A DNA stretch of 63,944 nt, counting the filler, from Lama guanicoe (Eukaryota): the NCBI GenBank assembly GCA_013239625.1. It is 74 parts of 73 records of this genome, joined end to end, with 100 filler letters (N's around TTAATTAATTAA, not from the genome) between each part and the next. Parts side by side here need not be neighbours in the genome. Positions count along the whole stretch, not along the records: positions 47,789 to 48,347 come from PNXV01015912.1; 73 more parts are not named here. One strand, given 5' to 3'. Every line of letters starts with the position of its first letter. The stretch's first letter is position 1. Both the position numbers and the translations under genes were made by a program. The notes beneath the pieces are model-generated. The model had not been told where the DNA came from, did not search any database, and saw only the letters and a list, made by a program, of their open reading frames with translations. This document shows positions 1-63,944 of the stretch, piece after piece.

Positions 1-1035
1 TAAACTGAATATATAATTTAGAATATAGAATGTACAACACACAATATAGTATACAGAATATAAAATACAGGACCCAGAATTTAGAACATGGAATGAAGAA
101 CACAGAATGTAGAATATAGAATACAGAATACTGAATATCGAATTTAGAATATAAATGCAGAACACAGAATATAGAATATAGAATACGGAATGCAGAATAT
201 AAAATACAGAATATAGAATTTANNNNNNNNNNNNNNNNNNNNNNNNNNNNNNNNNNNNNNNNNNNNNNNNNNNNNNNNNNNNNNNNNNNNNNNNNNNNNN
301 NNNNNNNNNNNNNNNNNNNNNNNNNNNNNNNNNNNNNNNNNNNNNNNNNNNNNNNNNNNNNNNNNNNNNNNNNNNNNNNNNNNNNNNNNNNNNNNNNNNN
401 NNNNNNNNNNNNNNNNNNNNNNNNNNNNNNNNNNNNNNNNNNNNNNNNNNNNNNNNNNNNNNNNNNNNNNNNNNNNNNNNNNNNNNNNNNNNNNNNNNNN
501 NNNNNNNNNNNNNNNNNNNNNNNNNNNNNNNNNNNNNNNNNNNNNNNNNNNNNNNNNNNNNNNNNNNNNNNNNNNNNNNNNNNNNNNNNNNNNNNNNNNN
601 NNNNNNNNNNNNNNNNNNNNNNNNNNNNNNNNNNNNNNNNNNNNNNNNNNNNNNNNNNNNNNNNNNNNNNNNNNNNNNNNNNNNNNNNNNNNNNNNNNNN
701 NNNNNNNNNNNNNNNNNNNNNNNNNNNNNNNNNNNNNNNNNNNNNNNNNNNNNNNNNNNNNNNNNNNNNNNNNNNNNNNNNNNNNNNNNNNNNNNNNNNN
801 NNNNNNNNNNNNNNNNNNNNNNNNNNNNNNNNNNNNNNNNNNNNNNNNNNNNNNNNNNNNNNNNNNNNNNNNNNNNNNNNNNNNNNNNNNNNNNNNNNNN
901 NNNNNNNNNNNNNNNTAGAATATAGAGAATTAACAGTATAGAATACGGAATGAAGAATATAGAATACAGAATATAGAAAGTTGAAAAGAGAATTTAGAAA
1001 TAAGAAAACAGAATACAGAACCCAGAATTTAGAAA
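1..1035 (+). repeat. AT-rich heptamer satellite (AGAATAT)n, family A
   Basis: Degenerate 7-bp units AGAATAT/AGAATAC/AGAACAC/AGAATTT/GGAATGC; internal N gap. Confidence 0.95.
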
Positions 1036-1135
1036 NNNNNNNNNNNNNNNNNNNNNNNNNNNNNNNNNNNNNNNNNNNNTTAATTAATTAANNNNNNNNN
1101 NNNNNNNNNNNNNNNNNNNNNNNNNNNNNNNNNNN
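1036..1135. other. Artificial scaffold-joining spacer N44-TTAATTAATTAA-N44 (first of about 73 copies; last at 62947-63046)
   Basis: Identical 100-bp structure recurs throughout. The palindromic 12-mer puts stops in all six frames, and the flanking sequences are unrelated. Confidence 0.97.
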
Positions 1136-2192
1136 ACATGAAACCTAATTAGCAATAAAAAACCTCCCTACAGATAAAAGTCCATGACCAGATGGCTTCA
1201 CTGGGGAATTCTACCAACCATACAAAAAGAACTCAAACTAGTTCTACTCAAACTCTTCCAGAAGACTGAAAAAGAGGGAGTACTCCCAAACTCATTCTAT
1301 GAAGCCATCATCACCCTGATGCCAAAACCAGGCAAAGACACTACCAAAACAGAGAATTATAGGCCAGTATCACTGATTAAAATAGATGCAAAAATCCTCA
1401 ACAAAATATTAGCAAACAGAATCCAGCAGCACATAAAACAGTTCACAAACCATGATCAAGTTGGACTCATTCCAGGAACACAAGGATGGCTCAACATAAG
1501 CAAATCAATCAATATAATACACCACATCAAGAGAGAATGGACAAAAAACACATGATCATCTCAATAGATGCAGGAAAAGAATTTGATAAAATTCAACACC
1601 CATTTATGATAAAGACTCTCAACACAGTGGGTATAGAGGGAACATATATCAACATGATAAAAACTATTTATGACAAACCTATAGCCAGCTTAGTACTCAA
1701 TTGTGAAAAACTAAAAACTTTCCCACTAAAATCCGGGCCAACAAAGTCGTCCACTCTCAAAGAAATCAGGAAAAAGAAATAAAAGGGATCCAAATTGGAA
1801 AACAAGAGGTAAAATTGTCACTATATGCAGATGACATGATACTATAGATAGAAAAACCTAAAAGTGCCACACAAAACTACACTACCAGNNNNNNNNNNNN
1901 NNNNNNNNNNNNNNNNNNNNNNNNNNNNNNNNNNNNNNNNNNNNNNNNNNNNNNNNNNNNNNNNNNNNNNNNNNNNNNNNNNNNNNNNNNNNNNNNNNNN
2001 NNNNNNNNNNNNNNNNNNNNNNNNNNNNNNNNNNNNNNNNNNNNNNNNNNNNNNNNNNNNNNNNAAAATACCTAAAATCTAGCCAAGGAGGTGAAAGACT
2101 TATACATAGAGAACTAGAAAACATCAACTAAGGAAATTAAAGAAGACTTAACAAAATGGAAAGATATCCCATGCTCATGTATTGTATTGGAA
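1136..2192 (+). mobile_element. LINE-1 ORF2 fragment (Z domain/RT region), frameshifted
   Basis: Translations [66 protein letters not shown] and LYADDM (about 1821-1838). About 37-40 bp of the RT region is missing near 1755 relative to the copy at 25690-25735. Confidence 0.95.
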
Positions 2193-2820
2193 NNNNNNNN
2201 NNNNNNNNNNNNNNNNNNNNNNNNNNNNNNNNNNNNTTAATTAATTAANNNNNNNNNNNNNNNNNNNNNNNNNNNNNNNNNNNNNNNNNNNNGTGTTGGA
2301 TGTGTGATTGCCCTTCCTGCTGTCTACGAAATAAAAATTGAGTATGGTTCGGGGAAAATGCTATTTCATTCTAAGAGGCTGCCTGCTTCTCAGGAATGGT
2401 CATCTTAAACTGCAAACATTACAAAAATGTTGAAAAGAAGAACTTGTGTACCCAATGACCCACTATTTTCTATAAATTTGGTTGCTATTTAGTTCCCCTA
2501 TCAATACCNNNNNNNNNNNNNNNNNNNNNNNNNNNNNNNNNNNNNNNNNNNNNNNNNNNNNATCTGTATCTTTTTCCTAAACTCCATGGCTTCCTTAACA
2601 TCCCATTCCCCTTGGAATTTAGGGGTGTCCGGTATAAGAAATGAGAAACAGTTTGAGAAAATCCCGGCTCAGAATTATACAGCACAACCTCAGCTCAGAT
2701 ATATACAGCCGTAAAAATGCTTAGAAGCAAAACTCCGTAACTACTCAAAGAATTTTGCAAACCTGGGCCTGCCCAGATGTTTCCAAACTGGAAAGTTACT
2801 CCAATCACTTGACCGGGAAC

Positions 2821-2883
2821 CAGAGGCTGGTCACCCTTTTCTGTAAAAGCCAGAGAGTAAATATTTTCAGTTTTGCAGATCAT
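2821..2883 (+). mobile_element. MER58-like hAT-Charlie DNA transposon end
   Basis: cagaggctggtcacccttttctgtaaaagccagagagtaaatattttcagttttgcagatcat resembles the recalled MER58 terminus. Confidence 0.6.
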
Positions 2884-2983
2884 NNNNNNNNNNNNNNNNN
2901 NNNNNNNNNNNNNNNNNNNNNNNNNNNTTAATTAATTAANNNNNNNNNNNNNNNNNNNNNNNNNNNNNNNNNNNNNNNNNNNN

Positions 2984-3471
2984 GTTTGTCAGTAGTCTGT
3001 TGGACAACGTCATAAAACATTGATTGAAGGTTACTGGAATGGAATCTATTCTTATTAATATTAAGTAAGCACATACTGAGTGCTTACTGTATGATGGAAT
3101 TGTCCCTCAGCCTCACATGAATATTATTTCTCTTAAAACCTCACATATTTCCTTGTTATTCTCACTTTACATATAAGGAGACTGAGAATTATGTCTTCTC
3201 TCTTTTGTGGGGAGCTCATTATCAATGGCGGGAAATTGTAAGGAAAAAGATATTGATTCATCCTGAGAAAACATTTTTATTAGAGTCAGCAATGAAGATG
3301 AACACTGAAGAAGGTGATGATTTTTCGAGTGAGACAAGCCCTGGGTTTTACGGATTCAGCATCCCTGTCCTGGACACGTAACGTGTTGAAATGCGTGGAG
3401 GGTGAGGCGGGGCAGCCGCGCAGGGAACACGGATGCCGGGTCATTCGGCTGTGCTCAGGCCCAGTGGGGCT
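2984..3471 (+). repeat. Low-copy duplicated segment, paralog of 46498-46979
   Basis: Colinear, same-strand similarity from tttgtcagtagtctgttggacaa to ggtggggctt, with scattered substitutions and small indels. Confidence 0.9.
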
Positions 3472-3868
3472 TTGTCCTAAGGGCAGTGGACCGTCATTGA
3501 CAGATTTTATGTAGGGGAGTGATCGTAGTTCAGTCTTGTAGAGTGCTTGGAAACATTTAGAAGGCTTGGCAGGAGGTGATGAGATGAATCAGAGTAGGGT
3601 GGCTGCGAGGTGTAGCAGTGTTCAATTTTCAAGTGGTTTTCAGTCCCAGGCTTGTGGCTCAGTAGCCGTGTCACTTTGGATAACGCACTCAAGAAGTGAA
3701 ACAATTTATCTAATTAAATCTGTGATGTACCCAATTCCCAGGACTGTTGTGGAGATTCAGTGAGATAANNNNNNNNNNNNNNNNNNNNNNNNNNNNNNNN
3801 NNNNNNNNNNNNTTAATTAATTAANNNNNNNNNNNNNNNNNNNNNNNNNNNNNNNNNNNNNNNNNNNN

Positions 3869-4617
3869 TTCTGTGTTCTGCATTCCATGTTCTATAATCC
3901 ATATTCTGTATTCTGTAGTCTATATAATAAATACTGAATTCTGCTTTCCATGTTCTAAATTCGTGGTTCTATATTTTCTATCCTATATTCTATATTCTGT
4001 GTTCATCTTTCTATATTCTATATTCTATATTCTATATTCTGCATTCCGAAGTCTATATACTATATTCTGTGTTCTACATTCTATATTCTGTATTCAATAT
4101 TCTGCATTCCATAAAATTCCATATTCTGTGTTCTATATTCTATATTCAGTATTCTGTATTCTATATTCTAAATTCGGTGTTCTACATTCCATGTTCTTAA
4201 TTCTGGGTTCTATATTTTGTATTCTATATTCTATACTTTGGATTCATCATTCTATATTCTATATCCTATACTCTGCATTCCGTAGTCTATATTCTATATT
4301 CTGTGTCCTACATTCTATATTCTAAATTCTATATTCAATATTCTGTATTCTATATTCTAAATTCTGTGTTCTGCATTCCATGTTCTAAATTCTCGGTTCT
4401 ATATTCTNNNNNNNNNNNNNNNNNNNNNNNNNNNNNNNNNNNNNNNNNNNNNNNNNNNNNNNNNNNNNNNNNNNNNNNNNNNNNNNNNNNNNNNNNNNNN
4501 NNNNNNNNNNNNNNNNNNNNNNNNNNNGTACAGTATACTGTATATTCTAAATTCTGTGTTCTGCATTTCATGTTCTCAATTCTTGGTTTTGTATTCTGTT
4601 TTCCATATTCTATATTC
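3869..4617 (-). repeat. Heptamer satellite family A (reads ATATTCT on +)
   Basis: Tandem ATATTCT/GTATTCT/GTGTTCT units. Confidence 0.95.
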
Positions 4618-4717
4618 NNNNNNNNNNNNNNNNNNNNNNNNNNNNNNNNNNNNNNNNNNNNTTAATTAATTAANNNNNNNNNNNNNNNNNNNNNNNNNNN
4701 NNNNNNNNNNNNNNNNN

Positions 4718-5220
4718 GCCCTAGGCCCCCACCAGGGCCCTGCCCGCTTCGCAAGCAAAAGGGACACTGGAAATCCGACTGTCCTTGGCAGAACCCCTCC
4801 GGCCTGAGCACATCCCAATCCCCGTCCACTTCTGACTTGACTCAGCTCCTCGGCCCGGCCGCTGAAGACCGATAAACCCCTGGGTCCATTGCCCCTGCTA
4901 CCATCGCTCATGACGACCCTAGGGTAACTCTGACAGCACCTGGTAAGCCTGCATCATTTCTGTTGGACACGGACTATCTGGTTAGAATGCCAAGGACCAC
5001 TGCACAGGCCCTCCCTCTCTGCTGTGGGCGCTGACGGCACTCCTTCAAGACCGAAGCAAACCAAGCCCCCCTCCGCGCCTTACGCCCAGCCCAGCTCACC
5101 CACGCCTTCCCAGTGACCCCGCTTGCCCGACCCCCATTCTGGGCCGGGAGGCCCTCCAGAAACTCAGGGCGGCAATCCATATTGACTCCTCCTCCGCCTT
5201 TGTTCTCTACCGTTCAGACA
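4718..5220 (+). mobile_element. Class I (gamma-like, HERV-H/F-type) ERV gag-pro junction, degenerate
   Basis: NC zinc knuckle CPL[R]KQKGHWKSDC at 4741-4782; gag end LLGPAAED; protease PRVTLTAPGKPASFLLDT at 4918-4971; C-terminal THAF..CPTPILGRE.LQKL with frameshifts. Confidence 0.85.
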
Positions 5221-5689
5221 NNNNNNNNNNNNNNNNNNNNNNNNNNNNNNNNNNNNNNNNNNNNTTAATTAATTAANNNNNNNNNNNNNNNNNNNNNNNN
5301 NNNNNNNNNNNNNNNNNNNNCTCATCTTGCATTGGAGTGACCCAATCTTTCCATCTGGGGTGAGTACTCAGAGGTCCAAGGCCCCCTCCACTGTCTAGCA
5401 TTGACCTCCAGCCCACATCCCTTTGCTGGGGAGTGAGATGTCTGCTTTGTTTCGCCCGGGGAAGGGGTAAGATCAGAGCTGCTCTGAAAGTCAAGGCCAC
5501 CACCTACCCCGGAATACAGCAGTGTCTCTAATGAAGGTTTCTAACTGAATAAAGGTGTAAAAGCCAAAAAATAAAAATATAAAGCGAAGGAGCCAGCTCC
5601 CACAGAGCAGGGTGTCTGTACGCGAGCTAGGCCAGAAATCGAGACTATTACCCTGAAGCCGCTCTTGAAAGAAAAGACTTAAGGAACAG

Positions 5690-6030
5690 GCAGCGACGGT
5701 CTCCTACCTCGCAACTGCTAGGATCAGGCCCGGACGACGAGGTTTCCCAGAGCACCTCCGGGTTGCCGCAGCCATGCACCTCTGCTGACGACTGACGGCG
5801 GCGTCTGGAAGCCTCTGAAAGCCTCTGGAAGCCTCTGGAAGCCTCTGTTCCTGCCTCGGGCACTTCCGGCTCCCGAAAGACGCGAGATTTGCAACCTGCA
5901 CATGCGCAGTCCACTTCTGCGCCAGCCTCGGGCGCGGCCTCTCTCGCCGCTCCGCGGCCTGTGTGCCGCGGCCCTTCCGTCGCACCTGACTGGGCCTCCG
6001 GGCCAGGAGCTGCTGCGCGGTGAGTCTGAA
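5690..6030. promoter_or_regulatory. CpG-island promoter, probably bidirectional, with candidate first exons on both strands
   Basis: CpG-rich; ETS/GABPA CACTTCCGG at 5861-5869; NRF1-like TGCACATGCGCA at 5897-5908; + strand donor G|GTGAGT at 6019/6020; - strand donor AG|GTAGGA at 5708/5707. Confidence 0.65.
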
Positions 6031-6165
6031 TGTGGAATTGTAGAGGGGATAAGGGGAGACAGTCGNNNNNNNNNNNNNNNNNNNNNNNNNNNNNNNNNNN
6101 NNNNNNNNNTTAATTAATTAANNNNNNNNNNNNNNNNNNNNNNNNNNNNNNNNNNNNNNNNNNNN

Positions 6166-6647
6166 AATTCTGGTTTCTACATTCTCTATTCTATATTCTA
6201 TATTGTGTGTTTTTTATTCTAGAGTTTACATACAATATTTTGCATTCCGTATACTATATTCTATATTTTGTGTTCTACATTCTATTTTCTAAATTCTATA
6301 CTCAGTATTCCGTATTCTATATTCTACATTCTCTGTTCTGCATTCCATGTTCTAAATTTGGGTTCTATATCCTCTTTTCTATATTCTATATCCTGTGTTC
6401 CACATTCTATAGTCTAAAACCTATATTCAGCGTTCTGTATTCTATATTCTAAATTATGTGTTCTGCATTCCATGTTTTAAATTCTGGGTTCTATACTCTG
6501 TTTTCCATATTTTATATTCGGTATTCTACATTCTATATTCTGTATTCTATATTCTGCATTCCGTTTTCTACAAAATTATATATTCTGTGTTCTACCTTTA
6601 TTTTCAAAATTCTATATTCTGTATTCTATATTCTAAATTCTGTGTTC
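6166..6647 (-). repeat. Heptamer satellite family A
   Basis: Tandem ATATTCT-type units. Confidence 0.95.
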
Positions 6648-6747
6648 NNNNNNNNNNNNNNNNNNNNNNNNNNNNNNNNNNNNNNNNNNNNTTAATTAAT
6701 TAANNNNNNNNNNNNNNNNNNNNNNNNNNNNNNNNNNNNNNNNNNNN

Positions 6748-9610
6748 AACACAGAAATTAGAACATAGAATACGGAAAGCAGAATATAGAATGTAGAATA
6801 TTGAATGAAGAACACTAAATATAGAATATACGAGAGAGATTATAGAACACAGAATTCAGAATATGGAATGCAGAACACAGAAATTAGAATATAGAATACA
6901 GAAAAATGAATAAAGAATATACAATATAGAATGAAGAACACAGAATATAGAATATAGAATACGGAATGTAGAATATAGAATACAGAATATAGAATTTAGA
7001 ACACATGATATAGAATATGGAAAACAGAATACAGAACCNNNNNNNNNNNNNNNNNNNNNNNNNNNNNNNNNNNNNNNNNNNNNNNNNNNNNNNNNNNNNN
7101 NNNNNNNNNNNNNNNNNNNNNNNNNNNNNNNNNNNNNNNNNNNNNNNNNNNNNNNNNNNNNNNNNNNNNNNNNNNNNNNNNNNNNNNNNNNNNNNNNNNN
7201 NNNNNNNNNNNNNNNNNNNNNNNNNNNNNNNNNNNNNNNNNNNNNNNNNNNNNNNNNNNNNNNNNNNNNNNNNNNNNNNNNNNNNNNNNNNNNNNNNNNN
7301 NNNNNNNNNNNNNNNNNNNNNNNNNNNNNNNNNNNNNNNNNNNNNNNNNNNNNNNNNNNNNNNNNNNNNNNNNNNNNNNNNNNNNNNNNNNNNNNNNNNN
7401 NNNNNNNNNNNNNNNNNNNNNNNNNNNNNNNNNNNNNNNNNNNNNNNNNNNNNNNNNNNNNNNNNNNNNNNNNNNNNNNNNNNNNNNNNNNNNNNNNNNN
7501 NNNNNNNNNNNNNNNNNNNNNNNNNNNNNNNNNNNNNNNNNNNNNNNNNNNNNNNNNNNNNNNNNNNNNNNNNNNNNNNNNNNNNNNNNNNNNNNNNNNN
7601 NNNNNNNNNNNNNNNNNNNNNNNNNNNNNNNNNNNNNNNNNNNNNNNNNNNNNNNNNNNNNNNNNNNNNNNNNNNNNNNNNNNNNNNNNNNNNNNNNNNN
7701 NNNNATATGGAAAACAGAATATATAACCCAGAATTTAGAACATGGTATGCAGAACACAGAATTTAGAATATAGAATACAGAATACTGAATATAGAATTTA
7801 GAATATAGAATGTAGAACACAGAATATAGACTATAGACAACGGAATGCAGACTTTAGAATATAGAATATAGAATAATGAGCACAAAATATTGAATAGATA
7901 ATATAGAACACAGAATTTAGTACATGGAATGCAGAACACAGTATTTAGAATATAGAATAGAGAATACTGTATACAGTATATGAATATACATTGTAGAACA
8001 CAGAATTTAGAATATAGAATACAGAATACTGAATATAGAATTTAGAATATACAATGTAGAACACAGAATATGGAATGTAGAATACGGAATGCAGAATATT
8101 GAATACAGAATATAGAATGTAGAACNNNNNNNNNNNNNNNNNNNNNNNNNNNNNNNNNNNNNNNNNNNNNNNNNNNNNNNNNNNNNNNNNNNNNNNNNNN
8201 NNNNNNNNNNNNNNNNNNNNNNNNNNNNNNNNNNNNNNNNNNNNNNNNNNNNNNNNNNNNNNNNNNNNNNNNNNNNNNNNNNNNNNNNNNNNNNNNNNNN
8301 NNNNNNNNNNNNNNNNNNNNNNNNNNNNNNNNNNNNNNNNNNNNNNNNNNNNNNNNNNNNNNNNNNNNNNNNNNNNNNNNNNNNNNNNNNNNNNNNNNNN
8401 NNNNNNNNNNNNNNNNNNNNNNNNNNNNNNNNNNNNNNNNNNNNNNNNNNNNNNNNNNNNNNNNNNNNNNNNNNNNNNNNNNNNNNNNNNNNNNNNNNNN
8501 NNNNNNNNNNNNNNNNNNNNNNNNNNNNNNNNNNNNNNNNNNNNNNNNNNNNNNNNNNNNNNNNNNNNNNNNNNNNNNNNNNNNNNNNNNNNNNNNNNNN
8601 NNNNNNNNNNNNNNNNNNNNNNNNNNNNNNNNNNNNNNNNNNNNNNNNNNNNNNNNNNNNNNNNNNNNNNNNNNNNNNNNNNNNNNNNNNNNNNNNNNNN
8701 NNNNNNNNNNNNNNNNNNNNNNNNNNNNNNNNNNNNNNNNNNNNNNNNNNNNNNNNNNNNNNNNNNNNNNNNNNNNNNAAATACTGTATATAGGATTTAG
8801 AATATAGAATGTACAACACAGAATACAGAATATAGACTACGGAATGCAGAATATAGAATATAGAATACAGAATATAGAATATAGAATGCTGAAAACAATA
8901 TCTGGAATACAGAATAGAGAATATAGAACCCAGAATTAAGAACATGGAATGTANNNNNNNNNNNNNNNNNNNNNNNNNNNNNNNNNNNNNNNNNNNNTTA
9001 ATTAATTAANNNNNNNNNNNNNNNNNNNNNNNNNNNNNNNNNNNNNNNNNNNNTGTAGAACACAGAATATAGAATATAGAATACGGAATGCAGAATATAT
9101 TAAACAGAATACAAAATTTTGAACACAGAACATAGAATATGGAAACAGAATACAGAACACAGAATTTAGAACATGGAATGCAGAACACAGAATTTAGAAT
9201 ATAGAACACAGAATACTGAATATAAAAGCTAGAATATAGAATGTAGAATACAGAATATAGAATATANNNNNNNNNNNNNNNNNNNNNNNNNNNNNNNNNN
9301 NNNNNNNNNNNNNNNNNNNNNNNNNNNNNNNNNNNNNNNNNNNNNNNNNNNNNNNNNNNNNNNNNNNNNNNNNNNNNNNNNNNNNNNNNNNNNNNNNNNN
9401 NNNNNNNNNNNNNNNNNNNNNNNNNNNNNNNNNNNNNNNNNNNNNNNNNNNNNNNNNNNNNNNNNNNNNNNNNNNNNNNNNNNNNNNNNNNNNNNNNNNN
9501 NNATGGAATGCCGAACACAGAATTTAGAATATAGAATACACTATACTGTATATAGAATTTGGAAAATGGAATGAAGAACACAGAATTTAGAATATAGAAT
9601 ACAGAATACT
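6748..9610 (+). repeat. Heptamer satellite family A (two scaffolds with internal gaps)
   Basis: Tandem AGAATAT-type units. Confidence 0.95.
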
Positions 9611-10264
9611 NNNNNNNNNNNNNNNNNNNNNNNNNNNNNNNNNNNNNNNNNNNNTTAATTAATTAANNNNNNNNNNNNNNNNNNNNNNNNNNNNNNNNNN
9701 NNNNNNNNNNTAAAAATATTTAATGCTTCTAATCAAAACAGACTCTTTGGAGGCAATGTGGGAAATACCCTGTGGGATAATTTGATTTTCTCTAATTTAT
9801 CATTAATTCATTGCAATTATTATAAATATGTGATAAAAATACTTCTATCTGATAATTAAGGCCATCTCTGATTAAAGTTCTAAAAGTAAAGAAACTGCAC
9901 TATAAGGAAAAACATGTTTAAGCTTTATGTTCTATCATCCAAATTAATTTACACTCCTACCAACGATTATGGTTCTTTTGTGTTGGACTTGATTTTCATT
10001 ATCTTCTTGAAAATATTTACATATATACTTACAGGCAATATTTCACCTTTAAGTTTATCAGGGTTTAGTATGCATATAATATTCACAGAGTGATACTGGA
10101 GATTTTTGCATTACTTTGCCCTGGAACAATCTACATGGCAGGAAACAAAGGTTTGAAAGAAATGAAGAGACCAGTAAAACTGTCCAGAACTGGAGATATT
10201 TTTCAGGGATAATTTTCTTTTGTATGGATTTGATTTTTACTTTGACAGACTTTTCTGTTTCTTT

Positions 10265-10492
10265 TTTCTTTCAGTTTTATTCAGGTATGATCGACAAGTA
10301 AAAATTGTATATATTTAGGTGATTCAATCTAACGTTTTGATATATGTATACATCGTGAAATAACCACCACAATCAAGCTAATTAATTAATGTATCCATAA
10401 CCTCACAGAGTTACACTATTTTTTTCTTTTTTCTCTTGGTGAGAACACCTGAAATATACTCTCTTAGCAAATTTCAAGTATAAATACATTAT
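10265..10492 (-). mobile_element. LINE-1 3' end (L1MA-type), antisense
   Basis: cagttttattcaggtatgatcgacaagtaaaaattgtatatattt...atatactctcttagcaaatttcaagta resembles the reverse complement of L1MA 3' UTRs. Confidence 0.7.
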
Positions 10493-12149
10493 NNNNNNNN
10501 NNNNNNNNNNNNNNNNNNNNNNNNNNNNNNNNNNNNTTAATTAATTAANNNNNNNNNNNNNNNNNNNNNNNNNNNNNNNNNNNNNNNNNNNNAATAAACT
10601 TGTTTATCTAGATAACTTTTTTTATTTTAATAAAATTTACATATTTTCTTGGTATAGATTCTTAACACTTTTCCTCTGAGTTGTTAATATTAACTCTAGA
10701 TGTGGACTTAACATATCACATAGTTATAGCTTCTCTTTTTACATAAATTTATGTATTCTAGTTGATCAATAGATTGGGTTTTGCTCTAAAGGGTTTCTTT
10801 GTCTCTCTCTCTCTGTGTCTCTCTCTCATTTGTATTTGAAGAAGGACTCAGATGTTATTTCCTGTTTAGGAATGTCTGTCTATTGCCTTTAAAAGTTTAA
10901 CCACTTCTTAGTTGAGTATTTTCTTTTTGAGTCACAATTACTCTCTTCTGAACTTTGTAGATTGCATCCTTTTTTTTTTTTAACTACATGTGGAAAAAGC
11001 AAGGAAAGCATATTCAGGAAGTCAGGAAGCACGGAGCATAGTTGATTTCTTGGAAATCTTAAATTAAGATTTGGGGGTTTGCTGTTTATTTCAGTGCATT
11101 TTGAAAAATGAGAGGGATGATACTTGAATCAGTCAGTCACAGGCTCTTTTCCTTCTCATTCAGAAGTTCAGGATTGGCAACTACCTTTTTCATAGAACGT
11201 GCTTAAAGCTCTCCTGTTAGCTTTCTAAATGAGTCCCCTTGGCTTCCCTACTCGTATCCGTAGGAGAAATGATTTGAGCCCCTTGAAGGTGATGAGTTAC
11301 TGCTCCGCTGTTAAAAAAAAAAATGCTTCCTGCCTTAGAAACTTAATAACTGAAGTCTTGACTGTTTAGTCTTTCAGGTACTTCTAGAGTGTGTGTGTTA
11401 CACTTCTCTCTGCGCGTTGCCTTTCTTAGATGGACTGGCACACTTTGCATGCTGTACCCCCTTCTGTTAAGTCAATAACCTCTTAACTGGGGAGACTTAT
11501 AAGGCAACTNNNNNNNNNNNNNNNNNNNNNNNNNNNNNNNNNNNNNNNNNNNNTTAATTAATTAANNNNNNNNNNNNNNNNNNNNNNNNNNNNNNNNNNN
11601 NNNNNNNNNTACTTTTACTTGAAATAAGAGAAAAGTTAGCAAAAATGGCTCTAAAATATAGGATGAGGGAGGAGAACTGCCTGAGCTGCTTGCAGTGGGG
11701 AATATTCTCAGTTGACTCCCTCACTGTGTCTCCTGTCACTATCCCCCACAGCCCTGCACGGCAGTCCTACTGAAGCAACCATGCACTTTCTCAGAAATGC
11801 GCTGAATTTCGTTGTGCCTCTGATTGTTCATTCTTGAAAGCACATCTTGCCCTTTGCTTAAATGCCATCCCTGCTAGCCACCTCTTACACTCATTTTCCT
11901 GGACCTCGTCCATATATAGCTGCTGAATGGATGAACAAAATGCAGTATCTCCATTCAGTGGAACATTATTCAGACATAAGGGTGAATAAAAAAGAAAAAG
12001 TAAATAAAGGGGAATATGGAAAAAGCCACCTGCTCTGGGAAGTCCACCGNNNNNNNNNNNNNNNNNNNNNNNNNNNNNNNNNNNNNNNNNNNNTTAATTA
12101 ATTAANNNNNNNNNNNNNNNNNNNNNNNNNNNNNNNNNNNNNNNNNNNN

Positions 12150-12506
12150 ACAATGTGTTAATTTGTAGTGTATAGCACAGTGTCCCACATAATGCATATA
12201 TTTCTGTGCCTGTTAAAGTTAACTTCACAATATTTAACATACTGCCCTGTGTCATACAAAAGACAATTTAGAAAAATCTATTTTTATATATAGTAGATAA
12301 CATTTATAAATCTACATCTCCCATATATATCCTCTCCTACCCCTTTCAGCAGTAACCAAAAGATTATTAATTAGATCTGCATGTTTGTTTCAGTTTTGTA
12401 GATGAAATCATTGTGTTCTCATCCAAAATTTTTTTTAAGGTTCTACATATATCATGCCATGTATTATTTTTCTTTCTCTTTCTGGCTTACTTCAATTAGA
12501 ATGACA
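12150..12506 (-). mobile_element. LINE-1 3' UTR fragment, antisense
   Basis: caatgtgttaatttgtagtgtatagcacagtg...ttctggcttacttcaattagaatgaca is typical of a laurasiatherian L1 3' end. Confidence 0.65.
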
Positions 12507-12699
12507 NNNNNNNNNNNNNNNNNNNNNNNNNNNNNNNNNNNNNNNNNNNNTTAATTAATTAANNNNNNNNNNNNNNNNNNNNNNNNNNNNNNNNNNNNNN
12601 NNNNNNAGTTTAAAAAAATTCTTCAGGAAATTCTACTCATAACTACACTATTAGACTCCATTCCAGTAAAAATGTATATTTCAAAAGAGATTTACTGGA

Positions 12700-13330
12700 A
12701 TGATATCAGCAAGATAGGGGAGTAGGAAGTTTCAGACCCAGGTTCCCCTACAGAAGCATGGAGTTAACAACATATGGCCCAAAGTGCCTTTGGGAGAACG
12801 CCAGATACCAGGTAAGATATTGCAGCTCCCCGGATGAGTGCAAAGCCATAAGGCACTGGGCAGAAGCCAGGAGGAAGGTTCCTTGCATCTGCCCACCACA
12901 CCCTGTCACAGAAAAGCCTGATCTGGATAAAATCGCCAACCCCCAGGCTCATCCCTCCACTCAGAAGAGAAAAAGAAAAGTGCACTGTGAGTCAATGGTA
13001 CAACTTTTCAGAGGGCTACCCAAGGGATGGGTCTCATCTGGCCTGACTCAGAGCACCAACATGATTGGCAGTTTGGGGCCAGGTTGAAGGCCACCAAGAC
13101 ACAATCGGAGAGACCACCTTACTGCAGATGGACACAAAGGAGGAGCAAGAGCTTACATGATCCAGAGAAGGGGGTAAACTTCCTTAGCTGGGGAATATTC
13201 ACACAAGCTCAGAAAAGATACAGCTTCAGAAAAGGTTTTAGATACTCCCCAAATCTCCAGCCAAGCTTACAGTCAAGGTCTTCCCCTGAGTGAAGGTATG
13301 AAGACTGTAAAACTGAGAGGTGTGGCTGTA
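12700..13330 (+). mobile_element. Old LINE-1 5' region (L1M-type)
   Basis: Begins gatatcagcaagataggggagtaggaagtttcag, resembling the CAAGATGGCGGAGTAGGA start of L1M elements. Confidence 0.5.
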
Positions 13331-13349
13331 GGTTTGTTTGTTTGTAATT

Positions 13350-13455
13350 AAAAAATTTTTTTAAAGACATTATTTCTTTCAGAGCAGATTTAGGCTCACA
13401 GAAAAGCTGAAGGGAAAGTACAGAGATTTCCCATATACCCCCTGCCCCCACACAT
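13350..13455 (-). mobile_element. L1MC/MD-type 3' end, antisense
   Basis: agagcagatttaggctcacagaaaagctgaagggaaagtacagagatttcccatataccccctgccccca. Confidence 0.7.
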
Positions 13456-13634
13456 NNNNNNNNNNNNNNNNNNNNNNNNNNNNNNNNNNNNNNNNNNNNT
13501 TAATTAATTAANNNNNNNNNNNNNNNNNNNNNNNNNNNNNNNNNNNNNNNNNNNNTTTTAGAAATGACACACTTAAATATGAAATCAGCGGTCATTGCTG
13601 AATGCAGGTACCAGTATCAGACATCAGTGAGAAG

Positions 13635-13800
13635 AATGGACTTGAGTGTCAGACCGGCTGCAGTCTTACCCAGCTCCACCATTTACCAAGTTACCCAAAT
13701 TATTTTCTGCCTCAAGTTCTTTATCTGTTATATGGGGGTAATAATAGCAGCTTAAGTTGTGAGGACTAAGCAAACAGGGAAACAAAATTTAGTATATTGG
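13635..13800 (+). mobile_element. MIR SINE remnant
   Basis: cccagctccaccatttac...tctgcctcaagttctttatctgttatatgggggtaataatag MIR core. Confidence 0.65.
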
Positions 13801-14179
13801 CCAGCTTATGTTATTACCTAAGAAATAGCCTTGCAGGTAGAGAGCAAAATTCAAATCAGTTTCTAAAGTATGTGTAAAATATGATCCTGTTTCTGCCTGG
13901 TTTGTAAACACGAATGCCTACTGCAGAATGTAAAAGCAGGCTAATTTCCAACAGAAAAGATCATTTCTCAGCATTTCTTTCAAAGATAGTTGCAAAATCA
14001 TTTTTACTAAATTTTCTGTGTCCATCTCTAAAAGATCTTTGACACCAGGGAGGTAATTATCTACTTTTTTGTTAAAATCNNNNNNNNNNNNNNNNNNNNN
14101 NNNNNNNNNNNNNNNNNNNNNNNTTAATTAATTAANNNNNNNNNNNNNNNNNNNNNNNNNNNNNNNNNNNNNNNNNNNN

Positions 14180-14268
14180 AGGCCCACGTGGCAAGGAGCT
14201 GAGGTCAGCGCCCGACCCACAGCCAGCAAGAGACTGAGGCATCCAGTCTGACCGCCCACAGGGAGCCA
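14180..14268 (+). mobile_element. MLT1-type (ERVL-MaLR) LTR fragment
   Basis: ggcccacgtggcaaggagctgagg...acagccagcaagagactgagg motif. Confidence 0.6.
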
Positions 14269-14498
14269 TTCAGGCCTCTTCCCTAAGGCAGCCCTTCCCT
14301 TTCTTGAGGACACACCCCCCGCTTTCCCTTTACCAGCACACATGTCAGGCTCTGTCTTTATCTGAGTTGTTCTCCTCTCCCTCCATCCAGGAGCCCAGCA
14401 GGGAGCGGCAGGCAGGGAGGGAGGACGTGCTGGGAGCAGAGCTGTGGTGTCACCTGGGAGCAGATGGTACCAGGGAGTCAGTGGAAAGGAGAGACGTC

Positions 14499-14630
14499 AG
14501 GGCAGCAGGGATGGGAAGGAGAGGAGTGACCACCCCTGTGACTCTCAGGGGCACGTGGGGCTGTAGGGCAGCAGGGATGGGAAGGAGAGGAGTGACCACC
14601 CCTGTGACTCTCAGGGGCACGTGGGGCTGT
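14499..14630. repeat. Perfect 66-bp tandem duplication (2 copies)
   Basis: agggcagcagggatgggaaggagaggagtgaccacccctgtgactctcaggggcacgtggggctgt at 14499 and 14565. Confidence 0.95.
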
Positions 14631-14849
14631 GCTTTCGGGCTGTGAGATAACACAGTGAGGAGTAAACTCTGCGTGGTCCCTGCTGGTCTCTCCTTCAGCA
14701 TCTGGATCGTCCAGCTCATAGCCTGGATCCAAACACCACTGATGCCCCACAGTCCGGTGTGACCCTCCCTTTCCGGCACCTCCAGCAAACACACCCCATC
14801 AGCCAATGAACAACCAACTCTCCTGTCACCCACACCGCCATGGACTCAC

Positions 14850-14897
14850 CTGTAGTGGGTGTGAGAAACACAGCAGACTCCTGGCCCGTCTCAGAAC
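14850..14897 (-). CDS. 48-bp exon resembling MHC class I cytoplasmic exon 7 (reads x-SETGQESAVFLTPTT in phase 1-1)
   Basis: Acceptor cttctcttcccctccag and donor AG|GTGAGT. Same length as MHC-I exon 7; about 32/48 nt ungapped identity to the recalled HLA-A exon 7 (SDSAQGSDVSLTACK). Confidence 0.5.
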
Positions 14898-15710
14898 CTG
14901 GAGGGGAAGAGAAGCTGGCAGAGCCCCCAGAGAAAGGGGACCCTCAGTGAGGCAGGTGAACACTGCAGGGAGTCAGCGTAACAGAGTGAGGACACAATTG
15001 GGCTCTGTGTTCNNNNNNNNNNNNNNNNNNNNNNNNNNNNNNNNNNNNNNNNNNNNTTAATTAATTAANNNNNNNNNNNNNNNNNNNNNNNNNNNNNNNN
15101 NNNNNNNNNNNNGTGTGGATGTGTATGTGATTGTGGTGATGGTAACCCAATCCTGGACAGCCCCAGAGTTTCTCAAGGCCCAAGTTTGGGTGCTGGCAGA
15201 TGGTCTGGGGGGTGAGAGCCAGGGGAGAAGCCTGGGCAGTAGTGTATTGGGGGAGTGTGTGTGCAAGATGAGCAGGATGAGACCAATGGAGGCAAAACCA
15301 GGAGAGAAAAGATGAGACAGAGAGGAGGAGGGGGCCTGTTGATGGGGAGTGTGTGGCAGTTGATAGCAGCATGGGGAAATCCCAGAAAGTTGGGCAGGTT
15401 TGGGGGACTGACAGGGGTTGCTTTTTGGGAGTTGGGAAAGACCAGGGAGCCTAGAGAAACTGGGAGTTGGGAGGGGTGAGAACTGAGGAATGATGGGCCA
15501 GGCCAGGCAGGGGGGTGAGGGGTGGTGAGGGACTAGGCCTGGGCTTGGTGCGCCGCAATCCCCAGGCAGAGACCCGGGCCAAGCCTGCTTCCCAGTGGTG
15601 GGTGGTGATGNNNNNNNNNNNNNNNNNNNNNNNNNNNNNNNNNNNNNNNNNNNNTTAATTAATTAANNNNNNNNNNNNNNNNNNNNNNNNNNNNNNNNNN
15701 NNNNNNNNNN

Positions 15711-15825
15711 GTGAATGTAGACTGCAATCTGGAGAAATTCCGGAGCTTCCAGGCTCCGCATCTGAATGCCGAGGACAAGGACAGCTTGGAAGCATGCTTC
15801 TAACACGGTCAGCGGCATTCTTACA
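15711..15825 (-). CDS. Candidate internal exon, truncated by scaffold end (VRMPLTVLEACFQAVLVLGIQMRSLEAPEFLQIAVYIH)
   Basis: Acceptor cctccgtttcccctgcag followed by an open, helix-like frame; no donor visible. Confidence 0.25.
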
Positions 15826-16484
15826 CTGCAGGGGAAACGGAGGCCCCCAGTCAAGGGCAGAGATGTTCCTATCGTGTATCACAGGCCGTGCCTCGGGGAC
15901 TCAGTGCCCTGCAGCAGCCCGGCCCCAGGCGAGGACCAGCAGCGTGGCCCACCCAAGCAGGAGGGGCACTGTGCTTGAGCTTGAGAAATCCCCGATGGGG
16001 GCAAGAGGGGCTGGTGGGGTTCAGTGAACCTGTAATTGCCCACAGAAATATGCCTGCATTCATTCAAGTGATACAAACAACAGTAGCAGTCTATTTAATA
16101 TAATTTCAATTGACAGTGGAAATTTTACCATTCCTTTCCGCTTGTCTCCTGAACTCTGAGACAGGCTTAAGCTCTCTTACACCTGCAGCTCTGTGAAATA
16201 TTTGTGAAGTCATTGTACTTTGCTGCAAGTGTCCTCGCTTCCCGTNNNNNNNNNNNNNNNNNNNNNNNNNNNNNNNNNNNNNNNNNNNNTTAATTAATTA
16301 ANNNNNNNNNNNNNNNNNNNNNNNNNNNNNNNNNNNNNNNNNNNNTCACCAAAAATTAATTGTGCCCATGATCACTTGTCACAAACATGCTTTTGAATTA
16401 GTACAGAAATGTGTACACCAGAATCCTGTAGTAACTTGATAATGAGATGGTGATTCTGATAAGTTACAATAAAGAATTTTTAAA

Positions 16485-17123
16485 ATAAACTTTTAATTTG
16501 AGGATAGTTTAAAATTTATGGAAGAATTGGGACAATAGGACAGAGAGTTCCCACACACACCACACCCAGTTTCCCCTGTTATTAATAGTCTATATTGGTG
16601 TGGTGCACTTGTGCAATGAATGAACCAGTACTGATTGCTATTGATAGTTTACTCAGATTTTTCGTAGTTTTACCTGGCATGTTCTTTTTGCTCCAGCACC
16701 CAATCCAGGATCCTGCATGACATTTTGTCGTCATGTCTCATTAGGCTCCTCTTGGCTGTAGCAGCTTCAAACACTTTCCTTGTTTTGACGACCTTGAGAG
16801 TTTTAAGGAGTACTGATCACGTATTATGTAGAATGTCGCTCCATTGGAATTTGATGTTTTTCTCACGATTAGACTGGGATTATGAGATTTTGTGAGGAAG
16901 ATCACAAAGGTAAAGTGCCATTCCCATCACATTATATGAAGGGTACATACTATCAAGATGACATTACTGTTGATGTTGACCTTGGTCATCTGACTGAGGT
17001 GATGTCAGACTTTTCCACTGTGAAGTAACTCTGATCTTCCTTTTTATATGTCACTCCTTGGAAGGGAGTCACTATGTGCAGCCCACACTTAAGGAGTGGG
17101 GAGTTATGCTCTACCTCCTTGAA
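16485..17123 (-). mobile_element. L1MC4-like LINE-1 3' end, antisense
   Basis: acagagagttcccacacacaccacacccagtttcccctgtt...ccaatccaggat...gtcactatgtgcagcccacacttaaggagtggggagttatgctc. Confidence 0.75.
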
Positions 17124-17871
17124 NNNNNNNNNNNNNNNNNNNNNNNNNNNNNNNNNNNNNNNNNNNNTTAATTAATTAANNNNNNNNNNNNNNNNNNNNN
17201 NNNNNNNNNNNNNNNNNNNNNNNGCACTCTATGTGGTTCTCCCTTCTGCATCAGGGGAAAGTCCATGTCTGACTTTGCTGTGTGTCTTCCTTGCTTCCAA
17301 GGTTACTCAGTGACCTCTTCACCCGTGTCTGGCTGTGGGCTCAGCTGCGTTTAGCTGAAGCACTGGGACTTGGCGGGATTCGCCTGCTAGCATGATCCTG
17401 GGTGCTGCTGGTGGGACCCATTGAAGCCACGGGCAAGAATTGTCTTAAGACAAACTCTCTCCCCCAGTGACCTGCCTCTCTCTCCACATCTGTGCTCCCT
17501 CCCTCTTTTCCTCCCCAAGAGCCCTAGAACCATTACACTGCTCCGTGCCTTGAGAATAATCATGACAGTCCCTCACTCCGAAGATGACGCCCTTCCCTTG
17601 GAGCTCCACGTGCACACACTTACGTGCTGCTCATGCCGTTGCGGGTCTGGGCTTTGCGCTCTGTGTCAGGTGATCAGTATTAAGATAGTGGTCCAGACTT
17701 TAAAGCCTCTGTGTGTTGGTTAAGGGCATGGTTTTCCTTAGATAGGGTTTGAAACATCCCCCAACCCTTTANNNNNNNNNNNNNNNNNNNNNNNNNNNNN
17801 NNNNNNNNNNNNNNNTTAATTAATTAANNNNNNNNNNNNNNNNNNNNNNNNNNNNNNNNNNNNNNNNNNNN

Positions 17872-18599
17872 TCAGGGAAGCTATTTCTCGGGCTTGCCCC
17901 TAATAGGGAACTCCTGTGACATAAGAGAGCTGCGTGGAGTTTTCTCTCGAGCTCCTCTGCGCACAGAAAATGGTTCCAGAATCCTGAGCGTGGAGAGGTT
18001 CCACCAACTTTTGGCAGTGCGTGGGTTCTAACAGAATGCCTAGCCAGTCTCCCCTGAGTGTTTTCCAAATATCTGTCTTCCAGGAAATGCTGGGGGTCTG
18101 CGCTGGCTTTTCCAGTGTCAGCGGTTGCCTCCCCAAGAGGAAGAAATTTCTCGGACTTCCCCCCAGCAGGGAACACCTGTGACGGCGGGAGCTGCGTGGA
18201 GTTGTCTCTCGAGCTACCCCAAACACAGAAAATAGTTCTTGAATCCTGAGTGTGCGGAGGTTCCACCAACATTCGACAACACGAGGGTTCTAAGTCAATG
18301 CCGTAACTCGTCTCCCCTGATGGTTTTCCTAATTTCTGGCTGCCAGGGAATGCTGGGGTTTGTACTGGCAAGTCCAGTGACAGCGACTGCCTCACCAAGG
18401 TCAGGGAAGCTATTTCTCGGACTTCCCCTGAACCGGGAACACCTGTGACTGAAGAGTGCTGCGTGGAGTTGTCTCTGCAGCTTCCCCACAAACTGACAAT
18501 TTTTCCGGAAACCTGAGCGTCTGGAGGATCCACCAAAGGTCGGCAGGCCATGGGTTCTAAGGGAATGCCTAAGCTCGTCACCCCTGAGAATTTTCCTAA
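17872..18599 (-). repeat. ~267-bp satellite family B
   Basis: Reverse complement of the units at 36080-36941. Confidence 0.93.
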
Positions 18600-18699
18600 N
18601 NNNNNNNNNNNNNNNNNNNNNNNNNNNNNNNNNNNNNNNNNNNTTAATTAATTAANNNNNNNNNNNNNNNNNNNNNNNNNNNNNNNNNNNNNNNNNNNN

Positions 18700-19611
18700 G
18701 CATTCTGTATTCTATATTCAATATTCTGTGTTCTACATTCTGTATTCTGAATTCTATACTCAGTATTCCGTATGCTATCTTCTAAATTCTGTGTTCTGCA
18801 TTCCATGTTCTAAATTCTGGGTTCTATAAACTATATTCTATATTCTATATTCTGTGTTCTACATCCTATATTCTAAATTCTATATTCAGCTTTCTGTATT
18901 CTATATTATAAATTCTGTGTTCTACATTCTATATTCAGTATTATAACTGTATTTATATTCGAAATTCTGTGTTCTGCATTCCATGTTCTAAATTCTGGCT
19001 TCTATATTCTGTATTCTATATTCTATAATTTGCGTACTGAATACTATATTCTACAATCTATATTTTGCATTCCGTATTCTATATTCTACATTCTGTGTTC
19101 TACATTCTATATTCTCAATTCTATATTCAGTATTCTTTATTCTACATTCTAAATTCTTTGTTCTGCATTGCATGTTCAAAACTCTGTGTTCAGTGTTCTT
19201 TATTCTATATTCTATATTCTGTGTTCTACATTCTATTTTCTAAATTCTATATTCAGTATTCTGTATTCTATATTCTAAATTCTGTGTTCTGCTTTCCATG
19301 TTCTAAATTCTGGCTTCTCTATTCTCTATTCTATATTGTATATTTTGTGTTTTAATTATATATTCTACATTCTATATTCTGCATTCCGTATTTTATATTC
19401 TTTATACTGTGTTCTACATTCTATATTCTATTTCTATATTCAATCTATATTCAGTATTCTGTATTCTATATTCTAAATTCTGTGTTCTGCATTCCATGTT
19501 CAAATTTCTCGGTTCACTACTTTTATTCTATATTTTATGTTCTGTTTTCTACATTCTATATACTAAATACTATATTCAGCTTTCTGTATTCTATATTATA
19601 AATTCTGTGTT
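18700..19611 (-). repeat. Heptamer satellite family A
   Basis: Tandem ATATTCT-type units. Confidence 0.95.
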
Positions 19612-19711
19612 NNNNNNNNNNNNNNNNNNNNNNNNNNNNNNNNNNNNNNNNNNNNTTAATTAATTAANNNNNNNNNNNNNNNNNNNNNNNNNNNNNNNNN
19701 NNNNNNNNNNN

Positions 19712-20215
19712 CATGTTGACAAAGTAATTTCTCTTCTCTTCTTAGTTTTCTGAGTATTTTTTAATCATAAAGGGATGTCGAATTTTGTCAAATACCTTTT
19801 CTGTCTCAGTTGAGATAATTGTGTTCTTTTTTTCCCCTTTATTTATTAATGTGGTGTATGACATTGAGTTTTTTCTATGTTGAACCACCATTCTTTGGTT
19901 GGATCAATTCAATATGCTGTTGGATTGTGTTTGCTAGCATTTTCTGAGGATTTTTGTATCTATATTCATAAAGGACAATTATCTGTAACGTTCTTTTCTT
20001 TTACTGTCTGTATTTGGGCTGGTATTAGGGTGATGCTGGCCTCTTAGAGTGAATTAGGAAGTATTCTTCTTCTTCTGCTTTTAGAAGCATTTGAGGAGAT
20101 TTGGTTTAACTCTTCTTTAAATTTTTGGTAGAATTCTCCAGTGAAGCCACTACTGCACTACTCTCTCTTATTGGGAGCTTTCTGATTAGCAATTCAATCT
20201 CTTTACTTGTTTTAG
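19712..20215 (-). mobile_element. Old LINE-1 ORF2 fragment, antisense
   Basis: Reverse-complement L1 ORF2 motifs, e.g. tggtagaattctccagtgaagcca and ggtattagggtgatgctggcctc. Confidence 0.85.
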
Positions 20216-21769
20216 NNNNNNNNNNNNNNNNNNNNNNNNNNNNNNNNNNNNNNNNNNNNTTAATTAATTAANNNNNNNNNNNNNNNNNNNNNNNNNNNNN
20301 NNNNNNNNNNNNNNNTTATGCTGGTTTATACTTTTCTTCTCCACTGTGTGCACACTTTAAAGTTACTCCCACTCCCATTACTCAAATTGGTTTCCCCCTG
20401 CTTTTCGCTCTTGTTAGTGAGACAAATTACCACTGAGGTGCCATTCAGTTTCTACTCTTATCACTCGCCGTCCAGGATATCCAACTCTTTTACATTTCCT
20501 AAAACAGGGCAGGGGGAAGCTATGAGTAAGTTTCAGAATACTCCAGTCTGACAAACCTTTGTTTGATTTCTCGTTCTAATTTCCCAAAGTAATGCCACAT
20601 TGATAAGTAGAATACTATCAGATTCCTCATCTCTGAAATCAGTAATTCCCCAAAGTAACGTTGCAAGGAGCAAATAACATGTTTGCAAATCAGTGTGCAT
20701 GTCGCCTCACTTTCAGCCAATGTGAGTAAGCAGTGATCTCTCCACGAGCTGCAGTGTAGCCAGCGAGAGCAAGAAGTGGAAAAGGACTGAAACATCATTG
20801 GGCTTGATTTTTAACTAAGGATCTGAGGGCTCGCAAGATTAATTTCACCCAGATCAGATGTAGCAATGGAGTTGAAAACAGAATTAACATAACTCTAATC
20901 CTGTGATGTTAGGGTCCCCCTAGTCACCAGTGTGAGAAGCCTCTCTGGTAAGAAGCAGTGCCCCACGGTGGGTGGAGAACAACCTTTGTTGTCTGAAACT
21001 TGTGGAGTTAAATTTGTCTCCAAAACGTCTAAGTAATGAGGACACATATAATTTACTTCAGATCTCTAGGCTACTTCTTGCTAGTGTCTGATTCATAGGA
21101 ACTCATCTGAGTTTTACAAAATATATTCCATATAAAACAAGTGTAAAGTCATGACANNNNNNNNNNNNNNNNNNNNNNNNNNNNNNNNNNNNNNNNNNNN
21201 TTAATTAATTAANNNNNNNNNNNNNNNNNNNNNNNNNNNNNNNNNNNNNNNNNNNNCGCTGGCTAGAAGCCACATCCCCTTGAGGCAGGTCCTGCAGAGG
21301 AGGCAACTAATGCCTCTTGTCCGTTGGTAAAGGAGACAAGTTGCAGTAAGACCATGGATCTGGGCACGTGCGTGTACACAGCGCTTTCACCTTGTCTTGC
21401 CTTCCAGTCTCTGCTCCTTTATGTTTTGCTATGTCTGCTGTCACTCGTAAAACGTTTTTGGTGAAAGACACGGCTTCATTACAGGATGAAGCTGTGCAAG
21501 GGAAAAAAGGCGGGGGGGAGACTGACGTTCAGATGGACAGAACATACGATTCAAATGGGAAAACATCCTGCTACTGAGACATGACAAGCACAGGACCTGC
21601 GACCAGCACTGTTTCACACACGTTCTGCTTTACCTTCCCGTAGAGGACTCTCTACAATAATGTAATGCANNNNNNNNNNNNNNNNNNNNNNNNNNNNNNN
21701 NNNNNNNNNNNNNTTAATTAATTAANNNNNNNNNNNNNNNNNNNNNNNNNNNNNNNNNNNNNNNNNNNN

Positions 21770-22667
21770 AGAACATGGAATATAGTATATAGAATGCAGA
21801 ATACAGAACGCAGAATTTGGAACATGGAATTCAGAACACAGAATTTAGAACACAGAATACCGAATATAGAATATAGAATATAGAATGTAGAACACAAAAT
21901 ATAGAATATAGAATACAGAGTACACAACCCAGAATTTAGAACATGGAATTCAGAACACAGAATTTAGAATATAGCATACAGAATACAGAGTATAGAAAGT
22001 TGAATACAGAATGTAGAACACAGAATATAGAATATAGAATACGGAATGCAGAACCCAGAATTTAGAACATGGAATTCAGAACACAGAATTTAGAATANNN
22101 NNNNNNNNNNNNNNNNNNNNNNNNNNNNNNNNNNNNNNNNNNNNNNNNNNNNNNNNNNNNNNNNNNNNNNNNNNNNNNNNNNNNNNNNNNNNNNNNNNNN
22201 NNNNNNNNNNNNNNNNNNNNNNNNNNNNNNNNNNNNNNNNNNNNNNNNNNNNNNNNNNNNNNNNNNNNNNNNNNNNNNNNNNNNNNNNNNNNNNNNNNNN
22301 NNNNNNNNNNNNNNNNNNNNNNNNNNNNNNNNNNNNNNNNNNNNNNNNNNNNNNNNNNNNNNNNNNNNNNNNNNNNNNNNNNNNNNNNNNNNNNNNNNNN
22401 NNNNNNNNNNNNNNNNNNNNNNNNNNNNNNNNNNNNNNNNNNNNNNNNNNNNNNNNNNNNNNNNNNNNNNNNNNNNNNNNNNNNNNNNNNNNNNNNNNNN
22501 NNNNNNNNNNNNNNNNNNNNNNNNNNNNNTATAGAATACACAAAACGCAAAATTTAGAATATGGAATTCAGAACACAGAATTTGTAATAGAGAATACAGA
22601 ATACAGAATATCGAATGTAGAATACAGAATGTAGAACACAGAATGTAGAATATAGAATACAGAATGC
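21770..22667 (+). repeat. Heptamer satellite family A
   Basis: Tandem AGAATAT-type units. Confidence 0.95.
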
Positions 22668-22767
22668 NNNNNNNNNNNNNNNNNNNNNNNNNNNNNNNNN
22701 NNNNNNNNNNNTTAATTAATTAANNNNNNNNNNNNNNNNNNNNNNNNNNNNNNNNNNNNNNNNNNNN

Positions 22768-23311
22768 GCCCCATCGGATTTTGTTCCTTGGCTTCGTGCA
22801 GTAAAAATTTCAAGAGAGAGCCAGTGTTGATTAAAGGTAGATTTATTCAGAGAGATACATTGAAATGCAAGAGAAACGTCACGAGGTGTGGGGGTTTGAT
22901 GCTCAGATTAAAAGAAGGTACACACTCCACAGACAGTGTGGGTCTTCTCCGAAGAGGGTGAGAGAGTGGTGACCGCGAGGTGGCGCTGTGTTGCTTGTTT
23001 TCTTGAGCTTGGTGGTTTCATATGCTAATAAGTAGAAGGACCAGCCTTAGGGCAAGGGGNNNNNNNNNNNNNNNNNNNNNNNNNNNNNNNNNNNNNNNNN
23101 NNNNNNTTTGGACCGCCATGGTGCCTGGGGCATGTTATTCACCATGTTACTATTACAATGGGTGTTTACTGAATCTCAAGCTCTGCTAGAAGTTAAATCT
23201 CTTCATCCTGAGACTCAAGGCCTATTGGGGGTTGAATCCTTCACCATTTTGGTGTTAATTGCTGTGGCCTTACTTAAATGGCTGTGCTCTGCCCCCTTCC
23301 ATCCTGTCTCA
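22768..23311 (-). mobile_element. ERV1-type LTR, antisense, 3' end truncated
   Basis: - strand begins TGAGACAGGATGG at 23311; octamer-like ATTAGCATATG near 23020-23030; AATAAA on - at 22842-22847. Confidence 0.65.
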
Positions 23312-24509
23312 CTGTGTTGACACAGAGACAGCAAAGGCCGGGCCCTGCCTGTGCTCCTGCATTTAACAGCAGGATGGGTGGGGTGGGCTTATGATGACTC
23401 TGAGTGTTGAGAATGATGTTTCAGATTTTCCCACGTGAGACATGGGGACCTGCCAGCAGCTACCACAGACTTATCTCTCGGGCATTATTGCTTGTGTTGT
23501 TATTGAAACAACAGGGCAGCCAAGAAACAGGCACCACTCAGAGGGTGGGAGTAATGAGATTTATTNNNNNNNNNNNNNNNNNNNNNNNNNNNNNNNNNNN
23601 NNNNNNNNNTTAATTAATTAANNNNNNNNNNNNNNNNNNNNNNNNNNNNNNNNNNNNNNNNNNNNGTGTTTTTTGGATAGATAAACAAATGAATCGGTAA
23701 AGAGATGAGAGGTCCACAATCCACCCCAGTTATTCAGCTGCCATTCTGGGAAGTTCATTCTGCAGAGTTAAGGAAATGTCAGTGCAGGTGGTGGGCAGAC
23801 AAAACAGAGGTGAGGGCGTAGGGGAGACAGGCCTGGTCCTGGAGAGCGCAGGAGAGGCGTGGGTGGGATAGCACTGGAGAGAGAGGGAATGGACGGTTCG
23901 GGTGCAAGGAGATGTTGAAGAACAACTGATATTAACTGCAATAAATTAAATGGAGAACATAATATATGAAGGGAAGATCAAGTTAACACAGCAAGGGTGG
24001 AAAAGGTGGTACCAGAGACAAAGAGCTCTCACTTCATCCCTCACAGCATTTCACTTATGGCGCCCACCCTCTGGGAAGGCAGCGTCAAATTTTTGAGAGA
24101 ATGGTGTTTGTGCTGTGGGTGCTCTAAGTACAAAACTGTATCTTATGGCTTCCAGATTTTAAGACTGATAGATTATTTCTCCTATGTCCCATGTCTGTGT
24201 TCTCAGACAGCAGGATCTTTCACTGGTGTGGGGAGAGCTATTGTGGTAAACAACTCAGGATTACTCTAATAATCTCAAAGGACAGTGGGGAATTCACTAA
24301 AACAAATAAAAGAGAAATTTCACTCAGAAAAAAACCATATGCCATATAGAAATTTGTGGAGGCCTTGGGGGCAATATTACCACCAACTCATCTAACAGTT
24401 GTATGTGAGNNNNNNNNNNNNNNNNNNNNNNNNNNNNNNNNNNNNNNNNNNNNTTAATTAATTAANNNNNNNNNNNNNNNNNNNNNNNNNNNNNNNNNNN
24501 NNNNNNNNN

Positions 24510-25208
24510 GTATTCTGTATTCTATATTCTAAACTCTGTGTTGTGCATTCCATGTTCTGAATTCTCGTTTCTGTATTCTGTTTTCCATATTCAACATTCT
24601 GTGTTCTACATTCTATATTCTGTATCCTATATTCTGCTTTCGTTTTCTAAATTCTTTATTCTGTTTTCTACATTGTATATTCTAAATTCTATATTCAGTA
24701 TTCTTTATTCTATATTCTAAATTCTGTGTTTTATATTGTATATTCATATTCTATAATCAGTATTCGGTTTTGTATATTCTAAATTCTGTGTTCTTCATTC
24801 TATATTCTAAATTCTATTTTCAGTTGTATGTATTCTATATTCTAAATTCAGTGTTCTGCATTCCATGTTCTAAATTCTGGGTTCTGTATTCTGTTTTCCA
24901 TATTCTAAGTATATTCTGTGTTATACATTCTATATTCTGTATTCAATATTCTGCATTCCGTATCTAAAATTCCATATTCTGTGTTCTACATTCTATATTC
25001 AGTATTCGGTATTTTATATTCTAAATTCGGTGTTCTACTTTCCATGTTCTTAATTCTGGGTTCTATATATTCTATTCTATATTATATACTTTGGGTTCAT
25101 CATTCTATATTCTATATTCTATATTCTGCATTCGTAGTCTATATTCTATATTCTGTGTCCTTCATTCTATACTCTAAATTCTATATTCAGTATTCTGTAT
25201 TCTATATT
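24510..25208 (-). repeat. Heptamer satellite family A
   Basis: Tandem ATATTCT-type units; shares a long diagnostic block with 4075-4360. Confidence 0.95.
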
Positions 25209-25308
25209 NNNNNNNNNNNNNNNNNNNNNNNNNNNNNNNNNNNNNNNNNNNNTTAATTAATTAANNNNNNNNNNNNNNNNNNNNNNNNNNNNNNNNNNNN
25301 NNNNNNNN

Positions 25309-26054
25309 GATGATCATAGACGCCAAATTCTTCACCAAAATTTTAGCAAATAGAATCTGACAACACATAAAAAGATTATACATCATGACCAAGTGGGGTT
25401 CATCCCAGGTTCACAATGCTGGTTCAACATACGCAAATCAATCAATGTAATACATCACATCAACTAGACAAAGGACAAAAACCACATGATCATCTCAATC
25501 AATGCAGAAAAAGCATTTGGTAAAATTCAACACCCATTTATGATTAAAAACTCCCACCAACGTGGGTATAGAGGGAACATATCTCAACATAATAAAAGCT
25601 ATATATGACAAACTTGCAGCCAGCATAGCTCTCAACACTGAAAAACTCAAAAGCTTCCCACTAAAATCTGGGACAAGACAATGATGCCCACTATCACCAC
25701 TCCTATTCAACATAGCCCTGGAAGTCCTAGCCACAGTAATCAGGCAAGAGAAAGAAATAAAAGGGATCCAAATTGGAAAAGAAGCGGTAAAATTGTCATT
25801 ATATGCTGACGACATGTTACTATATATAGAAAACCCAAAAAGGTCCACACAAAAGCTACTGGAGCTGATTGAAGATTTCAGCAAGGTAGCAGGTTACAAA
25901 ATTAATGTTCAAAAATCAGTTGCATTTCTTTACACTAACGATAAATCAACAGAATAAGAAAGTAAGGAAACAATTAGGAAACAATTCCCTCTAACTGGGA
26001 ATAATTCTAACCAAGGAAGTGAAAGAATTATACACAGAAAACTATAAACCATTG
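25309..26054 (+). mobile_element. LINE-1 ORF2 reverse-transcriptase fragment with stops
   Basis: [59 protein letters not shown]. Confidence 0.95.
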
Positions 26055-27017
26055 NNNNNNNNNNNNNNNNNNNNNNNNNNNNNNNNNNNNNNNNNNNNTT
26101 AATTAATTAANNNNNNNNNNNNNNNNNNNNNNNNNNNNNNNNNNNNNNNNNNNNAATCATCTCACATCGAGAACAAACACTTTGGGAAACAGAGGTTGTT
26201 TATAATTTTATGGTATTCTGGTGGAAATAATGCCCTGAGTCATGTGAAGTTGTGGCTGCAAATTGAACAGGGGACTGGACATTTTCACATTCAGGACAAA
26301 AATAGCCCCTGGATAGCCACCATATCTGCTCTCCCCTTTGCCTGTTCACTTCAAAAGCTGCAGGACTCTCCTGCTTGCAATAACACCCAACACTTCTCAC
26401 AAATTCTTGCCAAGTTCACATCAGCAGCTGGTGGTGTCAAAGTCACCATTTGTACTGCTATGAAGTCCCTCCATTACTTTATATCCCTTCTATTTTCTCT
26501 GTTGTCTTCCTAGCTACACTTGCATTCACAAGATGGTTACCACACTAACATTGCCTCTGTAATCAGTCCAGGATATAAGAAGTAGGGATTAAACTGTAAC
26601 CAGTCCCAGAATACTTGTCATGCCACTCTAGTGTCCCAAAAAATACTCTGGCATCCCTCATCTCACTCAAAGAACCATTGCATTACTTAGAGTTTGTAAA
26701 ATTAGAGGGATTTCTCTACTGGGAAACACTGTGGCTTATGGTAGAGTTGTGATTTCAGTTTTTGCAACTAGTCACAGGCAAAAAGACATGGTCCGCAAAT
26801 TTTCTTCAAGCGTTTGGTATTTAAACTTTAATTAGATACAGAGCCGGTGGACTAAACGTAATCTATGGACATATGGTCATATTATCAAATAATGTTCATG
26901 TCTACCTTACAGACATGNNNNNNNNNNNNNNNNNNNNNNNNNNNNNNNNNNNNNNNNNNNNTTAATTAATTAANNNNNNNNNNNNNNNNNNNNNNNNNNN
27001 NNNNNNNNNNNNNNNNN

Positions 27018-27933
27018 TAGAATATAGAATACAGAATACATAATATAAATTTCAGAATATAGAATTTAGAACACAGAATATAGAATAAAGAAAAGAGAAT
27101 ATAGAAGACAGAATATAGAACATGGAATTCAGAACACAGAATTTAGAATATAGAATACAGAATACTGAATATCGAATTTAGAATATAAATGCAGAACACA
27201 GAATATAGAATATAGAATACGGAATGAAGAATATAGAATACAGAATATAGAATGTTGAACACAGAATATAGATATAAGAAAACAGAATACAGAACCCAGA
27301 ATCAAGAAAATGGAATGCAGAGCACACAATTTAAAATATAGAATACGGAATACTGAATATAAAATTTAGAATATAGAAAGTAGAACAGAGAATATGGAAT
27401 GTAGAATACGGAATGCAGGGTATTGAATACAGAATATAGAATGTTGAACACAGAATATAGATATAAGAAAACAGAATACAGAACCCAGAATCAAGAAAAT
27501 GGAATGCAGAGCACACAATTTAAAATATAGAATACGGAATACTGAATATAAAATTTAGAATATAGAAAGTAGAACAGAGAATATGGAATGTAGAATACGG
27601 AATGCAGGGTATTGAATACAGAATATAGAATATGGAACACAGAATTAAAATATGGAAAACAGAATGTAGAACCCAGAATATAGAAAATGAAATGCAGAAC
27701 ACAGAATTTAGAATATAGAATACGGAATACTGAATATAGAATTTAGAACATGGNNNNNNNNNNNNNNNNNNNNNNNNNNNNNNNNNNNNNNNNNNNNNNN
27801 NNNNNNNNNNNNNNNNNNNNNNNNNNNNNNNNNNNNNNNNNNNNNNNNNNNNNNNNNNNTTAACCCAGAATTTATAACATGGATTTCAGAACACAGAATT
27901 TAGAATATAGAATACAGAATAATTAATATAGAA
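27018..27933 (+). repeat. Heptamer satellite family A with a 189-bp near-perfect duplication
   Basis: Diagnostic agcacacaat at 27321 and 27510. Confidence 0.95.
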
Positions 27934-28569
27934 NNNNNNNNNNNNNNNNNNNNNNNNNNNNNNNNNNNNNNNNNNNNTTAATTAATTAANNNNNNNNNNN
28001 NNNNNNNNNNNNNNNNNNNNNNNNNNNNNNNNNAAGAGTAGACAGGTGATAAGTGTCTTCTTTGTTACTGATGAAGCCAAGTCCTCCATGAACTTTAGGT
28101 CTGTGGGAAAATCCGTGTCATGATACTGTGTCTCAGTATTAGAGACTCATGCTATCCCATGTAGCTCTGGGCCACAGCGAGCCTTCCCTTGAGAGGACCT
28201 GCCCCTTCATGCACAGTGCTGTCCTGCCATGGAGCTGAGCATGCCGGGTGCTTCCCAAGGGTGGCCAACACTGGAGGGAAAGAAAGGGTTACAAATGCCC
28301 TGCTTGTCTCCCCGGACTCACACAGAGGAGGGCTAACTGTGGGCCAGGGGCCAGGAGTGTGAAGGAAGAAGCACACTCCATGGCCCAGAGGAGTGGTTAG
28401 GAGGCATCACCTCCCTCGGTTTAAACAGGTGGTCAGATGGAAGAGAAGGGTGCTCCCCAAGAGTTTATGAAAGTAGAAATAAGGATTTTCTTTGGGAATT
28501 AGACTAGCCAGGAAACACATAAGATGATTAGAAGGGAGACTTGTAAATCACTTTGATATTAAGTTGAAG

Positions 28570-28766
28570 TTTGTTGAGCACCAAAAATGTGCTACATTCT
28601 TTTCTGAGTGTTTTACAGAAATGAATCCTTCAATCTTCTCAACAAGCGAGTAAGGAAGGTTTGATTGTTATCCCAGGTTTACAGTGTTTAAATTGAGGGA
28701 TGCAGAGGGTAAGTAACTTGTCCAAAATCACAGAACTAGCAAGTGGCAGAGCTGGTATTGAAACCC
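28570..28766 (-). mobile_element. MIR SINE remnant
   Basis: gagggtaagtaacttgtccaaaatcacagaactagcaagtggcagagctggtattgaaccc-like core. Confidence 0.75.
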
Positions 28767-29283
28767 NNNNNNNNNNNNNNNNNNNNNNNNNNNNNNNNNN
28801 NNNNNNNNNNTTAATTAATTAANNNNNNNNNNNNNNNNNNNNNNNNNNNNNNNNNNNNNNNNNNNNTCTCCAATCCGCAAGACATCCCTTCGGAGCACTG
28901 AGAGTCTACAAGGTGTAGTCATAAAGCCGTAACCGCAAAAGCTGTGCTATCCTGCACTTACGAGGAACGAGCAGCTGTGCTCGGCCTGCCCACGTGCGTC
29001 ATTTACGACCCACAGCACCTCTACGGGGGAGGGATGACTAGCGAGCCCTGTCTCTGCAGGACAGAAAAAAAGTCCGGGAGAGGCTAAGCCGACCTACAAG
29101 TTCTCCATCTCACAGGACTTGTCACTCCAGACCCGGACTCGAACTCGGCCCACGTTTGTAACCACAGTACTACCGTACTTTATNNNNNNNNNNNNNNNNN
29201 NNNNNNNNNNNNNNNNNNNNNNNNNNNTTAATTAATTAANNNNNNNNNNNNNNNNNNNNNNNNNNNNNNNNNNNNNNNNNNNN

Positions 29284-30533
29284 CAAAACTGTGCACGTGG
29301 AGAGACGATCTTTCATCTAGCACAAAGGGAACTGTTTGCAGGAGAAACACATTCTCTGGTTTCTCAGTCTGTTTCCTAGTGCCGGTTTGAAGTTCCTGCA
29401 TTTTTCACTGTAAAACGTGTTGAAACTTGTACCGCACCATATAAATTTATGTAGTGGAGTTTGCAAATGAAGACAAANNNNNNNNNNNNNNNNNNNNNNN
29501 NNNNNNNNNNNNNNNNNNNNNNNNNNNNNNNNNNNNNNNNNNNNNNNNNNNNNNNNNNNNNNNNNNNNNNNNNNNNNNNNNNNNNNNNNNNNNNNNNNNN
29601 NNNNNNNNNNNNNNNNNNNNNNNNNNNNNNNNNNNNNNNNNNNNNNNNNNNNNNNNNNNNNNNNNNNNNNNNNNNNNNNNNNNNNNNNNNNNNNNNNNNN
29701 NNNNNNNNNNNNNNNNNNNNNNNNNNNNNNNNNNNNNNNNNNNNNNNNNNNNNNNNCTTAACTCTCAAAACTGAGCATCTGGAAAGACGTCCGTTCATCT
29801 AGCACAAAGGTAATATGTTGCAGGAGAAACACTTACTCTGGTTTCTCAGTCTGTTTCCTAGTGCCGGTTTGAAGTTCCTGCAGTTTTCACTGTAAAACCG
29901 ATTTGGAGCTTGTACCTCCCCTTATATATGTATCGATTGGAGTTTGCAACTGAAGAGGAACTTGGTGTTCCCAACAAGCTACATCAAGCACGGCTTTTTC
30001 ACACGTTTAACTCTCAAAACTGAGCATGTGAAGAGACGTTTATTCATCTAGCACAAAGGGACCAGGTTGCATTGGAAACAATTACTCTGGTTTCTCAGTC
30101 TGTTTCCTAATGCCGTTTTGAAGTTCCTGCAGTTTTCACTGTAAACCTGAGTTTTAGCATATATCTCCATATATATTTGTATGTAGTGGAGTTTGCAACT
30201 GAAGAGGAACTTGGTGTTCCCAACAAGCTACATCAAGCACGGCTTTTTCACACGTTTAACTCTCAAAATTGAACATGTGGAGACGTTCGTTCATCTAGCA
30301 CAATGGGAACCGTATGCAGGTGAAACACTTTCTCTGGTTTTTTAGTCTGTTTCCTAGACGCGGTTTGAAGTTCCTGCAGTTTTCACTGTAAACCTGAGTT
30401 TTAGCATATATCTCCATATATATTTGTATGTAGTGGAGTTTGCAACTGAAGAGAAACTTTGTTTTCCCATCAAGTTAAGGGAAAGAAGGCTTTCATACAC
30501 GCTTAACTCTGAAAACTGAGCATGTTTATAGAC
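29284..30533 (+). repeat. ~249-bp satellite family D
   Basis: catctagcac anchors at 29796, 30045 and 30292 (spacing 249, 247). Confidence 0.93.
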
Positions 30534-30633
30534 NNNNNNNNNNNNNNNNNNNNNNNNNNNNNNNNNNNNNNNNNNNNTTAATTAATTAANNNNNNNNNNN
30601 NNNNNNNNNNNNNNNNNNNNNNNNNNNNNNNNN

Positions 30634-31005
30634 CAGAAACCTCAGTGCTTAGGCTGGTCTTGCCTGTGCATCCGGCCCCCTGTTCAGAGGCTCTTCCTCC
30701 CCTGCAGGAGGAAGTTTCCACTCTCCACAGGGACAACCCCTCAAGGGAGCCCTCTTCTCCCCCTCAGCACGGTAGGTGTCGCGCTGCCACATTAGGACTG
30801 CAGGTGCCCAGGTCTGCTAATCAGACCAGCAGCCTCAGAGCCAGGGATTATGCCCAGGCCACCCTGCAAACCTACTGCACTCTTCACCGTCCCCAGCCAG
30901 CAGAAAGTCACAGCCCCCACCCAATCCAGAAGCCTCTTCATTTGCCAGCACAGCTGATAACTGGTTTCCAATCTTTGGTCAGTTTCGTACAAAAGAGCAC
31001 CTTCA
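30634..31005 (+). repeat. Low-copy duplicated segment, paralog of about 38090-38485
   Basis: Colinear similarity ggctggtcttgcctgtgcatccgg...ccaatc..gaagcctcttcatttgccagcac...agcaccttc with short indels. Confidence 0.9.
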
Positions 31006-31131
31006 AATGTGAAGCAGGAGGTTTGGTTTTCNNNNNNNNNNNNNNNNNNNNNNNNNNNNNNNNNNNNNNNNNNNNTTAATTAATTAANNNNNNNNNNNNN
31101 NNNNNNNNNNNNNNNNNNNNNNNNNNNNNNN

Positions 31132-31892
31132 GGTGACTTTAAGGTGCGGGGGTGGCGATGGCGGAGGTAGAAGACCTGCAGCGCAGGGCCTGTCAATTTG
31201 CTCTCGTCTTCCCCACGACCAATCCTGGGGGCGTCCTCTGCTGCCCAAGAAGCCGGATGCCCGTCTCCAGGTCAGCTTGCTCCTGGGAGACGGGCCCGAT
31301 GAGGTCGAGGGGCAGAAGCAGTTGCGACGGCCTGCTGCCCCGCCTAATGGGGCCACTTCTTCTCCTCTCCCCTGACCTGGCCTGGGGACGTCCTCTCCGG
31401 CGCAAGATTCGCCTGACACCCCACACCCGGTCTGATTGCTCCTGGGAGGTGGGCGCAGTGAGATCAGGAGGTGGAGAGGACAGGGGGCTGCCCCTGGAGA
31501 GCTGGAGGATAAGCACCAATCTCTCTGGAGGCCTGACGTGGGGGCGGCCTCTGCTGCCCCTCGTATCATATTTCCCCGGGGTTGCAGTAGGGTGCGGGGG
31601 CCGCGGGGTGTTGGCGGGGGTATGAAGCCTGCTGCTTGGGAGCAGGGGGTTTAGCTCCCATCTTTTCCGCAGCTTGGCCTGAGGGCAGCCTCTCTTGCTC
31701 CAGGTCGCAAAGCAGTTTCCCTGACAGCTTAGCCACCAGAGGTGGGCAGGATGGGCTGAGAGCACTGAGGCAGCCGCCAAGGCAGCGACGGAGGGGGCTG
31801 TCCCTGGTCAGCTGATCAATTTGTTCCCATCTCAACATTTGTTGCCCCAGTTTCGCAGAACGCCCTTGTCCAGTTTATTCTTCTCCAGGGAN
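31132..31892 (+). repeat. GC-rich degenerate ~155-bp tandem repeat (family E)
   Basis: cctggggg(c/a)g(t/g)cctct anchors at about 31224, 31381, 31537 and 31678; related to the reverse complement of 40668-41110. Confidence 0.65.
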
Positions 31893-31991
31893 NNNNNNNN
31901 NNNNNNNNNNNNNNNNNNNNNNNNNNNNNNNNNNNTTAATTAATTAANNNNNNNNNNNNNNNNNNNNNNNNNNNNNNNNNNNNNNNNNNNN

Positions 31992-32593
31992 TGGTTTCTA
32001 AATTCTCTTTTATATATTGAATATTTGTGTTCTTCATTCTCTATTCTGCATTCTATATTCTGCATTCCGTATTATATATTCTATATTCAGTGTTCTACAT
32101 TCTATATACTAAATTCTATATTCAGTATTCTGTATTCTATATTCTAAATTCTGCGTTTTGCATTCTATGTTCAAAATTTTATATTCAGTATTCTGTATTC
32201 TATATTCTAAATTCTGTGTTCTGCATTCCATGTTCTAAATTCTATATTCAGTTTTCTGTATTATAAATTCTAAATTCTGTGTTCTGCATCNNNNNNNNNN
32301 NNNNNNNNNNNNNNNNNNNNNNNNNNNNNNNNNNNNNNNNNNNNNNNNNNNNNNNNNNNNNNNNNNNNNNNNNNNNNNNNNNNNNNNNNNNNNNNNNNNN
32401 NNNNNNNNNNNNNNNNNNNNNNNNNNNNNNNNNNNNNNNNNNNNNNNNNNNNNNNNNNNNNNNNNNNNNNNNNNNNNNNNNNNNNNNNNNNNNNTCTCTA
32501 TTCTATATTCTATACTTTGTATTTTTCATTCTATATTCTACATACGATATTTTGATTTCCGTATTCTATATTCTATATTCTTGTGTTCTACAT
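31992..32593 (-). repeat. Heptamer satellite family A
   Basis: Tandem ATATTCT-type units. Confidence 0.95.
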
Positions 32594-32823
32594 NNNNNNN
32601 NNNNNNNNNNNNNNNNNNNNNNNNNNNNNNNNNNNNNTTAATTAATTAANNNNNNNNNNNNNNNNNNNNNNNNNNNNNNNNNNNNNNNNNNNNTAGCAAA
32701 ATCATAACATTCTGTGCAACCAGAACAAGATACATGCATGCAGAGTATTTATCTATATAGATGTTCTAAGAAATTTGAATAGGATTATGTACAGAATAGA
32801 GAAAATATATAGAAATATATATA

Positions 32824-33257
32824 TCCTCCTCCACCTCCTCCTCCTACTCCTCCTCCACCTCCTATTCCTCCTCCTCCACTTCATCATCCTCCTCATCCAC
32901 CTCCTCCTCCTTATCCACCTCTTCCTCCTCCTTCACCTCCACCTCTTCCTCCACCTCCTCCTCTTCCACCTCCTCCTTCTCCCCCTCCTCCTCCTCCACC
33001 TCCTCCTCTGCAACATTTCCTCTTCCCCTGCCACCTCCACTTCCACCACCTCCTCCACCTCCTCCTCCACCTCCTACTCCTCCAACTTCTCCACGTCCTC
33101 CTCATCCTCATTCTGCACCTGCTTCTCCACATCATCCTCCTCCTCATCCTACACCTCCTCCTCCTCCTCCTCCACCTCCTCCTCCTCCTCCACCTCCTCC
33201 TCCTCCTCCCCCCCCCCCTCCTTCTCCCACTCCTCCTCCTCCCCCCCCCCCCCCTCC
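32824..33257 (+). repeat. (CCT/CCA)n low-complexity pyrimidine-rich tract
   Basis: About 430 bp of TCC/CCA triplets ending in C runs. Confidence 0.95.
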
Positions 33258-33357
33258 NNNNNNNNNNNNNNNNNNNNNNNNNNNNNNNNNNNNNNNNNNN
33301 NTTAATTAATTAANNNNNNNNNNNNNNNNNNNNNNNNNNNNNNNNNNNNNNNNNNNN

Positions 33358-34102
33358 CCCATATATATGTATGGAGTGGAGTTTGCACCTGAAGAGAAAC
33401 TTTGTGATCCCAACAATCTAGGTGAAGGACGGCTTTCACACATGCTTATCTATCAAAACTGAGCATGTGGAGAGACGTTCGTTCATCTAGCACAAAGGGA
33501 ACTGGTTGCAGGAGAAACACTTACTCTGGTTTCTCAGTCTGTTTCCTAGTGCCNNNNNNNNNNNNNNNNNNNNNNNNNNNNNNNNNNNNNNNNNNNNNNN
33601 NNNNNNNNNNNNNNNNNNNNNNNNNNNNNNNNNNNNNNNNNNNNNNNNNNNNNNNAACAAGCTAGTGAAGGACGGTTTTCACACACGCTTAACTTTCAAA
33701 ACTGAGCATGTGGAGAGACGTTCGTTCATCTAGCACAAAGGGAACAGTTTGCAGGAGAAACACTTACTTTGGTTTCTCAGTCTGTTTCCTACTGTCGTTT
33801 TGAATTTCCTGCAGTTTTCACTGTAAAACCGAGTTGGAGCTCGTACCTCCCCATATATATGTATGGATTGGAGTCTGCAACTGAAGAGAAACTTTGTGTT
33901 CCCAACAAGCTAGGTGAAGGACGGCTTTCACACACGCTTAACTTTCAAAACTGAGCATGTGGAGAGACGTTCGTTCATCTTGCACAAAGGGAATAGGTTG
34001 CAGGGGAAACACTTACTCTGGTTTCTCAGTCTCTTTCCTAGTACCGGTGTGATGTTCCTGCAGTTTTCACTGTAAAATCGAGTTGGAGCTTGTACCTCCC
34101 CA
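33358..34102 (+). repeat. ~249-bp satellite family D
   Basis: Anchors at 33727 and 33976 (spacing 249). Confidence 0.93.
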
Positions 34103-34202
34103 NNNNNNNNNNNNNNNNNNNNNNNNNNNNNNNNNNNNNNNNNNNNTTAATTAATTAANNNNNNNNNNNNNNNNNNNNNNNNNNNNNNNNNNNNNNNNNN
34201 NN

Positions 34203-35979
34203 CCGTATTCTACATTCCATATTCTGTGTTCTACATTCTTTATTCTAAATTGTATATTCATTATTCTGTAGTATATACACTAAATTCTTTGTTCTGAATT
34301 CCATGTTCTAAATTTTGCGTTCTATATTCTGTTTTCCATATTCTATATTTTGTGTTCAACATTCTATATCCTTTATTCAATATTCTAAATTTCGTATCCT
34401 ATATTCTATATTCTGAGTTCTACATTCTATATTATAAGTTCAATATTCAGTATTCTGTTTTCTATATTCTAAATTTTGTGTTCTAAATTCCATGTCCTAA
34501 ATTCTGGGTTCTATATTCTCTATTTTATTTTCTATATTCTGTGTCCAACATTCGATATTCTAAGTACTATATTCAGCATTCTGAGCTCTATATTCTAAAT
34601 TCTGTGTTCTACATTCTATATTCTATATTCTATATTCAGTTCTATGTATTCTATATTCTAAATTCTGAGTTCTGCATTCCATGGTCTAAATTCTGGGTTC
34701 TGTATTCTGTTTTCCATATTCTATATTCTGTGTTCTACATTCTATAATCTAAAATCTATATTCAGTATTCTGTATTCTATATTCTAAATTCTGTGTTCTA
34801 CATTCTATATTCTATATTCTATATTCAGTTCTATGTATTCTATATTCTAAATTCTGAGTTCTGCATTCCATGGTCTAAATTCTGGGTTCTGTATTCTGTT
34901 TTCCATATTCTACATGCTGTGTTCTACATTCTATATTCTGTGTTCTATATTTTGTATCCCATATTCCACATTCTATATTCTGTGTCCTACATTGTATAAT
35001 CTAAATTCTATGTTAAATATTCCGTATTCTATATTCTATACTCTGTGTTCTGCATTCTATATTCTAANNNNNNNNNNNNNNNNNNNNNNNNNNNNNNNNN
35101 NNNNNNNNNNNTTAATTAATTAANNNNNNNNNNNNNNNNNNNNNNNNNNNNNNNNNNNNNNNNNNNNATACAGAATCCTGAATTTAGAATTTTGAATATA
35201 GAATGTAGAACAGAGATTTCAGAATATAGAATACAGAATACTGAATATAAAATATAGAATATAGAATGTAGAACACAGAATATACAATATATAATACGGA
35301 ATGCAGAATATAGAATACAGAATATAGAATTTAGAACACAGAATAAAGAATATGTAATACAGAATACAGAATACAGAATTTATAACATGGAANNNNNNNN
35401 NNNNNNNNNNNNNNNNNNNNNNNNNNNNNNNNNNNNNNNNNNNNNNNNNNNNNNNNNNNNNNNNNNNNNNNNNNNNNNNNNNNNNNNNNNNNNNNNNNNN
35501 NNNNNNNNNNNNNNNNNNNNNNNNNNNNNNNNNNNNNNNNNNNNNNNNNNNNNNNNNNNNNNNNNNNNNNNNNNNNNNNNNNNNNNNNNNNNNNNNNNNN
35601 NNNNNNNNNNNNNNNNNNNNNNNNNNNNNNNNNNNNNNNNNNNNNNNNNNNNNNNNNNNNNNNNNNNNNNNNNNNNNNNNNNNNNNNNNNNNNNNNNNNN
35701 NNNNNNNNNNNNNNNNNNNNNNNNNNNNNNNNNNNNNNNNNNNNNNNNNNNNNNNNNNNNNNNNNNNAGAACATGAAATGCAGAACATAGAATTTAGAAT
35801 ATAGAATAAAAATACTGAATATAGAATATAGAATATAGATTGTAGAACACAGAATATAGAATATAGTATACGGAAAGTAGAATATAGACTACAGAATATA
35901 GAATGTATGACACAGAATATAGAATACAGTGTAGAGAATCCAGAATTTAGAACATGGAATGCAGAACACAGAATTTAGA
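34203..35979. repeat. Heptamer satellite family A (two scaffolds, opposite orientations)
   Basis: Tandem heptamers; 189-bp duplication (aattctgagt at 34661 and 34850). Confidence 0.95.
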
Positions 35980-36079
35980 NNNNNNNNNNNNNNNNNNNNN
36001 NNNNNNNNNNNNNNNNNNNNNNNTTAATTAATTAANNNNNNNNNNNNNNNNNNNNNNNNNNNNNNNNNNNNNNNNNNNN

Positions 36080-36941
36080 GAGACAAGCTTAGGCATTCCG
36101 TTAGAACCAACGCGCTGCCGACCGTTGGAGGGACCTCCCCCCGCTCAGGATTCCGGAACCATTGTCAGTGCGTGGGTGAGCTCGAGTGACAACTCCACGC
36201 ATCTCTCTTCGTTCACAGGTGTTCCCTGTTCGGGGAAGTCTGAGAAATAACTTCCCTGGCCTTGGGGAGGCAGCCTCTGTCCCTGGGACTTCCTAAAACA
36301 CCCCACGCATTCCCTGGCACAGAAACATTAGTAAAACCCTCAGAGGAGACGAGCTTAGGCATTCCGTTAGAACCCACGCGCTGCCGACCGTTGGTGGAAC
36401 CTCCCCACGCTCAGGATTCCGGTACCATTGTTAGTGCGTGGGGGAGCTCGAGAGACAATTCAGTCACAGGTGTTCCCTGTTCGGGGAAGTCCGAGAAATA
36501 CCTTCCCTGCCCTTGGGGAGGCAGCCTCTGTCGCTGGGACTTCCTGCAATCCCCCCTAGCATTCCCTGGCATGGAGACATTAGGAAAACCCTTAGGGGAG
36601 ACGAGCCAAGGCATTCGGTTAGAACCAAAGTGCTGCCGACCGTTGGTGGAACCTCCCCACGCTCAGGATTCCGGAACCATTCTCAGTGCGTGGGGGAGCT
36701 CGAGAGACAACTCCACGCAGCTCTCTTCAGTCACAGGTGTTCCCTGTTCGGGGAAGTCCGAGAAATATCCTCCCTGACATTGGGGAGGCAGCCTCTGTCC
36801 CTGGGACATCCTGCAAACTCCCCTAGCATTCCCTGGCACAGAGATATTAGGAAAATCCTCAGGGGAGACGCGGTTATACATTCCGTTAGAAACCACGCGC
36901 TGTCGACCGTTGGTGGAAACTCCCCACGCTCAGGATTCCGG
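36080..36941 (+). repeat. ~267-bp CpG-rich satellite family B
   Basis: Unit anchors at 36082, 36348, 36600 and 36867 (spacing 266; 252 with a 15-bp deletion; 267). Confidence 0.95.
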
Positions 36942-38089
36942 NNNNNNNNNNNNNNNNNNNNNNNNNNNNNNNNNNNNNNNNNNNNTTAATTAATTAANNN
37001 NNNNNNNNNNNNNNNNNNNNNNNNNNNNNNNNNNNNNNNNNATATTTTAAGACTGTTATGTACCAAAAATTGTGCTTAGGGAATTCAGTGTGTCAGTGAA
37101 TGGATGTCACATAAGATGGTCCTAAGGGAATGTTAGTTATTTTCATTATGCACCATCGATAAAATTGGCTGCACAGACTTGGCCAGGTATCACAGCTACA
37201 GGCACAAGAATTTGACAATGTGTCACTGTGGATCATAGTCACTATTTTACACAGTAAAACAGCTACCTGAGACCACCCATCAGTCAGCCCACCCGACTCC
37301 CCACCCCAAGATCCCTGAATTTATCTGATTTGCTTGCTACCCCTGCTTTTTGGAGAAAGTTGGCAAATCACACAGTCAATGACTGCTAGGTTATGTCCAT
37401 TCCCATTCACTCAATTATCAATTTGCCCCATTTTCATTATCCACTGTGCTGCAAAACATAGACTAATGTTCAGAATATGACAGCAAGGCCTTTCCCGTTC
37501 TACAGTCAGAGAAGCATGAATGTGTCATGTTTAATGTGCCATATGACAATAAGGAAGGCAGGAAAACAGGCTCCTGTGCTTTAAGAAAATTTTTAGTAAA
37601 GACGTTTGAAACTAAAAGTGTTTCTGTTTGACCTTCAGCTAACCAGAAAATTCAATTGACTCCTATTACCCATTCCTCAGGTGTCGTGGTTTGATTGTAT
37701 TAGGCACTTCTTCTTCATCTCCCCAGCATGAATTTGCTCCATCAGCACAGATTGAGTGTCTCCAAGGCTGCTCCGTGTGCATGGNNNNNNNNNNNNNNNN
37801 NNNNNNNNNNNNNNNNNNNNNNNNNNNNTTAATTAATTAANNNNNNNNNNNNNNNNNNNNNNNNNNNNNNNNNNNNNNNNNNNNGCAAAGTCTATAACTC
37901 TGCTCCTCCCTCTGGCGTGATGCCCCAGCTGGGCGGCCCACAGATTTATCTCCTGCTTGCCTGACCAGTCCTTCCCTGTCACTCATAACCCACCACAGTG
38001 TCTGATCCTAGCCTGACTTTTCGGCACCTTTTCCCTCCAGTCTGGCAGGAAGAAGGCTGCTCGGGCCACTGTATGACTTCCGGCTTCCC

Positions 38090-38485
38090 AAAGCCTCTGT
38101 GCTCAGGCTGGTCTTGCCTGTGCATCCGGTCCCCTGCTTAGAGGCTCTTCCTCCCCTGCAGGGGGACGTTTCCACTCTTTGCAGGGACACCCCCTCAGGG
38201 AAGCCCTCTTCTTGCCCACAGCAGGGCAGGTGTCCCACGCCACATGCCGAGCTGCCCCATTAGGACTGCGGGTGTCCAGGTCTGCTAGTCAGACCAGCAG
38301 CCTCAGACCCAGGGATTATGCCCGGGCCACCGTTCAAACCTACTGCCCGCCTCACAGCCCCCAGCCAGCAGGTCACCTAGAAGTCACAGCAAGTGCCCCA
38401 CCCAATCAGAAGCCTCTTCATTTGCCAGCACCGCTGATGACTGGTCTCCAAACTTTGGTCAGTTTTGCAAAAAACAGCACCTTCT
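38090..38485 (+). repeat. Low-copy duplicated segment, paralog of 30634-31005
   Basis: Direct colinear similarity. Confidence 0.9.
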
Positions 38486-39817
38486 ACTACGGGGGTTTTC
38501 GCTTCTGCTCCCCATCCTTACTGGAAACATCGAGGGAAACCAAAAGTCCTTTTCTCAACACTTTTCTAATGACATCCTCCCACCCACAATATTCACATGC
38601 TCAAGAGATTTGCGTCCACATGATTTTGTTTTCCTAACGGTAAGTGGCTCAAAGCACTGCAGGATTTTTTCTTTTTTGAGGGTACTTGTACTCAGTTTAT
38701 CGGCTTTAAGCTGTTTTTGTCTCTCTCTTCAGTATCCCTAGCAGTTNNNNNNNNNNNNNNNNNNNNNNNNNNNNNNNNNNNNNNNNNNNNTTAATTAATT
38801 AANNNNNNNNNNNNNNNNNNNNNNNNNNNNNNNNNNNNNNNNNNNNAGAGGTGAGCCAGAGAAGGGAGGGATGGACCCCAGGTAGAAGAGGGAAGGCATA
38901 AGACACCCATGTAACCAAGGGAGGCAAGGACCCAGGTCAGCCAGGGGAGGGATGGGACCACAGAACAGGAGGCCCACATGGCTCTGTTCATCCCTCCGTG
39001 GCTGGAAGGCCTGTCCTTGTGGAGGGCCTGCTAGGGACTGGGTGAGATGCAGGACCATAGGAAGGAGAGGATGGGGGCCCAGAGGGAAAGGAAGGACACA
39101 CAGCTGGGAATTAGTCACAGGAGGACAGCAGGAGTGCTTTAGTATCTGTACTTTGACTGGAGTCCTGGCAACATTCCCTCTCTTCCTCCCCAATGCCATC
39201 ATCCCCCTACCCAGCCCTGCTTCTCCCCTCACCCATGTATGCGGGGCCAGTCACGTTCCACCTACTTCCTACCAGCTGGTGCAGAAACAATTCCTGGACC
39301 TGAAGGAGGAGTTGGGTGTGCCGGCACCCACCAGTCACAGTGCACCCCATTTGGACTCAAGCACTCGTGAGTCTAATGTTAGCCAAGATGCCAGACACAT
39401 GACCAAGGCCCCCAGCTAGGGGTCAGTGATAAAGACAGCCCACCAGACATTGATTTTGAGGAACTTCTAAGGCACTACTGAGCAGACAGTGGCCTGTTCA
39501 GGACCAAAGGCTTTATTCTCTCTCCAGGACATCACGGTTTCCCTCCATTTCAGACCCTCTCACCTCCCCAGGCTCGAAAGCGCACTGCACGGAGCCTGGG
39601 ACCCAGTGATGCCTCAGTTCTCAGAGAGACGTCTCCTCCTAGGGAGGCCCCAGGCCCAGGGGGTGGGCCCAGTGAGCACAAGGAGGAGCTCCACAGCCTG
39701 GCCTTCCTCTTGGCCTCNNNNNNNNNNNNNNNNNNNNNNNNNNNNNNNNNNNNNNNNNNNNTTAATTAATTAANNNNNNNNNNNNNNNNNNNNNNNNNNN
39801 NNNNNNNNNNNNNNNNN

Positions 39818-40567
39818 CTAATTGAAGAATTCAGCAAGGTAGCAGGTTACAAGATTAACATACAAACATCAGTTGCAATTCTTTACACTAATGATGAGTC
39901 AACAGGAAAAGAAAGTAAAGAAACAATCCCCTTTAAAATAGCACCCAAAGTAATAAAATATCTAGGAATAAATCTAACCAAGGAGGTGTAAGACTTATAC
40001 ATGGAAAACTATAAAACACAAGGAAATCAAGAAGACTTTAAAAAATGGAAAGATATGGAATGCTCTTGGATTGGAAGAATCAATATTGTTAAAATGGTCA
40101 CACTGTTCAAGGCAATCTACAGATTTAATGCAATCTCTATCAAATTACTCAGGACATTTTTCACAGAACTAAAACAAATCAGAATAAAATTTATATGGAA
40201 CCATAAAATACCTAGAATTGCCAAAACATTACTAAAGAAAAAGAAAGGAGCTGGAGGAATAACTCTCCCAGACTTTAGACAATGATACAGAGCTGCAGTC
40301 ATCAAAACAACATGGTATTGGTACAAAAACAGACATATGGACCAAAGGAACAGAATAGAGAGCTCAGAAATGAACCTACAAATTTTTGGTCAACCAATCT
40401 TTGACAAAGGAGGCAAGAACTTACAATGGAATAAAGGCAGTCTCTTCAGCAAATGGTGTTGGGAAAACTGAACAGCAGCATGGAAATCAATGAAGCTAGA
40501 ACACTCCATCACACCATGTACAAAAATAAACCCAAAATGGATCAAAGACTTAAACATAAGACAAGTT
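39818..40567 (+). mobile_element. LINE-1 ORF2 fragment (post-RT)
   Basis: [44 protein letters not shown]. Confidence 0.95.
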
Positions 40568-40667
40568 NNNNNNNNNNNNNNNNNNNNNNNNNNNNNNNNN
40601 NNNNNNNNNNNTTAATTAATTAANNNNNNNNNNNNNNNNNNNNNNNNNNNNNNNNNNNNNNNNNNNN

Positions 40668-41110
40668 GCCACCACCAGGCCAGGCCGCGGGGGAGACGGG
40701 AGCAAGATGACCAGAGCGGAGAATCCAGGGCAGGCCCCCTACACACATCTCGGTCACCACCCCCTCACTGTGCAGGCCTCCCAGGAGCAAGCGAACCAGG
40801 AGACATGCCTCCCGTGAACCTGGGGCATTAGAGGCCGCCCCCAGGCCAGGCCGCGGGGAAGGCGGGAACAAATCCCCCGGCTCTCACAGGGTAGCCCCCC
40901 TTATTCCACCTCCACAGCTGCCACACCTGCCATCGTCCCCGCTGCTCCCTGACTGGACCATACAGGGAACCTTCGGCAGCAGAGACCTACCCCGCCAGGC
41001 CGCGGAGGAGATGGGGGCAAATGACTGTCTCCCACTCGGCAGCCCCCTCCCCATGCCGCCAGGGCTACGGCCTCTGCCAACTTCCCAGCCCCCTGGCCGC
41101 ACTGCGCCCG
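40668..41110 (-). repeat. GC-rich degenerate tandem repeat family E
   Basis: caggccgcgg anchors at 40681, 40847 and 40996; reverse complement resembles 31224-31290. Confidence 0.65.
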
Positions 41111-41119
41111 TGGTCTTAC

Positions 41120-41185
41120 TAAAAGTGGGTATAGAGGGAACATGTCTCAACATAATAAAAACTATTATGACAAACCTACAGTCAC
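41120..41185 (+). mobile_element. Short LINE-1 ORF2 fragment
   Basis: aaagtgggtatagagggaacatgtctcaacataataaaaactatt matches the L1 copies at about 1626 and 25561 ([12 protein letters not shown]). Confidence 0.85.
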
Positions 41186-41310
41186 CACAATACCCTACCA
41201 AGAGAGCGGANNNNNNNNNNNNNNNNNNNNNNNNNNNNNNNNNNNNNNNNNNNNTTAATTAATTAANNNNNNNNNNNNNNNNNNNNNNNNNNNNNNNNNN
41301 NNNNNNNNNN

Positions 41311-42589
41311 ACAAATTTCTAGAAATGTACAGCCTGCCAACACTGAATAAACAGAAAACCGAGAACCTTGAAAAGAGTAATCAGTATAAGTTAAATTAAA
41401 TCTATAATTTAAAAACACCCCTTGAACAAAATGCCGAGATGCTTTCAGTAAAACCTCTTTTCCCCCAGCTATTTTAAAAATGAAGGAGGAAGGAAAATTC
41501 CCAAAGTTATTCTATGAGGCTACCATTACCCTGATAACAAAACCAGTCAAAGACACTAACAAAAAAAAANNNNNNNNNNNNNNNNNNNNNNNNNNNNNNN
41601 NNNNNNNNNNNNNNNNNNNNNNNNNNNNNNNNNNNNNNNNNNNNNNNNNNNNNNNNNNNNNNNNNNNNNNNNNNNNNNNNNNNNNNNNNNNNNNNNNNNN
41701 NNNNNNNNNNNNNNNNNNNNNNNNNNNNNNNNNNNNNNNNNNNNNNNNNNNNNNNNNNNNNNNNNNNNNNNNNNNNNNNNNNNNNNNNNNNNNNNNNNNN
41801 NNNNNNNNNNNNNNNNNNNNNNNNNNNNNNNNNNNNNNNNNNNNNNNNNNNNNNNNNNNNNNNNNNNNNNNNNGGCCATTTATTATATAATTCTCAGGGA
41901 AAAGGCTGAAAGCCTTATGGGTAAATTCGGGAACAAAACAAGGATTCCTACTCTCACCACATCTGTTCAATAATAATAGAAGAAAGGAAAAGGAAAAGAA
42001 AAAGAAATAAAAGAAATGCAAAATGGAAAGAAAGAGGTAAAATTGTTACTAGTACTAATGGCATAAAAATCTACACAGAGAGTCCTAAGGGCTTCACACT
42101 GACTATTATGAACAACAAATAATTTCATCAAGGGAGCAGGATACAAGATTAATGTAAAGAAGTCTCTTGCATTTCTACACATTAATCATGAGATACCATA
42201 AAATGGACGTTGAAAGCAATAATAATTAAAACCCCATACCCCGGAATATCTTGGAATAAATGTAACCACATATGTGAAAGATCTAAACACTGAAAATAAT
42301 AAAACATTGACAAAGAAACTAAAGATGATTCAAACAAATGGAAAGATGTGGTCTTGGATTGAAAGACTTCATATTGCAAACATGGCCGTACTACACAAAG
42401 AAACCTAATGATTTAGTGCAATTCCTGTTATGAAGCTGTAGTATTTTCCACAGAACCAGAAAATAAATATCTCTAAGTTTTACATGAAACCATTAAAAAT
42501 TGCCAAAATATTGAGGAAAAACAACAAATCTGGAGGTATATCCCTCCCAGATACCTTATTATACTACAAAGCTTAAGTAATACAAACAG
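41311..42589 (+). mobile_element. Decayed LINE-1 ORF2 fragment
   Basis: EGKFPKLFYEATITLITKP.KD; GAGYKINVKKS; many stops. Confidence 0.9.
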
Positions 42590-42689
42590 NNNNNNNNNNN
42601 NNNNNNNNNNNNNNNNNNNNNNNNNNNNNNNNNTTAATTAATTAANNNNNNNNNNNNNNNNNNNNNNNNNNNNNNNNNNNNNNNNNNNN

Positions 42690-43520
42690 TAAACTCTATA
42701 TTCAGTATTCTGTATTCTATATTCTAAATTCTGTGTTAAGAATTCCATGCTCTAAATACTATATTCAGCATTCTGTATTCTATATTCTAAATTTTGTGTT
42801 CTACATTCTATATTCTAAATTTTATATTCAGTATAATGTATTCTATAATCTAAATTCTGAGTTCTGCATTCCATGTTCTAAATTCTGGGTTCTATAAACT
42901 ATATTATATATTCTATATACTGTGTTGTGCTTTCTATATTCTAAATACTATTTGAGCTTTCTTTATTCTATGTTATAATTTCTGTGTTCTACATTCTATA
43001 TTATAAATATTATATTCAGTATTATGCAATCTATATTCTTAATTCTGTGTTCTGCATAGCATGTTCTTAATTCTGGATTCTATATTCAGTATTCTACATT
43101 GTATATTCTGTGTTCTACATTCTATAATCTTAATTCTACATTCAGTATTCTTTATTGTATATTCTAAATACTGTGTTCTACATTCTATATTCTAAATTGT
43201 ATATTCAGTATTCTGTATTCTATATTCTAAATTCTGAGTTCTGCTTTCCATTTTCCAAAATCTGGCTTCAATATTCTCTAAGTTAATATTCTGTTTTATA
43301 CATTCAATAATCTAAATTATATATTCAGTGTTATGTATCCTATATTCTATATTCTGTGTTCTACATTCAATTTTAAATTGTTTATTAAGTATTCTGTATA
43401 CTATATTCTAAATTCTCTGTTCTGCTATCCATGTTCTAAATTCTGGGTTCTATATACTATTTTGTATTTTGTACATTCTGTGTTCTACATTCTATATTCT
43501 AAATTCTATATTCAGCATTC
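42690..43520 (-). repeat. Heptamer satellite family A
   Basis: Tandem ATATTCT-type units. Confidence 0.95.
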
Positions 43521-44448
43521 NNNNNNNNNNNNNNNNNNNNNNNNNNNNNNNNNNNNNNNNNNNNTTAATTAATTAANNNNNNNNNNNNNNNNNNNNNNNN
43601 NNNNNNNNNNNNNNNNNNNNAATAAGGAATTTCAAAATATTGTCAGCAGTTTTCAAATTTTCATGATATCATCTTTACATAGTAAACGTGAAATCTGAGG
43701 TTTTGTAGGTTATTCTTATTGTAGTCTTGTATTTTGGCTTAAAATATTACTAAAATTTTTCTCCTATTGTTGTAGCTGCAGTTCTGCCATAATGCAAATT
43801 TTAAACGAGGCTGTCCCCAGGTTTAGTGAGAATGAAAAGAAGAGTTAGGATTAAAAATTCCTCTCTGGTGTCTTCTTTGACTGAAGATTTCAACAAGAAA
43901 CACTTTAAAGCAGGGGATAATATGCAAAATCATAATTCTTATTTTGTGGCTGACACTAGTGGAGAAAGTGAATTTTTACTTTCTGCACATTTAAACATGC
44001 CTCTAATGAGAAAGCCCTCTACTAACCACATAATTGGTGATACAACTACCCCGATCAGAGGTGATTTTTCTCCTCCATTATCAATGTCAGACCACCAGAA
44101 CAAATTGCAGTGATATTTTAAATCATTTGACCACTGTCCATGGGCACTCTCAAAACAGCTACATTGAAGCAAATGGCTGTGTTGTGAACTTCATTACAAT
44201 TACAACCTGTACTTCTTAGAACAGCATCTTGTCTCCCATACAGAGCAATTATTTTGGATTAATGGTGGAACCTTTTTCTTTTCCAAAAAAAATCACAATT
44301 TATCTGCCAATGAAGGTCGTTTTTCTAAACTTCAACCAGGGAGCAACCNNNNNNNNNNNNNNNNNNNNNNNNNNNNNNNNNNNNNNNNNNNNTTAATTAA
44401 TTAANNNNNNNNNNNNNNNNNNNNNNNNNNNNNNNNNNNNNNNNNNNN

Positions 44449-44900
44449 CGTGCTGCCGACCGTTGGTGGAACCTCTCCATGCTCATTGTTCTGGAAAAAT
44501 TGACAGTGCGTGGGGGAGCTCGAGAGACAACCCCACGCAGCTCCCTTCAGTCACAGGTGTTCCCTGTCCGGAGAAATCCGAGAAATACCTTCCCTGAACT
44601 TGGGGAGGCAGCCTCTGTCCCTTGGATTTCCTGCAAACCCCCCTAGCATTCCCTGGCACAGAGACATTANNNNNNNNNNNNNNNNNNNNNNNNNNNNNNN
44701 NNNNNNNNNNNNNNNNNNNNNNNNNNNNNNNNNNNNNNNNNNNNNNNNNNNNNNNNNNNNNNNNNNNNNNNNNNGCAGCCCTCTCACAGGTGTTCCCTGC
44801 CCGGGGAAGTCCGAGAAATAGCTTCCCTGACCTTGGGGAGGCAGCCTCTGTCAGTGGGATTTACTGCAAACACCCCTAGCATTCCGAGGCACAGCACAGG
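44449..44900 (+). repeat. ~267-bp satellite family B
   Basis: Same unit as 36080-36941. Confidence 0.93.
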
Positions 44901-45000
44901 NNNNNNNNNNNNNNNNNNNNNNNNNNNNNNNNNNNNNNNNNNNNTTAATTAATTAANNNNNNNNNNNNNNNNNNNNNNNNNNNNNNNNNNNNNNNNNNNN

Positions 45001-45693
45001 AGGCTCTTCAGGAGCGGCAGGCTCTTCAGGAGTGGCTAGATCAGCAGGACCACCAGGCTCTTCAGGAGCAGCAGGCTCTTGAGGAGCGGCTAGATCAGCA
45101 GGAGCGGCCGGCTCTTCAGGAGTGGCAGGCTGTTCAGGAGCGGCAGGCTGTTCAGGAGCGGCAAGATCAGCACAGGCAGCAGGCTCTGCAGGAGCAGCTA
45201 TATCAGCAGGAGAAGATGGCTGTTCAGGAGCGGCAGACTGTTCAGGAGCGGCAGGCTCTTCAGGAGCGACAGGCTCATCAGGAGTGGCAAGATCAGCAGG
45301 ACCACCAGGCTCTTCAGGAGCAGCAGGCTCTTGAGCAGTGGCTAGATCAGCAGGATCGGCTGGCTCTTCAGGATCGGCAAGCTGTTCAGGGGTGGCTAGA
45401 TCAGCAGGAGCCACAGGCTCTTCAAGAGCGGCAAGATCAGCAGGCTCTTCTGGAGCGGCAGGCTCTTCAGGAGCGGCCTGACCAGCAGGAGCAGCCGGCT
45501 CTTCAGGATCGGCAGGCTCTTCACTAGTGGCAGGCTCTTCAGGGGTAGCTAGGTCAGCAGGAGCAGCAGGCTCTTCAGGTGCGGCAAGCCCTTCAGGAGA
45601 TTCAGGAGTGGCTAGATCAGCAGGAGCAGCCGGCTCTTCAGGATCGGCAGGCTCTTCAGGATCGGCAAGCTGTTCAGGGGTGGCTAGATCAGC
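45001..45693 (-). CDS. Probable coding 18-bp minisatellite: acidic Pro/Ala/Glu repeat (PEEPAA/PADLAT), internal part of a larger exon
   Basis: One - frame is open for all 231 codons (ADLATPEQLADPEEPADPEEPAAPADLAT...PEEPAAPEEP). Length variants are multiples of 3. No start or stop lies within the scaffold. Confidence 0.55.
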
Positions 45694-46497
45694 AGNNNNN
45701 NNNNNNNNNNNNNNNNNNNNNNNNNNNNNNNNNNNNNNNTTAATTAATTAANNNNNNNNNNNNNNNNNNNNNNNNNNNNNNNNNNNNNNNNNNNNTTAAA
45801 CTGTGGTAGGTGAGGGACTTGGCCTGGCCAACCACGCTCTGTGTTTTCATTTCTCTGCTTTACCCAGTTCCACAAATGAGTTTTACTTTGGCTGTTTGGT
45901 CACAAAGACTAAGGGCAAAGTGCTGGAGAAAAAATGTGTTGCACTTTATTGAACCTCAAGCTGCTCAGAAACCATTTGATGGTCTCTTTGAGCAGGATGA
46001 CATTCGGCTCAGTGGAATCAAAGCCGATGCAAGTGGGGGGATCGCCTGGCAGTTACTTCCTTAGCCTTCATGCTGGAGGAGAGTCTCCACCCACCAGGGC
46101 TCCCCCGTTGATGAAGGTGTAGGATGGAGCAATGCGGGGAACTCCTCAGCCTGACCCTCTGCCAGGAAGAACGCTGAGCACAAGAAAGGCCAGAGCTCCC
46201 AGCNNNNNNNNNNNNNNNNNNNNNNNNNNNNNNNNNNNNNNNNNNNNTTAATTAATTAANNNNNNNNNNNNNNNNNNNNNNNNNNNNNNNNNNNNNNNNN
46301 NNNTTTATGTTTCAGGAGATTTGACTAAAGAACACCTGTCTTTATTCAATAATGAGAACTAAATGCTTAAGCAACATTTAAGAGTTTGAGCAAACTGCCC
46401 CCGCCCCGTAGTGCTGGGTGGCTGCAGCTGTAACTGAGTCAGCGCTTACCTCTCCCAGTACGCTTGTGGTGATCTGCTCTAAGGGGCTCGTCCAACA

Positions 46498-46979
46498 ATT
46501 TGTCAGTAGTCTGTTGGACAATGTCATAAAACATTGATTGAAGGTTGCTGGAATGCAATATATTCTTATTAATATAAAGTAAGTACATATTGAGTGCTTA
46601 CTGTATGATGACAGCCTCACATGAATATTATTTCTCTTAAAACCTCTCATATTTCCTTGTTATTCTCACTTTACAAATAAGGAGACTGAGAATTATGTCT
46701 TCTCTCTTTTGGGGGGAGCTCATTATCAATGATGAGAATTTATAAGGAAAAAGATATTCATTCATCATGAGAAAATATTTTTGTGAGAGTCAGCAATGAA
46801 GAAGATGAACATTGAAGAAAGTGATCATTGTTCGAGTGAGACAAGCCCTGGGTTGTGCGGAGTCATCATCCCTGTCCTGGACATGGCATGTGTAGAGCTG
46901 CGTGGTGGGTGAGGTGGCGCGGCCGCGCAAGGAACGCGGATGCTGGGGCCTTAGGCTGTGCTCAAGCCCGGTGGGGCTT
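46498..46979 (+). repeat. Low-copy duplicated segment, paralog of 2984-3471
   Basis: Direct colinear similarity. Confidence 0.9.
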
Positions 46980-47079
46980 NNNNNNNNNNNNNNNNNNNNN
47001 NNNNNNNNNNNNNNNNNNNNNNNTTAATTAATTAANNNNNNNNNNNNNNNNNNNNNNNNNNNNNNNNNNNNNNNNNNNN

Positions 47080-47616
47080 GAGTGTAAAACTAGCACAGCC
47101 ACCTGAGAAGAAGGTTTGGCAATTTCTTATAAAATTAAACACCTATTCAATGACCCAGAGATTCCAGGTCTAGATATTTATTCAAGAGAAAAGAAAGCAA
47201 ATGTCCACATGAGTAATTTTACATGGACAGTCACAGTAAGGTTAATTATAACACCCTAAACTGGAAACAACAGAGATGCACGTCACCGAAAACGAACAAA
47301 TTGGTAAAGTCAACACCGTGGAGGAGTTTCAGACATTATGCTGGGTGAAAGAAGCCAGACACAAAATTGCCCATATTATATGATTCCCTTACTATGAAAT
47401 TTAAGCACAGGTAAAATCAATCTATGTGCAAAAGAAATCAGAAAAATGGTTGCTTCCAGGGATGGAGACTGACTGGAATGGACCTAAAGAAATTTGATAT
47501 GGTGACAGAAATGTTCCAGTTCCAGACTGGGGTGGTGGCGGCATGAGTTTATACATCTGTCAAGCCTCACCAAACTGTACACTTGATATCTGTGAATTTA
47601 TAAATTTTACCTCAAA
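47080..47616 (+). mobile_element. Ancient L1ME-type 3' end
   Basis: cattatgctgggtgaaagaagccagacacaaaa...tatgattcc...aactgtacactt..tctgtgaattt...ttttacctcaa. Confidence 0.8.
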
Positions 47617-47788
47617 AGTCCTTAAGGCAGCCATCTAAACATCATCTCAGAAATAGAGACAATCCTTTCTCAGTTACCACCTCAAACTNNNNNNNNNNNN
47701 NNNNNNNNNNNNNNNNNNNNNNNNNNNNNNNNTTAATTAATTAANNNNNNNNNNNNNNNNNNNNNNNNNNNNNNNNNNNNNNNNNNNN

Positions 47789-47981
47789 GCGGTGCCGGGT
47801 GAGGGGGCTGAGGGGGCTGAGGCGGCAACGGCGGCGGTACCGTCTGAGGCGGCTGTTCCGGCTGAGGGGGGCGATGCGGCGGCGGCTGCGGTGCCGGCTG
47901 AGGGGGCTGAGGCCTCGGCAGCGACTGCTGGAAAGACTTGTGGGACTCGAAGGCTTTCGCCAGGTTTTCCAGGGTCGCCAT
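47789..47981 (-). CDS. HTT: Huntingtin exon-1-like coding region, diverged (paralog or pseudogene; truncated by scaffold end)
   Basis: MATLENLAKAFESHKSF-QQ-SLPRPQPPQPAPQPPP... versus HTT N17 MATLEKLMKAFESLKSF (14/17 identical), followed by CAG CAG and a P/Q-rich region; Kozak GCCGCCATGG. Confidence 0.85.
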
Positions 47982-48041
47982 GGCGGCCTCCCGCCCCGCG
48001 TGTACAGCCCCCGGAGTCGCCGGCCGGACCAGCGTCTCCGG

Positions 48042-48107
48042 TCAGCACGGTGGCAGTGAACGGAGCTTGGGGCCGCCAGCCAGTGCGGACCCCAAGCGCG
48101 CGGCCAT
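48042..48107 (-). promoter_or_regulatory. HTT-type 5'UTR upstream ORF, 21 codons (MAARLGSALAGGPKLRSLPPC*)
   Basis: ATG to TGA spans 66 nt, with the same length, position and terminal SLP.C* as the recalled human HTT uORF. It overlaps a YY1-type CAAGATGGCCGC motif. Confidence 0.75.
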
Positions 48108-48347
48108 CTTGGAGCCGTCCCGACAGTCCCCGCGGCCCTGCGTCCTGCCACGCTCCGCCGGTGGGGCGGGGCCGGGCCACGGGATTGACAGCCGGAGGCA
48201 GCGGCTTCCGCCAATGGCTGCCTCGCTCGCCCGTTGGGCTCAAAGAGCCGCCACGGCTCTTGGAGTCACTGCGTTTTTCCCAGCGAGGGGCGGGGGTTTT
48301 GCACGGAGATCGGGAGGGCGGTTCGGGGGCGCTGTTGCAAGGCACGG
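48108..48347 (-). promoter_or_regulatory. HTT-like TATA-less CpG-island promoter
   Basis: CpG-rich; GC boxes GGGGCGGGG near 48163 and 48287; CCAAT at 48211; - strand ccattggc...ggctgtcaatc...gtggcccggccccgcc resembles the recalled human HTT proximal promoter. Confidence 0.7.
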
Positions 48348-48447
48348 NNNNNNNNNNNNNNNNNNNNNNNNNNNNNNNNNNNNNNNNNNNNTTAATTAAT
48401 TAANNNNNNNNNNNNNNNNNNNNNNNNNNNNNNNNNNNNNNNNNNNN

Positions 48448-49252
48448 TAGGCATTCCGGTAGAACGCACGCGCTGCCGACGGTTGGTGGAACCTCCGCAC
48501 GCTCAGGATTCCATAAACATTGTCAGTGCGTGGGGAGCTCGAGAGACAAATAAACGCAGCTCTCTTCAGTCACAGGTGTTCCCTGTTAGTGGAAGTCCGA
48601 GAAATATCTTCCCTGACCTTGGGGAGGCAGCCTCTGTCACTGGGATTTCCTGCAAACACCCCTAGCATTCCCTGGCACGGAGACAGTAGGAAAAACCTCA
48701 GGGGAGCCAGCTTAGGCATTCCGTTAGAACCCACGCGCTGCCGACCGTTGGTGGAATCTCCCCACTCACAGGATTCTGGAAAAATTGTCAGTGCTTGGGT
48801 GAGCTCGAGAGACAACTCCACGCAGCTCTCTTCAGTCACAGGTGTTCCCTGTTCGGGGAAGTCCCAGAAATACCTTCAGTACCTTCCCTGACCTTGGGTA
48901 GGCAGACTCTGTCACTGGGATTGCCTGCAAACCCCCTAGCATTCCCTGNNNNNNNNNNNNNNNNNNNNNNNNNNNNNNNNNNNNNNNNNNNNNNNNNNNN
49001 NNNNNNNTTGGTGGAACCTCCCCACGCTCAAGATTCTGAAGCATTGTCAGTGCGTGAGGGAGCTCGAGACACAACTCCGCGCAGCTGTCTTCAGTCACAA
49101 GTGTTCCCTGTTCGGCGAAGTCCGAGAAATACCTTCCCTGACCTTGGGGAGGCAGACTCTGTCACTGGGATTTACTGCAAACCCCCCTAGCGTTCCCTGG
49201 CAGAGAGAAAGTAGGAAAACACTCAGGGGAGACGAGCGTAGGCATTCCATTA
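48448..49252 (+). repeat. ~267-bp satellite family B
   Basis: Same unit as 36080-36941. Confidence 0.93.
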
Positions 49253-49352
49253 NNNNNNNNNNNNNNNNNNNNNNNNNNNNNNNNNNNNNNNNNNNNTTAA
49301 TTAATTAANNNNNNNNNNNNNNNNNNNNNNNNNNNNNNNNNNNNNNNNNNNN

Positions 49353-50182
49353 ATATTCTCTAAGTTATATTTTTTATTCTGTTTTCTACATTCAATAATC
49401 TTAATTATATATTCAGTGTTATATATCCTATATTCTATATTCTGTGTTCTACATTCAATTTTAAATTGTTTATTAAGTATTCTGTATACTATATTCTAAA
49501 TTCTCTGTTCTGCAATCCATGTTCTAAATTCTGGGTTCTGCTTTCCATTTTCCAAAATCTGGCTTCAATATTCTCTAAGTTATATTTTTTATTCTGTTTT
49601 CTACATTCTATATTCTAAATTCTATATTCAGCATTCTGTATTCTATATTATAAATTTTGTGTTCTACATTCTTATTGTAAAGTCTATAATCAATATTCTG
49701 TATTATATATTCTTAATTCTGTGTTCTGCATTCCATGTTCTAAACTCTATATTCAGTATTCTGTATTCTATATTCTAAATTCTGTGTTCTGCATTCCATG
49801 CTCTAAATTCTATATTCAGCATTCTGTTTTCTATATTCAATATTCTGTGTTCTACATTCTATATTCTAAATTCTATATTCAGTATTCCGTATGCTATTTC
49901 TAAATTCTGTGTTCTTCATTCCATGTTCTAATTTCTGGGTTCTATAATCAATATTCTATATATCTGTGTTCTACATCCTATATTCTAAACCCTTTATTCA
50001 GCTTTCTTTATTCTACATTATATATTCTGTTTCCTGCATTATATATTCAATATCCTACATTCAGTATACTGTATTTATTTTCGAAATTCTGTGGTCTGCA
50101 TTCCATGTTCTAAGTTCTGGCTTCTATATTCTTTATTCTATATTCTATAATTTGCGTACTTCATACTATATTCTACAAACTA
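49353..50182 (-). repeat. Heptamer satellite family A
   Basis: Tandem ATATTCT-type units. Confidence 0.95.
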
Positions 50183-50282
50183 NNNNNNNNNNNNNNNNNN
50201 NNNNNNNNNNNNNNNNNNNNNNNNNNTTAATTAATTAANNNNNNNNNNNNNNNNNNNNNNNNNNNNNNNNNNNNNNNNNNNN

Positions 50283-53116
50283 TTTAAACACCTCCACAAA
50301 CCATAGGGAGGTCATCGCCAATACTTGGTTTCGGACCCAAAGCACACTGTCCCCCGCACTCCCGCCTAGGCTTTCCATCAGGGAAGACAAGCAAAGGGAT
50401 TCAATTAGAACCCAGGCGCTGCTGTCCTTTGGAGGAACTACCCTGCACTCAGAATTCCAGAACACATTCTTAGGTGTGGGAGAGATGTGCAGCCAGACTC
50501 CACCCAGATGAATGGAGGAAAAGGTGTTCCGTTTAGGGGGAAGTCCTCTAAGTACTTCCTCNNNNNNNNNNNNNNNNNNNNNNNNNNNNNNNNNNNNNNN
50601 NNNNNNNNNNNNNNNNNNNNNNNNNNNNNNNNNNNNNNNNNNNNNNNNNNNNNNNNNNNNNNNNNNNNNNNNNNNNNNNNNNNNNNNNNNNNNNNNNNNN
50701 NNNNNNNNNNNNNNNNNNNNNNNNNNNNNNNNNNNNNNNNNNNNNNNNNNNNNNNNNNNNNNNNNNNNNNNNNNNNNNNNNNNNNNNNNNNNNNNNNNNN
50801 NNNNNNNNNNNNNNNNNNNNNNNNNNNNNNNNNNNNNNNNNNNNNNNNNNNNNNNNNNNNNNNNNNNNNNNNNNNNNNNNNNNNNNNNNNNNNNNNNNNN
50901 NNNNNNNNNNNNNNNNNNNNNNNNNNNNNNNNNGCTGCTGTCATTTGGAGCAGCCTCCCCACAACCAGGATACCTGAGCACGTCTCCCTGTGTGTGCTGG
51001 AAGTGGGGAAACAGATTCCACGCATCTTTATGGGGCACAGGTGTTCCAAGGTTGGGGAAGTAGTTTAAAACCCTCCACTACCCACAGAGATGCACTCGCT
51101 AATACTTGGCTTTAGAGCCCATCCCCCACCATCGCGTACTGCTGGGCCTAGGAAAACAGTTAGGGAAGTCAAGCTAAGGGATTCTATTAGAACCCAGCCG
51201 CTTCTGTCACCTGAATTTGCCAGCCCACACCCAGGATAGCAGAAAACTTCTTCATGTGTGTTCTGAATTTTTCAGGGGTCACAGTAATTCCCAAGTTGTG
51301 GGTTGTAGTTTAAACATCTCCACTGCCCATGGAGAGGCACACGCTAATACTTAGTTTTAGATCCCAAAACCCACTTCCAACCACACACTGGCCGAGGTAA
51401 ATCATCAGGGAAGACAAGCAAAGGGATTCTATTAAAACCAAGACGCTNNNNNNNNNNNNNNNNNNNNNNNNNNNNNNNNNNNNNNNNNNNNTTAATTAAT
51501 TAANNNNNNNNNNNNNNNNNNNNNNNNNNNNNNNNNNNNNNNNNNNNTAAGCGATGGTGGGGGATGGGCTCTAAAGCCAAGTATTTGCGAGTGCATTTCT
51601 TAGGGCAGTGGAGGGTTTTAAACTACATCCCCAACCTTGGAACACTTGTGCCCCATAAAGATGCGTGGAATCTGTTTCCCCACCTCCAGCACACACACGG
51701 AGACGTGCTCAGTTATCCTGATTGTGGGGAGGCTCCANNNNNNNNNNNNNNNNNNNNNNNNNNNNNNNNNNNNNNNNNNNNNNNNNNNNNNNNNNNNNNN
51801 NNNNNNNNGTGTTCTTGTAAGTGTGGGGAAGTTCCTCAAACTGACAGCAGCACCTGGATTCTATTAGTATCCCTTAGCTTCTGTTCCCTGAGTGTTCTTT
51901 TAGGCCAGGCCATGAGGGAAAGCTGGGGGGGGGGNNNNNNNNNNNNNNNNNNNNNNNNNNNNNNNNNNNNNNNNNNNNTTAATTAATTAANNNNNNNNNN
52001 NNNNNNNNNNNNNNNNNNNNNNNNNNNNNNNNNNCTAATTGAATCCTTTTCTTGTCTTCCCTGATGGAAAGCCTAGGCGGAAGTGCGGGGGACAGTGTGC
52101 TTTGGGCTCCGAAACCAAGTATTTGTGATGACCTCTCTATGGTTTGTGGAGGTGTTTAAACTACATCCCTAACCTGGGAACACCTGTGCCCCCATAAAGA
52201 TCCGTGGAGTCTGTTTCCACACCTCCAGCACACACACGAACACTTGCACAGTTATCCTGAGAGTGGGCAGCCTCCTCCAACTGAGAGCAGGGCCTTGGTT
52301 CTTATAAAATCGCTTAACTTGTCTACCCTGTTTGGTTGCCTGATACCGGGTGCTGGGGAAAGGGTGGGTTGGGCTCTAAATCCAAGTATTAACGAGTGCT
52401 TCTCCATGGGACTTGGAGATTATTAACCAAAACCCAAAACATGGCAATACCTGTGCTCATTGAAAAATGCGTGGACTCTGTATTCCCACCTCCAGAACAC
52501 ACATGAAGAAGTGTTCTGGTATCCTGAGTGTGGGCTGGCAATTTCAGGTGACAGAAGCGGCTGGGTTCTAATAGAATCCCTTAGCTTGTAATCCCTGAGT
52601 GTTTCCCTAGGACTGACTCTGAGAGAAACCTGGGGGTTGGGCTTTGAGGCCAAATAGTAGCGAGTGCCCCCCGATGACCTGAGGAAGTATTNNNNNNNNN
52701 NNNNNNNNNNNNNNNNNNNNNNNNNNNNNNNNNNNNNNNNNNNNNNNNNNNNNNNNNNNNNNNNNNNNNNNNNNNNNNNNNNNNNNNNNNNNNNNNNNNN
52801 NNNNNNNNNNNNNNNNNNNNNNNNNNNNNNNNNNNNNNNNNNNNNNNNNNNNNNNNNNNNNNNNNNNNNNNNNNNNNNNNNNNNNNNNNNNNNNNNNNNN
52901 NNNNNNNNNNNNNNNNGAAAGTGGAATTTGGGCTCTAAAACTAAGTATTAGCGTGTGCCTCTCCATGGGCAGTGGAGATGTTTAATCTACATCCCACAAC
53001 TTGGGAATTACTGTGATCCCTGAAAAATGCATGTTCTTTATTTCCTCACCTCAGCACACACACGAATTTTTCTGGTATCCTGAGTGTTGGGAGGCTCCTG
53101 CAACTGACAATAGCAG
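50283..53116. repeat. ~267-bp satellite family C (three scaffolds; 50283-51447 on +, 51548-53116 on -)
   Basis: Recurring cacaggtgttcc, ttagaaccca.gcgctgctgtc and ccccacactcaggat motifs; adjacent monomers are divergent. Confidence 0.88.
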
Positions 53117-53216
53117 NNNNNNNNNNNNNNNNNNNNNNNNNNNNNNNNNNNNNNNNNNNNTTAATTAATTAANNNNNNNNNNNNNNNNNNNNNNNNNNNN
53201 NNNNNNNNNNNNNNNN

Positions 53217-53927
53217 AATCTAGATGAAATTGATAAATTCCTAGAAGGACATAAATGACTGAAGCCTATTCAAAGAGAAATAGAAAACTCAAATAATCCT
53301 ACAGTAAGTAGTGACTGAAATAGCAATCCAAAACATTCACACAAAGAAATGCTAGGCCCGTATGGCTTTGCTGGTGAATTCCATCAACTACTAAAAGAAT
53401 AAACAAAAACAAAAACAAACAAAAAATGCTTCACAAATTCGTCTGAAAATAAAGAGGTGGNNNNNNNNNNNNNNNNNNNNNNNNNNNNNNNNNNNNNNNN
53501 NNNNNNNNNNNNNNNNNNNNNNNNNNNNNNNNNNNNNNNNNNNNNNNNNNNNNNNNNNNNNNNNNNNNNNNNNNNNNNNNNNNNNNNNNNNNNNNNNNNN
53601 NNNNNNNNNNNNNNNNNNNNNNNNNNNNNNNNNNNNNNNNNNNNNNNNNNNNNNNNNNNNNNNNNNNNNNNNNNNNNNNNNNNNNNNNNNNNNNNNNNNN
53701 NNNNNNNNNNNNNNNNNNNNNNNNNNNNNNNNNTGGATAAAAACTAGGAATAGAAGAGAACTTCCTCAACTTGACAAAGAACATCTATGAAAAACCTGAA
53801 GCAAAGATCATACATAATGCAGAAGCACTGAATTATTCCCTCCCAAAATCAATATTGTACTAGAGGTTCTAGTCAAAGCAATCAAAGAAAATAAAGCCTC
53901 TAGATTAGAAAGAAAGAAATAAAACTG
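53217..53927 (+). mobile_element. Old LINE-1 ORF2 fragment
   Basis: ctagatgaaattgataaattcctagaa; ggctttgctggtgaattc; aaactaggaatagaagagaacttcctcaac. Confidence 0.85.
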
Positions 53928-54027
53928 NNNNNNNNNNNNNNNNNNNNNNNNNNNNNNNNNNNNNNNNNNNNTTAATTAATTAANNNNNNNNNNNNNNNNN
54001 NNNNNNNNNNNNNNNNNNNNNNNNNNN

Positions 54028-54806
54028 TAGTGCAATTCCTGTTATGAAGCTGTAATATTTCCAACAGAAGCAGAAACAAAATAACTCTAAGTTTTACATG
54101 AAACCATTAAAATTGTCAAAATGATCTTGAGAAAAAACAACAAATCTGGAGGTATAAACTTCCTGGATTCCTTACTATACTACAAACTACAGTAATAAAA
54201 ACAGCATGACATTGGCACAGAGATATAATCAATAAAATCAGATAGAGAGCCTAGGAATAATTCCACACACCTATGAGCAATGAATCAATGATAAAATAGG
54301 CAAGAGTACACAATGGAGAAAAGACAGTCTTGTCAATGGATGGTTTTTGGAAAGCTGGATATCTGTACATCTACATGTAAAACAGTGAAATGAGAGCGTT
54401 CCCTGACATATATAAAAATAAACTCCAAGTTTTTTAAGGACCTAAATGTAAGTCCTGACACCATAAAACTTCTAGAAGGTGATATATGTGATACACTATT
54501 GGATATATATCGTAGGAATAATTTCTTGTATCAGTCTCCTAAGGCAAAAGAAATAAAAGCAAAGATAAGCAAGTGAGACCTAAATAAACTTGAAAACTTC
54601 TGCACACCTAAGGACACTTTGAACGAAATGAAAACACTGCCTAAGTAATTGGAGAACATATTTGCAAAAAATGCAATTGACCAGGGTGAAATAGATGTAA
54701 GTTAATAGATGTAATATGGATTTAATTTGCACAACTCAATGTGAAAGACAAAAACCAAATCAAAAAATAGCAGAGTACCTGAGTTAATATTTTTCCAAAG
54801 AAAACA
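54028..54806 (+). mobile_element. Decayed LINE-1 ORF2 3' half
   Basis: tactacaaactacagtaataaaaacagcatg; gacctaaatgtaag.cctga.accataaaacttctagaa; start overlaps 42414-42589. Confidence 0.9.
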
Positions 54807-55748
54807 NNNNNNNNNNNNNNNNNNNNNNNNNNNNNNNNNNNNNNNNNNNNTTAATTAATTAANNNNNNNNNNNNNNNNNNNNNNNNNNNNNNNNNNNNNN
54901 NNNNNNGGGGGTCTCACCCAGGGGATCATGGGGAGCATGGGCAGGGAGCATGGAGCCAGCGCAGCCTTCTGCCCGCAGGGCACTGGGAGTGGGGCCAGCC
55001 TGGCCTGCCTGGGACTTGGGTAGGGACCTCAGGCCCCTGTTGGAGCCCTTGCCTCTCTGGGCCAGCCCGTTGGTGATTCAGAGGAGACAGGACAGCAGGG
55101 GCACCCTGGAAAGGGAGGTGGAAGAAACCCTGGGTTTTCCCTGTTGGTGACTCGAGGTGCGGGCGGTGGAGGAGACACAGTCAGGCGGAGGGGAGAGGAG
55201 AGCTGGGGAGCTGGCACTTGAGGGGCAGAGCTGCTAGGAAGAGACAGTCACCTGAGCAGCCCTACACCTGCAGCTTGGCTTGAGGCCGCAGGGCACCCCG
55301 CCCGCTGGTGCAGAGCACTGTTCCCTCCAATCTAAAGGGCACAGGCTTGGACGGAGCCGGGCTGGGTTGCTCCCACCCCCAGCTGCTGTCAGCTGCATGT
55401 CCCGGGCTCACCATTCTCTGAGCAGTTTTCCTCATATATATATATAACTATTCGAAATTCAGAAGGGAATCTGTTAATGTTAATCTTTTCAAGCAGAATC
55501 AATAGATTTGTGCATTTCATAATTTCATTTATTTATTTATTTATGTATTTTATGTATGTATTTATTTATCATTAGCTCTTTTTGTACATTATAGAGGTCT
55601 TTTATGAAACAGTTTTTCCAATGACAAAGATACATTTATTTGAAATGCNNNNNNNNNNNNNNNNNNNNNNNNNNNNNNNNNNNNNNNNNNNNTTAATTAA
55701 TTAANNNNNNNNNNNNNNNNNNNNNNNNNNNNNNNNNNNNNNNNNNNN

Positions 55749-57273
55749 AATGAATATAGAATTTAGAATATAGAATGAAGAACACAGAATTTAGAAACAG
55801 TGTAAAGAACACAGAATATAGAATTTAGAATATAGAATGTAGAACACAGAATATAGAATATAGAATACGGAATGAAGAATATAGAATACAGAATATAGAA
55901 TGTTGAACACAGAATATAGAAATAANNNNNNNNNNNNNNNNNNNNNNNNNNNNNNNNNNNNNNNNNNNNNNNNNNNNNNNNNNNNNNNNNNNNNNNNNNN
56001 NNNNNNNNNNNNNNNNNNNNNNNNNNNNNNNNNNNNNNNNNNNNNNNNNNNNNNNNNNNNNNNNNNNNNNNNNNNNNNNNNNNNNNNNNNNNNNNNNNNN
56101 NNNNNNNNNNNNNNNNNNNNNNNNNNNNNNNNNNNNNNNNNNNNNNNNNNNNNNNNNNNNNNNNNNNNNNNNNNNNNNNNNNNNNNNNNNNNNNNNNNNN
56201 NNNNNNNNNNNNNNNNNNNNNNNNNNNNNNNNNNNNNNNNNNNNNNNNNNNNNNNNNNNNNNNNNNNNNNNNNNNNNNNNNNNNNNNNNNNNNNNNNNNN
56301 NNNNNNNNNNNNNNNNNNNNNNNNNNNNNNNNNNNNNNNNNNNNNNNNNNNNNNNNNNNNNNNNNNNNNNNNNNNNNNNNNNNNNNNNNNNNNNNNNNNN
56401 NNNNNNNNNNNNNNNNNNNNNNNNNNNNNNNNNNNNNNNNNNNNNNNNNNNNNACAGAATATAGAATGTAGAATACGGAATATACATTATGGTAAATAGA
56501 ATACCGAACCCAGAATTTAGAAAATGGAATTAAGAACACAGAATTTAGAATATAGAATACAGAATACTGAATATCGAATTTAGAATATAAACGCAGAACA
56601 CAGAATATAGAATATAGAATACGGAATGCAGAATATAGAACACAGAATATAGAATGTAGAATACGGAATATACATTATGGTAAATAGAATACCGAACCCA
56701 GAATTTAGAAAATGGAATTAAGAACACAGAATTTAGAATATAGAATACAGAATACTGAATATCGAATTTAGAATATAAACGCAGAACACAGAATATAGAA
56801 TATAGAATACGGAATGTAGAATATAGAATAGAGAATATAGAATATTGAACACAGAATATAGAAATAAGAAAACAGAAAACAGAACCCAGAATTTAGAAAA
56901 TACAATTCAGAGCACAGAATTTAAAATATAGAATACAGAATACTGAATATAAAATTTAGAATATAGAATGTAGAACACAGAATATGGAATGTAGAATACG
57001 GAATGCAGAATATTGAATACAGAATATAGAATANNNNNNNNNNNNNNNNNNNNNNNNNNNNNNNNNNNNNNNNNNNNNNNNNNNNNNNNNNNNNNNNNNN
57101 NNNNNNNNNNNNNNNNNNNNNNNNNNNNNNNNNNNNNNNNNNNNNNNNNNNNNNNNNNNNNNNNNNNNNNNNNNNNNNNNNNNNNNNNNNNNNNNNNNNN
57201 NNNNNNNNNNNNNNTTATAGAATATACAACACACAATATAGAATATAGAATAGAGAATACAGAACCCAGAATT
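55749..57273 (+). repeat. Heptamer satellite family A with a 188-bp duplication
   Basis: tacattatgg at 56483 and 56671. Confidence 0.95.
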
Positions 57274-57373
57274 NNNNNNNNNNNNNNNNNNNNNNNNNNN
57301 NNNNNNNNNNNNNNNNNTTAATTAATTAANNNNNNNNNNNNNNNNNNNNNNNNNNNNNNNNNNNNNNNNNNNN

Positions 57374-58147
57374 CACAGGTGTTCCAAGGTTGGGGAAGAA
57401 GTTTCAAATCCTCCACTGCTCAATGAGATGCACTCGCTTATTCTTGGCTTTAGAGCCCATTCCCAACCATCGCTCACTGCTAGGTCTAGGAAAAAACTTA
57501 GGGAAGTCAAGCTGAGGTATTCTATTAGAACGCAGGCGCTGCTGTCAGTTGGAGGAGACTCCCCACACTCAGGATACCTGAACAAGTCTTTGTGTGTGTG
57601 CTGTTGTTGGAGATACATAGTCCACGCAACTTTATGGGGGCACAGGTGTTCCCAGGGAGGGAATGTACTTTAAACACCTCCACTGCCCATAGAGAGGCAC
57701 TCCCTGTTACTTGGTTTTAGAGCCCAAACCCCATGTTCTCTCCCATCCGGTCCTTGGAAAACACTCAGGGAAGATAACCTAAGGGAACCTATTAGATCCC
57801 AGATGCTGCTGTCAGTGGGAGGTGCCTCCCCACACTCAGGATACCAGAACAATTCTTCATGTGTGTGCTGGAGGTGGGGAAACAGAGAAGAGTCCACGCA
57901 TTTTTTAAGGAGCACAGTTATTCCCAGGTTGTGGGATTTTGGTGAATAATTTCCTCTTCCCAAGGAGAAGCACTCGCTAATACTTGGATTTACAGCCAAA
58001 CCCCCAATTTCCCCGCACACCTCCCTTCTGAAGCCATTATTGAAGACAAGTAAATGTACTGTATTAAAACCCAGGCTGTGCTGTTAGTTGGAGGAACTTC
58101 CCCACACTCAAAACATCTGAGCCATATATCGTGTGTGTGCTGGAGGA
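57374..58147 (+). repeat. ~267-bp satellite family C
   Basis: cacag(g/t)t(g/a)ttcc anchors at 57374, 57641 and 57913. Confidence 0.9.
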
Positions 58148-58247
58148 NNNNNNNNNNNNNNNNNNNNNNNNNNNNNNNNNNNNNNNNNNNNTTAATTAAT
58201 TAANNNNNNNNNNNNNNNNNNNNNNNNNNNNNNNNNNNNNNNNNNNN

Positions 58248-59032
58248 TGAGTTTACCCATTCTACTTGGCTCTTCTTTATAGCTTCAATTTCATTTGTGA
58301 CATATTTTATATCTCTAAGCACTATCTCCTTTAATTCCTTCTGCAATTTGATCACTCCTTTTTTGAAATCTTGATCTAGTAGTCTATCGATGTCTATTTC
58401 ATTGATCTTTCTTTCAGGGGATTCCTCTTGTTCTTTTCATTGGGAAAGGTTTCTCTGCTTCTTCATCTTGCTCATACCTCTCTGGCACTGTGGTTTATGG
58501 AGAGGTTTATGGAGTATCAGTTGTCTATTTTGAATCTTAAGAATTTTATCTATCTAATGCCTATTTAGGAATAGAACTTAGGAAATAAAAGAAAAAAGAA
58601 GAAAAATAAGAGAGAGAAAGATTTTTAAAAGAAGGGAGAAAGAGGGTTTGAATACAGTGTATAATGAATAATAGAAGAGCTAGTTGAAGCAGAGTATTAA
58701 TCGGGTGAAGACGTCCTTTTAAAACCTTTAAAAAAAAAGGGGGAGTGGGGGGACGAATAGATGTATTTGAAACCTGTGTCTAATCAATAACAGGACATCA
58801 AAACCAAAGAGAAATAGAAATGAATTAAGAAGTAAAAATTAAGAGAGTAATTGAAAATAGAACAGGTAAAAACAGATTTAAAAAATAAATAAATAAAAGG
58901 GGGTTGTCGGTGTTCTCTTGGTGTCTGTGTGCTTTTAATGTAAAGTCCTCCTGTCTTTGTCCTGTTTTGGAAGCTCAGCTTGCTTTCATAAGCCCTCCGT
59001 TGGCGCCCTCTTCTGTGCTGCTCCCAGCACCT
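58248..59032 (-). mobile_element. LINE-1 5'UTR and ORF1 N-terminus, antisense, with premature stop
   Basis: From the ATG at 58475: MSKMKKQRNLSQ*KEQEESPERKINEIDIDRLLDQDFKKGVIKLQKELKE; preceded by a T-rich 5'UTR tract. Confidence 0.85.
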
Positions 59033-59132
59033 NNNNNNNNNNNNNNNNNNNNNNNNNNNNNNNNNNNNNNNNNNNNTTAATTAATTAANNNNNNNNNNNN
59101 NNNNNNNNNNNNNNNNNNNNNNNNNNNNNNNN

Positions 59133-60347
59133 GAATATAGAATACAGAATGCTGAATATAGAATTTAGAATATAGAATCTAAGACACAGAATATAGAAAA
59201 TAGAAAATAGAATATAGAACCCAGAATTTAGAACATGGATTGCAGAACACAGAATTTAGAATATAGTATACAGAATACTTAATAAACAAATAAAAAATTA
59301 AATGCAGAACACATAATACAGAATATAGGATACATAATACTGAATATATAATTTAGAATATAGAATGTAGAAAACTGAATAAAAAATATAACTTAGAGAA
59401 GATAGAAGTCAGATTTTGGAAAATGGAAAGCTGAACACAGAATTTAGAATATAGAATACAGAATACTGAATATAAAATTTAGAATATAGAATGTAGAACA
59501 CAGAATTTAGAATATAGAATAAAGAATACTGAATGAAGAATTTAGAAAATAGGATGTTGAACACAGAACATAGAATGTAGAATACAGAATATAGAATTCA
59601 GAATTTAGAACATGCTATGCAGAACACAGAATTAAGAATATAGATTACATAATACTGAATATAGAATTTAGAATATAGAATGTAGAACACAGAATTTACA
59701 ATATAGATTACAGAAAGCTGACTATAGAATTNNNNNNNNNNNNNNNNNNNNNNNNNNNNNNNNNNNNNNNNNNNNNNNNNNNNNNNNNNNNNNNNNNNNN
59801 NNNNNNNNNNNNNNNNNNNNNNNNNNNNNNNNNNNNNNNNNNNNNNNNNNNNNNNNNNNNNNNNNNNNNNNNNNNNNNNNNNNNNNNNNNNNNNNNNNNN
59901 NNNNNNNNNNNNNNNNNNNNNNNNNNNNNNNNNNNNNNNNNNNNNNNNNNNNNNNNNNNNNNNNNNNNNNNNNNNNNNATAGAATACACTGAATATAGTG
60001 TTTAGAACATGGAATGCAGAACACAGAATTTACAATATAGAATACAGAATACTGAATATAGACTTTACAATATACAATGTAGAACACAGAATATAGAATA
60101 AAGAATAGAGAACCCAGAATTTTGAACATGGAAAGCAGAACACAGTATTTAGATTATAGAATACATAATACTGCATATAGAATTTAGAATATAGAATGTA
60201 GAACACAAAATTTAGAATATAGAATACAGAATGCTGAATATAGAATTTAGAATATTGAATGCAGAACACAGAATATAGAAGATAAAAAAGAGGATATTGA
60301 ACCCAGAATTTAGAACATGGATTACAGAACACAGAATTTAGAATATA
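59133..60347 (+). repeat. Heptamer satellite family A
   Basis: Tandem AGAATAT-type units. Confidence 0.95.
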
Positions 60348-60447
60348 NNNNNNNNNNNNNNNNNNNNNNNNNNNNNNNNNNNNNNNNNNNNTTAATTAAT
60401 TAANNNNNNNNNNNNNNNNNNNNNNNNNNNNNNNNNNNNNNNNNNNN

Positions 60448-61264
60448 AATCCTCTTAGAATTAATAACCCAGTCTGACCAAATTTGTAAGACACAAATCA
60501 ATATATAAAAAGTAATTATATTTCTATCCAACAGCAGTGAATAATCTAAAAATAAAATGAAGGAAACCTTTTCATTTACAATAGCATCAAAATGAATAAA
60601 ATAATTAGTAATATTAAGAAAAATATGTGGAATACTGAGAAAAATATCTGAAACTTGTATATTGAAAACTAAAATACTACTGATAGAAGTTAAAAATGAC
60701 CTAAAATAAATGGAAAGCTNNNNNNNNNNNNNNNNNNNNNNNNNNNNNNNNNNNNNNNNNNNNNNNNNNNNNNNNNNNNNNNNNNNNNNNNNNNNNNNNN
60801 NNNNNNNNGCAGCTCTGGCTTTTTGGCAGAAATGAACAAGCTGATCCTAAAACTAATATGGAAATGCAAGATACCCAAAATAGTCAAAACAATCTTGAAA
60901 AAGAACAAAGTTTTGAAGTTTCCAAATTCAAAACTCACTAACAAAACTGTGATCCATACAGTGTGGTACTTGCTGAAAGGACAGAAAAATAGATTGAGAG
61001 AAAAGAACTAAGAGACCATAAACAAAGTCTTACATGCAGCCATTTAATTTTTGACAAAGGTGCCATGACAATCCAAAGGGGGAAAAAATAATCTTTACAA
61101 AAATGATGCTGGGACACCTGTACTTACACCTGGAAAGAAAGAAAACTGAACTTTTATCTTAACACCATTTATGAAAATTAACTCAAAATAAATCATAGAC
61201 TTGAAAGTATAAAATATTTAGAAAATGAACAATGAGAAAATCTTCAGGACTTTGGATTACAAAT
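60448..61264 (+). mobile_element. Old LINE-1 ORF2 fragment
   Basis: AEMNKLILKLIWKCKIPKIVKTILKKNKV...TVWY. Confidence 0.88.
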
Positions 61265-61364
61265 NNNNNNNNNNNNNNNNNNNNNNNNNNNNNNNNNNNN
61301 NNNNNNNNTTAATTAATTAANNNNNNNNNNNNNNNNNNNNNNNNNNNNNNNNNNNNNNNNNNNN

Positions 61365-62324
61365 TTGGTGAAGAAAAGCTTTCAGACGCACATATCACTC
61401 AGAACTGAGCATGAGAAGAGATGTTCGTTAATCCAGCACAAACGGAATGGGTTCCTGGAGAAACAATTTCTCTGGTTTCTCAGATGGCTTCCTAGTTGCG
61501 GTTTGAATTTCCTGAGTTTCACTATAAAACCGAGTTGGAGCTTGTACACCCACATATATATGTATTTAGTGGAGTTTACACCTGAAAATTATATTTGTGT
61601 TCCATCAAGCTAGGGGAAGGACGGCTTTCACACACTTANNNNNNNNNNNNNNNNNNNNNNNNNNNNNNNNNNNNNNNNNNNNNNNNNNNNNNNNNNNNNN
61701 NNNNNNNNNNNNNNNNNNNNNNNNNNNNNNNNNNNNNNNNNNNNNNNNNNNNNNNNNNNNNNNNNNNNNNNNNNNNNNNAAAATTTATCTTACATATGTA
61801 TGTAGTGGAGCTGGCAACTGAAAAGAAACTTTGTGTTCCCTTCAAGCTTGGTGAAGGAAAGAATTCACTCGCACATATCACTCAGAACTGCCCATGTGAA
61901 GAGACGTTCGTTCATCCGGCACAAAAGGAATGGGTTCCTGGAGAAACAATTAGTCTTTTTTCTCAGATGGCTTTGTAGTTTCGGTTTGAATTTCCTGAGT
62001 TTCACTGTAAAACAGAATTGGAGCTGGTACACCACAATATATATGAATTTATTGGAGTTTTCAACTGAAAAATTTCTTTGTGTTCCATCAAGCTAGGGGA
62101 AGGACAGATTTCACACAATTATCTCTCCAAACAGGCCATGTGGAGTGACGTTCGTTCATACAGCACAAAGGGAATTTTTGCAGGAGAAACCTTCACTCCA
62201 GTTTCTCAGTCGGTTTCCAAGTGCCGGTTTGAAGTTCCTGCAGCTTTCACTGTGAGCCCAAGTTTAAGCTTGTAACTCCCCATGTATATGTATGTATTGG
62301 AGTTGGCAACTGAAAAGAAGCTTG
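61365..62324 (+). repeat. Satellite family D, diverged ~244-bp variant
   Basis: gacgttcgttcat anchors at about 61913 and 62157; homologous to 29284-30533. Confidence 0.9.
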
Positions 62325-62609
62325 NNNNNNNNNNNNNNNNNNNNNNNNNNNNNNNNNNNNNNNNNNNNTTAATTAATTAANNNNNNNNNNNNNNNNNNNN
62401 NNNNNNNNNNNNNNNNNNNNNNNNAAGTGTCTCATTTCTCACTTCCACATAGGTGTTCAGGTAGCTTAACTTGTTTTATAACACAGGGCGGGGAATAGTT
62501 GTGGATAGATTTATTTAGCAAATATAAACCTAGGGTATTTGCTGTGAAGGAATTCTAGAGATAAGAAGATTGATATATAGTCCCACCCATAAGAAACTCA
62601 GCCTTTCCA

Positions 62610-62946
62610 TCTACAACAGCATTAAAAATAAAATGAGAGATACATTTAACAAAAATTTACAAGATTTGTACATTGAAAATTAGAAGTATCACCAAAATAA
62701 ATTTTAAAAGATCTACTTATATGGAAGACATCCCATTTTCATGGAAATAAATGGAAATATATATTATTAAAAATGTTAAGACTCCTCAAAGTGATCTACA
62801 TATTCAGTGGAATCCCTATCAAAATTCCAGCTGACTTCTTTGCAAAAATTGGCCAACTGATCCCAAAATTCATATGGACGTGCAAGGGGCCCAGGATAGT
62901 CAAAACAACCTTGAAAAAGAAGAGCAGAGTTGGAGGACTCTCTTTA
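62610..62946 (+). mobile_element. Old LINE-1 ORF2 fragment
   Basis: KVIYIFSGIPIKIPADFF..LIPKFIWTCKGPRIVKTTLKKKSRVGGL. Confidence 0.88.
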
Positions 62947-63944
62947 NNNNNNNNNNNNNNNNNNNNNNNNNNNNNNNNNNNNNNNNNNNNTTAATTAATT
63001 AANNNNNNNNNNNNNNNNNNNNNNNNNNNNNNNNNNNNNNNNNNNNGGTAGGGGAATGTAAATTGCTTGGGGTCCATCAAAACATGGCAGGTGACCCAAG
63101 ATGCCCCATGTGACATTGTACAAGCTAGACAATTTGTCACTAGAAACCTCTTTTCATTTTTGAGTGTGTCTTTGTTTGGAATCTTATTGTTGAATTATCA
63201 TATTTTATAGTGCATTCAGTATGCATTTATGTAAAAAATAAACATTATTCTGTAAAAAATTTTTTCTGAGAAGAGATTAAAAAAAGTTTAAGAGCTTTGT
63301 AGCCGGAAAGCATAAACTGAACAGTCCTATGTCAGGAAGGTCTACAACCTTCTCCTGGTTTTACCTTCTTTTCTTCCTTATCAGAGTCTCTGCCTTTTCT
63401 TTTCATTTTTTACACCCATGGGGAAATGTCTGTCTCTTTATCAAGGTCAAATTTAAATGTCAGCACATTGTGAGGCTGGTCTCACCTTCAGTTCTGTCTT
63501 TCTTTTGTCAATCTCTTCATTTCCTGCCATTCTGAATCACCTTCACATTTACTTCCTTTAGAGTAGTTTAGAAAAATCATTCCTGCAGTGTTGATAGGAT
63601 TAGAGTAATGAGATGAGGAGGCAGGAACACTAGTTAAGAGTCTGATTGCATAATCCAAGTAAGAATTGATGCTGACCTGATATAAAGTAATGTGATGGAG
63701 ATGAACAGAAAACAATAAGACAGGTATTAGGTAATATAAAATAAAAATATGAAATTAAAGAAAGTAAAGCACAAAACCAAAAAACAAAATAAAGGCAAAA
63801 ACAGAAAACCAGATGAAATAAACTAACAAAAACCCTTGATTCATCAGACTAAAGAAAAACAGTAGAATAATTTGGGTGAATGCATAATATATCACCTGAA
63901 TCAGGAAACAGTTTAGGGTGAAAAGGAACACTATTGATAATTAA

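What the first reader, a model, noticed from the sequence alone, without database searches (positions are those of the whole stretch)
47789..48347. Diverged huntingtin 5' copy: remodelled N17 (K6N, M8A, L14H) and only two glutamines
Seen: promoter, 5'UTR, perfect Kozak and an open frame MATLENLAKAFESHKSFQQSLPRPQPPQP. Established: HTT is regarded as single-copy in mammals and N17 is almost invariant in vertebrates. K6 is a ubiquitin/SUMO/acetyl site, M8 an oxidation/membrane sensor, and L14 part of the CRM1 export signal. Vertebrate HTT normally has at least 4 Q, and artiodactyls have many more. Inference: this is unlikely to be the ordinary HTT allele. It carries upstream promoter sequence, so it looks like a DNA-level duplication rather than a retrocopy. 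It could be a lineage-specific HTT paralog, or an HTT promoter/exon 1 driving a new chimeric gene, possibly multi-copy since it fell into the unplaced repeat bin. The CpG island and frame are retained, consistent with activity or recent origin.
Basis: partly seen in the sequence, partly recalled or inferred. Interest (0 to 1): 0.85.

Follow-up and report, generated by a model that had tools for sequence, protein, structure and literature searches.

The report
Amplified huntingtin first-exon copies in camelids
This scrap is one of roughly 10-20 duplicated copies of the huntingtin gene's promoter and first exon that sit beside one normal-looking copy in camelid genomes, with an altered N-terminus, almost no polyglutamine, an expanded proline-rich repeat and signs of being transcribed, although nothing yet shows that it makes a working protein.

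Summary
The 559-bp scaffold holds a CpG-island promoter, a 21-codon uORF and an open HTT exon-1 frame with N6, A8, H14 and two Q. It is neither an assembly error nor the orthologue. In 3 of 3 DNA runs laid (three organisms), one low-depth K6/L14 contig sits beside variant contigs about 15-20 times deeper, in both promoter and exon. H14 and non-Met8 are majority family traits; K6N marks only a subtype. The proline-rich part is a 9-nt-periodic minisatellite, far deeper than its flanks. The window is camelid. In the one RNA run laid (reproductive system, probably another species), family-type contigs are about 12 times deeper than the K6/L14 contig and fade upstream of the 5'UTR. That is a hint of transcription, not proof. 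What lies downstream, translation and selection are untested, and the N17 changes fit neutrality. Best reading: an amplified, transcribed HTT-5' duplicon family, probably pseudogenes, possibly a young gene family. Ten literature searches showed no report of it. The scan holds no look-alike on other DNA, but it noted other amplified gene-front duplicons in this genome.

The parts
47789..48347 (-). Whole unplaced scaffold: one member of a multi-copy family of HTT promoter + exon-1 duplicates
   Evidence: Scaffold limits, GC 73%, CpG o/e 0.90; variant contigs about 15-20 times deeper than canonical-type contigs in 3 DNA runs
48131..48347 (-). Promoter-proximal CpG-island DNA upstream of the apparent RNA start; duplicated along with the exon
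   Evidence: GC 0.72, CpG o/e 0.94. X3 record 32 (depth 375.3) against canonical-type record 31 (21.2); X1 record 7 (139.4) and X10 record 14 (51.1) are the low-depth type. RNA run X17 has only depth 21.3 upstream of 48150
47982..48130 (-). 5'UTR (upstream limit approximate)
   Evidence: RNA contig depth in X17 falls from 1122 (48074-48092) to 613, 246, 45 and 21 by 48150; the tool warns that contigs cannot fix a start, so this is a hint only
48042..48107 (-). 21-codon upstream ORF in strong Kozak context, in frame with and ending 60 nt before the main ATG; positional counterpart of the HTT uORF
   Evidence: A conserved inhibitory HTT uORF with optimal context is described in 10.1101/2022.05.04.490528 (passages); that the human one is also 21 codons is recalled, not from a call
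47931..47981 (-). Altered N17: N6 (subtype only), A8 and H14 (family majority); L4, L7, F11, S13 and S16 kept
   Evidence: the three variant motifs occur in none of the rows of the HTT exon-1 alignment file searched in PMC8817008 (many rows lack the first 7 codons)
47925..47930 (-). Remnant polyQ: two CAG codons
   Evidence: cattle, sheep, pig and dolphin rows show much longer Q runs
47789..47924 (-). Proline-rich minisatellite grown from the HTT proline-rich domain (9-nt period, PQP-type units, 25 of 45 residues Pro); runs off the scaffold end; normal 3' end of exon 1 not reached
   Evidence: Direct repeats spaced 9/18 nt; 18- and 54-nt periods; summed contig depth 34-164 times the flank in DNA runs and 9 times in RNA (inflated by overlapping contigs); 12 of 12 joints with known inserted letters keep frame

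Best explanation
In a camelid ancestor a DNA segment carrying the HTT CpG-island promoter, 5'UTR and exon 1 was duplicated away from the gene and then amplified to roughly 10-20 copies per haploid genome, while one canonical-type HTT exon 1 stayed. Freed from HTT's constraint, the copies lost Met8 and Leu14 early (a subtype later lost Lys6), the CAG run decayed to two codons, and the CCG/CAG-rich proline domain slipped into a long minisatellite, which breaks short-read assemblies at this point. The inherited promoter still fires in at least some copies, so the family yields RNA. Any peptide would be a disordered Pro/Gln-rich chain behind an N17 that keeps only three of the four hydrophobic residues needed for CRM1 export, so it should no longer be excluded from the nucleus. 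Most likely these are transcribed duplicon pseudogenes evolving about neutrally. Shown: sequence anatomy, two classes of contigs, depth contrast. Inferred: copy number, order of events, transcription, loss of export, lack of selected function. I hold the architecture alone (amplified DNA duplicates beside one canonical-type locus) at about 0.9; the confidence below is for the whole reading, including 'no selected protein function'.
For: Canonical-type K6/L14 contigs at low depth in 3 of 3 DNA runs: X1 record 2 (148.8), X3 record 27 (15.7), X10 record 11 (46.2). Matching low-depth promoter contigs: 139.4, 21.2, 51.1. Cleanest single-contig ratios are in X3, 16.2 and 17.7; X1 gives 15-20 and X10 16-17 from summed depths. 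Window against canonical-type: 13-16% different; against the four nearest family contigs computed: 0-4%, with other family contigs further off (for example 11 in 147 and 14 in 141). RNA run X17: 970 of 1050 depth at codon 9 is on contigs other than the L14 one. All 40 rows shown (of 75) have a share of at least 54% in some run and codon 8 is not among them, so the dominant contigs are inferred not to encode Met8. Depth is 897.6 in the 5'UTR against 21.3 upstream. Neutrality: P(4 of 4 changes nonsynonymous) 0.33; P(frame still open) 0.47-0.69. No family protein was found in three word-based searches, an HMMER search of 1.84 billion representatives, an exact look-up or the Atlas (all weak for so short and biased a query). 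Alpaca has published pseudogene-rich blocks of multi-copy gene fragments (PMC13751797). NES rule from PMC3596850.
Against: The tool states that contig depth is not a copy number and cannot show RNA level, start or strand. No single-copy control and no silent control were laid (one call allowed). The canonical-type contigs were not linked to exon 2 and their codon 8 is not displayed. A second low-depth promoter type exists (X3 record 30, X10 records 13 and 15), so low depth alone does not mean canonical. Against 'no function': the CpG island is intact after 13-16% divergence, the Kozak ATG and uORF are kept, 12 of 12 repeat joints keep frame (expected from triplet periodicity alone), and family-type RNA contigs outweigh the L14 one about 12-fold. 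Only 1 of 6 RNA rows was laid. Its sequences differ from all three DNA runs (48015 and 48021 changes in X17 only), N6 is absent from it, and no family-type contig covers codons 14-20, so this copy itself is not shown to be transcribed.
Confidence: 0.55

Rival explanations
1. A young functional gene family: the HTT promoter and exon 1 drive a Pro/Gln-rich repeat protein, either ending in read-through sequence (HTT1a-like) or spliced to captured exons, expressed in reproductive tissue. Loss of Met8, Leu14 and polyQ would have removed export, membrane sensing and aggregation risk.
For: Family-type RNA contigs about 12 times deeper than the L14 contig in a reproductive-system library, including repeat units; A8 and H14 shared by most copies in three organisms; CpG island, Kozak and frame retained; all 12 scored repeat joints in frame, 4 of them in RNA; a similar depth ratio in three organisms.
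Against: No translation, downstream exon or selection signal was obtained; N17 changes and the open frame fit neutrality; no database protein was found; the RNA evidence is one run of uncertain host and tissue.
Confidence: 0.3
2. A retrocopy of an HTT transcript with an upstream start (like the marmoset pHTT) that was later amplified by segmental duplication.
For: A processed HTT pseudogene has arisen in marmoset, and its exon 1 decays fast (PMC8817008); no intron sequence could be checked here.
Against: The copy carries 366 nt upstream of the ATG, about 200 nt beyond where RNA contig depth fades, and canonical-type DNA contigs align along all of it.
Confidence: 0.07
3. It is the sole, divergent camelid HTT orthologue, an allele, or an assembly artefact.
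For: No camelid is in the 209-taxon HTT exon-1 list (PMC8817008), so the camelid orthologue was not seen in print; two 5'UTR letters of the window are matched by no contig laid.
Against: Separate K6/L14 contigs occur in 4 of 4 runs laid; variant letters lie on deep contigs in three organisms; X1 alone has three different contigs over 48108-48186, more than one diploid locus gives.
Confidence: 0.03

Closest known systems
Canonical huntingtin (HTT) exon 1
   Same: Promoter CpG island, uORF, Kozak ATG, 14 of 17 N17 residues, Q codons followed by a proline-rich domain.
   Different: Multi-copy; A8, H14 and in part N6; two Q where PMC8817008 treats vertebrate sets as 4Q or Q>=4 under purifying selection; proline domain turned into a minisatellite; exon end and exon 2 not seen.
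Marmoset processed pseudogene pHTT (PMC8817008; section 33 read)
   Same: A second HTT-derived locus whose CAG tract and proline domain decay once constraint is lifted.
   Different: pHTT is a processed copy of exons 1-9 in a CNTNAP3 intron, with a frameshift; this family carries promoter DNA, is amplified, keeps frame over the 64 codons seen and appears in RNA.
Alpaca pseudogene-rich repeat blocks: NEK10-like, ATF5-pseudogene, 'formin-2-like', ABHD17A-like copies (PMC13751797; parts 1-4 of 8 and the xlsx supplement read)
   Same: Same lineage; 5-19 fragmented copies of single-copy genes in repeat-rich DNA.
   Different: HTT is not mentioned. Untested lead: the ~10 'formin-2-like' copies on chromosome 11 could be this Pro-rich family under an automatic low-complexity name (my inference). 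That block is reported absent or reduced in camel assemblies. Supplementary figure S5 could not be read.
HTT1a, the exon-1/intron-1 read-through transcript (search listing only)
   Same: An exon-1-only huntingtin product from the native promoter.
   Different: HTT1a is a mis-splicing product of the one gene driven by long CAG; here exon 1 is a separate multi-copy locus without polyQ, and its 3' end is unknown.
Primate core-duplicon gene families such as NPIP, GOLGA8, TBC1D3 (recalled, not from a call)
   Same: Lineage-specific amplified segments carrying a promoter and first exons, transcribed, often with coding VNTRs.
   Different: For those, translation and in some cases positive selection are established; neither is shown here, and flanking mosaic structure could not be read.

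Membership tests
HTT orthologue | Conserved N17 (K6, M8, L14) | tested here: not met
   14 of 17 identical; N6, A8, H14; variant motifs absent from the published alignment file searched
HTT orthologue | At least four glutamines after N17 | tested here: not met
   Two CAG codons; PMC8817008 section 31
HTT orthologue | Single-copy locus | tested here: not met
   Variant contigs about 15-20 times deeper than the K6/L14 contigs in 3 DNA runs; depth is an indirect measure
HTT orthologue | Exon 1 ends normally and splices to exon 2 and the HEAT-repeat body | not testable with these tools
   Scaffold ends inside the repeat; no genome held; no Pfam huntingtin hit among 148 window ORFs of at least 62 aa
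Processed pseudogene (pHTT type) | Begins at or inside the transcript, without promoter DNA | tested here: not met
   About 200 nt upstream of the apparent RNA start is shared with canonical-type DNA contigs; the start itself is only a hint
Processed pseudogene (pHTT type) | Spliced exon junctions, poly(A) tail, target-site duplication | not testable with these tools
   3' end not available
Segmental-duplication (duplicon) gene-fragment family | Many similar genomic copies that include non-transcribed DNA | tested here: met
   Deep family contigs over promoter and exon in 3 of 3 DNA runs
Segmental-duplication (duplicon) gene-fragment family | Blocks over 1 kb with mosaic flanks | not testable with these tools
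   Only 559 bases held
Functional duplicon gene family | Transcribed | tested here: inconclusive
   One RNA run, contigs only, probably another species; 5'UTR depth 897.6 against 21.3 upstream
Functional duplicon gene family | Translated, or under non-neutral selection | tested here: inconclusive
   Changes and open frame compatible with neutrality; no protein record found
CRM1 leucine-rich export signal of N17 | Four hydrophobic consensus residues (L4, L7, F11, L14) | tested here: not met
   Only L4, L7 and F11 remain; PMC3596850 passages state that four are needed and that three abolish nuclear exclusion in their mutants. Sequence-level test only; L14H itself was not seen assayed

The most novel reading that the evidence does not exclude
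Camelids carry a new protein-coding gene family born from huntingtin's promoter and exon 1. It would have some 15 copies, be expressed above HTT itself in reproductive tissue, and encode a long Pro/Gln-repeat protein whose N17 has lost nuclear export and whose polyQ is gone: a naturally evolved, tolerated exon-1-type huntingtin protein, possibly fused to captured exons.
Probability: 0.25. Interest if true: 0.85.

Novelty: new variant of a known kind. Interest (0 to 1): 0.62.

Why it matters
Huntingtin is treated as a single, tightly conserved gene, and the only extra copy I found in print is a processed marmoset pseudogene. An amplified family with an intact promoter gives many natural replicates of how N17, the CAG run and the proline-rich domain change when constraint is lifted: polyQ shrank while the proline domain expanded. 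If translated, it would be an exon-1-type protein with natural changes at the residues that Huntington's disease research mutates on purpose. In practice it would confound read mapping, annotation and PCR of camelid HTT. It may also bear on raising anti-huntingtin nanobodies in llamas and alpacas, whose own N17-like self-antigens would be more varied than assumed (inference).

Tried and rejected
No whole genome was held, so copies and downstream sequence could not be read. Protein searches found nothing. For the 64-aa product: longer proteins, 8000 candidates scored, none at E<=0.01; exact look-up absent; HMMER of 1.84 billion representatives, 0 hits; Atlas, no usable hit. For a 46-aa less-biased query: 31 candidates of 82-2000 aa, none at E<=10, and none of 25-81 aa. 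Proteins over 2000 aa were outside the three word-based searches. A degenerate N17 DNA pattern found 0 loci in metagenome contigs. No other scaffold of the window resembles this one, and 0 of 148 ORFs hit a huntingtin Pfam model. Five published alpaca satellite primers matched nowhere in the window at up to 3 mismatches; the lineage call rests instead and a by-eye likeness of the ~265-bp satellite to VpaSat16. The dip in RNA cover over codons 14-20 is not read as a deletion, because the tool filters human-like contigs. I tried to reconstruct the Q number of the canonical-type contigs from the partial tables and could not. I rejected the open frame and the in-frame repeat joints as proof of coding selection (triplet periodicity explains the joints). 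Literature: 10 searches and term searches in the main text of PMC13751797, PMC13663546, PMC13526805, PMC7830431, PMC12127551 and PMC6598621 showed no camelid HTT copy. Subscription papers, bioRxiv supplements, 11 of 25 supplementary files of PMC8817008 and annotation databases were not seen.

Full report
Setting. The window is not a chromosome stretch but 74 short scaffolds joined by 73 identical 100-base linkers; 27 of them fall into three satellite classes. The finding is one whole 559-base scaffold, so its neighbours say nothing about it. No genome is held. The lineage is camelid: a 34-base motif from the alpaca repeat VpaSat05-8550 (PMC13751797 supplement) matches 45287-45320 with 2 mismatches, against 0 matches in 100 shuffles. 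The ~265-bp satellite of the window resembles VpaSat16 by eye. Five primers from the same paper did not match.

Observation. On the minus strand an ATG at 47981 in perfect Kozak context opens 64 codons that run off the scaffold. It aligns with PDB huntingtin N-termini at 14 of 17 residues, differing at K6N, M8A and L14H, followed by two Q. GC is 73% and CpG o/e 0.90. One is a 21-codon uORF at 48107-48042 in strong context, the positional match of the conserved inhibitory HTT uORF (10.1101/2022.05.04.490528, passages). The other is that codons 20-64 are a 9-nt-periodic repeat, 25 of 45 residues proline, and the normal end of exon 1 is not reached.

Is it real, and is it the orthologue? The run index returned 14 DNA-type holders from five coded organisms at shares of 0.38-0.46 and six RNA runs at 0.06-0.07. 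I laid three DNA runs of different organisms (X1, X3, X10) and one RNA run (X17) at 80% likeness. Each DNA run shows two classes. One is a low-depth contig over 47926-48047 or beyond: depth 148.8, 15.7 and 46.2, with 15-16% (13% for the longer X3 one) different letters. These account for the L14 letter (X10 has one further small contig with it) and carry K6, which is seen directly in X3 and by subtraction in X10. Low-depth promoter contigs match them (139.4, 21.2, 51.1; 13% different). The other class is much deeper and close to the window. In X3, single contigs over the same stretches give ratios of 16.2 and 17.7; summed depths give 15-20 in X1 and 16-17 in X10. X10 record 10 bridges repeat, N17 and 5'UTR with 4 differences in 141, and X3 record 25 is identical over 105 bases. 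So the variant letters are genomic, and the scaffold is one member of a family beside a canonical-type locus. Limits: the tool warns that depth is not copy number, and no single-copy control was laid. If only one allele of the canonical-type locus was kept, the number halves, hence 'roughly 10-20'. The canonical-type contigs were not tied to exon 2, their codon 8 is not displayed, and a second low-depth promoter type exists (X3 record 30, X10 records 13 and 15).

Which changes define the family. H14 is the majority state in all three DNA runs (94%, 82% and 65% of depth at 47941). N6 is a subtype: 52%, 92% and 10% of depth in X1, X3 and X10, and 0% in X17. Codon 8 is not among the 40 of 75 rows shown. 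Every shown row has a share of at least 54% in some run, so I infer that Met8 is a minority state in all four runs. This rests on my reading of how the tool ranks rows.

The repeat. Summed depth over 47808-47921 is 34-164 times the flank in DNA and 9 times in RNA. Overlapping short contigs and unrelated CCG/CAG-rich loci inflate this, but at three positions one letter different from the window holds 89-100% of DNA depth, which points to a homogeneous array much longer than the piece assembled. All 12 joints whose inserted letters were listed change length by a multiple of three. Triplet periodicity would give this without selection.

RNA. In X17 (labelled reproductive system, host not named) the L14 contig has depth 79.9, while other contigs over codon 9 sum to 970, a ratio of 12. 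The depth of bin 47941-47959 is reproduced exactly by these contigs alone (896.9), which supports the inference that the dominant ones lack Met8. Two 5'UTR contigs total 897.6; depth falls through 48093-48149 to a single contig of 21.3 upstream, where DNA runs have deep family contigs. That pattern is hard to get from DNA carry-over and fits transcription from the inherited promoter. Against over-reading: contigs cannot show start, strand or level; no silent control was laid; only 1 of 6 RNA rows was examined; no family-type contig covers codons 14-20. X17 also has letters absent from all three DNA runs, so it is probably another species or subfamily. This copy itself is not shown to be expressed.

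Function. By the rule in PMC3596850 (passages), CRM1 export needs four hydrophobic consensus residues, L4, L7, F11 and L14; H14 leaves three, so loss of export is predicted, not shown. Selection cannot be claimed: 76% of possible changes in codons 2-17 are nonsynonymous, so 4 of 4 has P 0.33, and an unselected frame of this make-up stays open with probability 0.47-0.69. No protein record was found, which is weak evidence for so short and biased a query. The intact CpG island after 13-16% divergence suggests germline hypomethylation (inference). What follows the repeat is unknown, so a full paralogue, an exon-1-only product and a chimera all remain open.

Mechanism and rivals. Most likely: DNA-level duplication of the HTT 5' end, amplification, decay of N17 and polyQ, slippage expansion of the proline domain and continued transcription, with no selected protein (0.55). 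A functional young gene family is the main rival (0.3); an amplified retrocopy (0.07) and an orthologue or artefact (0.03) are unlikely. The architecture alone I hold at about 0.9.

Comparison and novelty. PMC8817008 (abstract, sections 31, 33 and 37, passages, 14 of 25 supplementary files searched) reports purifying selection on N17 and polyQ and one processed marmoset pseudogene. Its 209-taxon list has no camelid, and the alignment file searched has none of the three variant motifs (many rows lack codons 1-7). PMC13751797 (parts 1-4 of 8 and the xlsx supplement) describes alpaca blocks of multi-copy gene fragments without mentioning HTT; its ~10 'formin-2-like' copies are an untested candidate for this family. 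Ten searches and term searches in six papers showed no report; subscription papers, unread supplements and gene annotations were not seen. Earlier scan notes describe amplified TRAPPC9, POFUT2 and ANO6 fragments in this genome (unchecked), which makes the process ordinary for the lineage; none resembles this sequence. Verdict: a new variant of a known kind, of real interest because the gene is huntingtin and the family seems active. Interest 0.62.

Noticed in passing
window 48047-48048, runs X1, X3, X17 (tables 4 and 7): The canonical-type contig of X3 and both abundant 5'UTR contigs of RNA run X17 carry one extra base just before the uORF stop. If the upstream ATG is intact there, the uORF would read on and overlap the main frame in the Ala/Ser/Pro-rich frame (P0001). 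One X17 type also has compensating +1/-1 indels at 48021 and 48027 inside that frame.
   Followed up: partly
window 48162-48296, X3 record 30, X10 records 13 and 15: Further low-depth promoter types, about 9-11% different from the window and distinct from the canonical-type contigs; they may be older, low-copy HTT-promoter duplicates.
   Followed up: no
window 38886-39715: Fragment of a NUT-family gene (Pfam NUT, E 1.3e-06 and 2.8e-14 in two separate open stretches with a stop between them), probably a broken NUTM-type copy.
   Followed up: partly
window 45001-45695: An 18/27-nt-periodic repeat matching alpaca VpaSat05-8550, open for 231 codons on the minus strand (Ala/Pro/Glu-rich) and 174 on the plus strand (Gln-rich), with collagen-like Pfam hits in a third frame; a possible coding VNTR inside a macrosatellite.
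   Followed up: partly
window 2984-3768 with 46304-46979; 30634-31031 with 37885-38746; 31132-31891 with 40668-41210: Non-satellite scaffolds that resemble each other (88% and 82% for the first two pairs; the third pair falls in one similarity cluster), so further multi-copy families lie in this bin.
   Followed up: no
window, 27 scaffolds: Three satellite classes: a 7/21/63-nt AT-rich one (16 scaffolds), a ~265-nt one (8 scaffolds in its cluster) and a ~247-nt one (3 scaffolds).
   Followed up: partly
window 1178-1779 and 25685-25954: LINE-type reverse transcriptase fragments (Pfam RVT_1).
   Followed up: no
window 32824-33257: A 430-base TCC-rich simple repeat, open in several frames; probably a microsatellite.
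   Followed up: no
window 12704-13290: Two overlapping open stretches of 127 and 100 codons with no Pfam hit; unexplained.
   Followed up: no
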